Source: Eledone cirrhosa (taxonomy: Eukaryota). Taken from it: a DNA stretch of 64,000 nucleotides. Of this stretch, positions 1 through 64,000 are shown in pieces. Position 1 is the first letter of the stretch. The number at the start of each line of letters is the position of its first letter. The notes beneath the pieces are model-generated. The model was not told where the DNA came from. It saw nothing but the letters and a program-made list of their open reading frames with translations, and made no database searches. Position numbers and translations under genes: made by a program. Where the stretch lies: NCBI GenBank assembly GCA_964016885.1, contig OZ024741.1:94798001-94862000 (forward strand), written 5' to 3'.

Positions 1-103
1 GCGACCTGCTCTAGAACCATTCTATCTGAACAGGTGTGCTTGACATGGAAATATTTTTACAGCCGCCCGAAGACAAAAAAAGATATAAATAGATAAGTAT
101 GTA

Positions 104-211
<108 letters not shown>

Positions 212-363
212 TATGGATTGAGAGGGATAAGGCTGCGTGGTTACTGATAACGACTGTTTGAAAATAAAGGGAACACAAACAAGAGATAGACATTTCCCCT
301 TCATCAGTTATCTACTACGGGTCACAGATGTTTCAGCGCATTATATATATATAATATAGAAAT

Positions 364-415
364 GGCTTCTACAGGACTAGAACTGTTTCATTCTAAGGAA
401 ATCATCAGGAAAGCC
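364..415 (-). ncRNA. Type I hammerhead ribozyme (mirror copy of 421-472)
   Basis: Reverse complement of the right arm, one substitution in stem II. Confidence 0.65.
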
Positions 416-420
416 CATCA

Positions 421-472
421 GGCTTTCCTGATGATTTCCTTGGAATGAAACAGTTCTAGTCCTGTAGAAGCC
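421..472 (+). ncRNA. Type I hammerhead ribozyme
   Basis: GGCTTTC-CTGATGA-T TTCC TT GGAA T-GAAA-CAG TTCTAGTC CTG-TA-GAAGCC; GUA triplet; T-T mismatch at base of stem II. Confidence 0.7.
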
Positions 473-1284
473 ATTTCTATATTAAATATTTATACTCTAT
501 GTATTGAGTACCTTACTGTGGTTACCCCCGATTGAACCCGGGATACACTTATATATATATGTGTTTTAATTGAACACCGAGAAGAACTGCTATCTAGAGG
601 AGAGAGGACTCTAAATTTGGTTTCTTTCTTTGTTTTAATCTAATAAATGAAATTAAGTAACGAAAAAGTAAATGAATAGCTATCAACTGAATTGCTAAAA
701 ATCATACCACCTCACCTACTCAGAATGAGCTGTTTAGTTGCGAAGATCCAGGTCAATGATTCGAAAAGACAACATACAAGTGGTTCTTTTTATTATATGG
801 TATTAAAAATATGGTAATAGGACATACCTAAGCAACTATTCAACGAAGAAAGAGAATAAATAAAACAAAGAAAAACCATTGAAGATATTATTGAAAAAAT
901 ACGTGAACCAAATAAAACCTAGTCAGTCTGAAAAAAATATATATATATATATATGTACATGCAATATATATTTTTTTCTTTTCATAGAACAGGCTGAATG
1001 AGTTGGGGTGTAAAACCCAACGAACTTAAGTACTTGTATGTCACTGTTGTAACTAATTATATATATATATACATGTGTGTGTGTATTAAGCAATATCAAG
1101 GTATAACCATAAATATATGAATAATCTTTGAATTAATTACCTTGTATATTTTATAATTTAAATTACTCGCACTACATTTTCACCCACTCTTTTTAAAAGT
1201 TATATATAAAATTCTTTTGTCAACGTACTTACTCATCGTTACACTAGTCATGTAATTTTACAAGCGCGCGCGACACTTCTTACG

Positions 1285-1475
1285 GGGGATTGGCAGTATC
1301 GGTAGAGGGTCGGAAGTCATGCTTTGACGCATAGAGTTACGGCCCTTGCCATTCTGAGTTCAAATCCTGCCAAGGTTAACTTTGCCTTTCATCCTTACGG
1401 GGTCGATAAAATAAAGTACCAGTAATACACTGGATATTTGCTGGCCTTGTGCCAAAAGTAGAAACAATTATATTA
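1285..1475 (+). mobile_element. tRNA-derived SINE family A (representative copy)
   Basis: A-box-like TGGCAGTATCGG, B-box GAGTTCAAATCC, conserved core GCCTTTCATCCTTACGGGGTCGATAAAATAAAGTACCAGT, ATT tail. Other copies at about 2105, 5537, 19425(-), 25845, 26608(-), 27188, 28900, 30903(-), 33100, 53458, 54770(-), 57508(-), 60503, 62190, 62985(-). Confidence 0.85.
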
Positions 1476-3554
1476 AAGTTAAGGTGAATTGGCAGTATCG
1501 GTAGAGAGTCGGAACAATTATATTAAAGTTAATGTTTCTGTGGCGTAAAAATTTGTCATGTTATGGAAACAGGATGGTAAGTGTGTGTGCGCTATAGAGA
1601 AGAGAGCGGTGGTGGTGGCAGCAGTTCGAATACCGAATTAAAATATATATATTTCTATCTGACGTCTTCAATTTCTATCTCACAGGGCCGGATTTAATGG
1701 GGGACGAAGAGGACCAACCAGCTACACCCGTAGCAATTTATTTGTGCCTTCTGCTGAGCTTTTTAGTTTTATACCTTTGAAACGAGAACAATATTTTTAA
1801 CAAAAAGTGTTTAATATCTTTACTGTGGAAACATTCATTAAATGTTCATGTTTTTTTTTTAAATTGCTTTCTATATCGGTTTCTGTTCTATTTCTAAAAC
1901 TCAAGGTTAGCTGTAAGATAGGCATTAAATGTATTATGTATTGTTATAAGAAGTAACAATATGAGATCCATATACCAAAGATGAATAATGCTACAACTCA
2001 ATATTACTTGGTATCATGTGGCCCGTGCAGATTGCGAAACTCTAAAATGTAACTTAGCTTATGCCTAAATGCAGCACTGATTGTAGAAAGCAGTCAACAT
2101 TATGAGTTCAAATTCCGCCGAGGTTAACTTTGCCTTTCATCCTTACGGGGGTCGATAAAATAAAGTACCAGTAATACACTGGGATAATTGCTAGCCTTGT
2201 GCCAAAAGTAGAAACTATTATCAAGCTATCACCCACTACTGTTGGCCTATTATGGCTTTACCATAATTCAAAGCAATGAATTTTAGAAAAAAATAATGTT
2301 TAGCTTGTTCCTGAAAGCAAAAGGTAAAAAAAAATAATAATTGAGATGACTAAACAGTAAACAAGCTAAGAAATCTTCTACATCAGCAATGAGAATCCCC
2401 CTCACTCATGGGCAAAATTTCACCTACATTCACATTATGAACTGCTTGCTGTTAATACCTCTAATATTCATTGATAATAAAGTTAAAGCCTTAATACTAA
2501 AACAGTAATTTAATATAAATTTCTCTGCATAGATGCATTCTATACAAGTTGTTATGCATTTGCAATTTACCCCTAGTACTAGAATGTTTCTCCGCCCTTC
2601 TACTGGCTAGATATAACAACCAATTTCACATCACTTAAAAATAAAAGGAAAACTACAGTCTGAAAATTTCTTATCGTGTCCACAAAAGTGTCAGTTACAA
2701 AGCTTGGCTAGATGTGGTTCCGCTACAGCTGGAGACATTGCTGTCCTTTCTCATTAAACTCTGACAAGTCCAATGCTGTGCAAAGGTGTTCCATCAGGGG
2801 GTATATCAGGAGGTGCTACATAGTCTGTGGTTCGATGCTGCAGTCACACACAATGACCCCCAACCTTTAAATATCCCCATTTTGCCAGATTGACTTTTGC
2901 ACATCCAACACCAAGTCTGAAAATAAAGATGGGATGGTCATGGCTGAAATGCTTTGCTTTTAGGTCTGCTTGATCAGAATTGACTCACTTGGCAACAATA
3001 ACTGAACAGAAATCAGAATAGCATCCAAGTCTCCCTCAAATCACACTACTTTCTTTGAAAAAAAAGTTGGTTAATGTAGCCATCTGGAAAAAATAAGATG
3101 ATAAGATGAGATGCTCAATCAAAGCTGACCATGAACAACAACACAGTAGAAAATGTGAAAAGAAATTGGGTCTCATGTGTGCTACTCTCAACTTTTTTCT
3201 GTTCAAGGGCTTTTATCCCCAATTTATTAGACTTTTTTTTCAAAGGAAAAAAAAATATGTTGAAGCTTCTAAATTTTCTATAAAATATTTTATTTTTCTG
3301 CAATTTTTATAAATGAAAGAAGTACTGTATGATATCTTAGGTCTTTGTTATTTATCTGCACCTCTACATAGTGAAGGCCTAGCAAGATCATTTATTTGTT
3401 TATGGAAGACCAGCAATTGCTCTGTAACAAGTGTCTCTTCTCTATACTACAGATGCTGTTCAAAGAAAAATCATGATCTGATATAGCTTGCCACCAATGT
3501 CATCATACATGAAATCAGAATTAAAGAACCAGAAAAATATGATTGTGAATATAA

Positions 3555-3918
3555 ACAGCCGAAATGGGATTCCTCCGAAGGATCTTTGGAGTAACATTAC
3601 TTGATAAAGTACATAACTCAGAGATCAGAGAGTCACTCCAGGAAGAGCCACTACTTCTCAGAATTGAGAGATCACAGCTCTGGTACTATGGACATATGGT
3701 TAGAATGTCTCAGGAAAGAATTGCTGGACAGATTTTACAAGCAAAGCCAACGGGTAGGAGACTCAAGGGTAGACCCAAGCAAGATGGTTGGCTGGTCACG
3801 CTTGGGGATCCAGCCAGATCAGTTGGAGGTGGTTGCTTCTGATAGGACCCGCTGGAAGGAGTGTTTAAGGACTCTGCCTCCCTGACCCTTTCAGGAATAA
3901 GTGGGAAAAGAAGAAGAC
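3555..3918 (+). mobile_element. 5'-truncated RTE LINE 3' end
   Basis: EMGFLRRIFGVTLLDKVHNSEIR...QLWYYGH...GRP is an RTE C-terminus; ends in a GAA-repeat tail; a related minus-strand copy lies at about 7055-7300. Confidence 0.8.
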
Positions 3919-6159
3919 CTCAAGGCATCACTCAATAAGCAATAAAAATTATTATCAACGCTCTAACAATTCTGCTAATACATAGCCCAGTCTAGTACTG
4001 CATATATATATAACCTTATAGGCTAAATAAAAACTAGTTCCACAAATACTTACTGACTAATGGCAACATAGAAGGGTTGGATTAACTATTAAGCTAAATA
4101 AGCACATGCTTAGGGCATCAAGGGAAGAAGGGCACATTTTGTTCAAATTAAATGTATTAGCCATTCCAAAATAAATTTTATTGGTAGACTTTATAAGGGG
4201 GACCCTTTGGTAAAGAATTACTGTATATACTTGAATATGTGCCAATGAAGGAATATATGACCAAAAAATTTGATGGTAAAATGGGTGGGGGGGGGGGGGG
4301 ACTCTGTTTATATATGCTATCTAAACAATTTGTTGATTAGTTACCTCAGCTTATAAACGGGATATGATCTTTTGCCCATTTCTCAGACATAGAATAGGGA
4401 GGTCGGCTTATATTTGAGTAAATACAGTACCTTTCTTATAAATCATTTTAATTCTTTTATTCTGTTCTGTTGCTTGTAAATATATCATATATATGCTTAT
4501 GTATGTAACCAATGAATATATCATGTATGGCTACAAAAGTACTTGATCACTGGAGCTACACTCCTCTTCCTTCTTCCAACCACATGTCTGTAGTACTGGA
4601 GTTGTGATCTCTCAATGCAGAGAAGTAGCAGCTCTATTTGCTCATCTTACCTAAGCTAATTATGAGATGAAATGAGGCTTACAATTTCCTTGGGTCTATT
4701 ACCAGCTTTGCATCAAGCTGTTGGTACTTATTGATCCAGGAAGAATGAAAAAATCAAAGCTAACCATGGCAGGATTTGTATATAGAATGTGATGCACCAA
4801 ACCAGATGGCATAAAATATTTAACCATTCATCATTTCTACAACTCGTCTTATTACTATGGTGATAACAGTAAAAAAAAAAAAAATAGAGTACAACTCAGC
4901 TCAATAGTAAGATGTAAAATTTTAGTTTATATTAGTCATACAGACAAGAAAAATGTTATATGTAGAGCAAGCAATTAAAATTATAATCTTGGGAAACACT
5001 GTAAATAATAGCTGGCATAACTGCCTTGAGTTTTGCTTATTATTAACGATTAGATATAGTATAGTACAAAAAAAATATATGGAGGTTGTGCCCCAACACG
5101 GCTGCAATGCAATGATTGAAACGAGTGAAATAATTAAACAATAATGAAATGGTTTATTGAAATATGTAGCAACTGTTGTTTTAACTGCAAATATCAACAA
5201 TTTTATTAAACACTATTAAATATCTAGCAGTGAAATAAATTTAGAAAGAGAAAATTGGTGAAAAAAACATAAATTAAGAACTGAAATATTCAACATTGTA
5301 ATAGAAGATTAGGGTAAATAAAATGAATTTTGTAGAGCTGTTAAATGTTGAGTAGATCCATTCAATTTTGTCTGAGTTCACCTATAACACACAAAATCTA
5401 AAAGAGGCTCTGCAACATGAAAACATTACATTCTGAGCCAAGTACAGTGATTTGAAAATACAGATGTTAAAGTTATGATCATCTACACCTAATCTGTTGT
5501 CTTCATCCAAGTTCCAGTTGTATCATTATTATAAGAGTGATGGATTGGCAGAATTGGTAGAGCATTGGACAACATGCTTGGCGCCATAGAGTTACGGCCC
5601 TTTACGTCCCGATTTCAAATTCTGCTGAGGTTAGCTTTGCCTTTCATCCATACGGGATCAATGAAATAAAGTACCAGTAATGCACTGGGGTCAATTTAAT
5701 CACCCCCCCCCCCCCAATTGCTGGCCTTGTGCTTAAAGTAGAAACAATTATCATAATCGTCATCATTTAAAGTTTGCATTCCATTTTTGCAAGGGTTAGA
5801 TATGTTGAAACAATCCAAGACAAGTCGGTCAGAAGTGACTCCATCTTGCTTATGTTCCATATTTGACAAGGTTTCTACAGCTAGATGCCCTTCCTAATGC
5901 CAACCATCTTACATACTATATTGGAAGCGTTTTTCATGGCACTACCACTACCACTTGACTGAGTGCATTATAATGTGGCACCAGCACTAATACTTTACAG
6001 GGTGTACTGGTTGCATTTTATTGAAGTTATCATATGCTTGACCAGACAAAAGAATACTCACCAACCCTATATTATCTCCCTTTAATTGCCAAACACTTTA
6101 GTGTGTGTGTTATCTCCTTCAGGCGGTTCAGTTTGAATATATATATATATATATATATA

Positions 6160-6805
6160 TAAATTAATTAAAGGTTAATTAGTCTCTAATACTTAAACAT
6201 CTCAATGAGAGAAATCTCTCAGAGAAGCAATATTATATCTTAAAATTAAGAGAGAAAAAACTCTAATTATGGGAATACAAACAAGATAGACAAAAAAAAT
6301 ATTCTATCTAACCTCACTTATATATAGATCTCCCTACCATGGTTTCGTATAGGGAAGAATTCTTATAGGAACCACCAATAATTGAAAAATCCATATACTC
6401 TTCAGGGGAGTTTAATTTTTCAAGTTTTCATTTTTATCGCTGCTGTTTTCATTGTTGATATTGCTATTTGTGTTGGATTCATTCTCACTATTCTTTTGAT
6501 TGTTCAAAACCATATTATTTAAAATAATATGGTTTTATCTTTCCTTAAAAACTGTCTCCATTATAGAGACGCAGTCTTCCTCTTTATTTTTTTTCTGTTT
6601 CTGACAGCAACTCTCTCTCTATGTGAGACCTTTCGCTGCGTTCTCCTGGCTTTGTATCTGAATTCATGTTATAACTTCAAAATTGAACCACTATTAACCA
6701 TCCAGTTTTTTGCTCCCAAAGAACAGAGGACAGTAAAGTGCATCAAGCTTATCTCATCTTACGAATGAAAATAGTGAAGTGCTACACTATAACCTCATAT
6801 ATTAC
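6160..6805 (-). mobile_element. TA-flanked non-coding island, probable PLE pLTR fragment
   Basis: Bounded by (TA)n; contains the hammerhead at 6330-6410; no convincing ORF. Confidence 0.55.
6330..6410 (-). ncRNA. Type I hammerhead ribozyme with enlarged stem II loop
   Basis: Minus strand CTCCC-CTGAAGA-GTATA-(about 42 nt)-TATAC-GAAA-C CATG G-TA-GGGAG; all core positions intact. Confidence 0.85.
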
Positions 6806-7839
6806 ATATATATATATATATATATCGACTTTCGTCAAATCGGACCGAGGAAACAATGTTTCCATTGGTCTTTCCAATTGCTAATACTCTCTATCGGTCG
6901 CAACTCAAAGTAGAAGGAGTAACGTAAAATAAAGTCTTTCCCAAGGACATAACACATTGCCCGGTCCAGGAATTGAATATATATATGTGCATATATAATG
7001 GCCTATTCTACACTTGTGCTTCAGTGGTCACCTGAAATTGTGCTTTTAAATCCCTTCTTCTTTGCCCACACTTCCCAGAGGGTTCTATCAGAAACAACCA
7101 CTTCCAAATGACCCAGAAGGATCCTCAAGTAAAATCAACTGAGCTAATGGATGTTATCCAACCATCTTGCTTCTGGTCTACCTCTGGGTCTCCTGTTGGT
7201 TGGTTTTGACCATAAAATCACTCCAGTGACTCTTTCCTTAAACATTCTAACCACATGTCCATAGTACTTGAGTTGTGACTTCTTGATGTGGAGAAGTAGC
7301 AGTGAAACAATGTTTGGTTAGTTTTCAAAACTGTTGGTGTTTGTTATGTTACCATTAGAGACTAGGATACAAAACATATGATTCCAGCTCTTAAAATGAT
7401 AGAGTTAAATTTGATTATAAGTTTTAACACCCCTGTTAGCTGGTTGTCAAATTTGCCTTTCATCCATTCACGGTCGATAAAAAAAGTACCAGTCAAGTAC
7501 TGAGGTCGATTCCTCATCTATATCTCTTTCTCACTTCTTTTCTCTCCGTCTCTCTATCCTTCTTTGGAAGAAATCTACTATATCCAGGCCTGGAGAGGAG
7601 ATGGACTCCACCAGGTTTAAACAAATGCCCTAGAAATGGTGTATGTCAATATGGCGCCCCTACGACTCCTCAGGAGTTACGGTCCTTACCATACCATTAG
7701 CTGGTTAAGTGATTTGAGCATAACTTCCATTACTGTATTATGTTGTTCAAAAGAAAAGGATTTAGAATTTCCAGTACCAATACTTCTGATAGTATATTTG
7801 AGGTAAAAATTATCTAGTCATATATATATATAATATATA

Positions 7840-9145
7840 ATAATGAAATATTGTGTACAGTGCTCAGGTGCACTACAATTCATCAAAAAGTGTATGTATA
7901 GTACATAGGGTAATGTACAAACGTCAGGAAAATGAACAGTGCATGAGTCATGATATACACATGTATGGAAGGGGTACATCAGGTGTAGTTTTGGCGTATT
8001 TCGGGAAGCATGAGGGTTTTAAAGGATGCAGTGTCTCGGCAGCTAACAACTGACGCAGGCAGTTTGTTCCATGCTTCAGCAACTCTGAGTGTGAAAAAAT
8101 GTTTACGAAAGTCATGGGAGCTGTGCTGTTTTCTGATTTTGTAGGCATGTCCACGCGTGTTAGACACATGGAGATCAAAAAGGTGCTCAGGGTTGTTGTT
8201 GGCGAGATGGTTAATAACTTTGTGGGTGTTTACCAAGTCCATTGCCAGACGTCAGAGCTTCAATGAATCCATGCCCAGGGAAGCAAGGCATTCAGAGTAT
8301 GGTAGGTGTCTGATGGAGGGTATGCGCTTGGTGGCACGTCTCTGGAAACTTCCAGGAGGTCAATGTTCTGAGCAAGATAGGGGTTCTAGACTGATGATGC
8401 GAATTCCAAGTGTGGTTGTACCATAGCTGTATACAGCTTTAAATAGATGGCTGGAGAGCGGCTAACAAAGGTCTTGCTGAGTGATGCCAAGACACCCTTG
8501 GCCTTCTTGACAATCTTAGAGATATGCTTTGTCCAACGCAAATTGCTGCTAACAGCAATGCCCAGGTCACGTTCACAAGAGGACTTCTTGATATCAGTGT
8601 TGTGGAGGGAGTATGTGGACGCTGGATTTTTCCTCCCAAAATGCATGGTGGTACACTTGTCCACAGCCAGCTTCAGTTGCCAGTCTGTGATCCATTGCTG
8701 CATTATGTCCAGGTCTGATTGTAGGAAAGAGTTGTAGATTTCAGGATCAGTCCTTTTGATTTCAAGGTACAGCTTGATGTCATCTGCATATGTCAGTACT
8801 GTGGCATTCTTTAAGTTGGCATCTATGTCATTAATATATGCCACAAACAAAAGGGGACCAAGAACAGATCCCTGTGGTACACCAGATGACATCTCATATG
8901 GTGAAGAATGCTGTCCTAGAACCGTGACTACCTCTTTTCTTCTGAGAATGAAGGATTTCAACCAGTTAAAAAGATCATCCCTCACACCCATTGCAGAGAG
9001 TTTTGCCATAATTCTTTTGTGTGGCACAGAAATAAAAGCCTTAGCAAAGTCAAGGTAAACAACATCCACCCATGAGCCGCTGTCAGTGATCCGGGTGATG
9101 TCTTCAAGGAACTCAATAAGCTGATCACAGCTTGAAAGTCCATCA
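7840..9145 (-). mobile_element. CR1-group LINE, 5'-truncated, frameshifted RT
   Basis: VDVVYLDFAKAF, SGVPQGSVLGPLLF, YADD, ERDLG, then TRGHAYK...RKHFFTLRVAEAWNKLP; another copy of its 3' end at about 30835-31215 is split by a SINE. Confidence 0.9.
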
Positions 9146-9575
9146 TTCATTGATATTACCATAGAGATCAAACCTTAGTTCCTACACTTTAGAAAATAGA
9201 GATATATTTGCTTATATAAAAAATATTTCATCAGGTACTATAGTTAAGACAGATTTGCCAGTTAAATTGGCAAGCTGAGAAATTTATATTACCTAGTTAG
9301 TGTTGCCACTTACAGACTCATTACCAGAGTAAATATGGTAATGAAAATGGTCTTATAAAAATAATACTTGACTGAAATTTATGAATGTTATTATCACATT
9401 GGTAAAATTCATAAAGGATTAAACTAATATAGCAATATTTAGAAAAAAAAGTGGACAAGCTTTTCAAATATGCTAAATGGTTTTTTCTTATATACATATA
9501 TATATATATATGTGAATATATATGTATATATGTATATATGTATATATATAATATATGTATATATATAATATATGT

Positions 9576-11310
9576 ATCATCATCATCATCATCATCATCA
9601 TCGTTTAATGTCCATATTCCACGCTTGCATGGGTTTGGACGGGAGTTTTCCTACTTGAGGCAAGAGTGGTTGTCTTGCTCGCATAGGACTGTCTGGCTGG
9701 TTTTCTACGGCTGGATGCCTTTCCTAACACCAACCACATTTACAGTATGGAACTGGGAGGTTTTTACTGTGTTACCTGCATGGCCACATTACAGCGTGGA
9801 CTGTGTGTTTTTTTGTCGTGACACCTACACGACCTCATTTGTTTCGGGCTGGATGTTGTGACACCAACATAACTTTACATTGAAAGGGGTGGTGTGGATG
9901 GGGTGGGGGTAGTGGGACGGGGGTGTATTTTGTTAGAGGTGCCTACTGACTGTAGTAGGTTTCACTTTGTACTTAGGTAAGGCGGGTCTTCTCTATTACT
10001 GTGTAGCGCCAAAGCTCTCGGTCCAGTGACATTGTCTTGGAGAGGTGTAAGTGTGTGAGGTCGGAATTTGTCAAGGTTTTTCTGGGTCTGCCTACTCCGT
10101 GGCTACCGTCTATTTTTATTGCCCTGCACTTTTTTATACAGCTGCCGTCTTTCATGCGCATCACGTGACCATACCAACGTAGTCTTCTCTCGAGTAAACA
10201 TCTGATCCCTCTTATTTCTAATTTCTCCCTTAGTTCGTTTATGCTTTGCCGTTCACGTATATTGCTATTACACATCCAGCGGAGCATGCAAGCTTTGTTT
10301 CTCTCCAGTCTGCGTATATCCTCTGCACACAATGCCCAGGTCTCACTGCCATGTAACATTGCTGTTCGTATGCAGGCATCATACAGCCTGCCTTTCATTT
10401 TTAGAGAGAACCCTTTAGCGGCCAATAGTGGTATAAGCTCTCTGAACTTTTTCCATCCCGTTCTGACTCTAGCTACTGTACTTTCAGAGCACCCTCCCCC
10501 ACTGCTGATTTTATCACCCAGGTAACGGAAGCTGTCCACTATTTCTATAGCACCATCTGTGCAATGGAATGAGTTAGTATTCTGTGGGCACTTGCTGCTA
10601 CTTATTGCACCAGAGCACCGGCCACATATAAAATCTATATTCTTAGTTAGCTTACCTGTGATCCCACATCTTTTATGTACCCATACTTTGCATTTGGGAC
10701 ATAAAATAGAGTTTCTACCTACTCCTTTCCTACACACTGAGCATGGCCATTTCCCAGATGGGACCGGTGCCCTATTTTCCTTCCTACAAACTAGAACTTT
10801 AGTCTAGTTTGCCTTTTGATTCTAGGCCTTGCTTCCATGTTTGGAATTTCTTCTCTAGTTTAGCCATTGATTCAGCTATGAGCGTTAGATCATCTGCATA
10901 TAGGAGTTCCCATGGGCAGCTGGTCTTGAACTCCTCTGTTATAGCCTGAAGGGCAATAATAAATAGTAGGGGGCTAAGGACGGAGCCCTGATGAACACCA
11001 ACTTTTACGCTAAACTCTTCACTATATTCGTTGTTAATTCTAACCTTGCTGACTGTTTCTTTATACATGGCTTGTATAGCTCTCACAAGCCATTCATCAA
11101 CAACTAGTTTTCTAAGGGCCCACCAGATAATCGAGCGGGGTACTCTGTCAAAGGCTTTCTCCAAGTCAACAAAAGCTAAGTATAGGGGTTTACTTTTAGC
11201 TAGGTACTTCTCCTGTAGTTGTCGTACAATGAAAAGAGCGTCTGTTGTACTTTTTCCTGACACAAACCCGAACTGCATTTCGTCTAGATCAATTCGCTCT
11301 CTGATTAGTT
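9576..11310 (-). mobile_element. RTE LINE, 5'-truncated, frameshifted
   Basis: ORFs 10799-11278 and 9973-10737 (QFGF, DLEKAFDRVP, GVHQGSVLSP, YADD, RLRWYGH); (ATG)n tail at 9576-9602; TA tracts on both sides. Confidence 0.93.
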
Positions 11311-11679
11311 ACGCTATTATTACGCTATATAATATATGTATATATATATATGTGTATATATATATATACATGTATATATATATATACATGTATATATATA
11401 TATACATGTATATATACATATTTACCCATCTCATTACAGTTGAAAATTGCAAACTTGACTGTCACCACACAATATGAACCTGAAGATTGCGAAAGCATGA
11501 AAGTACTTGTTCAATTAACACTTAACATTTAATATTCTACCATACTATTTCATTCTAATACCATTATAAATTTTAAAGGATTGTAAATAAAACGAGTAAA
11601 TCAGACAAAGTTGGAATTCCTTTTATTAATATAATCTTCTATACACAATCATACACACCCGTATATTTATCTATATTGG

Positions 11680-11865
11680 ATTCACAATCTTGAGGTTGTG
11701 AGTTTGATTCCTGGACCGGGCGATGCGCTATGTCCTTGAGCAAGACACTTTATTTCACGTTGCTCCTTCTACCTGGAGTTGCGACCAATAGATAGTAATA
11801 GCAATTGGAAAGACCAACGGAAACATTGTTTCCTAGGTCCGATTTGACGAAAGTCAATCGATCCA
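11680..11865 (+). mobile_element. tRNA-derived SINE family B
   Basis: B-box-like GTTTGATTCC followed by TGTCCTTGAGCAAGACACTTTATTTCACGTTGCTCC; related copies at 6825-6975(-), 52700-52955(-), 53985-54055(-), 61525-61800(+). Confidence 0.65.
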
Positions 11866-11903
11866 AAAAAAATACACATATATATATACATCTCTATATA
11901 TAT

Positions 11904-11955
<52 letters not shown>

Positions 11956-12013
11956 ATATATATACCTATATATATATACCTATGTATATATATATATACC
12001 TATACCTACATAT

Positions 12014-14380
12014 ATCATCATCATCATCATCACCGTTTTACGTCCATTCTTCCACGCTAGCATGGGTTAGACGGGTTGTCCTGTTGTGGGCAGTGTCTGG
12101 TCAGCTGACCATGCCTTGCTCATACAGGAACTGATTTGGCTTGATTTCTACAGCTGGATGCCCTTCATAACACCAACCTCATTTACAGTGAGTGCTGGGT
12201 GCTTTTTCGTGGCGCCTACACGTCTACTTTACAGTGTGGGCTGGGTGCTATTTTGCCGTGGCACCTCCACGACCACCTTGCAGTGGGGGGTGTGGGGGCA
12301 TATTGTCTATATGCTTCAGCTTGCATCCATGGGAGGTCGGGTACTCTGTATTACTGCGTGACGCCAGAGGTCACGGTCGTGTGTCATCGCCTTTGAGAGG
12401 TGTAATTGGGTAAGGTCGGCTTTTATCACCTCATCCCAGGTCATTTTGGGTCTCCCCACTCCACGGTTTCCATCGACTTCTAGTGCTCTGCACCTTTTTA
12501 TGTCATCCTTCATACGCATTACATGTCCATACCAACCCAACCACCTCTCCTGCACACAGCATTTGATTCCTCTTATGCTCAGTCTCTCTCTCAATTCATT
12601 TATGCTTTGTCGTTCGCGTATATTACTATTACACATCCATCGGAGCATGCAGGCTTCGTTTCTCTCTAATCTACGTAAGTCTTCAACCTTCAGCGCCCAG
12701 GTCTCACTACCATGCAACATCGCTGTTCGGATACACGCATCATACAGTCTGCCTTTCATTTTGAGGGAGAAGCCTTTTGCAGCTAGCAGTGGTAGTAGTT
12801 CCCTAAACTTCTTCCATCCCGTTCTTACCCTAGTTATTGTACTTTCTGAACACCCACCTCCGCTGCTAATTCGGTCACCTAGGTAGCAGAAGCTGTCTAC
12901 TGTTTCTACAGAGCCCTCCCAGAGATTGGTGGTACTTGTTTCCTGTGGCTGTTTGCTGCTTGCTGTCCCAACACAGCTGCTGCATGTGAAGCCTACATTC
13001 TTAATTAAGCTTCCTGAGATCCCGTTACATCTCTTGTGTACCCATTGTTTGCATTTGGGGCAGAGAATGGAGTTCCTACCTACACCTTTCCTACATACTG
13101 AGCAAGGCCATTTCCCTGAGGGGATCTGGGTTCTGTCTTCTCGTCTACTTACAAGGACCTTAGTCTTTGTCATGTTGACTTTGAGACCCTTTCTTTCTAG
13201 TCCCTGCTTCCAAGTTTGGAATTTCTTCTCTAGTTCTACCATAGATTCAGCTATAAGTGCGAGGTCATCAACATACAGGAGTTCCCATGGGCATCCGGTC
13301 TTAAACTCCTCCGTTATTGCCTGCAGGACTATGATGAACAGGTGGGGGCTAAGAACAGAGCCCTGGTGGACCCCAACCTGTACGCTAAATTCCTCGCTAT
13401 ACTCATTGCTAATCCTAACTTTGCTGACTGCTCCCCTATACATGGCTTGTACCGCTTTCACAAGCCATTCATCTACTCCTAGTTTTCTAAGAGCCCACCA
13501 GATTACAGCACGTGGAACTCTGTCAAAGGCTTTCTCGAGATCGATGAATGCCAGGTAGAGTGGCTTACTTTTAGCTAGGTACTTTTCCTGTAACTGCCTC
13601 ACAAGGAAGAGGGCATCAGTGGTGCCTCTTCCTGGTACAAACCCAAATTGCATCTCATCTAGTTTCACCCGGTCCCTAATCAACTGTGCTATAACTCTTT
13701 CTGTTACTTTCATGACCTGGTCCATCAGCTTTATACCTCTATAGTTTCCTCTATCTAGTGCATCACCTTTACCTTTGTAGCAGTTGACAATGATGCTACT
13801 GCACCAATCTTTTGGTATGACACCTAGTATTACCTGGTTAACAATACGTGTGGTTATAGTGTGACCTACAGACCCAGATGCCTTCAGCATCTCGGCAGCT
13901 ATACCCGATGGACCGGTTGCCTTCCCCATCTTCATATCTTTGATTGCCTTACTTACTACGCTGCTGCTGGCTTGTACTGCTGGCCCCTCTATAGGGTCTA
14001 CTTGGGGTAGGGTCTCTTCTTCCCATGCATTCTCCTCATTTAGTAATCTATCATAATGACTCTTCCATGCATCTTTCTTCTCAGCACTTATGAGAGCAAG
14101 CTCACCTTTATCATTCCGGATACACTTCTCTCCAATGACATCACAATTCTCTATGACACACTGCCTCACAATCTTGAACACCTCCTGTTTCTGGTCCTCA
14201 CGTTGCAAAACATGCTTGAATTTTCTATCCTCTGCTTCCCTCCTAGCTAAGTATACTTGTCGCCTAGCTCCCCTCTTGGTCTCTATGTAATGTACCCTGC
14301 TCCCCCAGTTCTTCCATTCTTTCCATGCCTGTCTCTTGGCCTTAACTGACTCATCTACCTTAACTGCCTCATCTACCACC
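12014..14380 (-). mobile_element. RTE LINE, 5'-truncated, open 688-aa RT-containing frame
   Basis: ORF 12316-14382 with full RT motifs (YVDD at the catalytic site) and C4HC3 finger; (ATG)n tail at about 12014-12032. Confidence 0.95.
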
Positions 14381-14597
14381 AAGTCACTCTCCTCCTGCTT
14401 GTGGTCTTACTCCATCCACAGACCTCATCCGTCGCCTCTAGTAAGTTATTTTTTATATATATATATATATATACCTATATATATATATATATTATTTATA
14501 TTTATTTATATTATTTATATATATATATATATATATACCTATATATATATATATATATACCTATATATATACATGTATATATGTATATATATAGGTA

Positions 14598-15130
14598 TGA
14601 GTCACCCTCCTCACCAAGAAACCTTGGTGAGGAGGGTGACTGGACATCCTGCAGGACTAAAAACAAAATCTGTCAAAGGGAAAAGAAGCTCTTAAGACTC
14701 AATAGCCATCCAAAATCACCAGCAGAGATGACTCCTTAGCCTTTGTCAAGGCAGAATTCAAGGAGAAGGAAAACTCTGATATAACACCTGCAACCCTGAT
14801 GATATCCAATGATGTTGACTTGTTCTTCTTTTTGGTAAATATCATCTTGGTTAAGAGAGTGGGACTGGCTTTGTGCAGTGCCTTTGCTCACTATAAAAGC
14901 TTCACGGCACAGGCATTGCTTTATATCTGGAGATCTCTCTGCACTTGTCGTCACATGGTACCATGGGCCCAGCACTATGTGTCAATAATTATCACAAGTG
15001 TAGTGTTTGTACCAGAGTTTTCAAGTCGCTGGCTGGACTAAAAAGTCACACTCGTTCAGCGTATCGGTAGGGGTTCTCCTACGTGGATATAAAGTACTGG
15101 CCGTAGTCAAAAACGAGTTGGCAGCCACCA
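14598..15130 (+). mobile_element. Non-autonomous RTE-derived element, copy 1
   Basis: Closely similar to 15846-16454; 3' part reads [22 protein letters not shown] (C2H2-like LINE C-terminus); TA-flanked; starts with a hairpin GTCACCCTCCTCACCAAG-AAAC-CTTGGTGAGGAGGGTGAC. Confidence 0.6.
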
Positions 15131-15154
15131 TATATATATATATACATGTATAGC

Positions 15155-15782
15155 TGATAAATTCCGACCTCACACGCTTACACCTCTCCAAGACAATGTC
15201 ACTGGACCGAGACCTTTGGCGGTACTCAGTAATAGAGAAGACCCGCCTTACCTAAATACAAAGTAAAAACCTACTACAGTCAGTAGGCATCTCTATCAAA
15301 ACACCCCCCCCCCCCCCCCCCGTCCACCACCCTCCACCCCATCCACACCGCCCCTTTCAATGTACAGTTATGTTGGTCCCACAACATCCAGGGCCGAAAC
15401 AAATGAGATCGTGTAGGTGTCACGACAAAAAAACACACAGTCACGCTGTAAATGTGGCCCGTGTAGGCAACACGGTAAAAACCTCCCAGCCCCCACACTG
15501 TAAATGTGGTTTGGTGTTAGGGAAGGGGCATCCAGCTGTAGGAAAACCCGCCAGACAGTCCACGCTGTAATGTGGCCGTGTAGGTAACACGGTAAAAACC
15601 TCCCAGCCCCACACTGTAAATGTGGTTGGTGTTAGGAAGGGCATCCAACTGTAGAAAACTCGCCAGACAGTCCTATGCGAGCAAGGACAACCACTCTTGC
15701 CTCAAGTGGGAAAACCCCCGTCCAAACCCATGCAAGCTGTGGAACACGGACGCTAAACCTGATGATGATGATGATGATGATG

Positions 15783-15785
<3 letters not shown>
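15155..15785 (+). mobile_element. RTE LINE 3' UTR fragment
   Basis: Reverse-complement homolog of 9576-10070 with an extra internal subrepeat; (GAT)n tail. Confidence 0.85.
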
Positions 15786-15816
<31 letters not shown>

Positions 15817-15845
15817 GTATATATATAATGGTATATATATATACA

Positions 15846-16454
15846 TGTCAAGTCACCAGTTAGTGCTACTGGTAACATGTATCCCAGTACAACCTGTCTC
15901 ATGGTTGGGTCGTTGGCGACTAAACTGGCAACCCCACCAAGGTTTCTTGTGAGGAGGGTGACTTTGGACATCCTACAGGACTAAAAACAAAACCTGTCAA
16001 AGGGCAAAGGAGCTCTTAAGAGTCAATGGACATCCAAAATCACAGGGAGAGATGACCCCTTAGCCTTTGTCAAGGCAGAATTCTAGGAGAAGGAAAACTC
16101 TGATATAACACCTGCAACCCTGATGGTATCCAATGATGTTGACTTGTTCTTCTTTTTGGTAAATATCATCTTGGTTAAGAGAGTGGGACTGGCTTTGTGC
16201 AGTGCTTTTGCTCAATATAAAAGCTTCACGGCACAGGCATTGCTTTGTATCTGGAGATCTCTCTGCACTTGTCGTCACATGGTACCATGGTCCTACCACT
16301 ATGTTTCAATAATTGTCACAAGTGCAGTGTTTGTACCAGAGTTTTCAAGTCGCTGGCTGGACTAAAAAGTGACACTCGTTCAGCGCATCAGTAGGGGTTC
16401 TCCTACATGGATATGAAGTAGTGGCCGTACTCGAAAACGAGTTGGCAGCCGCCA
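15846..16454 (+). mobile_element. Non-autonomous RTE-derived element, copy 2 (longer 5' end)
   Basis: Direct repeat of 14615-15130 with about 90 extra 5' bases; CTAGGAGAAGGAAAACTCTGA resembles RTE 5' UTRs; C2H2 remnant ends ...HTRSAH. Confidence 0.6.
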
Positions 16455-16600
16455 TATATATATATATATATACATATACATGTATATATACATGTATATA
16501 TATATACATGTATATATACATGTATATACGTATATGTATATAGGTATATATATATGTGTATATATATATATATTTATATATATATATGCATATATATATG

Positions 16601-16631
<31 letters not shown>

Positions 16632-16673
16632 GTATATATATATGTATATATATATATATTTATATATATATGT

Positions 16674-16709
<36 letters not shown>

Positions 16710-16711
16710 AC

Positions 16712-16749
<38 letters not shown>

Positions 16750-16773
16750 GTATACATATATATATATGTATAC

Positions 16774-16809
<36 letters not shown>

Positions 16810-16834
16810 GTATACATATATATATATATATATG

Positions 16835-16883
<49 letters not shown>

Positions 16884-17085
16884 GTATACATATATATATA
16901 TGTATACATATATATATATGTATACATATATATATATATATATATATATGTATACATATATATATATATATGTATACATATATATATATATATATATATG
17001 TATACATATATATATATATATGTATACATATATGTATACATATATATATATATATATATATGTATACATATATATATATATATGT

Positions 17086-17163
<78 letters not shown>

Positions 17164-17299
17164 ACATATATATATATATATGTATACATATATGTATACA
17201 TATATATATATATATATGTATACATATATGTATACATATATATATATATGTATACATATATGTATACATATATATATATATGTACATATATATATATGT

Positions 17300-17381
<82 letters not shown>
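16454..17381. repeat. About 930-bp (TA)n tract with periodic TGTATACA interruptions
   Basis: Direct reading; source of spurious YI-repeat ORFs. Confidence 0.97.
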
Positions 17382-17385
<4 letters not shown>

Positions 17386-19767
17386 TGAGTAATAAGGAAA
17401 AGAGGAACAAAGAGAAGATGGCTTTATGAGTAAAAAAAAAAGACATTGATTTTGTTGAGAAAGGTTTATTTTGGAAGCTGACAGAGAAATCAATTATGTA
17501 ATTGTGAAGCATAGTAAACCATTTTCAGAAAATAGGAATAATTTATAAAGAAATAATCTTGTTTCTCTGTTATCACCAAACAAGAAAAACCAGTTTATGA
17601 AATGAAAGTGGCCACCAAGGGAAAATAGCCAAGATTATTGTTAAGTGGTTATATCTTTAGTTCTAAGACTGAAAGCTGAAAGATGTTTCTGGAGAAATTC
17701 TACTGTAGGTTGAAATCACAGAAGTATACTTTCAAGAACATCTTTAAAATATTTAAAAAATCTAAATCTTAGACTGATGTAAATTTTTAGAAAAACAATT
17801 AGAATCTCCAAACTGAATAAGTAGTAATTTTTACATTTCCTTACTTTCAATCTCACAGGCTTTTCTATAATTTAAAAAAGCTCATAATTATTTTGATATG
17901 ATTTTATCGACCATTTCTTTCCCACTAGACATTCACACACTCTTGTTTGTTTAAACACAATTTATTAACCAGTTTATATTGAGGTTTTCATAGTTGCCAA
18001 CAACTCTGCAGGTGAGTGGAGATAAGACAAAATGAGATATTCCAAGGCTAATATAGAGATTTTAGCTACTCTTGTATCAGTAGAATTAATGTTAATGATA
18101 AGCTTCAGATATTTTTTTCTCAAATCAACTTGCTGTTATCTAATTTGTTTGATTCATAGTAGTTAATGTCTCATAATATATTAAGATGTAATATTCTTAA
18201 TTTTATACGCAATAGCTACACTCTAGAAAAAAAAATTGACAATATTTCCAAAAGTTAAGTAAATTTTTACTGAAACCGAGACACTAAAAAGCAGCATATT
18301 TGTTAAGATGGTTCCCTGAACATTTTAGAATAAACAAAAAATATTTCATTGAAGTTTCTACATCAACTATATTAGGGGAATATGAAGTTCCTCAGAAAAT
18401 GAGATGTCAATATCATAACATTTCACAAAAATAAAGATAACCAGACTAATTGTAATAATCAACAAGAGAATATAATTAGTTAATCAGTTGGTGATAGGAA
18501 AGGTGTCTATCTTTAGAAAACCTGCCAATAAAATGGTTGGGAGGACTCTTCAGCTATGTCAAAGACATGAAAACCTCCATAGTGTTAGTGATTACACCAT
18601 AAATGCACCCAGTATACATTGTAAAGTGGTTGGTGATAGGAAGAGTGCCTAGCTTTAGAAAAAGGGTTGGGAGGACTCATCAGTTGTGTCAAAGACATAA
18701 CATCTGATAAATAAAGTACCAGTAATGCACTAGGGTATATTCAATCGACTTTCCCCGCCCCCCAAATTGTTGGCCTTGTACCTAAATCAGAAACCATTAT
18801 CAAGTTTTGAAACAACTTAACAAAATTTGTTACATGAAATTATGTTGAAATGTTTTTTAGATAAATATAAACACTTTAAAACAAACATTTTATATCACAG
18901 AACCAGGTGTGGTTTCAGGTGGTTTAGTATCAAGGCATCTACCATCACACAGCTCAAAGATCTTTTTAAATTCCCATTCAAAAAGGATGTAAGATAGAGA
19001 AATGTTATTTTCCCTAAACTATTCAAATATTTAGAGACTGCACAGGTAGCAGGATAAGTGTTGGATGAAATGGGTATTAAACTCATCAGTGAATTTAATT
19101 TTCAGACAACAGAGTTCTCGTATAAGGAGACAGCAACCAAATTTTAAACTGTGTTAGAACAACTGAATTCAGAAGAAAACAAGGAATAATGTTCAACAAA
19201 CTAATAGACAAAGTTCCTAATATCAAAGTTGAAGAAACATCCCTCCAGGTAGTAAAAGCCTTAATAACACAACCAGTAACAAAATGCCTTAATAACACAA
19301 CCAGTAACAAAAAAGAAAAAAATGTCAAATTACCTTAATCATTTCATTTCCATATTTCTAATGAAAAACATTACCTATAATTTTCAAATGATTTTGTAAA
19401 TAATCAAGAATTTGATGGGTTTTAGTAATAACTGTTTCTACTTTTGGCACAAGGCCAGCAATTACCCAGTACATTACTGGTACTTTATTTTATCGACCCC
19501 GTAAGGATGAAAGGCAAAGTTAACCTCGGCGGGATTTGAACACGGACCGTAAAGGGACGTAACTATGCTGGAAAGCATGGCGTCCGACTCTCTACTGATA
19601 CTGCCAATCTTAGTAATAACATTGGAGCATAACTTAAAGTATCTTACATAAAATTATGATGGAAGAATTTTAGATAAATATAACAATCTGAAATCAAACA
19701 ATTTTGTATGATAGAACTGGAGGCGATTTCAGACAGTTTTTTTTTATCAAAAGGGTTGAACTCTTAA

Positions 19768-20034
19768 CCCTTTAGCATTTAAACCAGCCATATCTGGTCA
19801 GAACTCACCTCTTTCTGTTCAAACTAGCTGTAATTGGCCACTTATTCTGACGTTAAAGTATTGTTCTCAAAATAAATAACATCAAAATCTCATAGATTCA
19901 ATATTATTTGAGATAATTATGTAAGATAAAGCCTTTACTGTGAAAATACAATAATAAATATCATCATCATCATCACCGTTTTACATCCGTTCTTCCATGC
20001 TAGCATGAGTTAGAGTAATGTAAATGCTAAAGGG
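19768..20034. mobile_element. piggyBac-like MITE containing a small RTE 3' tail
   Basis: TTAA|CCCTTTAGCATTTA...TAAATGCTAAAGGG|TTAA; (CAT)n RTE end at about 19960-20012. Confidence 0.8.
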
Positions 20035-20486
20035 TTAAATCTTTGGCTGGATGAATTCTATTTTTAAAAACAAACTGCCAATGTGCCATCCCAACAACTT
20101 CTTATTGTGTAGAAATATGGAACCTGACAAAGGAAATGACAAACTAAGAACAGCTCAACATGCGCACAACACATTATGCTTGGCCATATCATAGAACAAG
20201 CAATGTATCTGAAAACCAACAAAACTGAATTACATCATTGAATTGGAGTTGGGCTGGACACAACTATGGGATAACTGACAATAGGTGAATGAAAAACTGA
20301 CAGACTGGATTACAAGAAACCATGAAAGAAACAGAGAATGATGACACCACAATGAAGAAATGAATTGGATAGATTTGACAAAAATTGGAAACTGGGCAGC
20401 CAAAGTTTTGGAGAGAAAAGGCAAAGGCTTGTTTACCTAGCAGTGGGAAAACAATGGCAGCTTTGATTGATTATCAAGCTCTAGAG

Positions 20487-20772
20487 CAGAGGTTCTCAAA
20501 CTTTTTGGGCCACTGCTCCCTTCACAGCCACGTAATACCCTCATCTCCTCCACCCATATTTCCAGAGAGACATGCCTACATGCAAATTGTAAAAATATAT
20601 AATAAATAAAATCGTTAATTTATAAATAATAAATAATATAACATATACTATGTATAAATTAAATATATTAATATGTATCATTTGATATTTAATATACTAA
20701 TATATCATCTCTACCCCCACCACTGCCTCCTTAGAGGGGGGGGGGGGGTAGCGCCCACTTTGAAAACCTCTG
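20487..20772. mobile_element. hAT-like MITE
   Basis: TIR CAGAGGTTCTCAAA / TTTGAAAACCTCTG with perfect 8-bp TSD CTCTAGAG. Confidence 0.85.
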
Positions 20773-21473
20773 CTCTAGAGAAACAGAATTTACTTAGAAT
20801 TGCAACAATGCTTTTGTACAAGCCAGTTAACAGTGAAAATAATGTCCTGTTTATGATAAAGGCAAGGAAGTAATGTAAATATTTTTTCTTCTTTTCTTAT
20901 CCCATAAATACTTTGGGCAATCATCCAAGTATTATGTTGGATCTTTGAGCATTCAAGAATTGACATAGTTCACATCCCCCAAATTTGGCACAAGAAAGAA
21001 GTCATATGGTCTGCCTGTTCTTTAACCAAAGATTTTTACTCTGCTTCTTTGATACATGTACTTGGGAGTCTCATAATATATACATAGTTTTATACTGAAA
21101 CCTAATTCTACATGGCAAGCTTGTGTTTCCTTGATATCACAAAGAGAAGCACTTTCAGCCTATATCATCAATATCATCATTTAACATCTATTTTCCATGC
21201 TTGCATGGATTAAACAGGCAGTCATGTACTGAGGCTAGACTGGTCAGATGACCACATCTTGCTCATATGCAGTAAATTTGATTCCTAACATATTAATATT
21301 TTTTGGCTTCCTATATTAAATGTGGAAACTCTTTTACTCAAAAGAATGGATTCTTCATACATTATTTTTGATCAATAATAACCAACTCCTATACCCATAA
21401 AGATGGTAACCACAAGTAATTCATTCTGTTTGAATTACACTAAAAAAATGATAGAGCTGCTGCTATTGTTTAA

Positions 21474-21681
21474 CCCTTTATCATTTACATTACTCTATAT
21501 ATACTATGGAATTTTTGTGGTAAAAGCTTTATCTTACATAATTATCTCACACAATATCGAATCTACGAAATTTTAATGTTATTTATTTTGAGAACAATAT
21601 CTTAACGTCAGTTACGGTCAGTTTGAACAAAAAGAGGGGAGAGAATTCTGGCCGGATATGGCTGGTTAAAATGTTAAAGGG
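21474..21681. mobile_element. piggyBac-like MITE
   Basis: TTAA|CCCTTTA...TAAAGGG|TTAA; inverted relative to the 19768 and 22149 copies. Confidence 0.8.
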
Positions 21682-22148
21682 TTAACCCCCAGATCAGGCA
21701 GAGCGATACGAGTAAAATGCAGGTAGTCATTTAAATTACTATGTATAATCTACAGATATCTTGATCTAGACAACCATCCATCCATAACCTCTAACTAGAG
21801 AAATATCATATTGTGCAGGGGTTTATATATGGAATGCTATGTGGTATTCTATGCATTCTGCTTTTTCCCCACAACTGAGTTATATATATATTTTGTATAC
21901 CTATAATTTCTAGGAGTAGCCTTGTCACAAAAGAAGTAGTTAAGGTGAATTTGGTCAGAGAAACAGAACTACAGTTTTTCTGTACTTATCAATAGTGATG
22001 TGCCAGAACTGTATCTTTTATTCTTATGAAACTTTTTACTTATATTACTGGTATAAGGCAGGTTATATATTAGCTCTTGCTGCTTTCAAAGATTTCCTTC
22101 CAATATAGGACAACCTTCAAAGTCTCTATTGAGAATATATACACTTAA

Positions 22149-22349
22149 CCCTTTAGCATTTAAACCGGCTATATCCGGCCAGAATTCTCTCACCTCTTTT
22201 TGCTCAAACCTGCCATAAATGGCTGCTCATACTAATGTTAAGGTATTGTATGCAAAATAAATAAATCCAAAATCTCAAGATAGTTATGAGATCAAATGTT
22301 TACCATGAAAATACAATAGTATATATAGAGTAATGTAAATGCTAAAGGG
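22149..22349. mobile_element. piggyBac-like MITE
   Basis: TTAA|CCCTTTAGCATTTA...TAAATGCTAAAGGG|TTAA. Confidence 0.85.
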
Positions 22350-23029
22350 TTAAACATAACAAAGCATGGAAAGGTGTACATGTGTATACGTGTGTGTGTA
22401 TGTGTGTAGATAGGAGAGAGAGAGAGAGAGCATGTAGTAGATTAGAGTATATTGAGAAATGATTGAGATAAATTGAACATACATACAGAGAGAGGATGTG
22501 AAGAGAAGGGGGAGTAAAGAGAGAGAGGGAGTAAAGAGAGAGAGTGTGTGAAGAGAGAGAGACTGAGAAATAAAGTAAAAAAAGAGGCAATAATTGAAAG
22601 ACAGAAAGCAAGAGATAGAGAGAAAGTGGGAGAGAGAAATATAGAGAGCAAGATACTTGTGTGTGTGTGTGTGTGTGTGTGTGTTCTGTGTGGGCGTGGT
22701 GACAATAATCAGGCAAGCTGGCAGGTGTTAGCAGAGTAAACCCCCCCAAGCCATATGTGTATGTAGATACTGCCCTTGAGCTGATGATCTGCAGTCTGCA
22801 GCCATAAACACTTAACATCTTGCTACTCACAACAGACAGATCAAGCTTTCCATGGAAGCCAAAACACACATACATATATACATACATACACACACACACA
22901 TATATATATTCAAAATAGTTGGTGCACAGGATAAAGAACGGAAAGACGGACAGTCTCATCTCCTAAGGCAACCTCTGGAAATCACTACGGTTTCAGTGCA
23001 TTAAGTTCCCAATTGTCAAATTTTGCACC

Positions 23030-23570
23030 GTTGTAGACCCTCTTTAGGGTCTCAGGATACATAAACTATGTGTATCAATACCATGCCTCCCACAACAGGT
23101 TGCAGTCCTATTACCAGTTCTTGTAGCATTGGATGGAGACTCCAATATATTTTTCGAACAGCCACCCCCACCCCCCACCTGAGGTCTGAACACATCCCTT
23201 GTTATCCTGCATGAAGGACAATTTGGTATGGATGCCTTTACTGTTTTGGGCCATATTGTAGTGTTTTGGTGGTTTTATTTGCACCAGTCACCAATTTTGT
23301 ACTTTTCTCAGACCCTAGAAGAATAGGCATTTTTAGAGACGGCCTTTACTTGCCTCATCGTAGCTACCTTCCTGGGTTGTGAGAGTTTTCTTTGGAGGTA
23401 ACAGTGTCACCTATTGCTCCATCTCTCCTAGTAGTTTACTGCTGTTGGTCCGGGGTTACTTATTCACTCAGCAAGAGCCTGCTTATATCATAACTAACCA
23501 TATATCTGGTGGCCATATTGCTATCCACCACCTGCGACCCATTCTCTAGCAGAACTGTTCTGCCAAGAAA
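23030..23570. repeat. Old dispersed repeat, second copy at about 26985-27660 (SINE-interrupted)
   Basis: Shared blocks such as GATGGAGACT.CAATATAT.TTT.GAAC, GTAGTTTAC..CTGTT.GTCC.GGGTT.CTTATTCA and TATCCACCACCTG.GACC. Confidence 0.6.
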
Positions 23571-26425
23571 CTACAATAATTTATTTTCACTACCACCACT
23601 GCCACCCCGACCCCACCATCATCATCACAATCATCAACTTCAGAATTTTCCAATAAAAAAATAAACTCAAAGAACATTTGTTGTTATTCTTTAGTCTAAG
23701 GTCAGCTCTGAGATCATACTTATGAATATAACATGAAGTTAAAGTCTTCAGTGATGTATCAGCCTAGTGGACCCTATGAGAGTCTTTGTACTCAGCATGG
23801 GATCCTTTATGAGGCAATGTTTTACAGCTAGATGCCCTTTCTGTAATGCTAACACTTTTAGTTATCTCTTATGACAATCAGGGATATGGTGAACCTATAC
23901 ACACTTCATCAATACTCATTTGTAATACTGTTCTGCTTGTCACAATTTGCAATCAAGAGTTATGTTTTTAATAAACTTTAATGTGAAACAACATTGAAGA
24001 AATAATCAAAAGTTTAATATAATGAAACAAGATTGAATGCGACACTTTAAACAATGGTAATTATGGAATAAAATCAAAGATATAGCCAAAATCTTTAATA
24101 TAATGAAGTTTGAGTATTATGCTTTCAACTATCTCAATTATGAAACAAATTGAATATATAACCATGATAAAACAGTGTTATGAAGATCTATAAATTTATG
24201 CATTAAAATAGAAATAAGAACACTTATCTTCACAGCATATTCCTTTCAAAGCATAGCTTTTCTCATAGCAACATGATACCATTTTCCTGCTGCTATTTGA
24301 ATGTGTAGATGATAGAGTAAGTATGGTAAGTTGCTATTATTTTACAGGCTTGTAAAATGTGGTCTCAGAATGCAAAAAGCCAGAAGATACTGCAAGGCAT
24401 CTCGTCCATTATTCTAACAATCTGCTAATCCACTGCTCCTGGACTGATACTTTATTTATCACTCCCCAAAAATGATGAAAAGCTAAGTTGACCCCAGCAG
24501 AATTCAAACTCAGAAATCTAGAAAGTAATTAATCTGATGATCTAACAACTCTGCTAATTTGCCACCTAAGAACAAATTATGGATTCCACTAGTTACAGAT
24601 AAATTGGTAAAGCCAATATGCCACCCTAGACATTTCTCTTCTCTTCTCACTCCTATCCAGTCTTACTTTCCTGATCCTGAGTTAATCACAATTTTTATTC
24701 AATCCTTTTTCCTCAAACCTGAAACTCTTGGTAACTCCCTCCCCATGTTTCTCCAACAAATATTCGCAAAATATTTCTATCTAAGAAGTTAGTTTATTAC
24801 AGATTTTGTCCATGGAAAGAATTGATCTCAGCACTGTACTGCTAACCTACAATTTTACAGTTCAGTTGTCACCTGCAATGTTTAATTATACTCCCAGCAT
24901 TATCTACTTAGAAATGGTTAATAAAACTTAAGTGTCATGGCTCTATATAAAATTCAGTGTCTCAATGATAGGATATGAACCAACTTCTTGGCATAGTGTC
25001 CATTACCTTCTTCACTATTCTATGTTGACTATTTACTAAATCTTAGAACGTTTTATATTTTTAGTTAGACTAAAGAAGAGACTCTGTGGCTGTATTTTTT
25101 CCAGACCTAGATTTCAATATAGATATATCTAGGTGAGGTTAGTACTGTTAATGTTCAGACTTAACTGTTGTGGCTCAATGGCTGCAGGGGAAATATGAAC
25201 AGGAAAAAGCTCTTAGATAGAAATAGTTTAGCAGGAAGTGTTGTTGTGGAACCTCCATTGTTTCTGATGATGAATGTTCCAATTGTTCAAACAACAGAAT
25301 GGCCTGCTCATGAAATTAACATGCAAGTAGCTGAGTATTTCACAGACACACACATTTAGGATACATATGTCTGTAAGATTCAGAGAGATTTAGCATGACA
25401 TTGTGTGATATGGCTGGCCCTTTGAATTACAGCTGCAACTCATTTTTCCAGTTGAGTGAACTGGAGTAACCTTTTATTATCATGGCCTATTTTGGAAAAT
25501 CAATAACACTGACTGACACACATTTTGCTATGTAACACATAGATCTATTTTGGGGTATATATATATGGGGCACTGATTCCAAATATAACATCAATCCTGT
25601 CCCACCAGCTCTAGTTTTAGAGATATTGCATACTCCTTTATATGCTGATGAATCCATTTATATATTGAAATTAGGGATTTCAATAGAATGTTACATTTTA
25701 GACCTATGTTAGGGTATATTTGAATCACTGGTTCCAAAAGCTGCATCAGATACTCTAATTGATTAATGGTATACTAAATATCTTGATATAAAAATAATAA
25801 CAATATCAATACCGTTATTATATTACAAGGTGGATTTTTATATGAGGGTGGTGGATTGGCAGTATCGGTAGAGTCAGACGCCATGCTTTGACGTATAGCG
25901 TTACAGCCCTTGCCATTCTGAATTCAAATCCCGCCAAGGTTAACTTTGCCTTTTTCATCCTTACGGGGTCGATAAAATAAAGTACCAGTAATGCACTGGA
26001 TAATTGCTGGCCTTGTGCCATAAGTAGAAACAGTTATTATATTACAAGCTATGAAAACAATCACAATTTATTCCAACACTAAGGCCTTGATCAAAGATAA
26101 TGTGTTTTGGCTACTTAAGCAGTAAATTTCTTGAATTGAGTACAGAAAAACTTAAAGCTAAGATTTTTTATAGTCTCAATATAAGAGAGTTAATGGATAA
26201 CACTAAGTGCTATATAGGGTCTTCATTTTTTTTCTAGTTGTTGAAAACTTTCCTGGCAACCATAAGACAGACAACTTCACTTAATTAGTAGAGGACATGC
26301 TCTCAAATTCAACTATTTTGTCTTTGCAACCCTTACAGAATTTATAAAAGTTATACACATATGCAAAGAAATTTTAACACAACTTTTCAACTGCATCTAT
26401 CCTAACCTTAACCTTTGCTCTAAAC

Positions 26426-26571
26426 CAGGCATTGGCAACCTTTTATGGGCAGTGACTCGCATGAGATATGATTCATCATAAAGAGGGCTGCATTTCTAAG
26501 AACATTAAAAATAATTTTAAATTCAGCATGCCGTTCAGAAAGCCAAATGGTCCGCAAGTTTGACTTGACTG
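26426..26571. mobile_element. Degenerate hAT-like MITE
   Basis: CAGG...CTG termini with near-duplicate 8-mers CTCTAAAC / TTCTAAAC. Confidence 0.5.
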
Positions 26572-29500
26572 TTCTAAACTCTATATCCCAACTGAATCCT
26601 TAATCAATAATTGTTTATACTTTTGGCACAAGGCCAGCAATTACCCAGTACATTACTGGTACTTTATTTTATCGAGCTCTGTATGGATGAAAGGCAAAGT
26701 TAACCTCGGCGGTATTTGAACTCAGATCGTAAAGGGACGTAACTATGCTGGAAAGCATATCCGACCCTCTACCGATACTGCCAATTCACCGCCCTTAATC
26801 AATAATGTTGTCATAAATTGTATAAAATTACATTGACTATTACTACATGTGCTTTAGTGCATGCACAAAAACCAAAATCAATTGGGCATTCTGTTTCATA
26901 CCATGGTCTGGGTTTCCCAAGGAGAGCCGTATGAAACAAGGATGAAATTGTTATAAAATCATAACAAAGTTTTGTCTGTTTGCTCCTTACTAGACCCTCT
27001 TTGGAATCTCAAGATACGCAACTTTTGTGCATCCATCCCATGCCTCCCAGGACAGCTTGCAGGCCCATTGGCAGTTTTTATGGTGTTAGATGGAGACTGC
27101 AATATATCTTTTGAACTGGCCCTTCTGCCTCAGGTCAGAATACCTCCATTGTTCTTTGTTCTCCACACAAAGGATGATGTAGTATTATTGGCAGTATCGG
27201 TAGAGCATCAGACACCTTGCTTTGCAACAGAGTTATAGCCCTTTACGTTCTGAGTTCAAATCCCGCCAAGATTAACTTTGCCTTTCATCCTTACGGAATC
27301 AATAAAATAAAGCACCAGTAATGCACTGGGGTAATTGCTGGCTTTGTGCAAAAAGTAGAAACAATTATTGAATCAAACCGTATCGTAGTCTTTTGTTAGT
27401 CTTATTTGTGCCAATCACCAATTTGGTTATTTTCGTAGACGTGCAAAGACAAAGCCTTTACTTACCTCGCCATAACTATATTGCAGGGTTGCAAGTTTTC
27501 ATGTGAGCGAACAGTGTCACCCGTTGTACCATCTCCGCTAGTAGTTTACCACTGTTTGGTCCAGGGTTGCTTATTCATTCATCAGAAACCCACTTATATC
27601 TGGTGGCTCTATCTCTATCCACCACCTGTGACCTGTTCTTTAGCAGAACAGCTCTGCCAAGTTGGGGATCCAGCTGAATCAATGGGAGACTGTTGTTTCC
27701 AATGGGATTCTTTGGAAGGTGTGTCTGAGGATTCTAACCACAATGATGACAAAGAAGAAGAAACAAGAAAGAAGAAGAAAGTAAGCTCATCCATTCCATC
27801 AAATTATTACACCCGTGGTAGGGTTCGCCTGTACATTCTTTTTTGTTGGTGTTATTGGAATATATATGTAGCTGTATGGATATTTATCAAATTTTAAATG
27901 TGTTTGCAGACTGGATATGAGTATATATGCACATTTGTGATATTTTATTTATTTATTTCCTTTGTGAATGAATGTGTCTTTTTGTGACTGTGAAAGTGTC
28001 CGTTTATGTGTAGCTCTTTCTTTCTCTTTCTGAAAGTGTAAAGACTGAGATAAAAATAAATAGAATGACGAGGGAAAAAGATTTGAAGAGGAGACGATGA
28101 GATACAAAAAAGAGGACGGACAGAGCAACAAAGAGAAACAAAAATTAGGGAAGTTGGAAAAAGAAATAAAGAAAGACATCAGAATATGATGCTTAATCAA
28201 CCCTCACAGAGGAATGAGAACTAAATATTTTCCGTATAGTCGGATGATGACTGGTACACAAAATTAAAGAGAGTAGAGACAAATACTAAAAATAGTAATA
28301 ATAATAAATAAATAAATAACTTAATCCAGTGCCTTGCAGATTTTGCTATCCCGTTTCCTTAATTTGGCTACATAATATTGGACATTTGTTTTTACGCTAC
28401 ATTAAAAAACAATAAAATAGTAGAGATCGTTGTGGTTGGATAACCAATGTTTGTTTCATGACAGGTCATGTTGTTTATTGATTGTCTTTGCAGTTTTCTT
28501 TCCCTTTCCAATAATGGGAACTAATAACGTCTAATATTGATCGAAGACAGAAACTTATTTGTGTGATATATTTCAGGTTAGCACCTTCTTCTAAAAACAA
28601 ATTATATGTTCTAAACACGAATCTTCAATCTGGAATTCAGGGAACTTCTAACTATAACAACACCTCCAACCCTAATAAAAGGGAAAAGGAGAAAAGACAA
28701 TTTTGTAATAGCAATTTTTTTGAAAACGTTTAAAATTAATATTTTAATTATGAAATTTGTATTCTGTTATATAAAAGAAAAAGAAGTGACTAAAAGAGAA
28801 AAAATAAAGAAGCAGATAAAAGCGGGACGAAAAAAAAAATGAGAGAATAGCAGGCGAAAAGGAAAAAAGATGAAAAATCAGAAAAGTTAAAATTATAACT
28901 TCGGTAGCACGAATATATACATTAGCGTCGGACAATGCTTTGAGGCATTTCGAGTTCAAATCCCGCCGTGGTCAACTTTGCCTTTCATTCTTCTGGTGTT
29001 GATTAAGTAAAGTACCAGTCAAATTGCTAGCCTTGTGACAATGTTAAAAATATATATATTATTAACTTAAGATAGTTCGAATAAAAATTTCTTAGTTGTA
29101 CTTGATCTGGCACTGTGTTGAAACTAAAATAGTTACTGCCTGTGAAGTCATTTTTAGTCCTTTAGACACACAAACTTAACTTGCTTTATATATATATATA
29201 TCATTCATTTCTTAGTGCAGTGAGCAGTTTGACACTAAAAAATAAATGATATATATAAAGTTAACAGATTTTGTGTTTTTAAATGACTAAAACGACCTCT
29301 TCCACGTAGTATTTCTTTTCTTTTACTCTTTTACGTGTTCCAGTCGACAGGCTGAGGCCAAAATATCGCATTTCTATTATAAACTGTGTTGAAATGGGCA
29401 ATATATATGGATACGGTTTATATGCATTTAAAAGATTTTTTTTTTAAATAGCGAGCGCCAGATAAGTGTGAAACTTAAAGCAGAGTTTTAATTTTAATCT

Positions 29501-32292
29501 TAAAGATTTAGTGTCCATAAAAATATTCCTTAAATATAATTTTCGTAAGAGAAATATTTTTCGAAACTACATTAGTAACTGTTAAACAAATAATTTATCG
29601 ATATTGATATTTGTAGCCAAATGATATCCATAATCAAAAAAATTTCATCATTAATGATATTGCTAAACGGCAAAATGTGAGAGGAAAAAAAGAGAGAATG
29701 TCCATACATTGGTAATGCCACAGTGTGTCGTGGTATTCTTTGGTTTCGATTTTTGCCAAGTTTAAGTTATAAGAATTTAATTGAACTTACAGGGGGGGGG
29801 GGGGGGAGAAAATGCGAGGGAGAGAAAGAGATATAGACAGAGGGAAAAAAGGAAAGAAGTGAGAGGGTGGGAGAGACAAACGATAGATTAAAGTGTGTGG
29901 GAGAGTACGCGTTGCTGAGAACACAACGATACAAAAGACGAAAGCGATAAGAAAAATAGACAATCAGGCAGTGAGAGCTAGAGAGGGGAAAGCAGCAAAT
30001 TTCGACTGAGGTTGTGATATAAGACAGGCAGGTAACGGAGAAAGATATATAGTAACAAGGAATCAGAATAAAAGAGGGTGAGAGAAATATAGACGGATAA
30101 GCAGGGAATGAGATAGACATATAGATGGGTGAAGGAGTAAATAGAAAGTGATATGAGAGAGGAGGTCGATTTAAAAAAAAAAAAGGTTAGGTGATGAATG
30201 AAAGACAAAGGGAGAAATGTGTGAATTAGCAACGAAAAAGTTCAGATTTGAAAGAACAGGAAAGTAAGAATGGTAGAGATAGTGAAACTGTCCTTTTGTA
30301 ACGGGAATTATAAGTGAATAGGTCTTTTGTTGGGAGATGGGAGAGCCATAGAAAGAGAGAGCGCGAGAAAAAACAGTTGATAAAAGTGAGGAGGATAGGC
30401 AAGAGAGGGTGAAGGCGAGTTAGAAGAAAAAAAATTTAAAATAGAGACAGATTATGAAGGCACGACCTGGTGTGGATTATAAATAAGAAAAGGCAATAAA
30501 AAAAAAAAGGAGCAGAAACTCAACAGCAAGAGAGAAGTAAAAGGGGATTAGAGGTAGACGGTATATGGTTATGGGAAATTACGAAACGTTAGAGAAAGAA
30601 GTAAATAAGAGAAGGCAGATATAAAAAGAAGAGTATGAAACAAAATTAACGAAAATATAAGAAAAACAATGTAAGAGTGGTACTGATAAGAATGGATAAT
30701 CCTGAGACGTAAGAAGAAAAAAAACTGACATACATATACTTAGAAAGTGGTTTGCAATGGGGCAATTAATTTGGGAACAATAAAGGTAAAATCGGGACTG
30801 AGTAGACGAGAGGTGGTTAAAAGAAACATAATGATAATGAAATTATTGTGTACAGTGCTCAGGTGCACTACAACTCATCAAAGGTGCATGTATAGTACAT
30901 AGAATAATTGTTTCTACTTTTGGCACAAGGCCAGCAATTATCCAATGTGTTACTGGTACTTTATTTTATCGACCCCCGTAAGGATGAAAGGCAAAGTTAA
31001 CTCGGCGAGATTTGAACTCAGAATGGCAAGGCCGTAACTCTATGCGTCAAAGCATGGCGTCCGACCCTCTACCGATACAGCCAATAATATATAAATGTCA
31101 GGGAAGTGAATAGTGTATGAGTCATGATATACATGATATACATGTGTGCGTGTGTATGGAGGGGGAATATTAGGTGTAGTGTTGGCGAATCTCAGGAAGC
31201 ATGGTGGTTTTCGAAGAAATAGAGAAAAATAGTAGGAAGAGAAAATGAGAAATAAATAAATAATATACTGAAGCAATTTGGGAGCGAACTAAAGGAAGTT
31301 TAAATCTTTACGATGTTACCGTAAAAAATATTTCGACTAATGTAATCTTAAACACAAACTTCTTTGGATTAGAACCTACAAAACCAAATAAATATTTTTT
31401 CGTATATAAATAGTTATTTTTGTTTTGTCAATTTTATCAATTTTCTTTGGCACGTACTGTATGGAAATATGTTACGGATGGCTCCTTGTTGTAAGTGCAT
31501 TGTTAAACAACAGGAAAGTGTAGTGCTTGTGTGACCGATGAAGTAGTTATGGTCGTAAAGTTCTAACTTTCATGTTTGCATTAAAATTCATATATCACAT
31601 TGTAATCTGCAGTATATCAGACTACGGTTGCATGTTAATGAGGATTTTTTATTTCGGTATTTTTGTGGTTTGGATCGAGGCATGTGTTTTGTTTCATGAG
31701 TTTTTTTTAATGACGTGTTCATACATTCTATGTATGTAAAAGCTTTCTGGTCACGCATAAATGCTTTGGATCAAGTATAAATCAAGATCAACCGACGACT
31801 GAAGTGATCAGATGAACTGTACATTTTAAAGAAAACCTTATGATATGACATAACACCAGGCTTTCGTTATTTCTACTGATAAACCTTTCAAACAAAATGC
31901 TTCTGACTAATGTTCCCGATAAGTTGGGTCAAAAATATTGAAATAAAATCCATAGTTTAGAAGACTCAACAATTTCTTTTTTTTTTTTCAATAATAATAA
32001 TACATTTTCAACAATATTGTTGATTTCTTTCCTCAATAATTTTTTCATATTCCATTTCGTTCTCGATTATAAAAGCATTTTTTCTCTTCTAGTTTATTAT
32101 TCTAATCCATTTTTAAAAAATGCTTCCATCATATATACTGCCTTATGGGTTCCAAGCGGTGTAAATATTAATATATGAACATATATTTGGTGTTGGTGCA
32201 TTAAAATATATGTGGGTGAGACCTCATTACTTTTTCAAGGGCGGTGCCCCAGCATGGCTTCAGCCGGATGGCTGGAACAGGTAAAAGAGTAA

Positions 32293-32336
<44 letters not shown>

Positions 32337-32425
32337 TTCAGTAGAAATTGTTTTGGTAAATACAGGAGCAAGCAGGAGAAAGCTCTCTACACTCGTAGTT
32401 TGTAGTTACGATGGAGATTCAGTAT

Positions 32426-32673
32426 AAGAATAACATTAAGAAAGATGCTGATGTCACATAAATCGTTTATTCATAATCATTTCCACGGTTCTCTTATGTC
32501 AACCAGACGTGTTTTTTGCCAACGGCATATCACAAAATCGGATTTTCTCCTGAAGATACCGTTCTCATAACAACAAATGCATAAATTACGTCTTGGATTG
32601 CATGAAAGAACCGTTTAAATAATTATTATGAATAAACGATTTATGTAACATCAGCATGTTTCTTAATGTTGTT

Positions 32674-32677
<4 letters not shown>
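32426..32677. repeat. Diverged inverted repeat in a TA-flanked island
   Basis: AAGAATAACATTAAGAAAGATGCTGATGTCACATAAATCGTTTATTCATAAT and its imperfect reverse complement at 32625-32677. Confidence 0.75.
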
Positions 32678-32707
<30 letters not shown>

Positions 32708-32715
<8 letters not shown>

Positions 32716-32817
32716 TAAAATAACAGATTAAAGTTTAAGCAAAGAATCGCTACTTTCACCCAACGTGAAAGCAGCGATTCTTTGCTTAAACTTTAATCTG
32801 TTATTTTAATAAATATT
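32708..32817. repeat. Fold-back palindrome (about 52-bp arms) starting at a TA tract
   Basis: ATTAAAATAACAGATTAAAGTTTAAGCAAAGAATCGCT..TTTCAC / reverse complement; the same arm occurs singly at 56182-56229. Confidence 0.85.
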
Positions 32818-32922
32818 TGCTCTACGGTTCTTATATATTTGATATATATTTATCCTTATCGAGCCCTCTTTGGATTTTAGTCTTCAAATTTATTATTATT
32901 ACTATATATATATATATGTATG

Positions 32923-32953
<31 letters not shown>

Positions 32954-33277
32954 ATGTGTGTGTGAGAATACATCAGTGTATAGCCAAGACAATTTAAGGC
33001 ACAATATGATTTTATACTCCACTGGCTAAATTCCATCACAGTAGTATTATAAGTTCACAGATCATATAAATATATATATGTATAACAAGGATTATTAATG
33101 ATCTGAGTTCAAATACCGCCGAGGTTGACTTTGCCTTTCATCCTTACGGGGTCGATAAAATAAAGTACCAGTAATGCACTGGGTATTTTCTGGCCTTGTG
33201 CCTAAAGTAGAAACAATTATTATTAGAACACTTAATAGACTAAATGTCCTTGTTTTAATATTTGTTTTGATTATATG

Positions 33278-33402
<125 letters not shown>

Positions 33403-33857
33403 TACATATATATTTGTTTATCTTTCAATCAATTTTAAAAAAATCTTACTGAATTCTTTTTAATTTAACTTTTTTTTTAAAGCTTGTTTGAATATTTGTA
33501 ACCGGCATGCCGGAAAACAAATGTTCAGGATTTTAATATAAAAATTAAAATATAAATCATGAAAGAGATGGGATTTTGATCCGAAACATCGACATTTTCC
33601 CCCTTCTTCGTATATAGAATACAAGGTGTCCCCCCCCCCCCAAAAAAAATGTATACACACTTCAACAGCATTCTAATCAAAGTGTGTATACATTGTTTTA
33701 GGATACCCTGTATATATACAGGAAAAAGTAAGACCCCGACGGCAGAGCTCGTCATACTTTTTCCTATTACCCACTCTACTACCCTAAGTATTGAGTACTC
33801 TGGTGCGTTATGGTCCATCTGGTTCCTTACCACAACTCCTTCGTTATATATATATAC

Positions 33858-33913
<56 letters not shown>

Positions 33914-33914
33914 A

Positions 33915-34085
<171 letters not shown>

Positions 34086-34231
34086 ATACTTTGGGAAGGT
34101 CATGTTGCCAATAAGAAACACACGCACCAGTTGTTTTCACTTCAATTTATTATAATAAATTTATAAATTTAGGAATTTATAAATTTCTGGTTGGTTGGTT
34201 GGTTCCACAACCAGATGGTTGTTTATATATT

Positions 34232-34274
34232 GTCAAAGTTCTTTCGTCTCACATTCTGTGACCTCTTCAGTGAC
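34232..34274 (-). ncRNA. Minimal type I hammerhead ribozyme in a PLE pLTR-like island (starting 34081)
   Basis: GTCA-CTGAAGA-GGTCACA GAA TGTGAGAC-GAAA-G AA C-TT-TGAC; island terminus TTGGGAAGGTCATGTTGCCAATAAGAAACACAC recurs inverted at 42390-42452 and resembles the PLE end at 36890. Confidence 0.65.
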
Positions 34275-34894
34275 TGGGATAAAAAATTACTAAATAATAC
34301 GTTGACCAACTTGTGTTGTACACATACAATACAAGTAAAAAAATGTACGTCGTACTAATGTTTTCCTTTTTTAAACAAAAGATTCTAAAAAATTACTTAA
34401 TTTATAATACAGTCTTTTGCACAGGAAGTGAGTAACTTTTCGGGTGTTTAAACGTAAGTTCACCAGGGTTTGTGTCTTCATTATTAGCCCACATCTAATG
34501 GCATTTTTTGTTCTGCTTACGACTAAATGTTATGAGCGTATTTGCAATTAATTGCGCACACGTGCACACCTGCATGCAGATAGACACTGACAGCCAATAA
34601 AAAATCGATAACTTGCTTATTAAGATATCGGTCAAAAAGCTCTCTTTTTGACCGATATCTATTTTGAATGTACTTTAGAACATTTTTTGAATATATTGTT
34701 CTTTTTGGCATGATATGTCAGAAATATAGCTACTATACACTTTGGTTATTTTTTGTAACTAAAAAACGGTTCCTTTTGGGTGGATACTTAACGAGAAAAA
34801 TCCTAGGGTTTTGGACAAGTTTGTTTCAGGCGCTGTATAGACGCCTATTTTGTCACACCTTGGTCATGAATTTGTATTCTTTTCCAATAGATAT

Positions 34895-35145
34895 TTTCCG
34901 CCCTATAAGGCTCACCAGGATATAAGGCGTATCATTTAAAATCAGGTCCGCGCAACGGCGTGTAAGGCCAACCAGAAAATGCTATCTTCTTTACTTTTAG
35001 TCTAGATCTATTACTTCTGTTAGAGCCGTGATTGATTACCATTGTATTATTTATACATAAGGCTCACCGGAGTATAAAGCGCAGAGCTGTTTATTGATTA
35101 AATTTAATTATTTTAAGTGCAATTTATAGACCGGAAAATTCGGTA
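34895..35145. mobile_element. Tc1/mariner-pogo-type MITE end
   Basis: Repeated TAAGGCTCACC.G..TATAA.GCG subterminal motifs, terminus TTATAGACCGGAAAATTCGGTA. Confidence 0.4.
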
Positions 35146-35149
35146 AGTT

Positions 35150-36330
35150 ATTGTAATCATATTTCCAAACCTTCCCATTCACCAGTAACCATGCTAACGA
35201 ATCTGGTGTCATCTCTCTCTGTATTTAATCACCTCTCTCTAACCTAACAGCTTCGTTACACGTCGTTATGCCCACATGGAAACGTTCAAGACTTACCTCC
35301 AAAAAAGGTACAGCTATTGCTTTGAGACAACGAATTAGGCGTTCTCAGGTATGAGTTCATTCACAATTGATTAATCCTTTATGCAATATTCTCCCTTAAT
35401 GTTAGCAAGTACTGCGTTTATCCTAACTGTCACCACTTTTAAGCAACTACAACATTCTAATCGTAGTTATATTAAATTTATTGTCTTACCTTGATTCCCT
35501 TTTGTTCATGTTAGACTTTTCTCATTTACTATTGACACTGCCATTGGCTTAGCTAACCAGTAGAATTAATTAATTTTCTCTAGGAAACACCTGCTGAGCG
35601 CGAATCTCGACTCGCTGATAGACGTCTTTCCCGGCTGGTTGCGTCACCAACATCACGTACGACAAGGCTTGCTGATGTTCGCCTTCGTCGCCAACAAGCG
35701 CTGACGGAGGAATCACCAACATCCCGTCAGGCGAGGCTTGAGGCTGTGGCAAAGAGCAATAACCCTAGATACAATTTTGATCAACTTTTTTTCACCTATA
35801 GCAAATTTACCGGGACAGGTCTTTAGCTACTCAAATCTACTTCAGAGATCACGCATTGATGTAAAAAATCAATAAAACTGAAGCGGGATTCGACTTTGCG
35901 CAAAAAAACAAGGCAAAGTTACACATGGGAAAACTTTTTACAGGAACGTCCTATATTCTTGAAAACTGTCACAAAAGACTCGCCATTATGCCGCGGTTAA
36001 GATAAAGGCCCTTTTAATTCTTCTTCTGCACATGTGAGCGCAAAAAATTGTAAAAAAAAAAAAACCCCTGAAAGTAATCGACATTTTCACCCTGCTTTAA
36101 ATTAACTGAACATTCAATATCAAGCAATTTTGACTTCCGTCAGTCGTGCAGAGAACAATTTCAACGATATACTGTGTAACTACAATTAATAAATTACACA
36201 CCTGTGTCTACTAACCTATTTTTTTCTATTGAAGTTCGAAGTTTTGAACCTGTGATGCGCGGGAAGTAACTTTCACACATTCTAACAGACCAAAGGTCGA
36301 CACCCGGGCAACGCCGGGTACTTCTGCTAG
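35150..36330 (+). mobile_element. Non-autonomous Helitron (5' boundary uncertain)
   Basis: 3' hairpin CCCGGGCAACGCCGGG followed by CTAG|T at 36327-36331; internal STPR-like repeat coding exons. Confidence 0.7.
35268..35826 (+). CDS. Putative two-exon 107-aa ORF (35268-35348 + 35584-35826), Helitron RepHel N-terminal STPR-like repeats
   Basis: MPTWKRSRLTSKK...RIRRSQ | phase-0 GT..AG intron | ETPAERESRL...SPTSRTTRL...EESPTSRQARL. Confidence 0.5.
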
Positions 36331-36429
<99 letters not shown>

Positions 36430-36505
36430 TCATATATATATATCATCATCATCATCCTCATCGTTTAACGTCCATTTTCCATGCTAGCATAGGTCTGGAA
36501 GATAG

Positions 36506-36565
<60 letters not shown>

Positions 36566-36573
<8 letters not shown>

Positions 36574-36836
36574 TTATAAGCTTTCACCGTATTTTAGACT
36601 AAAGAAATTTCTAGCCTGATAGTGGGGTTTATAACCCTCGGAGAAATGGAAAGAGATGAGTGTTGCCGTACATGTACGGCAACACTCATCATTTTCCATT
36701 TCTCCCAGGGTTATAAACCCCACTATCAGGCTAGAAATTTCTTTAGTCTAAAATACGGTGAAAGCTTATAATTTCTAATTTCAAACTCGCGCACCGTTTC
36801 AAAACCATACTTACATGTTTACGTTTATAATTTGCT

Positions 36837-36840
<4 letters not shown>
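36566..36840. mobile_element. Fold-back mini-insertion: about 107-bp arms (36566-36779), no spacer, plus unique tail
   Basis: Palindrome centred on GCCGTACATGTACGGC, few mismatches; (TA)n on both sides. Confidence 0.8.
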
Positions 36841-36887
<47 letters not shown>

Positions 36888-36893
<6 letters not shown>

Positions 36894-38385
36894 CTTGGGG
36901 AGGGTCATATTTGTGTAATATTGCCAGAATTAATAACAGAACACACTCACTGTTTGGTTGGTTTTCGCTTCTCGCTGTCTTTTATATCTGTAATCTAGCT
37001 TACTCGGTCCTCAATGTTGCCATTGACTGACCGACGGTAAAAAATAATACAGATACAATATAGACACAAACACATATATATAGTTTACATAATTTACATA
37101 AATCTTTCGTTGCACATCTGCAACATCGTCAGTGGTGTTATATTTTCCTCCTGTTGTGTTGTATGTCTACGCCATTTTTTATTCAGTCTGTCTGTATATT
37201 TATTTATTTATTTATTTGCATGTTTGTTTATTTTGTTTTGTCTTCTTTGCGCATGCGTTTGCGTGTGTGTATAGTGTTATGTTTGCTGTGTGACTAGTGT
37301 GTATAGTGTGATGTTTGCTGGGTGACTAGTGTGTATTTATGTGCTTGTTGTTATTGTGCTTGTGTATGTATTTATTTATCTTATTTTATTTACTTATTTA
37401 TACTTCTCTTAGGTCAGTGTTGTTTGTTTGGGTGTTGTTGTTATTCCACTCATTCTTTCTGTTTAGCTTTGGTCTTCTAATTTCTATTTCACTGGCCTCT
37501 CTGATTTGCCTATCTGCTGGGTCATTTCTATGTTTAGATATTATTCTAATTTCTATGTTGTCTATGTTACCGTCATGTTGTTGTCTAGCATGTTCGTATA
37601 GTACTGACCCGTTTTTTCGTCCTTTTAGTTCCCCCCAGTGTTGGTCTATCCTTTCACCTATGCTACGAGCTGTCTCACCTATGTATGTTGTTGTCATGTT
37701 TCTGCAAGTACCCTCTGTACATCTTATGCTATAGACTACGTTTCTAGTTTTACAGTTTATCCGGGGGTTCACCTTACATATGATACATTTCCTATTGGTA
37801 CAGTGGGTTTTCTTAAAAGGGTAGGTTTTGCTGATCAGGGATTTTATGGTGGTTCCTGGCTTTTCTACCACCTTTATTTTTAAGTGGGTCTTTCTCAGGG
37901 CCTTTCTACACTGGTTAACTAATTTCCCTCCAGGGGTGGCGTCCACAAACATGACACTCTGGTATCTCTGGTTGTCGTACCATGATGTGGCTTTCCCTAT
38001 CTTATGTCTAGCCCTATCTAAGCTATTCCATGATTTGCTCCTGTATAATGGGCAAATTCCTTTCATGTCCAGTTCTATGAGGGTCTTATACTTTTCCATG
38101 GCTCCTTCGTATACTCTGACTCTGTCTCTTTGGTTGTAGCCAGAGAACTGCATGCGGTTGATGAAGTGTTGGATGTGTCTTTCCATTTCTGTTGGGTCGC
38201 ACATGCTGGACACATTCTTCATCACTCGTACCAAATCTGCGATCATAATATTAAACTTAGCACTACTGGACATTGCTGAGTTTTTGAGTATCAGGTATTT
38301 GGAGGCAAAATGGTAGTCCTGGTCAGCATAAGCTGGGTGAATTTCATGAGCGAAAGGTACAGACACGTCCAGTGTGAGTGGGATG
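36888..38385 (-). mobile_element. Penelope-like element, 5'-truncated (RT C-terminus, GIY-YIG endonuclease, pLTR)
   Basis: Open frame 37398-about 38310: SGY, Cys-rich linker, NVVYSIRC...[20 protein letters not shown]...LNRKNEW; TA-flanked. Confidence 0.9.
37097..37134 (-). ncRNA. Minimal hammerhead in the PLE 3' pLTR (short stem I)
   Basis: CA-CTGACGA-T-GTTGCA GATG TGCAAC-GAAA-G AT T-TA-TG. Confidence 0.6.
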
Positions 38386-38457
<72 letters not shown>

Positions 38458-38468
38458 CATACATATAC

Positions 38469-38499
<31 letters not shown>

Positions 38500-38536
38500 C
38501 ATATATATATACACATATATATATACATATATATAC

Positions 38537-38603
<67 letters not shown>

Positions 38604-38646
38604 CATATATACATATATATATACATATATATATATACATATATAT

Positions 38647-39376
38647 ATAAAAACAAATAACGAAACGAAATTAAATTTCGTTTCGTTTGTAACTCACTTT
38701 TGTATGACTGACGCTTAAACAATTAAGTTAAAAATGTACATCCGCATATGTATACTGAAATACTAGTATGCATATGAATACACACACGTATACATATGCA
38801 GATGTACCAAGTCTTTCACTGGTTACTTTACTGTGAGTATCCAGCTATTCTGTATGTAAACACACAGACAAACCGGTTTTTAGAGTCATACTGGTCTTTG
38901 AGGAAACACCTTTCCTCTATTCTCCAGAAAGCCAGACAAGGAATATTGAACTAGTTTCGTTGTTGTTACAACTCATCAGCAATATTTACCTATCTACCGG
39001 CCTTTCTGGAGAATCGTAAAAGCACATATCGTTATATGCTTTTTCTATGAAAATTAGTAGTGGGCAGACTAATTTGCATAGAGTGTGAGTACGTACCGGT
39101 TCAACGGAGACGATAAAAACAAATAACGAAACGAAATTAAATTTCGTTTCGTTTGTAACTCACTTTTGTATGACTGACGCTTAAACAATTAAGTTAAAAA
39201 TGTACATCCGCATATGTATACTGAAATACTAGTATGCATATGAATACACACACGTATACATATGCAGATGTACCAAGTCTTTCACTGGTTACTTTACTGT
39301 GAGTATCCAGCTATTCTGTATGTAAACACACAGACAAACCGGTTTTTAGAGTCATACTGGTCTTTGAGGAAACAGA

Positions 39377-39378
<2 letters not shown>
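38647..39378 (-). mobile_element. Retrozyme-like ORF-less partial tandem (466-bp period, 262-bp direct repeats)
   Basis: 38647-38908 repeated at 39113-39374, apparently identical; hammerhead in the unique part; TA tracts on both sides. Confidence 0.7.
38942..38986 (-). ncRNA. Type I hammerhead ribozyme with extended stem I
   Basis: AATATTG-CTGATGA-GTTGT AACA ACAAC-GAAA-C TA G-TT-CAATATT; stem I continues to TCTCCAGAAAG / CTTTCTGGAGA (38921-39011). Confidence 0.85.
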
Positions 39379-39435
<57 letters not shown>

Positions 39436-39621
39436 GATAAATCTACCAAAAGTTTACGGTAGTGTCCAATCCGTATGAAGAACTCAATGTAATCCGGATA
39501 TCATGAAAAGAGAAGATGCATTCAAAAACTACTTTCGGTGAAAAATAAACGGAAAACAGAGTCAAGATAAATTAATAAAATAATGAATAAACAAAGAAAC
39601 AGTTCCTTATATTAAAAAAAT

Positions 39622-39763
39622 TCATCATTTTACGATCGTTTCTAGGATATATATGTGTTAGAGTTGGTATGCATATTCTATAGATCTATGTACAATATTT
39701 ATACAAACTATCAGAGGGAATATACATACCTACACATATATATGCTGTCTTCAGAAATAATGA
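39622..39763 (-). ncRNA. Type I hammerhead with about 105-nt stem II (3' pLTR copy)
   Basis: Reverse complement of 41891-42032. Confidence 0.75.
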
Positions 39764-41020
39764 TATTTGTTTATTGAAAAAAGCAAAGATTCAATACAAT
39801 AGGTCTGTTTGGGAACAGGTTTTGAATTGACCAATCAGGAGATAGTGAGGGTCAAGATAGTAATATAGTAGTAGAAGAACCTTAAATTATGGGTAGAGGA
39901 AGGTAGATTTCAGTTTTGGATGAAGGAATATTTTAGGCAAGAAATAGGTCTTATGCTGACCTCAGAAATAATTTTATTTGTTCATTGAATAAAACCAATA
40001 AAGATCTAATATATTCTGTCTGTATGGTAAGAGGTTTAGAATTAACCAATAGAAAGTTAATAATTGGCCAAATGGTAAAATAGTAGTAATTGAAGCTTAT
40101 TTTAGGGGTGAAAATAGGTCAGGTGGTCAGTCAAAGGTATACAAGCAGTTGCTGTTATAAAATAATAATGCCAATACAAATATCTAAGGTGACCAAAGTT
40201 TTAAGATAAGAATGTTAGTGAAAAAAATACATCTATGAAAAGAATATAAAATTAATTTAATTGATGGGTATATTTATATTGATAAAATTATACTAATACA
40301 TATAGATATGATAAATAAGAGTTAGATGCAGTTCAAAAGTGCTGTTAAAGATGAGGGGAAATTAAAAGAATATAAAAATAATATATATATATATATATAC
40401 CTATATATACATATACATATACATATACATATATATACACATACACACACATATATATATATATATATACACTTATATATATATATATGTGTGTATATAT
40501 ATATACACACATACACACACACACATACACACATATATATATATATATATATATACATATATATATACACATATATATATATATACATATATATATACAC
40601 ACATACATGCACATATACATATATACACATACATATACACACACATACACACTTATACATACATATAATTATTGGGGGGGGGGGGGTTAAATTTATTAGT
40701 GAGAAATAGTAAATATATATAGTTTTCAAGGAACATAGAGTCATAACCTGAAGTTAAAGCATTATATATGTTTACTTAATGGTATCAGTTTTAGGAAATG
40801 ATATTTGTAAGAAGGAAAGCAAAATTATGTAGTTCATCAGTAGTAGAATATTAATTATAGGTTAACTAAATTAAAAATAGTTTATATATTAATTTCTAAA
40901 GTGTATATTAATTAGGTTTATAATATTTAAAGCAGAATTATGTAGTTCATCAGTAGTAGAATATTTATTATAGGTTAACTAAATTAAAAATAATTTATAT
41001 ATTAATTTCTAAAGTGTATA

Positions 41021-41670
41021 TTAATTAGGTTTACAATATTTAAAGGTTTTTCTCAGTTTATGATTACACGATATTATTAATTCCTGTCGCTTATTTAATA
41101 GGGTATCCTTAGATTTCATTATTTCGAAAAGTTCTTGGGAACATAATCTACATTCATTTCTACTATTTTGATAAGGGGTGGCCCTTTTGAGCACACTCCA
41201 GGTCAGGTCATATTCTATATTCCTCTTTCTATAACTATTAATTATTTCAGCTAGAGATGTATTAGCTAGTGCGGCATTTTTAAAACTATGTTTGTGGGTA
41301 TTAAATCTTACCTTAAAATTGTTAGAGGTAGCTCCTATATATGAATAAATTGAGTCCTTAGTGTTAACTTTACATTTATAGGCAATTTCCTTTTAATGGA
41401 CAGTTTGCCTTGTTTCTACAGTTACAACTTTTCGTGAATCCTGTATCTGAGGAGATATTATGGTTAGTTTGATGTACTGGTGGTATACTCATGGTTTTTT
41501 TACACTTATATGCATTATAGGCACTTATATTTTGTTTTATGTTTTTGGTTGTTGAGTAGGAGAATTTAACCGTTGATCTATTTAAGATTTGATGGTATTT
41601 GTGGTTTGGCGGGAAGTTTTTCTCTAGGATATTAAAGAATTTTTTAGGTATATTATCCTTAATTTGTAAA
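41021..41670 (-). pseudogene. Frameshifted PLE RT C-terminus plus GIY-YIG endonuclease (not in the ORF track)
   Basis: Manual translation: NFPPNHKYHQILNRSTVKFSYS...CNCRNKANCPLKGN / AYKCKV..YSYIGATSNNFKVRFNTHKHSF...W...CRLC...LLNKRQELIISCNH. Confidence 0.8.
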
Positions 41671-41890
41671 TTAAATCAGCATAAGACCTATTTCTTCCCT
41701 AAAATATTCCTTCATTCATAATACTCTTTTCCATCCAAAACTGAAATCTACCTTCCTCTACCCATAATTTATGGTTCTTCTACTACTATATTACTATCTT
41801 GACCCTCACTATCTCCTGATTGGTCAATTCAAAACCTGTTCCCAAACAGACCTATTGTATTGAATCTTTGCTTTTTTCAATAAACAAATA

Positions 41891-42032
41891 TCATTATTTC
41901 TGAAGACAGCATATATATGTGTAGGTATGTATATTCTCTCTGATAGTTTGTATAAATATTGTACATAGATCTATAGAATATGCATACCAACTCTAACACA
42001 TATATATCCTAGAAACGATCGTAAAATGATGA
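41891..42032 (+). ncRNA. Type I hammerhead with about 105-nt stem II (inverted pLTR copy)
   Basis: TCATTATTT-CTGAAGA-CAGC ATATATATGTG..GGTATGTATATTC...GAATATGCATACC..CACATATATAT CCTA-GAAA-C GATC G-TA-AAATGATGA. Confidence 0.75.
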
Positions 42033-42110
42033 ATTTTTTTTAATATAAGGAACTGTTTCTTTGTTTATTCATTATTTTATTAATTTATATATATATATAT
42101 ATATACACAC

Positions 42111-42209
<99 letters not shown>

Positions 42210-42216
42210 TATATAC

Positions 42217-42249
<33 letters not shown>

Positions 42250-42252
42250 CAC

Positions 42253-42322
<70 letters not shown>

Positions 42323-42464
42323 TTTCTGAATCTGTTAAGCAAGATTCTTTATCTGAAAACGTGTGTTGAAACCGATATTGTTATGCTACCAGTGAAAGCA
42401 ACTGGATCGTGTGTTTCTTATTGGCAACATGACCCTCCCAAAGCATAACAATATATATATATAT

Positions 42465-43050
42465 ATCATAAAACATGTCTTTAGAACCACTAGATATAAT
42501 ATATACCATTTCCTCTCCTAATAAGCATAATTAACCATATAAAAAATCAATTAGACCAAGCTATAAGAATAAAGGCTCCTATGAAAAAATCTCCGACAAA
42601 TAACCGAAAGCAGCCCCTTCGCGGCGGCTACGATGGAGCATTTATCGAACATTTCGACAGCATGTAGAAATAGACCAGATATACAGTCAACTAAACACAA
42701 TTAGGTCTAAAATAAACTTAGAAGAAATGCGTACATATTTAATTACCTCTACCATGGTTTCATCCATATTTTAAGACATCCGATAACAGGGAATGTCCAG
42801 AGCTTCTGATTCATCAGGAGTGAGCTCAAAATTAGACAATTAATTTTCCAAACTGATCGCCCCAAAAATACATTCAAAAATGGCTAAGAATCGTGACGTG
42901 GCAGCGGTCAAGTTAGAAAGGATGTGATTAGTTGCTTACGGCGGGTAGGCTTATTGCTAGAAAGCGCATTATCTAGTGATTCTAAAGACATGTTTTATGA
43001 TATACAGCTCTGACTATTTAATTTATTAATTCTTCATTGAGCCACAACGT
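42465..43050 (-). mobile_element. TA-flanked non-coding PLE-like island with short inverted repeat
   Basis: TCATAAAACATGTCTTTAGAA.CACTAGAT (42466) inverted at 42970-43000; encloses a hammerhead. Confidence 0.55.
42747..42820 (-). ncRNA. Type I hammerhead with extended stem II
   Basis: CTC-CTGATGA-ATC...GACATTCC CTGTTATC GGATGTC...GAT-GAAA-C CATG G-TA-GAG. Confidence 0.75.
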
Positions 43051-43102
43051 GACCCGTTGCAAAACACATATATGTTTATGACTTTATATATATGTAAACC
43101 TT

Positions 43103-43228
<126 letters not shown>

Positions 43229-43308
43229 AAGGTTTACATATATATAAAGTCATAAACATATATGTGTTTTGCAACGGGTCACGTTGTATATATATGTATA
43301 TATATATA

Positions 43309-44185
43309 CAGGGTGCGGACGATATTTGTTTGCAATTTTGAACTGGCAATTTTATGCAATTTTTTTTTACTTTCGTTGTCACTCTTGTCTTCATAAAAGC
43401 AGTGACTATATTTCCATTATTTATTTTCAGAATAATTGATTATGAATAATTTTGAACCTCCAAATTTGTGGAAGAGACACGGATTTCTACTTTGAATCCG
43501 CGCCGGGAGGACAAATAAGACCAGAAGATCAACTCCCAGAACAACAAGTGGCTCGCTGTCTCATCCAAAGACGTGCCCAGAGTCATGCAGACAAAGTTTC
43601 CAGGGACAACATTGGTCTTAGGTGTCGTCAGCAGTAAGGTGACGTCATGCCACCTCACTTCTTCCCCGAGGGCCTCAAGCTGAACACTGATGGCTACATC
43701 CGTGTTCTGAGCGAGGTAGTAAAGCCTTGGATCGACCAGGTAGCTGCAGGTAGGCCGTACGTGTGGCAGCAAGACTCAGCGCCCTGTCATACCAGCCGAA
43801 AGACCCAAGCCTGGCTGTCAGAGAATTTCGTCGACCACACTTCACCTGCCATCTGGTTTCCCAGCTCGCCTGACTGCAGCCCCCTCGACTTGTTTGTGTG
43901 GGGCACAGTGGAACGAGACATCGAAAGACGATCTGAAGGCCATGATCACAAGTGCCTTTAGGGGCCTAAGTCGGGGGGGGGGGGGTCAGTGACGAAGGCC
44001 TGTAGCCAGTTCCGAGGCCGCCTTGAGGCCGTCATCAAAGCCAATGGCGGGTTTATCGAGTGAGATCGAAAGAACAAGTCATGAAGACAAACTGACCCAA
44101 GTTTGATAAATAAATCTTAAAAAATAAAACTACTGTTATTTTTTCCTACACAGTAATCTTGCGAACAAATATCGTCCGCACCCTG
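43309..44185 (+). mobile_element. Tc1/mariner DD37D (maT-type) element, internally deleted
   Basis: TA|CAGGGTGCGGACGATATTTGTT TIRs|TA; QQDSAPCH...SPDCSPLD with 37 residues between the second and third Asp. Confidence 0.9.
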
Positions 44186-44189
44186 TATA

Positions 44190-45927
44190 TATCAGTGCCA
44201 CGGAACACCCGCCCATCGCCTTACGGTCGAACAACGAACTATCTTCATCTTACAGACCCACACTCCCCCCGGCCTGAACTCCCCACCCTTATTCCTTTAG
44301 CGTTCGACCGCGCCCCTCCCCCCACACTTATCCCCCACTAACACGAAATAACACACCCCTCCTTTTCACCGCCCACCCCACACTAACAATACTAACACCT
44401 CCACTCCACCCCTCATCTGACCACCCTTCCCCAACTAACATACTAACATCCCTTCCCTCCCCTCTTCTCCTCCTCCCCCCTCCTTATCACACGCACACAC
44501 CCACCGGCACATATATACACGCGCTCACACTAAACACACACCCTACTACCACCACTAACCCTCACCCCCACACCTCTCACCCCCACACCTTCATCCCACC
44601 ACCCCGCAACTAATCTCACTAACACCCCCTAACCCCAAGCACACGAACACACGCACCCACTTACACCACCCACCCCACACGCAACTAACATCACTAACAC
44701 CCCCAACCCCACGCACACGTACCCACACACCCTCGTACACCACCAACTCTACACACCCTACCACCACTAACCCCCACTCACACCTGCATTCAACCCCTCC
44801 CCACCTCCCGTATACTAACACCCACTAACACCTCTTCATCAAACTACACACGCACCAGTACACCACACTCCCTCCATAGAACCACACACACCCTTCTCTC
44901 CCCACTCCACCCACACCCTCACTCCACACTCACTCATCCCACTAACACCCCTACTAATACACACACACACCCTCCTCACTCCAACTTTCACACCTACCCA
45001 TCCTCGCCCCCTACCATTCCACTGACTGCTGCTGTGCCCTCTGGCCACCTCCCAGCACCAACAGACCACAGCACTCCCACTGCTGACCACTTCCTGTTGC
45101 GCGCGTACCCCACATCTCTCCTCTTCCGACCACCACTTCATGGATTACCCACACGCAGAATTTGACTTACAAACAATCTACTGAACATCCTTGGAACTTA
45201 CCAACTTTTCAACCATCCTCTTGCGTAATCACCTATATAACTCACCCGCACACACACCCCAAAAAATGTTTTTCTCCACACGCCACGCACACCCACAACA
45301 CGCTTAAACCCCACACACACGTGCTTCCCACCACATATTTACACCCTCAGCCTCCTGATTCCTCTCCCCCACCCCCCTATCCACACACGCACAGACACTC
45401 CGACCCACAAAAACACCCCCCACACACACCCCTTCCTGAACATGCAACCCCGTTTTTCCCCCAACCCTTACTTTCACATACACACACACACTCACGCACA
45501 CCTACACACACACACACCACCTTCAGCCCTCCCCGCTCGGACACCCCGTCTCCCTCTCCCCACTCCACCCGCCACCACCCCTACTCACCTCACACCCTTC
45601 CACCACCTGTTTACCCCCCTTTTAATTTCAGTTTATTTTGATCATGCCTTTATTTTTAAATTTTCTCATTCCTTGTATTTTGATCATGCTTTATTTTTAT
45701 TTTTTATCTTTATTTGTTTTTTCTCATTCGCACCGTTTCCTTTCGCTATATGTCTCTCCACCACTCCCCTACACACCTTTTGAACTCTGTTCCCACACAC
45801 TTCTCACCTGAGGAAGGGCTTATGCCCGAAACGTCGTCCCCCACCTACCCCCCACTCTCCTGAGCGTGAAATTAATAAACATTTATTGTACTGCCTCTCT
45901 GTTTTGTCCCTGTTCAAATTTTTCCAT
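44190..45927 (+). mobile_element. C/A-rich low-complexity retroposed island ending in a degenerate hammerhead core and AATAAA
   Basis: About 1.4 kb strongly G-poor strand; CTGAGGA-A-GGGC TTAT GCCC-GAAAC-GTCGTC at 45808-45838; AATAAA at about 45874. Confidence 0.4.
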
Positions 45928-46595
<668 letters not shown>

Positions 46596-47485
46596 AGAAG
46601 CTAGATTTACCATCTTTCTAGCGGGTCCGGGTATGCTTTTTACATTCATTTGATTTATTGATTTATTGATATTTTATCTGAGTGTCCCGAATCTTCCAGA
46701 TCGCAATTTTTCGGTCGTATGATTGATTTTAGACATGTTCTATATGTAACGGTATTTTAACGATAGTTATAGCTCTGATTTATCTGAATTATTGAGCCCT
46801 CTGCCGCTCATTTCGAATTTTGTTTATCGTGAACTCGTGCGCCGATTTTTCGATACTCGATTATTCTACTATATTTAGCTCTAGACCTAGCTATTGGCCA
46901 GTTAATTTTATTGTTCATTTTTTGTCGATTCTATTAAATGATGAATAGCTCCTGTTTATTTTAACATGTCTATTGAGCACTCTTATTCGATATGTGTATT
47001 TCCACATTTTCCCGAATATTTTTTGCGGATATAGAGGTTATCTCCCTTGCTGAATTCCATGTGCGTTTTTTCAACCTGGGTTATGCCTTATCATTCGTTC
47101 GGACAAAAGCTCGTTGAGGAAGTAAATTCCCGTCCGCTGGCTTCTAGAAGTCTTATATTTTTTATGTGAGCTGATAGAGGGCAGTTTAAGGATTTACAGA
47201 AACCCAAGAAGCTAGATTTACCATCTTTCTAGCGGGTCCGGGTATGCTTTTTACATTCATTTGATTTATTGATTTATTGATATTTTATCTGAGTGTCCCG
47301 AATCTTCCAGATCGCAATTTTTCGGTCGTATGGTTGATTTTAGCCATGTTCTATATGTGACGGTATTTTAACGATAGTTATAGCTCTGATTTATCTGAAT
47401 TATTGAGCCCTCTGCCGCTCATTTCGAATTTTGTTTATCGTGAACTCGTGCGCCGATTTTTCGATACTCGATTATTCTACTATAT
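46596..47485. mobile_element. ORF-less partial tandem element (611-bp period, about 280-bp direct repeats)
   Basis: 46596-46874 repeated at 47207-47485 with a few differences; TA on both sides. Confidence 0.65.
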
Positions 47486-47493
47486 ATATATAT

Positions 47494-50400
47494 ATGAAGA
47501 CGTCGCATCTCAGAGTTGCAACACTTAATGTTGGCACTCTCAGAGGTAGATCTGCTGAAATAGCGGAGATGCTGGAGAGAAGGCAGGTGGATGTGTGCTG
47601 CGTGCAAGAGGTGAGATGGAGAGTTGCCTCTGCGAGACTAGTCGTAGGCAAGCGTCTTAGCTATAAGCTATTCTGGGTAGGTAAGGATGATGGGTTAGGG
47701 GGAGTAGGCATTTTCCTGGCTGAGAAATGGATCAATAAGACAATAGAGGTAGTTCGAGTTAGTAATCGAATAATTAAGCTTAGATTAGTTGTAGGTAGGA
47801 GACTACTGACAATCATCTCGGTCTATGCTCCCCAAGCAGGCCTAGGCAAAGATGAGAAAGACTGCTTTTATGAGCAACTTTTGCAAACAACCACAATGAC
47901 AGAGGACGGAGACATCGTTATACTAGCAGGAGACTTCAATGGTCATGTTGGACAGCTCCAGGATGGTTACACTGGGGTACATGGTGGGCACGGTTACGGT
48001 TCAAGAAATGAAGAAGGAGTGAGACTTCTTGAATTTTGTGATGCGAGTACATTGACTATTTTCAACACAAACTTCCAGAAACCTGCCAATCACCTAATAA
48101 CCTACAAATCTGGTGAGCACATAAGCCAGATTGACTTCCTGCTAGTTAGGCAGCGGGACAGGCAGATAGTGTTTAATACCAAGGCATACCCTGGGGAAGA
48201 ATGTACCCCACAGCATAGGTTAGTTGTTAGTGATATCTCAGTAAGCAAGAGATGGAATGAGACATATAGGAAGGTGTGGAGAAGAAAGGTCTGGAAGCTA
48301 AAAGACCTTTCACTAAAATACAAATTTAGGAAAGCCCTTCAAGATGTATATGACGAAAAAGAAGACGATTTAGAGACGTATGACATAGATAATAACTGGA
48401 AGTTCTTACGTGACAACTTGCTGCAGGCTACTGATGAAACCTGTGGCTGGAGCAGAGCTCCAACCAGACAGAGAGTGACCTGGTGGTGGAACAGCACAGT
48501 AGATAAGGCTATTAGAGACAAAAGACTAGCATGGAAGGCTTGGAAAAAGGGTGGGAGTAGGGAAGAATATACAGCCACTAAGAGAGAAGCTAGACGTCAG
48601 GTGTACTTAGCGCGCAGGGAGGCAGAGAGTAGAAGGTTTGCCAATGTTCTGCGACGGGAAGATCAGAGGCGTGCGGTGTTCCACATTGCAAGGCAGTGTG
48701 TCAATGCAAATCAGGATGTTGTTGGAGATAAATGTGTCCGGGATGATGCCGGTGTACTTAGTGTCACGAATGATCAGAAAAAGGAGGCCTGGAAATGTCA
48801 TTATGAGAGACTGATGAATGTGGAGAACGAATGGGAGAGAGAGAAATTACCCTTGGTAGATCCGACAGAGGGACCAGCTATTGAGATTGACGAATATAGG
48901 GTCCAAGAGGCGATTAGGGAAATGAAAAATGGTAAGGCGGCCGGACCATCGGGAATAGTTGCTGAGATGCTGAAGGCATCAGGGGACGTAGGCACTAAAC
49001 TGGTTGCACGCATCATCAATCAGGCTATATATGGTGGTGTCATACCCAAAGACTGGTGCAGCAGTATTCTCATAAATTGCTACAAAGATAAAGGGGATGC
49101 TTTGGAGAGGAGCAATTATAGGGGTTTAAAACTGATAGATCAGGTTATGAAAGTGGCAGAAAGGATATTAGCACAACTAATTAGAGAAAGGGTCAAACTA
49201 GATGAGATGCAGTTTGGTTTTGTGCCTGGGAAGAGTACAACAGATGCCCTCTTCTTGGTGAGACAAATGCAAGAGAGGTTCTTAGAGAAGAATAAGCCAC
49301 TATACTTAGCCTTTGTTGACCTAGAGAAGGCCTTTGATAGGGTACCCCGATCTGTCATCTGGTGGTCCCTAAGGAAGCTAGGTGTTGAGGAATGGCTTGT
49401 GAGGACAGTGCAAACTTTGTACAGAGGTACTCTCAGTAAAGTCAGGGTAGGAATGGAGTTTAGTGAGGAATTCCAGATAAAAGTAGGAGTACATCAGGGT
49501 TCGGTCCTCAGCCCGCTCTTGTTCATTATAGTCCTCCAAGCCATAACAGAGGAGTTTAAGACTGGCTGTCCATGGGAACTTCTCTATGCTGACGATCTGG
49601 TTCTTATAGCAGAATCAGTAGAGGAGCTAGAGAATAAATTCTGGCTATGGAAACAGCAGTTGGAAGCAAGAGGACTGAGGGTGAATCTAGCTAAGACAAA
49701 AGTGTTGATGAGTAGAAAAGAGGACAAAAGCCTGATTCCGTCAGGGAAATGGCCATGTTCGATATGCAGAAAAGGAACTGGCATAAATTCTATAAAATGC
49801 ACACAATGCAGATCTTGGGTACACAAGAGATGTAGCGGGATAGCAGGCAAACTAACAGGTAGGGAGAAATATGTATGCAGTAGATGTACAGGGAAATTAG
49901 ACAGTAGAAGTCGCACTGATAGACACATTTTTCAAATGCAAGAGGGCGCTATAGAAGTGGTGGATAGCTTCCGGTACCTAGGAGATCAGATTAGCATGGG
50001 AGGTGGGGGGTGGGGTGTTCCGAGGCCATAGTATCTAGAATAAGGACGGGTTGGAAGAAGTTTAGGGAGCTGCTTCCTCTGTTGACGAAGAAGGGTTTCT
50101 CCCTGCGTACGAAAGGCCGGTTGTATGATGCCTGTGTGAGGAGCGCGATGCTGCATGGTAGCGAGACATGGGCAGCAACTGCAGAGGATATGCGACGGCT
50201 GGAGAGAAATGAGGCAAGCATGCTCCGTTGGATGTGCAGTGTAAATGTGCGTGAACGACCCAGCATAAATGTGTTGAGAGAGAAACTGTGTCTGAGAGGG
50301 ATAGAATGTAGTGTACGGGAGAGGAGACTGAGGTGGTATGGACATGTGATGCGCATGGAGGATGACCGATGGGTGAAGAAGTGCCAGGAAATGCCAGTCG

Positions 50401-50595
50401 AAGGAAGACGTGGTAGAGGTAGACCACGAAAAACACGGGCGGAGGTGGTGAGAACAGACCTCAGATCATTGAAGCTCACGGTGGAGATGACGAGGGACCG
50501 TGACGAGTGGAGAGATGCTGTGCTGAATAAGACCCGTCCCACCCTTGCAAGCAGGCAAAAGCGGACGTAAAATGATGATGATGATGATGATGATG

Positions 50596-50597
<2 letters not shown>
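47494..50597 (+). mobile_element. RTE LINE with nearly complete ORF (APE endonuclease, RT, PHD-type finger), one frameshift near 50005
   Basis: LRVATLNVGTL, CVQEVRW, SVYAPQ, GDFNGHVG, SQIDFLL, QHRLV; RT YADD; continuation ORF 50010-50570; (ATG)n tail. Confidence 0.97.
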
Positions 50598-50675
<78 letters not shown>

Positions 50676-50726
50676 CATCATCATCATCATCATCATCTTA
50701 CGTCCGCTTTTGCCTGCTTGTATATA

Positions 50727-50890
<164 letters not shown>

Positions 50891-50945
50891 TATATATATA
50901 CATACATATATATATATATATACACATATATATATATATATACAC

Positions 50946-51018
<73 letters not shown>

Positions 51019-51024
51019 TACATA

Positions 51025-51162
<138 letters not shown>

Positions 51163-51308
51163 TATATACATATATATGTAAAAGTTCTATTTAAATTGTT
51201 GGGATACAACAAGCAAATATTTTTATAAATGATATAAAGCACTCAACAAATATTTGGAGTAAAAATACGATATTAACAAATGGAAACTATATTTATAAAA
51301 CCACATTT

Positions 51309-51371
51309 ATTTCATTACAAATATTTCAAGGACACCAAGTTAAATTATGGTGTGCTTTCATCAGATAAAAT
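51309..51371 (-). ncRNA. Type I hammerhead in a TA-flanked island (about 51178-51455)
   Basis: ATTTTAT-CTGATGA-AAG C ACACCA TAATTTAACT TGGTGT C CTT-GAAA-T ATTT G-TA-ATGAAAT. Confidence 0.75.
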
Positions 51372-51457
51372 ATAATATAGATCAGTTTTATAAATAAATA
51401 TTGACATACCCTTAAAGAATGTAACCATTGCTGTTGGAAGCTCCTGGATAGACTATG

Positions 51458-51545
<88 letters not shown>

Positions 51546-54500
51546 CATTTAGTTATAATCCATATATATATTTTAATGTGCCAACACCAAATATATGTAC
51601 ATATATGAATATTTACACACATGATGAAAGCATAAACAATAAGGGAATAAAATAATAAACTGTAAGAGCAAAATATGCGTTTAAAATTAAGAGAGAAATG
51701 GAATATGAATATGAGAGAGAGAGATACAAAGCGGAAAGAAGAGAGAAACATTTGTGATAGAGAAGGTGGGGAATTAGTTAATAGGGAAACTATTTCATAT
51801 AACGAGAGAAAGATTTATAGACAAGAGAGTATATGTAAAGGGAAGAAAGAGAGAATAGTCGTTACGAGTAGGAAACAGCGAGCAAAGAAGCGAAAGCTTT
51901 GTCGAGAGAGAGAGAAAGGAAGAATAAAAAGAAAAGAGAGAGTGACGTGAAGAAAGAAAGCTTAAGGATGTACGCAAAAAATAGAATACAGTGGAGTAAA
52001 GAGAAGCCGTTATTTAAAAAAGAAATAGAAAATTATGTAGATGTAAATATGTAAAAAAAAAATAATAATAAAATAGACAAGCAGGTAAAGAGAGAAACTT
52101 TCAACACGAAAAAGGTTATCACCTGGTGGTACCGGTACTATTTCCTATGGGATGTAGACAAAACCATAGGACAAAATTCTCATTCCTACTGCACACATAG
52201 TAAAAAATAAAACAAAATCTATTTATAGTTTTTAAATAGCTAACGTTATAAAATTTAGCTTACTTGATAACGAATAAACTACAACTATATATTCAAATTT
52301 CGTTTTTTTTTTACCATGTGTGTGTATCAGGGAGGTACATAGGGAGGGATTTTAGCCAAGGGCGGAATCCGGAGGAATCCAAGCTGGGAAAGAATAGTGT
52401 AAATTATGTATATAAAAACAATATGCACATTGCGTATTTATAAAATGAAATAGAAAAATATCCAAATATAAAGACGATCACGATTAAATAGTTCACAAAA
52501 AAGTGCTGCTTAAAACTTAATCCCGTTCGGGACTATACAATTATTGAGGTTTGAAAAGCTTACTCCAGTTAACATGGTGCTTAGGCAAAACAATTACAAG
52601 ATGAAAATTAAAAATAGGGGGAAGAACTGAGGAAATGTGGGATTACAAAGGAAAAAAATGCGACCTGGCTCTCTGAGAACCACATAAATGTTCGAGTCTG
52701 TCCCAAGCCCAGTGGCGTCTCAGGCCAATGATTATCTCAGTTTTCATTGGCCTTAAGCGAGTGATAGTAGAAGACAGCCTCCAGGACATGACGCCAGTCC
52801 ATCGAAAGGGTTAACTCTCAACAACTGCCCAATATTCATTGCCAACGTGAAATGAAGTGTTTTGTTCAAGAACACACTACGCAGTCGGTACAGGAATCGA
52901 ACCCACTCATTGTGATTATACGTTCAACACCATAACCACTAGGCCACGCGCCTTCACTGTTTAGACATCTAGCGTTCAGTCTAGTTATTTTATCTGTTGC
53001 TACAATGGGCAGAATAAGCTTGCATGGGGTTTCTAACTGACATTTACGTTAGGCTTCTTGCGTATTGTCTGTGGTAGCAAAAACTTTATTTGGGTCCCTT
53101 TAAACATTGGGGGTACTTAGTAATGCCCCCTCCACCCAATCCGCAACTGCCTTTCCCCTATTCCCTTTGAGAGGTCTTTCTTTGTTATATGCTTGTCTAT
53201 CTGTTCCCATTACGCCATTTCACATACACTCAGCTATGCTGTCGACTTAACCGAGTAAAACCAACAAACGCCCATCAAGAGTATTAAAAGCCAAGTGTTA
53301 TCAGGGAATTTCCGAGGAAGACAGTAATATTGATGGAGAACCCGAAATCATTGTAGATTTAATCTGTAATCTTGTTTGATAGTCCTTCGGTGCTTTTAAT
53401 GGAGTTCACTCTGTTGCAAGGATTCGGACCAAGGCTCTGCCAGACCCGTATTATTCATGGATTGGCAGAATCGGTAGAGCATTGGACATGTTTAGCGGCA
53501 TAGAGTTATGACCCTTTACGTTATGAGTTTAGCTTTGCCTTTCATCCTTACAGTGGTCGATAAAATAAAGTACCAGTAATGCACCGGGGTCGATTTAATC
53601 AACTTTCCCTTTCCCAAAAAATTTTGTTGGCCTTGTACTTTTTTTTAGTATAGAGGGCCCGAAATATCGGACAAAGAAAGCCCAAAGGTTAACAAATTGA
53701 CAATAGTAACAAATATTTATTTATTTATTTGCGTTCCAGCCGAGGGAGTGAGGCCATGCTGGGACATCGCCACTGATGCTACACTTTCTATAGCCAGCTT
53801 TCCCTGGTTGGCCATTAATGCAAAAAAGAATTTGTTGCTACTGCTCTTATTTATGCTTCACCACGTGCTGTGGGTTTATCCGGGATCTCGGTTAGAATGT
53901 CGAGATGTCTTTTGAAAACATCTACATGCACACCATATAGATCTCTCGGATTTTTTGGCAGCTTATTATTTTTCAAATGGAAAGGAGCTGCTCGTCTGAT
54001 CAGACCAAGGAAACAATATTTCCAATGGTCTTTCCATTGCTGATACTATCTGCTTGTCACAATTTCAGATGGCTCTTAATCGAAGTTATTGCAAGAATGT
54101 TTGAGCAGTGGGTTATACTACATTTTACCATAATCAGAAATGTAGAAAGATGCTACACAGTTGAAATTCTCTATATTCTTTGTTTAATGTCAAGTGGAAG
54201 TTTTCTCATGTTATTGTTTTTAAATACACTCTTCCTCATATGCAAAAAGTTGATAAGAATTCTGAGATTCAAATACAAGATCTACAATATCTTATAGATT
54301 CCTTTAGTTCAATTATTCTTATATTAGGGAAGATGAGTGTCTTCTAGATTTTGTGGACCCCCCCCCCCCCACACACACACACTTCCTAAAAAACCTACTT
54401 TGGTTTTCAATTTGAGAATGAATTCTTCAAATGTAAATCTACTCAATAAACAGAAAATGAAATACTACGTGAAAAATGAAATAAATTTATCACTGAGCGA

Positions 54501-54687
54501 ATTAAGCAACGAATACCAAATAATTTCAAAGTTTTAGAATCCATGAAATATTTTGGTATGTGAGATTGCCTTAAACCTATAAAACCTACAATTTTAGATA
54601 TGACAAATAATATTTATGGGAATGAGCAAACATGAACATGTCTGAACACAACCAATTTCTTCCAGAGAAATAGAGAGAAGGGGAGCT

Positions 54688-54689
<2 letters not shown>

Positions 54690-54750
<61 letters not shown>
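54690..54750. repeat. (GA)n microsatellite
   Basis: Direct reading. Confidence 0.95.
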
Positions 54751-54753
<3 letters not shown>

Positions 54754-55976
54754 GACTCAAGTACATGACTCATACTTTATTTATCGACCTCGAAAGGATG
54801 AAAGGTAAAATTCACCGAGACGAATAACGCAACACATTCTATTCGACGTACTAATGAATCTGCCAATTCACCGTATTTTTTATGAAAAAGACGAGACCAT
54901 AACTAAAATAGACTTTTAATGGAGGCATTTACAGAATGCACTCTGAGTTGAACTTTGAATACGTTATAATTTTGGATTGAAGTTTCTTTGAATACGTTAT
55001 AATTTTGGATTGAAGTTTCTGCTAGAAAAAAACTACTTATTATGTTGCATTCAAATGATGATACAGAAAGACATTTTAGCAGACCTGTGAACTCTCCCCG
55101 TCCGACAGGGAGATCTCCCACCCACTTTGGAGTGGGTGAGAGATGTCTTCTCTTGAAAAAATTGATATAGCTTTCATTATATAACCCCCCCCCCCCCCCC
55201 ATTTCGCCTCATTTCTCCCCGTTTTGGGGTACTTTTTTAATGGTACTTCTCGTCTGGATTCTTAGAGGTTGACAAGTCTGTTTTAGTGCCATTGTTCATT
55301 CAAAATTGCGTAACTGTATGAGTTTAAAGACTCCGAGAGAAATTTTACCCGGAAAGAATGGCCTACGGTATAATGATAAATGTTGCCTCACAAATTGTCG
55401 AAGAAAAAGTTGTCGACATGTTTCATGTTTTAGAAGAAAGCTTAAATTTAGAATTCTTCGATTTTGATTAAATACACATTAAATCAATCCGTTTTATATT
55501 TAAAAAAATCTATTTTAAATGTTTTAACAGTAACATTTGCCACCTAACCATAATAATAACCACTCATCCATAATAATGTTTTTTTTAAAATCCTAACGTG
55601 TTTTTACTGCATTTTAACAAAATATTGGTGCATTTTAATTCTTCACATTCTGTATTGGACAGCAATGCAACAACCCTCTTCTATAACATGAAGTCACCAT
55701 AACAAGACACCTAGAAAACAATATTTCACTGCATTCTCTCTATACCTTAATACACAGCTAAATCTCTGTAAGTTGTTACAAATCCTAGGCCTCACAATAT
55801 CTAACAATCTCAAAAAAACAACTTCACATTATCAAAACTGCATGAGAAAAAATGGCTCGAAATACTTATTAGTTTCTTACTCACTACATAAGCTGCAATG
55901 CTGATAAAAAGAGTCATTCAGTAGATAAATATTCATTCGCTAACAAGCTTCGACCGCTAAATCTTTTATAAGGTTA

Positions 55977-56122
55977 CTAGCAGAATGACCCGGCGTTGCT
56001 CGGGATTTGCTCTAGGGTTCTTATATATTTGATATATATTTATCCTTATCGGGCCTCGTGAAATAAATACGTTTGTTTATATTTTGTTATTGTGTATTCA
56101 AAAATATCTGTACACGAATATA

Positions 56123-56188
<66 letters not shown>

Positions 56189-56607
56189 TAACAGATTAAA
56201 GTTTAAGCAAAGAATCGCTGCTTTCACCCTTAACGGGATCTTCTGAAACTAAAAAAATCAATCTGTGAACGCAGAAGTGAATATTTCGAAAAACGTTACA
56301 CACTACACACACACACATAGCGTCATAATGACGTAATGCAGACAGCCAGACATACAGACAGATATTATAAGGGCGCAACGTTATATCTATGCATCTATCT
56401 AAAAAGAAAGACCAAGAATTATAGAGAGAGATCGCTAAATCGCCTAATGCGGTCCCTAGGGCATTGAAAATTTGAAATATTTTTGGCTCAAAACACTCAC
56501 ACGACCATAGGTATTACATGTGTGAAGTTTGAAAACAATCGGTTGGGTGGTTCTCGAGTATTAGGGAGTCAGACAGACAGACATTCTCTGTTTTAGATAT
56601 ATATAGA
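55977..56607 (-). mobile_element. Non-autonomous Helitron H1
   Basis: Minus strand begins TCTATATATATCTAAAACAGAGAATGTCTGTCTG, ends hairpin CCCGAGCAACGCCGGG then CTAG|T. Confidence 0.8.
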
Positions 56608-57160
56608 CTAGCAGAAAACTACCCGGTGGGCGGTTTTCTGCTAGCAAATCTAGTGTATATACTGATATTGTTGAGATTTGGATGAGAAATGTTTTCGGCA
56701 CCACATGTTCACCGTCTCTCGGTGTGTCTTTTATGCATGTATAAATATACATGTTATCTATACGGTGAAATCTTTGAAATAAATATATGTTAAAACGAAA
56801 AAGGAGAAAAAGAGATTAGTGACGGAAATATAAACGTTATGATACATAAACGTTATGATATAACGATGGAAATATATCTTCAAATGGTCCTTGGCATGGT
56901 GTCAAGTCAGAACCGCCTCGAACTGGTTACTTCTGCCTTGTGCAAGGTGTCTCTATAGCAACCAGCGATTCCCTCGGCCTCAGTGACCAAAGTCAATGGA
57001 GAGGGGAAGATAATGTTTCTATAGCGACAGTGTTTCTCTTGGTAGTACCAAAGTGGAGAAAGGAAGGGGAAGGTAATATTTCTGTAGCACCTACATTTGA
57101 GTTTTAGGGAAGGACAGATAGACAGACAGACAGACAAACAGAGAAATGCCCATATATTTC

Positions 57161-57195
<35 letters not shown>

Positions 57196-57223
57196 TACAC
57201 ACACAGAAATGTATATATATTTC

Positions 57224-57258
<35 letters not shown>

Positions 57259-58004
57259 TACACACACAGAAATGTATATATATTTCTGTGTGTATATATA
57301 TATATATTACACACACAGAAATGTATATATATTTCTGTGTGTGTATATATATATATATATTATACACACAGAAATGTATATATATTTCTTAGAACAAAAT
57401 TATTATTAATGTTTTGCTGTTCATAACAATTGGAATTGAAAAATTACTTTTGAAATTATTAGTTATTTTACTAATGCTTAGATATGTAAAAATGAAGCAA
57501 TGTTTCTAATAATTGTTTCTACTTTTGGCACAAGGCCAGCAATTACCGAGTACATTACTGGTACTTTATTTTATCGACCCCGTGAGGATGAAAGGCAAAG
57601 TTAACCTCGGCGGTATTTGAACTCAGACCGTAAAGGGACGTAACTCCATGCTATGAAGCATGGTGTCCGACTCTCTACAGATTCTGCCAATCCACCGCCC
57701 TAATGTCTGTACGTAATGAGGGAGTGAGAGGGGAGAGAAAGAAAGGCAGAGGTGAAGTGACTCTCTCCTCCTCCTCCTCCTCCTCCTCCTCCTCCTCCTC
57801 CTCCTCCTCCTCCCCATTCGTCACAGCGATAGAGGGGAGGAATGTTAGTGTGTTACAAAGAGAAAGAGTGAGAGTGAGAGAAACAGACAGACTAAAAGAG
57901 AGGGATAGCTGGAGAGAGAGAGTGAGATAGCAACAGATACAGTACAGTAGCTAAGGGATGTATATATATTTCTGTGTGTATATATATACATTTCTGTGTG
58001 TGTA

Positions 58005-58038
<34 letters not shown>

Positions 58039-58394
58039 GGAAATATATATATATTTCTGTGTGTGTGTATATATATATATATATTACACACACAGAAATG
58101 TATATATATTTCTGTGTGTGTATATATATATATATATTACACACACAGAAATGTATATATATTTCTGTGTGTATATATATATATTTCTGTGTGTGTATAT
58201 ATATATATATTACACACACACAGAAATGTATATATGTTTCAGTAGCACTCCTTAATTCCCCCTCTCTCCCTCCCGCTATCCCCCTTTTGTAGTCTCTCTC
58301 TCTACGCGTGCGCAAAAAACATTCGCACGCGCGCACGTGTTTCCACTGTCGGACAGACAGACAGAGAAATTGCTGGTTATATATTATAAGGAGA
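56608..58394 (-). mobile_element. Helitron-like composite H2 (SINE and minisatellites inside)
   Basis: CTAG end abuts the TC start of H1; TC start at 58393-58394 followed by (TCTG)n. Confidence 0.5.
57140..57390. repeat. Palindromic minisatellite ATTTCTGTGTGTG(TA)nTTACACACACAGAAAT; second block at 57958-58240
   Basis: About 50-60-bp self-complementary units in tandem. Confidence 0.85.
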
Positions 58395-58397
58395 TTA

Positions 58398-58989
58398 CTA
58401 GCAGTGGTACCCGGCGTTGCACGGGATAAGGTATTTTGGAACGCGGGCCGCCAACAGACCTAATCGTGGAAAAACTGCATGCCTGGACAATATGTAAAGA
58501 AAATAAACCGAATACTCTGATGGCTGGATAATCTTTAAGATTTTCCTCGATGAAGTAGGAAAAATTCAGGTTTTCACCTAATGCGGCCCTAGGGGATAAA
58601 GAAAATGAGTTTTTTTTTATATGTGCATAATATGCCTTGAAATTTCGGGAAAATCGGCTAGACTAACGCCCCCAAAAAGTCCTAAAAAGCTGAAAAAATG
58701 AAATTTTTCACATAATGCGGGTCCTAGGCCATAAAGAAGTTGGATTTTCTTTGCTCACGGTATGAAGAAGAGACTGACTAATACATAGTTACAATTTCAA
58801 GGAAATCAGTCTGACGTAACGCCTCAAAAAAGCCCTAAAAACCTGAAAAAACGCAGTTTTTCACCTAATGCGGGCCCTAGGGGATCAAAAAGTTGAATTT
58901 TTTATGTGCATAACACTCACTGAAGCATAAGTAACACGCATGTAAAGTTTGAAAAAAGTCGGTTGGGTACTTCTCGAGTTTTAGGGATT

Positions 58990-59070
<81 letters not shown>

Positions 59071-59330
59071 AGATATTATAAGGGCGCGACGTTATATATA
59101 TATATCTATCTAAAAAGAGAAAGACTAAGAATTATAGAGAGAGATCGCTCATCGCCTAATGCGGTACCCAGGGCATTGAAAATTTGAAATTTCTTTTTGC
59201 TCTGAACACTCCCTGAAACATAAGTATTACATGTGTAAAATTTGAAAGCAGTCGCTTGGGTGCTTCTCGAGTTTTAGGGATTCAAACTCACACACACACA
59301 GACAGACATCCTCAATTTTATATATATAGA
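58398..59330 (-). mobile_element. Non-autonomous Helitron H3 with internal subrepeats
   Basis: TC start at 59330; hairpin CCCGTGCAACGCCGGG plus CTAG|T end; repeated CCTAATGCGG..CCTAGGG units. Confidence 0.8.
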
Positions 59331-59476
59331 CTAGCAGAATGGCCCGGCGTTACTCGGGATTTGCTCTAGGGTTCTTATATATTTGATATATATTTATCCT
59401 TATTGAGCCTCGTGAAATAAATACGTTTATTTATATTTTGTTATTGTGTATGCAAAAATATCTGTACACGAATATA

Positions 59477-59561
<85 letters not shown>

Positions 59562-60495
59562 GAGAATGTCTGTCTGTCTGTCAGCTCACTAAAACTTGAG
59601 AACCACCCAACCGATTATTTTCAAACTTTACACATGTAATACTTATGGTCCTGTGAGTGTTTTGAACAAAAAATATTTCAAATTTTCAATGCCCTAGGGA
59701 CCGCATTAGGCAATTTAACGATCTCTCTCTATAATTCTTAGTCTTTCTTTTTAGATCGATACATAGATATAACGTTGCACCCTTAAATTATATGTCGGTT
59801 TGTCTGGCTGTCTGCATTACGTCATTATGACGCTATGTGTGTGTGTGTATATATATGTATCGTAATGCAGACAGCACGACATATAGCTTTCCTTCCCCTC
59901 TTCCAGCGTCTCTCTCTCTCCCGCTCACCCCGTCTTTTAGTCTGTCTGTTTCTTAATTCCATCAGACCATGTGAGAGAGTTTATAATCACTCACGCACAC
60001 ATACACACTCACGCATGCAAACGCACACAAACTCACACACACACGCAATAGTTATTCCACTGTCATGTATCTTTGACGCATACAACTCTCAAAAACGGCG
60101 TCTGTCACTCTCTCTCTCTCTCTCTCCCGCTATCCCCTTCTTTTAGTCTGTCTGTTTCTTTCACTCTCACTCTTTCTCTGGTAACTCGTTCACATTTCTC
60201 CCCTCTATCGAAAAACGGTGTGACGAATGGGGAGAAGGAGGAGGAGTAGAGAGCCACTTCTTCACTTCGCCTCTCCGTTTCTTTCTCTCCCCTCCCACTC
60301 CATCATTATGTACAGACATTGGCCACTTCACTAATTCGATCCCTAGGTCAGAATAATTTGAAATTTTTTTGCTCAAAACACTTCCGGGGCCATACGTGTT
60401 ACATGTGTAAAGTTTGAAAAAAAACGGTTGGGTACTTCTCGAGTTTTAGGGAAACAGACACACAGACAGCCATCCTCTGTTTTATATATATAGAT
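59331..60495. mobile_element. Rearranged Helitron pieces H4
   Basis: 59331-59481 matches 55977-56127; 59555-59840 is the reverse complement of 56320-56600; 60120-60320 is an inverted homolog of 57700-57910; another 5' end at 60345-60494. Confidence 0.7.
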
Positions 60496-63400
60496 AACAG
60501 CCGGATGGCGGAAAATTGGCAGAGTCATTAGAACGTCGAGAAGAATGCTTTGTGGTATTCGTTCTGGCTCTCTGAACTCTCCGAGTTCAAATCCCGCTGA
60601 GGTCAACTTTGCCTTTCTCTCTTTCAAGCTCGATAAAAAGAGTAACAGTCCAGTACTGGGATCGATTCTTCCTCTATATATTTTTCTCTCTTCCTTCTAT
60701 CACACTCTTCTTCTCTGGAAGAGATCCGCTAGGTTTAAAGTACCCAGGAAACGTCGTATATCACTTCGGCACCCCTGCAACTCCACCAGGAGTTACGGAT
60801 GCATACATACATACATTCAACAGCCTCTGTTTCACTAAATAATCAATAAGCATATTTCCTCCACCTAAGCCCACCTTTTGAATTCGTCCCTCCTCCTTTT
60901 GTTCCATCTACTGTGTATTACGTTCAGACATCACACTAAACATATCTTCAACCCTTCTTCCTCAATACTGTAATCCACTTAAATTCCTTGCCGCTCTCAA
61001 TGTGCTTACAAGTCTTAGATTACACAAGTTCAAGCTGAACATCAATCTCACCACCATGAGAAAGCCTACATCGATAATAGGCACCAGTCTTTCTTCCTTT
61101 TTCTAATCTCACTTTGTATTCTTCTTTCTCTTACTTTATAACGATAGCGTCTAATAAGGGGAATTGATAAAAGGTGAGTCGGTAATGTCGGCGACTAACT
61201 GGTGATAGGTCACTGGTTCATCTCATAATTATGGCTAGTTTATTTGACCTTCAGGTAAAAAGGTAGTGTAAAGTAACTACAACTGTTTTAAGCTGCTCAG
61301 TCACTTTATAATCAACGAATATTTCGTTAGTTTCTGATACTAAATTCAAGTTATATAGTGGGCTTGCAACACGTATCAGGAACACACTCCAGTTTCATTT
61401 TGTCTTACAATCTTGCGTATGATTTATATAGCGAGTTAGCAGAAGTATCATAGTGAATAAATAAACTCCAAGGAAATGTCTTATGGTCTGTGTCGGCAAT
61501 GATATAACATAAATGTGAAACACGTGACCTAGTGAGTATGGTATTGAACTTACGATCATAACGTCGTGGGTTCGATTCCTAGACCGGGTTGAACGTTGTC
61601 TTCACGAGAAAAACATTTCATTTCGTGTTTTCCCAGTACACTCAGCTGAAAATGAGTACCAGCAATAGGTGTGTGTGTGGGGCGGGGGGTTAACTTTATG
61701 ATGAACTGGCGTCCTGTCCAGGGGGAAGTTTTATAATGTCATTCACTTAACGCCGATGAAACCGGGATAAGCACAGGCCAGGTAAGCCCTCGGGCTTGGG
61801 AAAAAGAAGAAAGTTATTAAAGTGGAATAAGTTAGAATGTTGTGAGGAAGATGAGACGCGTATGTTTTGGATAGGATCTTTCTTTGGAGTAAGACGAGTT
61901 TTTTATGCAACGAGGAAACTTAATATAGTGTTTGTTGGTGGCAGTTTTTGGCAAGAGACAAACATATTAAAATAGTTATACGATGGTGTCTGTCTTTTGA
62001 GAACAAGGAGCATTTTTTCGTTTTCCTTCTCTTTTTTCATTTTTTCCTTCTTTTTAAAAAACGTAGATGAATTGTAAATTTCTTATATTTTTGATAAACA
62101 GTAGCCGTGCATTCCGTAGACATCTGCAACTAAATTTTGTCTGTTCTGGACATGTCATGTAATAAATTGTTTAATATCTATCTTAGGAGCATTAGAGTCG
62201 GACACCATGCTTTGCAGCACAGAGTTACGGCCCTTTGCGTTCAAATTCTGCCGAGCTTAGTTTTCTTTGCCTTTCATCCTTACGGGGTCGATAAAATAAA
62301 GCACCAGTAATGCACTGGATCGATTTAATCGACTTTCCCCTCCCCTCAAATTGTTGGCTTTGTGCCTAATATAGAAACAATTATCTTTTGTCAGGGGAAG
62401 CACAGTGCACTGGCTTGTTTTGGGAGTATTACTAACATGTTTCATGGATTCAGGACCCAGAAACATTAGCCATAAAATTAGATATGCTTTTAATTACATC
62501 ATCTATTCTCCTTTGGTCAGTTACCAATTTCATGTTGCTCAACGGTCTGAATACAAGACGTGGTTCAATTAGTCAGACCCGTCAACTCTCCCTTTGGGGT
62601 GGGTGAGAAATGTCTTCTTTTGTGAAAATGGGTATAGCTTTCATTATGTAAAATCTCCCCGTTTTGAGGCAATTTTTTTCATGGTACTCTCCGTTTGGGT
62701 TTTTAGAGGTTGGCAGGTCTGATAAATAGACAGTTTATTGTGTTCTGCCGTAAACATCTGATAGCCCCCGTGGTTTGGCATGGCTAGACAGACACTTTAC
62801 TCCATTTTGAAGTAGGTATAATTTCTTCTACTAAAATGTCGACTCTTTCCTGACTATCAGAACACAGATTAAATTCAGTTTTCATGGCTTCCTCTACTAG
62901 CTGTCAAAATGTCTTCTATTGGTTGATTTGTTGATTTCTTCCTAACTGTCGTCTTTTTTAGTTAGGTTTTGTTATAACTATATGATAATGGTTTCTTACA
63001 TAGGCACAAGGCCAAGGCCAGTAATTTGGGAGGAGGGGAAAGTCGATTAAATCGACTCCAATACGTTTCTGGTGCTTTATTTTATGAAAGGCAAAGTTAA
63101 CCTCGACAGGATTTGAACTCAGATCATAAAGGGCCGTAACTATATGTTGCAAAGCATGGCGTCTGACTCTCTACCGATACTGCCAATCCACCGCCCTCTT
63201 ATAACTGTATGATAATGACCATTAATATCAACAGACGGTTGTCTCTCACTCTTTCATTCTTCTACGTTCTCTATCTTCGTGTTTTCTACGTATATGGCCC
63301 ATTCTTTCTGTTTCTTATCTCTGGTACTGTCACATATATACATCTAGTGAATTGCAAGTATTTACTTAATTTACATATACACAAAACTGCTAATAGTCTC

Positions 63401-63852
63401 ATGCAAAATGTGAAATGTAGGCTTCATTTCAACTGAGGATATATACAGATATAGCTTTATCATATACTTCGGTTACTTAATGCTTTTGCGGTCTTGTCCG
63501 CGAGGTGCAGTCCCATTACCGTTGCACCCTAGGCCCAGAACCAAATCACCTCCCTTGCTCCATTCTTCTGTGACCCTAGAGCCCTTGCCTTTCCCTTCTT
63601 TTTACGATAAGTGATAGGGTATATAAACACCCTATATATATGATATTTCATTGTGATTGTTTAGACGATATACATATCATACATCTGATGAGGACCCAAT
63701 TAGGTCCGAAAATCGAATAAAACTATTATTTTTACGGGGCAATATACTAAAAAACGTGTAAATTTATATACACATTTACATAGATTTGGTTACTTCTGTT
63801 CTGCATATAACTTTATCATATACTTCGGTTGTATTGCGCACAACCTATATAT

Positions 63853-63975
63853 ATTCCGAAGAAGACGGTATCATCGAACCTATATATTATGCCTGATAGT
63901 ATACAGTTCTCTAAGTGCTATAGATCAGTCAATATATCAATATGATTAATCCTCCGAAACGATCGTAAAACAATG
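63853..63975 (+). ncRNA. Degenerate long-stem-II hammerhead related to 41891-42032
   Basis: CCGAAGA (core U>C)...about 90 nt with CTGATAG..CTATAG...GAAAC GATC GTA AAA. Confidence 0.5.
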
Positions 63976-64000
63976 AAATGAATCGGTGGATTGGCAGTAT

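Follow-up and report, generated by a model that had tools for sequence, protein, structure and literature searches.

Non-autonomous PLE derivatives are known in general. For the non-LTR retrozymes of animals, PLEs or LINEs have been proposed as the mobiliser (Cervera and de la Pena 2020, PMC7229834), and vertebrate retrozymes are concluded to be non-autonomous PLE derivatives (Li, Clavereau and Pollet 2026, 10.64898/2026.07.22.740005). PLE insertions are described as 5'-truncated, tandem or joined to an inverted truncated copy, and often located in (TA)n; their tail of 30-40 bp, often present at one end only, is stated to be absent from non-LTR elements (Craig et al., PMC8557442). In vitro, a purified PLE protein cleaves AT-rich DNA on both strands and extends both of them; its reverse transcription starts at two internal RNA sites, the interval between them constituting the tail (Frangieh et al., PMC11167929).

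The family described here, to which a copy in the analysed window (the whole stretch of 64,000 nucleotides) belongs, resembles the retrozymes of coral, mussel and axolotl (PMC7229834), which likewise consist of short non-coding tandem repeats with a type I hammerhead, are low in GC and self-paired, and occur in thousands of copies. Its unit of 466 nt compares to approximately 170-400 nt in those animals (PMC7229834) and falls inside the 51-972 bp of vertebrate retrozymes, for which local array amplification is described (10.64898/2026.07.22.740005). Circles have been shown for the coral, mussel and axolotl elements (PMC7229834); in the window family, a circle is putative. Two fixed ends, a TA target and inverted arms are not described in the main text of PMC7229834, which contains neither 'inverted' nor 'microsatellite', and the main text of 10.64898/2026.07.22.740005 contains neither 'tail' nor 'target site'. 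In the latter, the Xenopus evidence consists of co-occurrence and pLTR homology; in the window family, we found no pLTR homology, but a PLE-like insertion footprint.

Compared to PLEs with a C-terminal GIY-YIG (PMC8557442, PMC11167929), the family is alike in its 5' truncation, tandem or inverted arms, tail at one end, (TA)n or AT-rich target and two start sites. It differs in having no ORF, a tail of 69-74 rather than 30-40 nt, a canonical instead of a minimal hammerhead, and repeats of the whole unit. By description, it can be likened to the newt and axolotl satellite 2 hammerheads, with their short palindromic stem III and dimer for efficient cleavage (PMC7229834, PMC4209133); unlike satellite 2, the family resides in what appears to be an invertebrate-type genome. 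The plant LTR retrozyme has a type III hammerhead in its LTRs, whereas the window family has a type I hammerhead in tandem units, so it is not of the plant kind.

Our literature search, which covered largely open-access papers and their main texts, yielded no two-end tail footprint for retrozymes and no cephalopod retrozyme. The kind of element is already known, and we found no earlier description of such an insertion architecture for retrozymes. Published support for the mobiliser of animal retrozymes consists of co-occurrence and sequence similarity. Thousands of young insertions in this family carry the tail footprint specific to PLEs, which links the insertion of retrozymes to PLE chemistry. 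The family also provides precise predictions of the start sites, a target, and enzyme candidates whose ORFs are intact. Together with the published in vitro PLE assay, this makes the mobilising enzyme and the copying of circles directly testable. Furthermore, the family displays a route from ribozyme RNA to palindromic and satellite-like arrays.

Composition of the window copy and its hammerhead

The features of the locus are collected in Table 1; unit positions are numbered from 38647, with position 1 being the RNA 3' end. The repeats at 38647-38908 and 39113-39374 are 262 nt each, 100% identical, offset by 466 nt and flanked by TA runs, in agreement with the identical 262-bp direct repeats, 466-nt monomer and approximately 1.6 copies (here 1.56 units) proposed in an earlier sequence-only reading of this DNA. 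The perfect hairpin, the lack of an ORF and the single minus-strand hammerhead of that reading, with its stem I prolonged by a long interrupted helix, its 5-bp stem II and its palindromic stem III, were all recovered. The longest ATG ORF around the unit comprises 19 aa in sense and 52 aa in antisense orientation, and the folding z-score of the unit is -11.4. Two variants, at 38799 and 38896, are present in both repeats and absent from the other sampled loci; no donor for them was found among the 40 scored of 906 candidates. The window copy corresponds to the arm carrying the tail, cut at position 262; at its 5' junction, 5 additional bases can be read as an inverted copy including one private variant, possibly by chance. 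Two consecutive hammerheads are the criterion for an active copy; as the window copy contains only one, it is unable to release a monomer alone, and it is a dead-end fragment.

Table 1 Features of the retrozyme locus and its direct neighbours, in window coordinates
Feature	Position	Strand	Description
Left neighbour, separate 5'-truncated PLE	36892..38383	-	RT end, Cys linker, GIY-YIG-like EN, 3' repeat
(TA)n-type target run, RNA 3' side	38384..38646	.	
Retrozyme insertion	38647..39379	-	1.56 units, 5'-truncated at unit position 262; 5 extra bases, then TA run
Full 466-nt unit	38647..39112	-	GC 35.8%, without ORF, highly self-paired
PLE-type 'tail'	38647..38715	-	Between fixed 3' ends: outer 38647, inner 38716-38721
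Perfect 13-bp hairpin in tail	38659..38687	.	Second copy at 39125-39153
Canonical type I hammerhead	38942..38986	-	Predicted cleavage between 38949 and 38948
Hammerhead stem I	38980-38986 with 38942-38948	-	7 bp, continues into long interrupted helix
Hammerhead core CUGAUGA	38973-38979	-	
Hammerhead stem II	38959-38972	-	5 bp
Hammerhead core GAAA	38955-38958	-	
Hammerhead stem III		-	2 bp in palindrome AACUAGUU; U17 = 38949
Partial second unit	39113..39374	-	Identical to 38647-38908
(TA)n target run, RNA 5' side	39380..39432	.	
Right neighbour, separate truncated PLE	39434..42080	-	GIY-YIG fragment 41021-41392, inverted arms, in TA runs

The Rfam model Hammerhead_HH9 matches 38926-38997 (-) with 38.6 bits, which is under its gathering score of 52, at an E-value of 3.5e-8 in a 729-nt search and 3.1e-6 for the whole window. 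Other Rfam matches in the window, to microRNAs and sraA, represent low-complexity or hairpin noise. Folding prediction assigns pair probabilities of 0.66-0.96 to stem I and 0.89-0.99 to stem II. Across 18 aligned copies, 97.6% of the cells pair, and two-sided changes occur in 6 of the 14 hammerhead pairs, exceeding all 500 shuffles and all slid controls, in a set of related sequences with few events, mostly from two sister-family rows and one subfamily change. One stem II pair has changed in step from U-A to A-U in 30 of 92 loci, and hammerhead pairing is retained across families that are approximately 70% alike. The cleavage site of the window copy is GUU, combined with the 2-bp stem III; at H17, 64 loci carry U, 29 carry C, and the sister family carries A. 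For hammerheads with a short stem III, a double-hammerhead-like dimer has been described (PMC4209133), and the palindrome is predicted to favour such a dimer here (-21.4 kcal/mol, vs 2 x -9.0 for the monomers). Two same-strand hammerheads are present in 30 of 60 position-ordered loci. New within-locus mutations are equally frequent in the core (14/3,776) and in the rest of the unit (446/125,883), as expected after insertion, and the lack of subfamily-level changes in the core is not significant (p 0.23).

The element combines the features of retrozymes, namely a type I hammerhead in each unit, short head-to-tail repeats at dispersed loci, and a non-coding, low-GC, self-paired sequence; it is an animal non-LTR retrozyme and belongs to a young, abundant family. 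In the 3.0-Gb genome, exact-pattern searches set lower bounds of 1,978 sites where (AT)3 meets the 3' end, 6,218 hammerhead cores, and 7,279 unit ends directly preceding a C, with which the next unit begins; each reversed-pattern control returned 0. The retrozyme candidate of the sequence-only reading is supported by approximately 2,000 exact junction sites, the cores, tandem arrays and compensatory stem changes.

Insertion ends, inverted arms and arrays

Three samples of loci were read: the 38 top-scoring loci, including the window, 60 position-ordered loci, and 14 loci picked by hammerhead. The position-ordered loci were taken along contig C1 from the junction list, skipping those already sampled, and are hence anchored at position 1; two of the listed junctions fell in one locus. 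The 14 remaining loci were chosen by their hammerhead among those without a listed exact junction.

In the 38-locus sample, 65 outer RNA-3' ends were read, with 37 at position 1-3, 24 at 70-80 and 4 elsewhere; 57 of the 61 ends at the two sites adjoin TA. Inverted loci account for 28 of the 38 and for 39 of the 60 position-ordered loci. In the latter sample, 34 second arms end at 70-75 in TA and 3 end elsewhere, and a very short second arm is seen in eight more loci. All 14 hammerhead-picked loci possess one or both of the same ends, one of these loci lying inside a CAT repeat. The usual layout runs from TA through position 1, units, an inversion, and further units to position 70-75 and TA. 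Arms ending at the inner site have no tail, and the fixed 3' sites are approximately 70 nt apart (tail 69-74 nt). The inversion point is freely variable, and single-arm copies with variable 5' ends are common. Truncations at the inversion junctions show no pile-up near the cleavage site, with 5 of 136 located within 297-308 compared to 3.5 expected.

The sequence-only reading regarded the unit as head-to-tail permuted, and this has to be revised: as the 3' ends are fixed at unit positions 1-3 or 70-80 and the truncation points are spread over the unit, variation concerns the 5' ends only, which rules out a random permutation in the sampled loci. The same reading looked to multi-unit arrays with varying start points; such arrays are common, and their 5' ends do vary, but their 3' ends are fixed. 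Between subfamilies, the tail is polymorphic at 2 of 66 sites and the remaining unit at 65 of 394 (p 0.002), a difference inflated by the selection of the position-ordered loci on 23 tail bases; higher conservation is as expected of a recognition element. Autonomous PLE families of the same genome have two ends in TA as well, with tails of approximately 39 nt and 60 nt. Two fixed ends in (TA)n are a mark of PLE insertion, and PLEs therefore likely move the retrozyme.

Identity to the window unit is 85-99% among the sampled copies, which fall into subfamilies. Their arrays range from a fraction of a unit to approximately 50 units, and several show periods of 2, 3, 4 or 6 units. At L176-L178 (G000:C1:95942344-95966309), a single insertion contains a 49-unit arm with nested block duplications at periods of 8, 7 and 5-6; here, a retrozyme is becoming a satellite organised in higher-order repeats. 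Array length was discarded as proof of rolling-circle copying, since block duplications such as those of the 49-unit arm are typical of DNA-level growth. None of the listed sequencing runs is recorded as RNA; among four examined out of six runs of unrecorded type, one contains a 496-nt contig (466+30), which fits a tandem array or a circle equally.

Enzyme, template and rival explanations

Two separate PLE copies, lying in the same TA nests, adjoin the insertion (Table 1). The 3' repeat of the left neighbour contains a hammerhead core of the PLE type, in which A9 is followed by an extra U. Its family is young and abundant, with at least 122 matches, nearly all of them 96-99% identical, and a tail of approximately 60 nt (window, L192-L195); elsewhere, it retains intact 1,217-aa ORFs with an Asn-rich insert and RT-like and GIY-YIG-like motifs. 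Pfam and PDB gave no useful match for the RT of this family, and the PLE identity of the RTs is based on motifs and architecture. Among named relatives, a neighbouring RT matches one from Octopus vulgaris best (68%), which suggests a cephalopod host. Clade labels for the PLEs here, such as Neptune or Hydra, are presumptive and derive from motifs.

The sequence-only reading suggested that two adjoining PLEs could supply the RT. Two PLE fragments do flank the insertion, but their repeats have no significant homology to the unit, and because both copies are 5'-truncated, they cannot themselves supply the RT. Alignment of the unit to four PLE repeats gave scores no better than those of shuffled sequences (18-138 of 200 shuffles scored as high), and an nhmmer search of 743 kb of flanks for PLE repeats like the unit returned retrozyme-like repeats only. 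Homology therefore did not reveal the driver, and tail length did not single one out either, with 39, approximately 60 and approximately 135 nt (the last by eye) in PLEs against 69-74 nt in the retrozyme.

Regarding the template, all 25 young two-armed loci (25/25) have one haplotype at positions 97-99 in both arms, where 7.1 would be expected from four haplotypes, and their median cross-arm divergence is 0.55-0.69%, compared to 1.2-6.2% between loci. Both arms appear to derive from one template; conversion between the palindromic arms could contribute, as L037 hints. Truncations do not accumulate at the cleavage site, which makes a circle or an uncut multimer the likely template; a cut linear monomer is ruled out as the usual one by the lack of 5' ends there. 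L096 has 0 substitutions across 20 segments of both arms, its nearest sampled locus differing by 0.43%; L097 and L040 come close to this uniformity. In L115, one variant unit is the starting point of both arms, and the units that follow lack its variants, which points to a multimeric template. Private variants are fixed in all covering segments of 12 of the 87 multi-segment loci, with 169 singletons. Divergence within a locus is lower than that to the nearest other locus in 38 of 71 tests within the same arm and in 32 of 57 across arms, which is near even and not discriminating as a test for circles; the comparison left out L109, a duplicate of L108, and segments below 80 nt or 84% identity. 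On balance, we lean slightly towards a circle as a common template.

We postulate, with a probability of approximately 80%, that the window copy is a 5'-truncated copy of a hammerhead-bearing non-coding tandem repeat whose copies end at two fixed sites in (TA)n runs, and that it was likely inserted in trans by a PLE RT and GIY-YIG nuclease. The tandem arrays would be transcribed, and paired hammerheads would cut after NUH17. A PLE protein would nick both strands of a TA run, and RT would start at two internal sites, approximately 300 and 230 nt downstream of the cut site, and copy across the ribozyme junction for one or more units; the cDNA ends would then join. Some insertions would likely have been copied from a ligated circle and others from uncut or oligomeric RNA, and some long arrays may afterwards enlarge by DNA-level duplication. 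At odds a little short of even, we tentatively extend this to a dimeric PLE protein that would prime both strands of a broken TA run on a single circular retrozyme RNA, using two fixed sites separated by 70 nt, and roll round it both ways, serving at least three hammerhead RNA families without detectable homology to the tested PLE repeats. If true, these insertions would record rolling-circle target-primed reverse transcription in the genome.

The main rival to this mechanism keeps the same element and PLE enzyme and has an uncut linear multimer as the template in every case, which would make the circle unnecessary and leave the ribozyme little part in insertion. The arms of L115, passing from one variant unit into variant-free units, fit this account, as do the periodic arrays, the GUU cleavage site with its 2-bp stem III, and the in vitro work on an anole PLE, in which uncut RNA is the main substrate (PMC11167929). 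The uniformity of the young arrays L096, L097 and L040 over both arms argues against it, together with the two private window variants, found in both repeats and in no other match (40 scored of 906), the hammerhead pairing kept across families approximately 70% alike, and the circles documented for coral, mussel and axolotl retrozymes (PMC7229834). We regard an exclusively linear template as a realistic possibility, although one held with clear reservation.

It is very unlikely, in our estimation, that the unit represents no more than a pseudo-LTR belonging to an autonomous PLE, with copies arising as ORF-less truncation products, or, as the sequence-only reading phrased its alternative, that this is a pLTR-only PLE insertion. 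The tail, inverted arms and TA target are common to PLEs and the unit, and some second arms continue into PLE sequence (L062, L098, L121, L048, L110). These chimeric arms, however, involve four different PLE families, and in the sampled loci the 3' end of the unit never ran into an ORF. Among 419 exact unit ends from these loci, some counted twice, 314 lead to the next unit, 100 to A and 5 to other letters (4 mutated unit starts and 1 TA-like), with no ORF following any of them (0/419), nor any of the 30 ends read out of 120 followed by T or G (0/30). Moreover, the hammerhead is canonical and does not have the extra base after A9 seen in the minimal hammerheads of PLEs (PMC4209133) and in the left neighbour. 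Propagation at the DNA level, as a satellite or MITE-like repeat in which the hammerhead is a passenger, is extremely improbable: it would account for the block duplications of long arrays, and the inverted ends superficially resemble terminal inverted repeats, but it is contradicted by the polarity of truncation, and the inversion point is free, the outer ends are different unit positions, single-arm copies are common and the 3' ends are fixed.

Chimeric arms and related repeats

At L062:4359-6202, L098:305-4041, L121, L048 and L110, an inverted arm passes from the retrozyme into sense-strand, outward-pointing PLE sequence. In L062, L098, L121 and L110, the chimeric arm ends at the PLE 3' end in TA, and the joint in L048 shows approximately 11 nt of microhomology. 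These loci are possible mixed-template insertions; deletions between neighbours in TA nests could produce chimeric arms as well. Because the arms come from four PLE families, and other LINE-like sequence is also involved, the chimeric arms were set aside as a non-specific guide to the driver.

A sister retrozyme family, approximately 70% alike and with units of approximately 420-480 nt, is present at L046:2565-3755, L055:2900-3630, L063:2300-4400 and L044:6210-6684. Its cleavage site is GUA; it shares with the window family the stem III palindrome and an architecture of two ends, head-to-head arms and a TA target, and some of its units contain an internal TA run. A third hammerhead tandem family consists of near-identical 310-nt units (L055:8015-10000, L049:9441-10000 and L057:1-382), with head-to-head arms and two 3' ends approximately 26 nt apart in TA runs; more distant relatives of this family occur in L084, L135 and L169.

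Within the window, 44193-45931 corresponds to the 3' part of a C-rich PLE family, also present in L062 and L071, which we take to be Neptune-type from its motifs. Two more hammerhead-like cores, at 34270 (-) and 51364 (-), are of types recurrent in many flanking loci and are probably repeats of other PLE families. LINE ORFs occupy 47407-50570 (+), 12316-14406 (-) and 9973-11308 (-), with near-full copies of approximately 1,000 aa in other loci; their motifs lead us to assume that they are RTE-type. Another small element, at L130:716-760 and L046:3830-3960, ends in TA runs and carries short perfect inverted repeats at its 5' junction.
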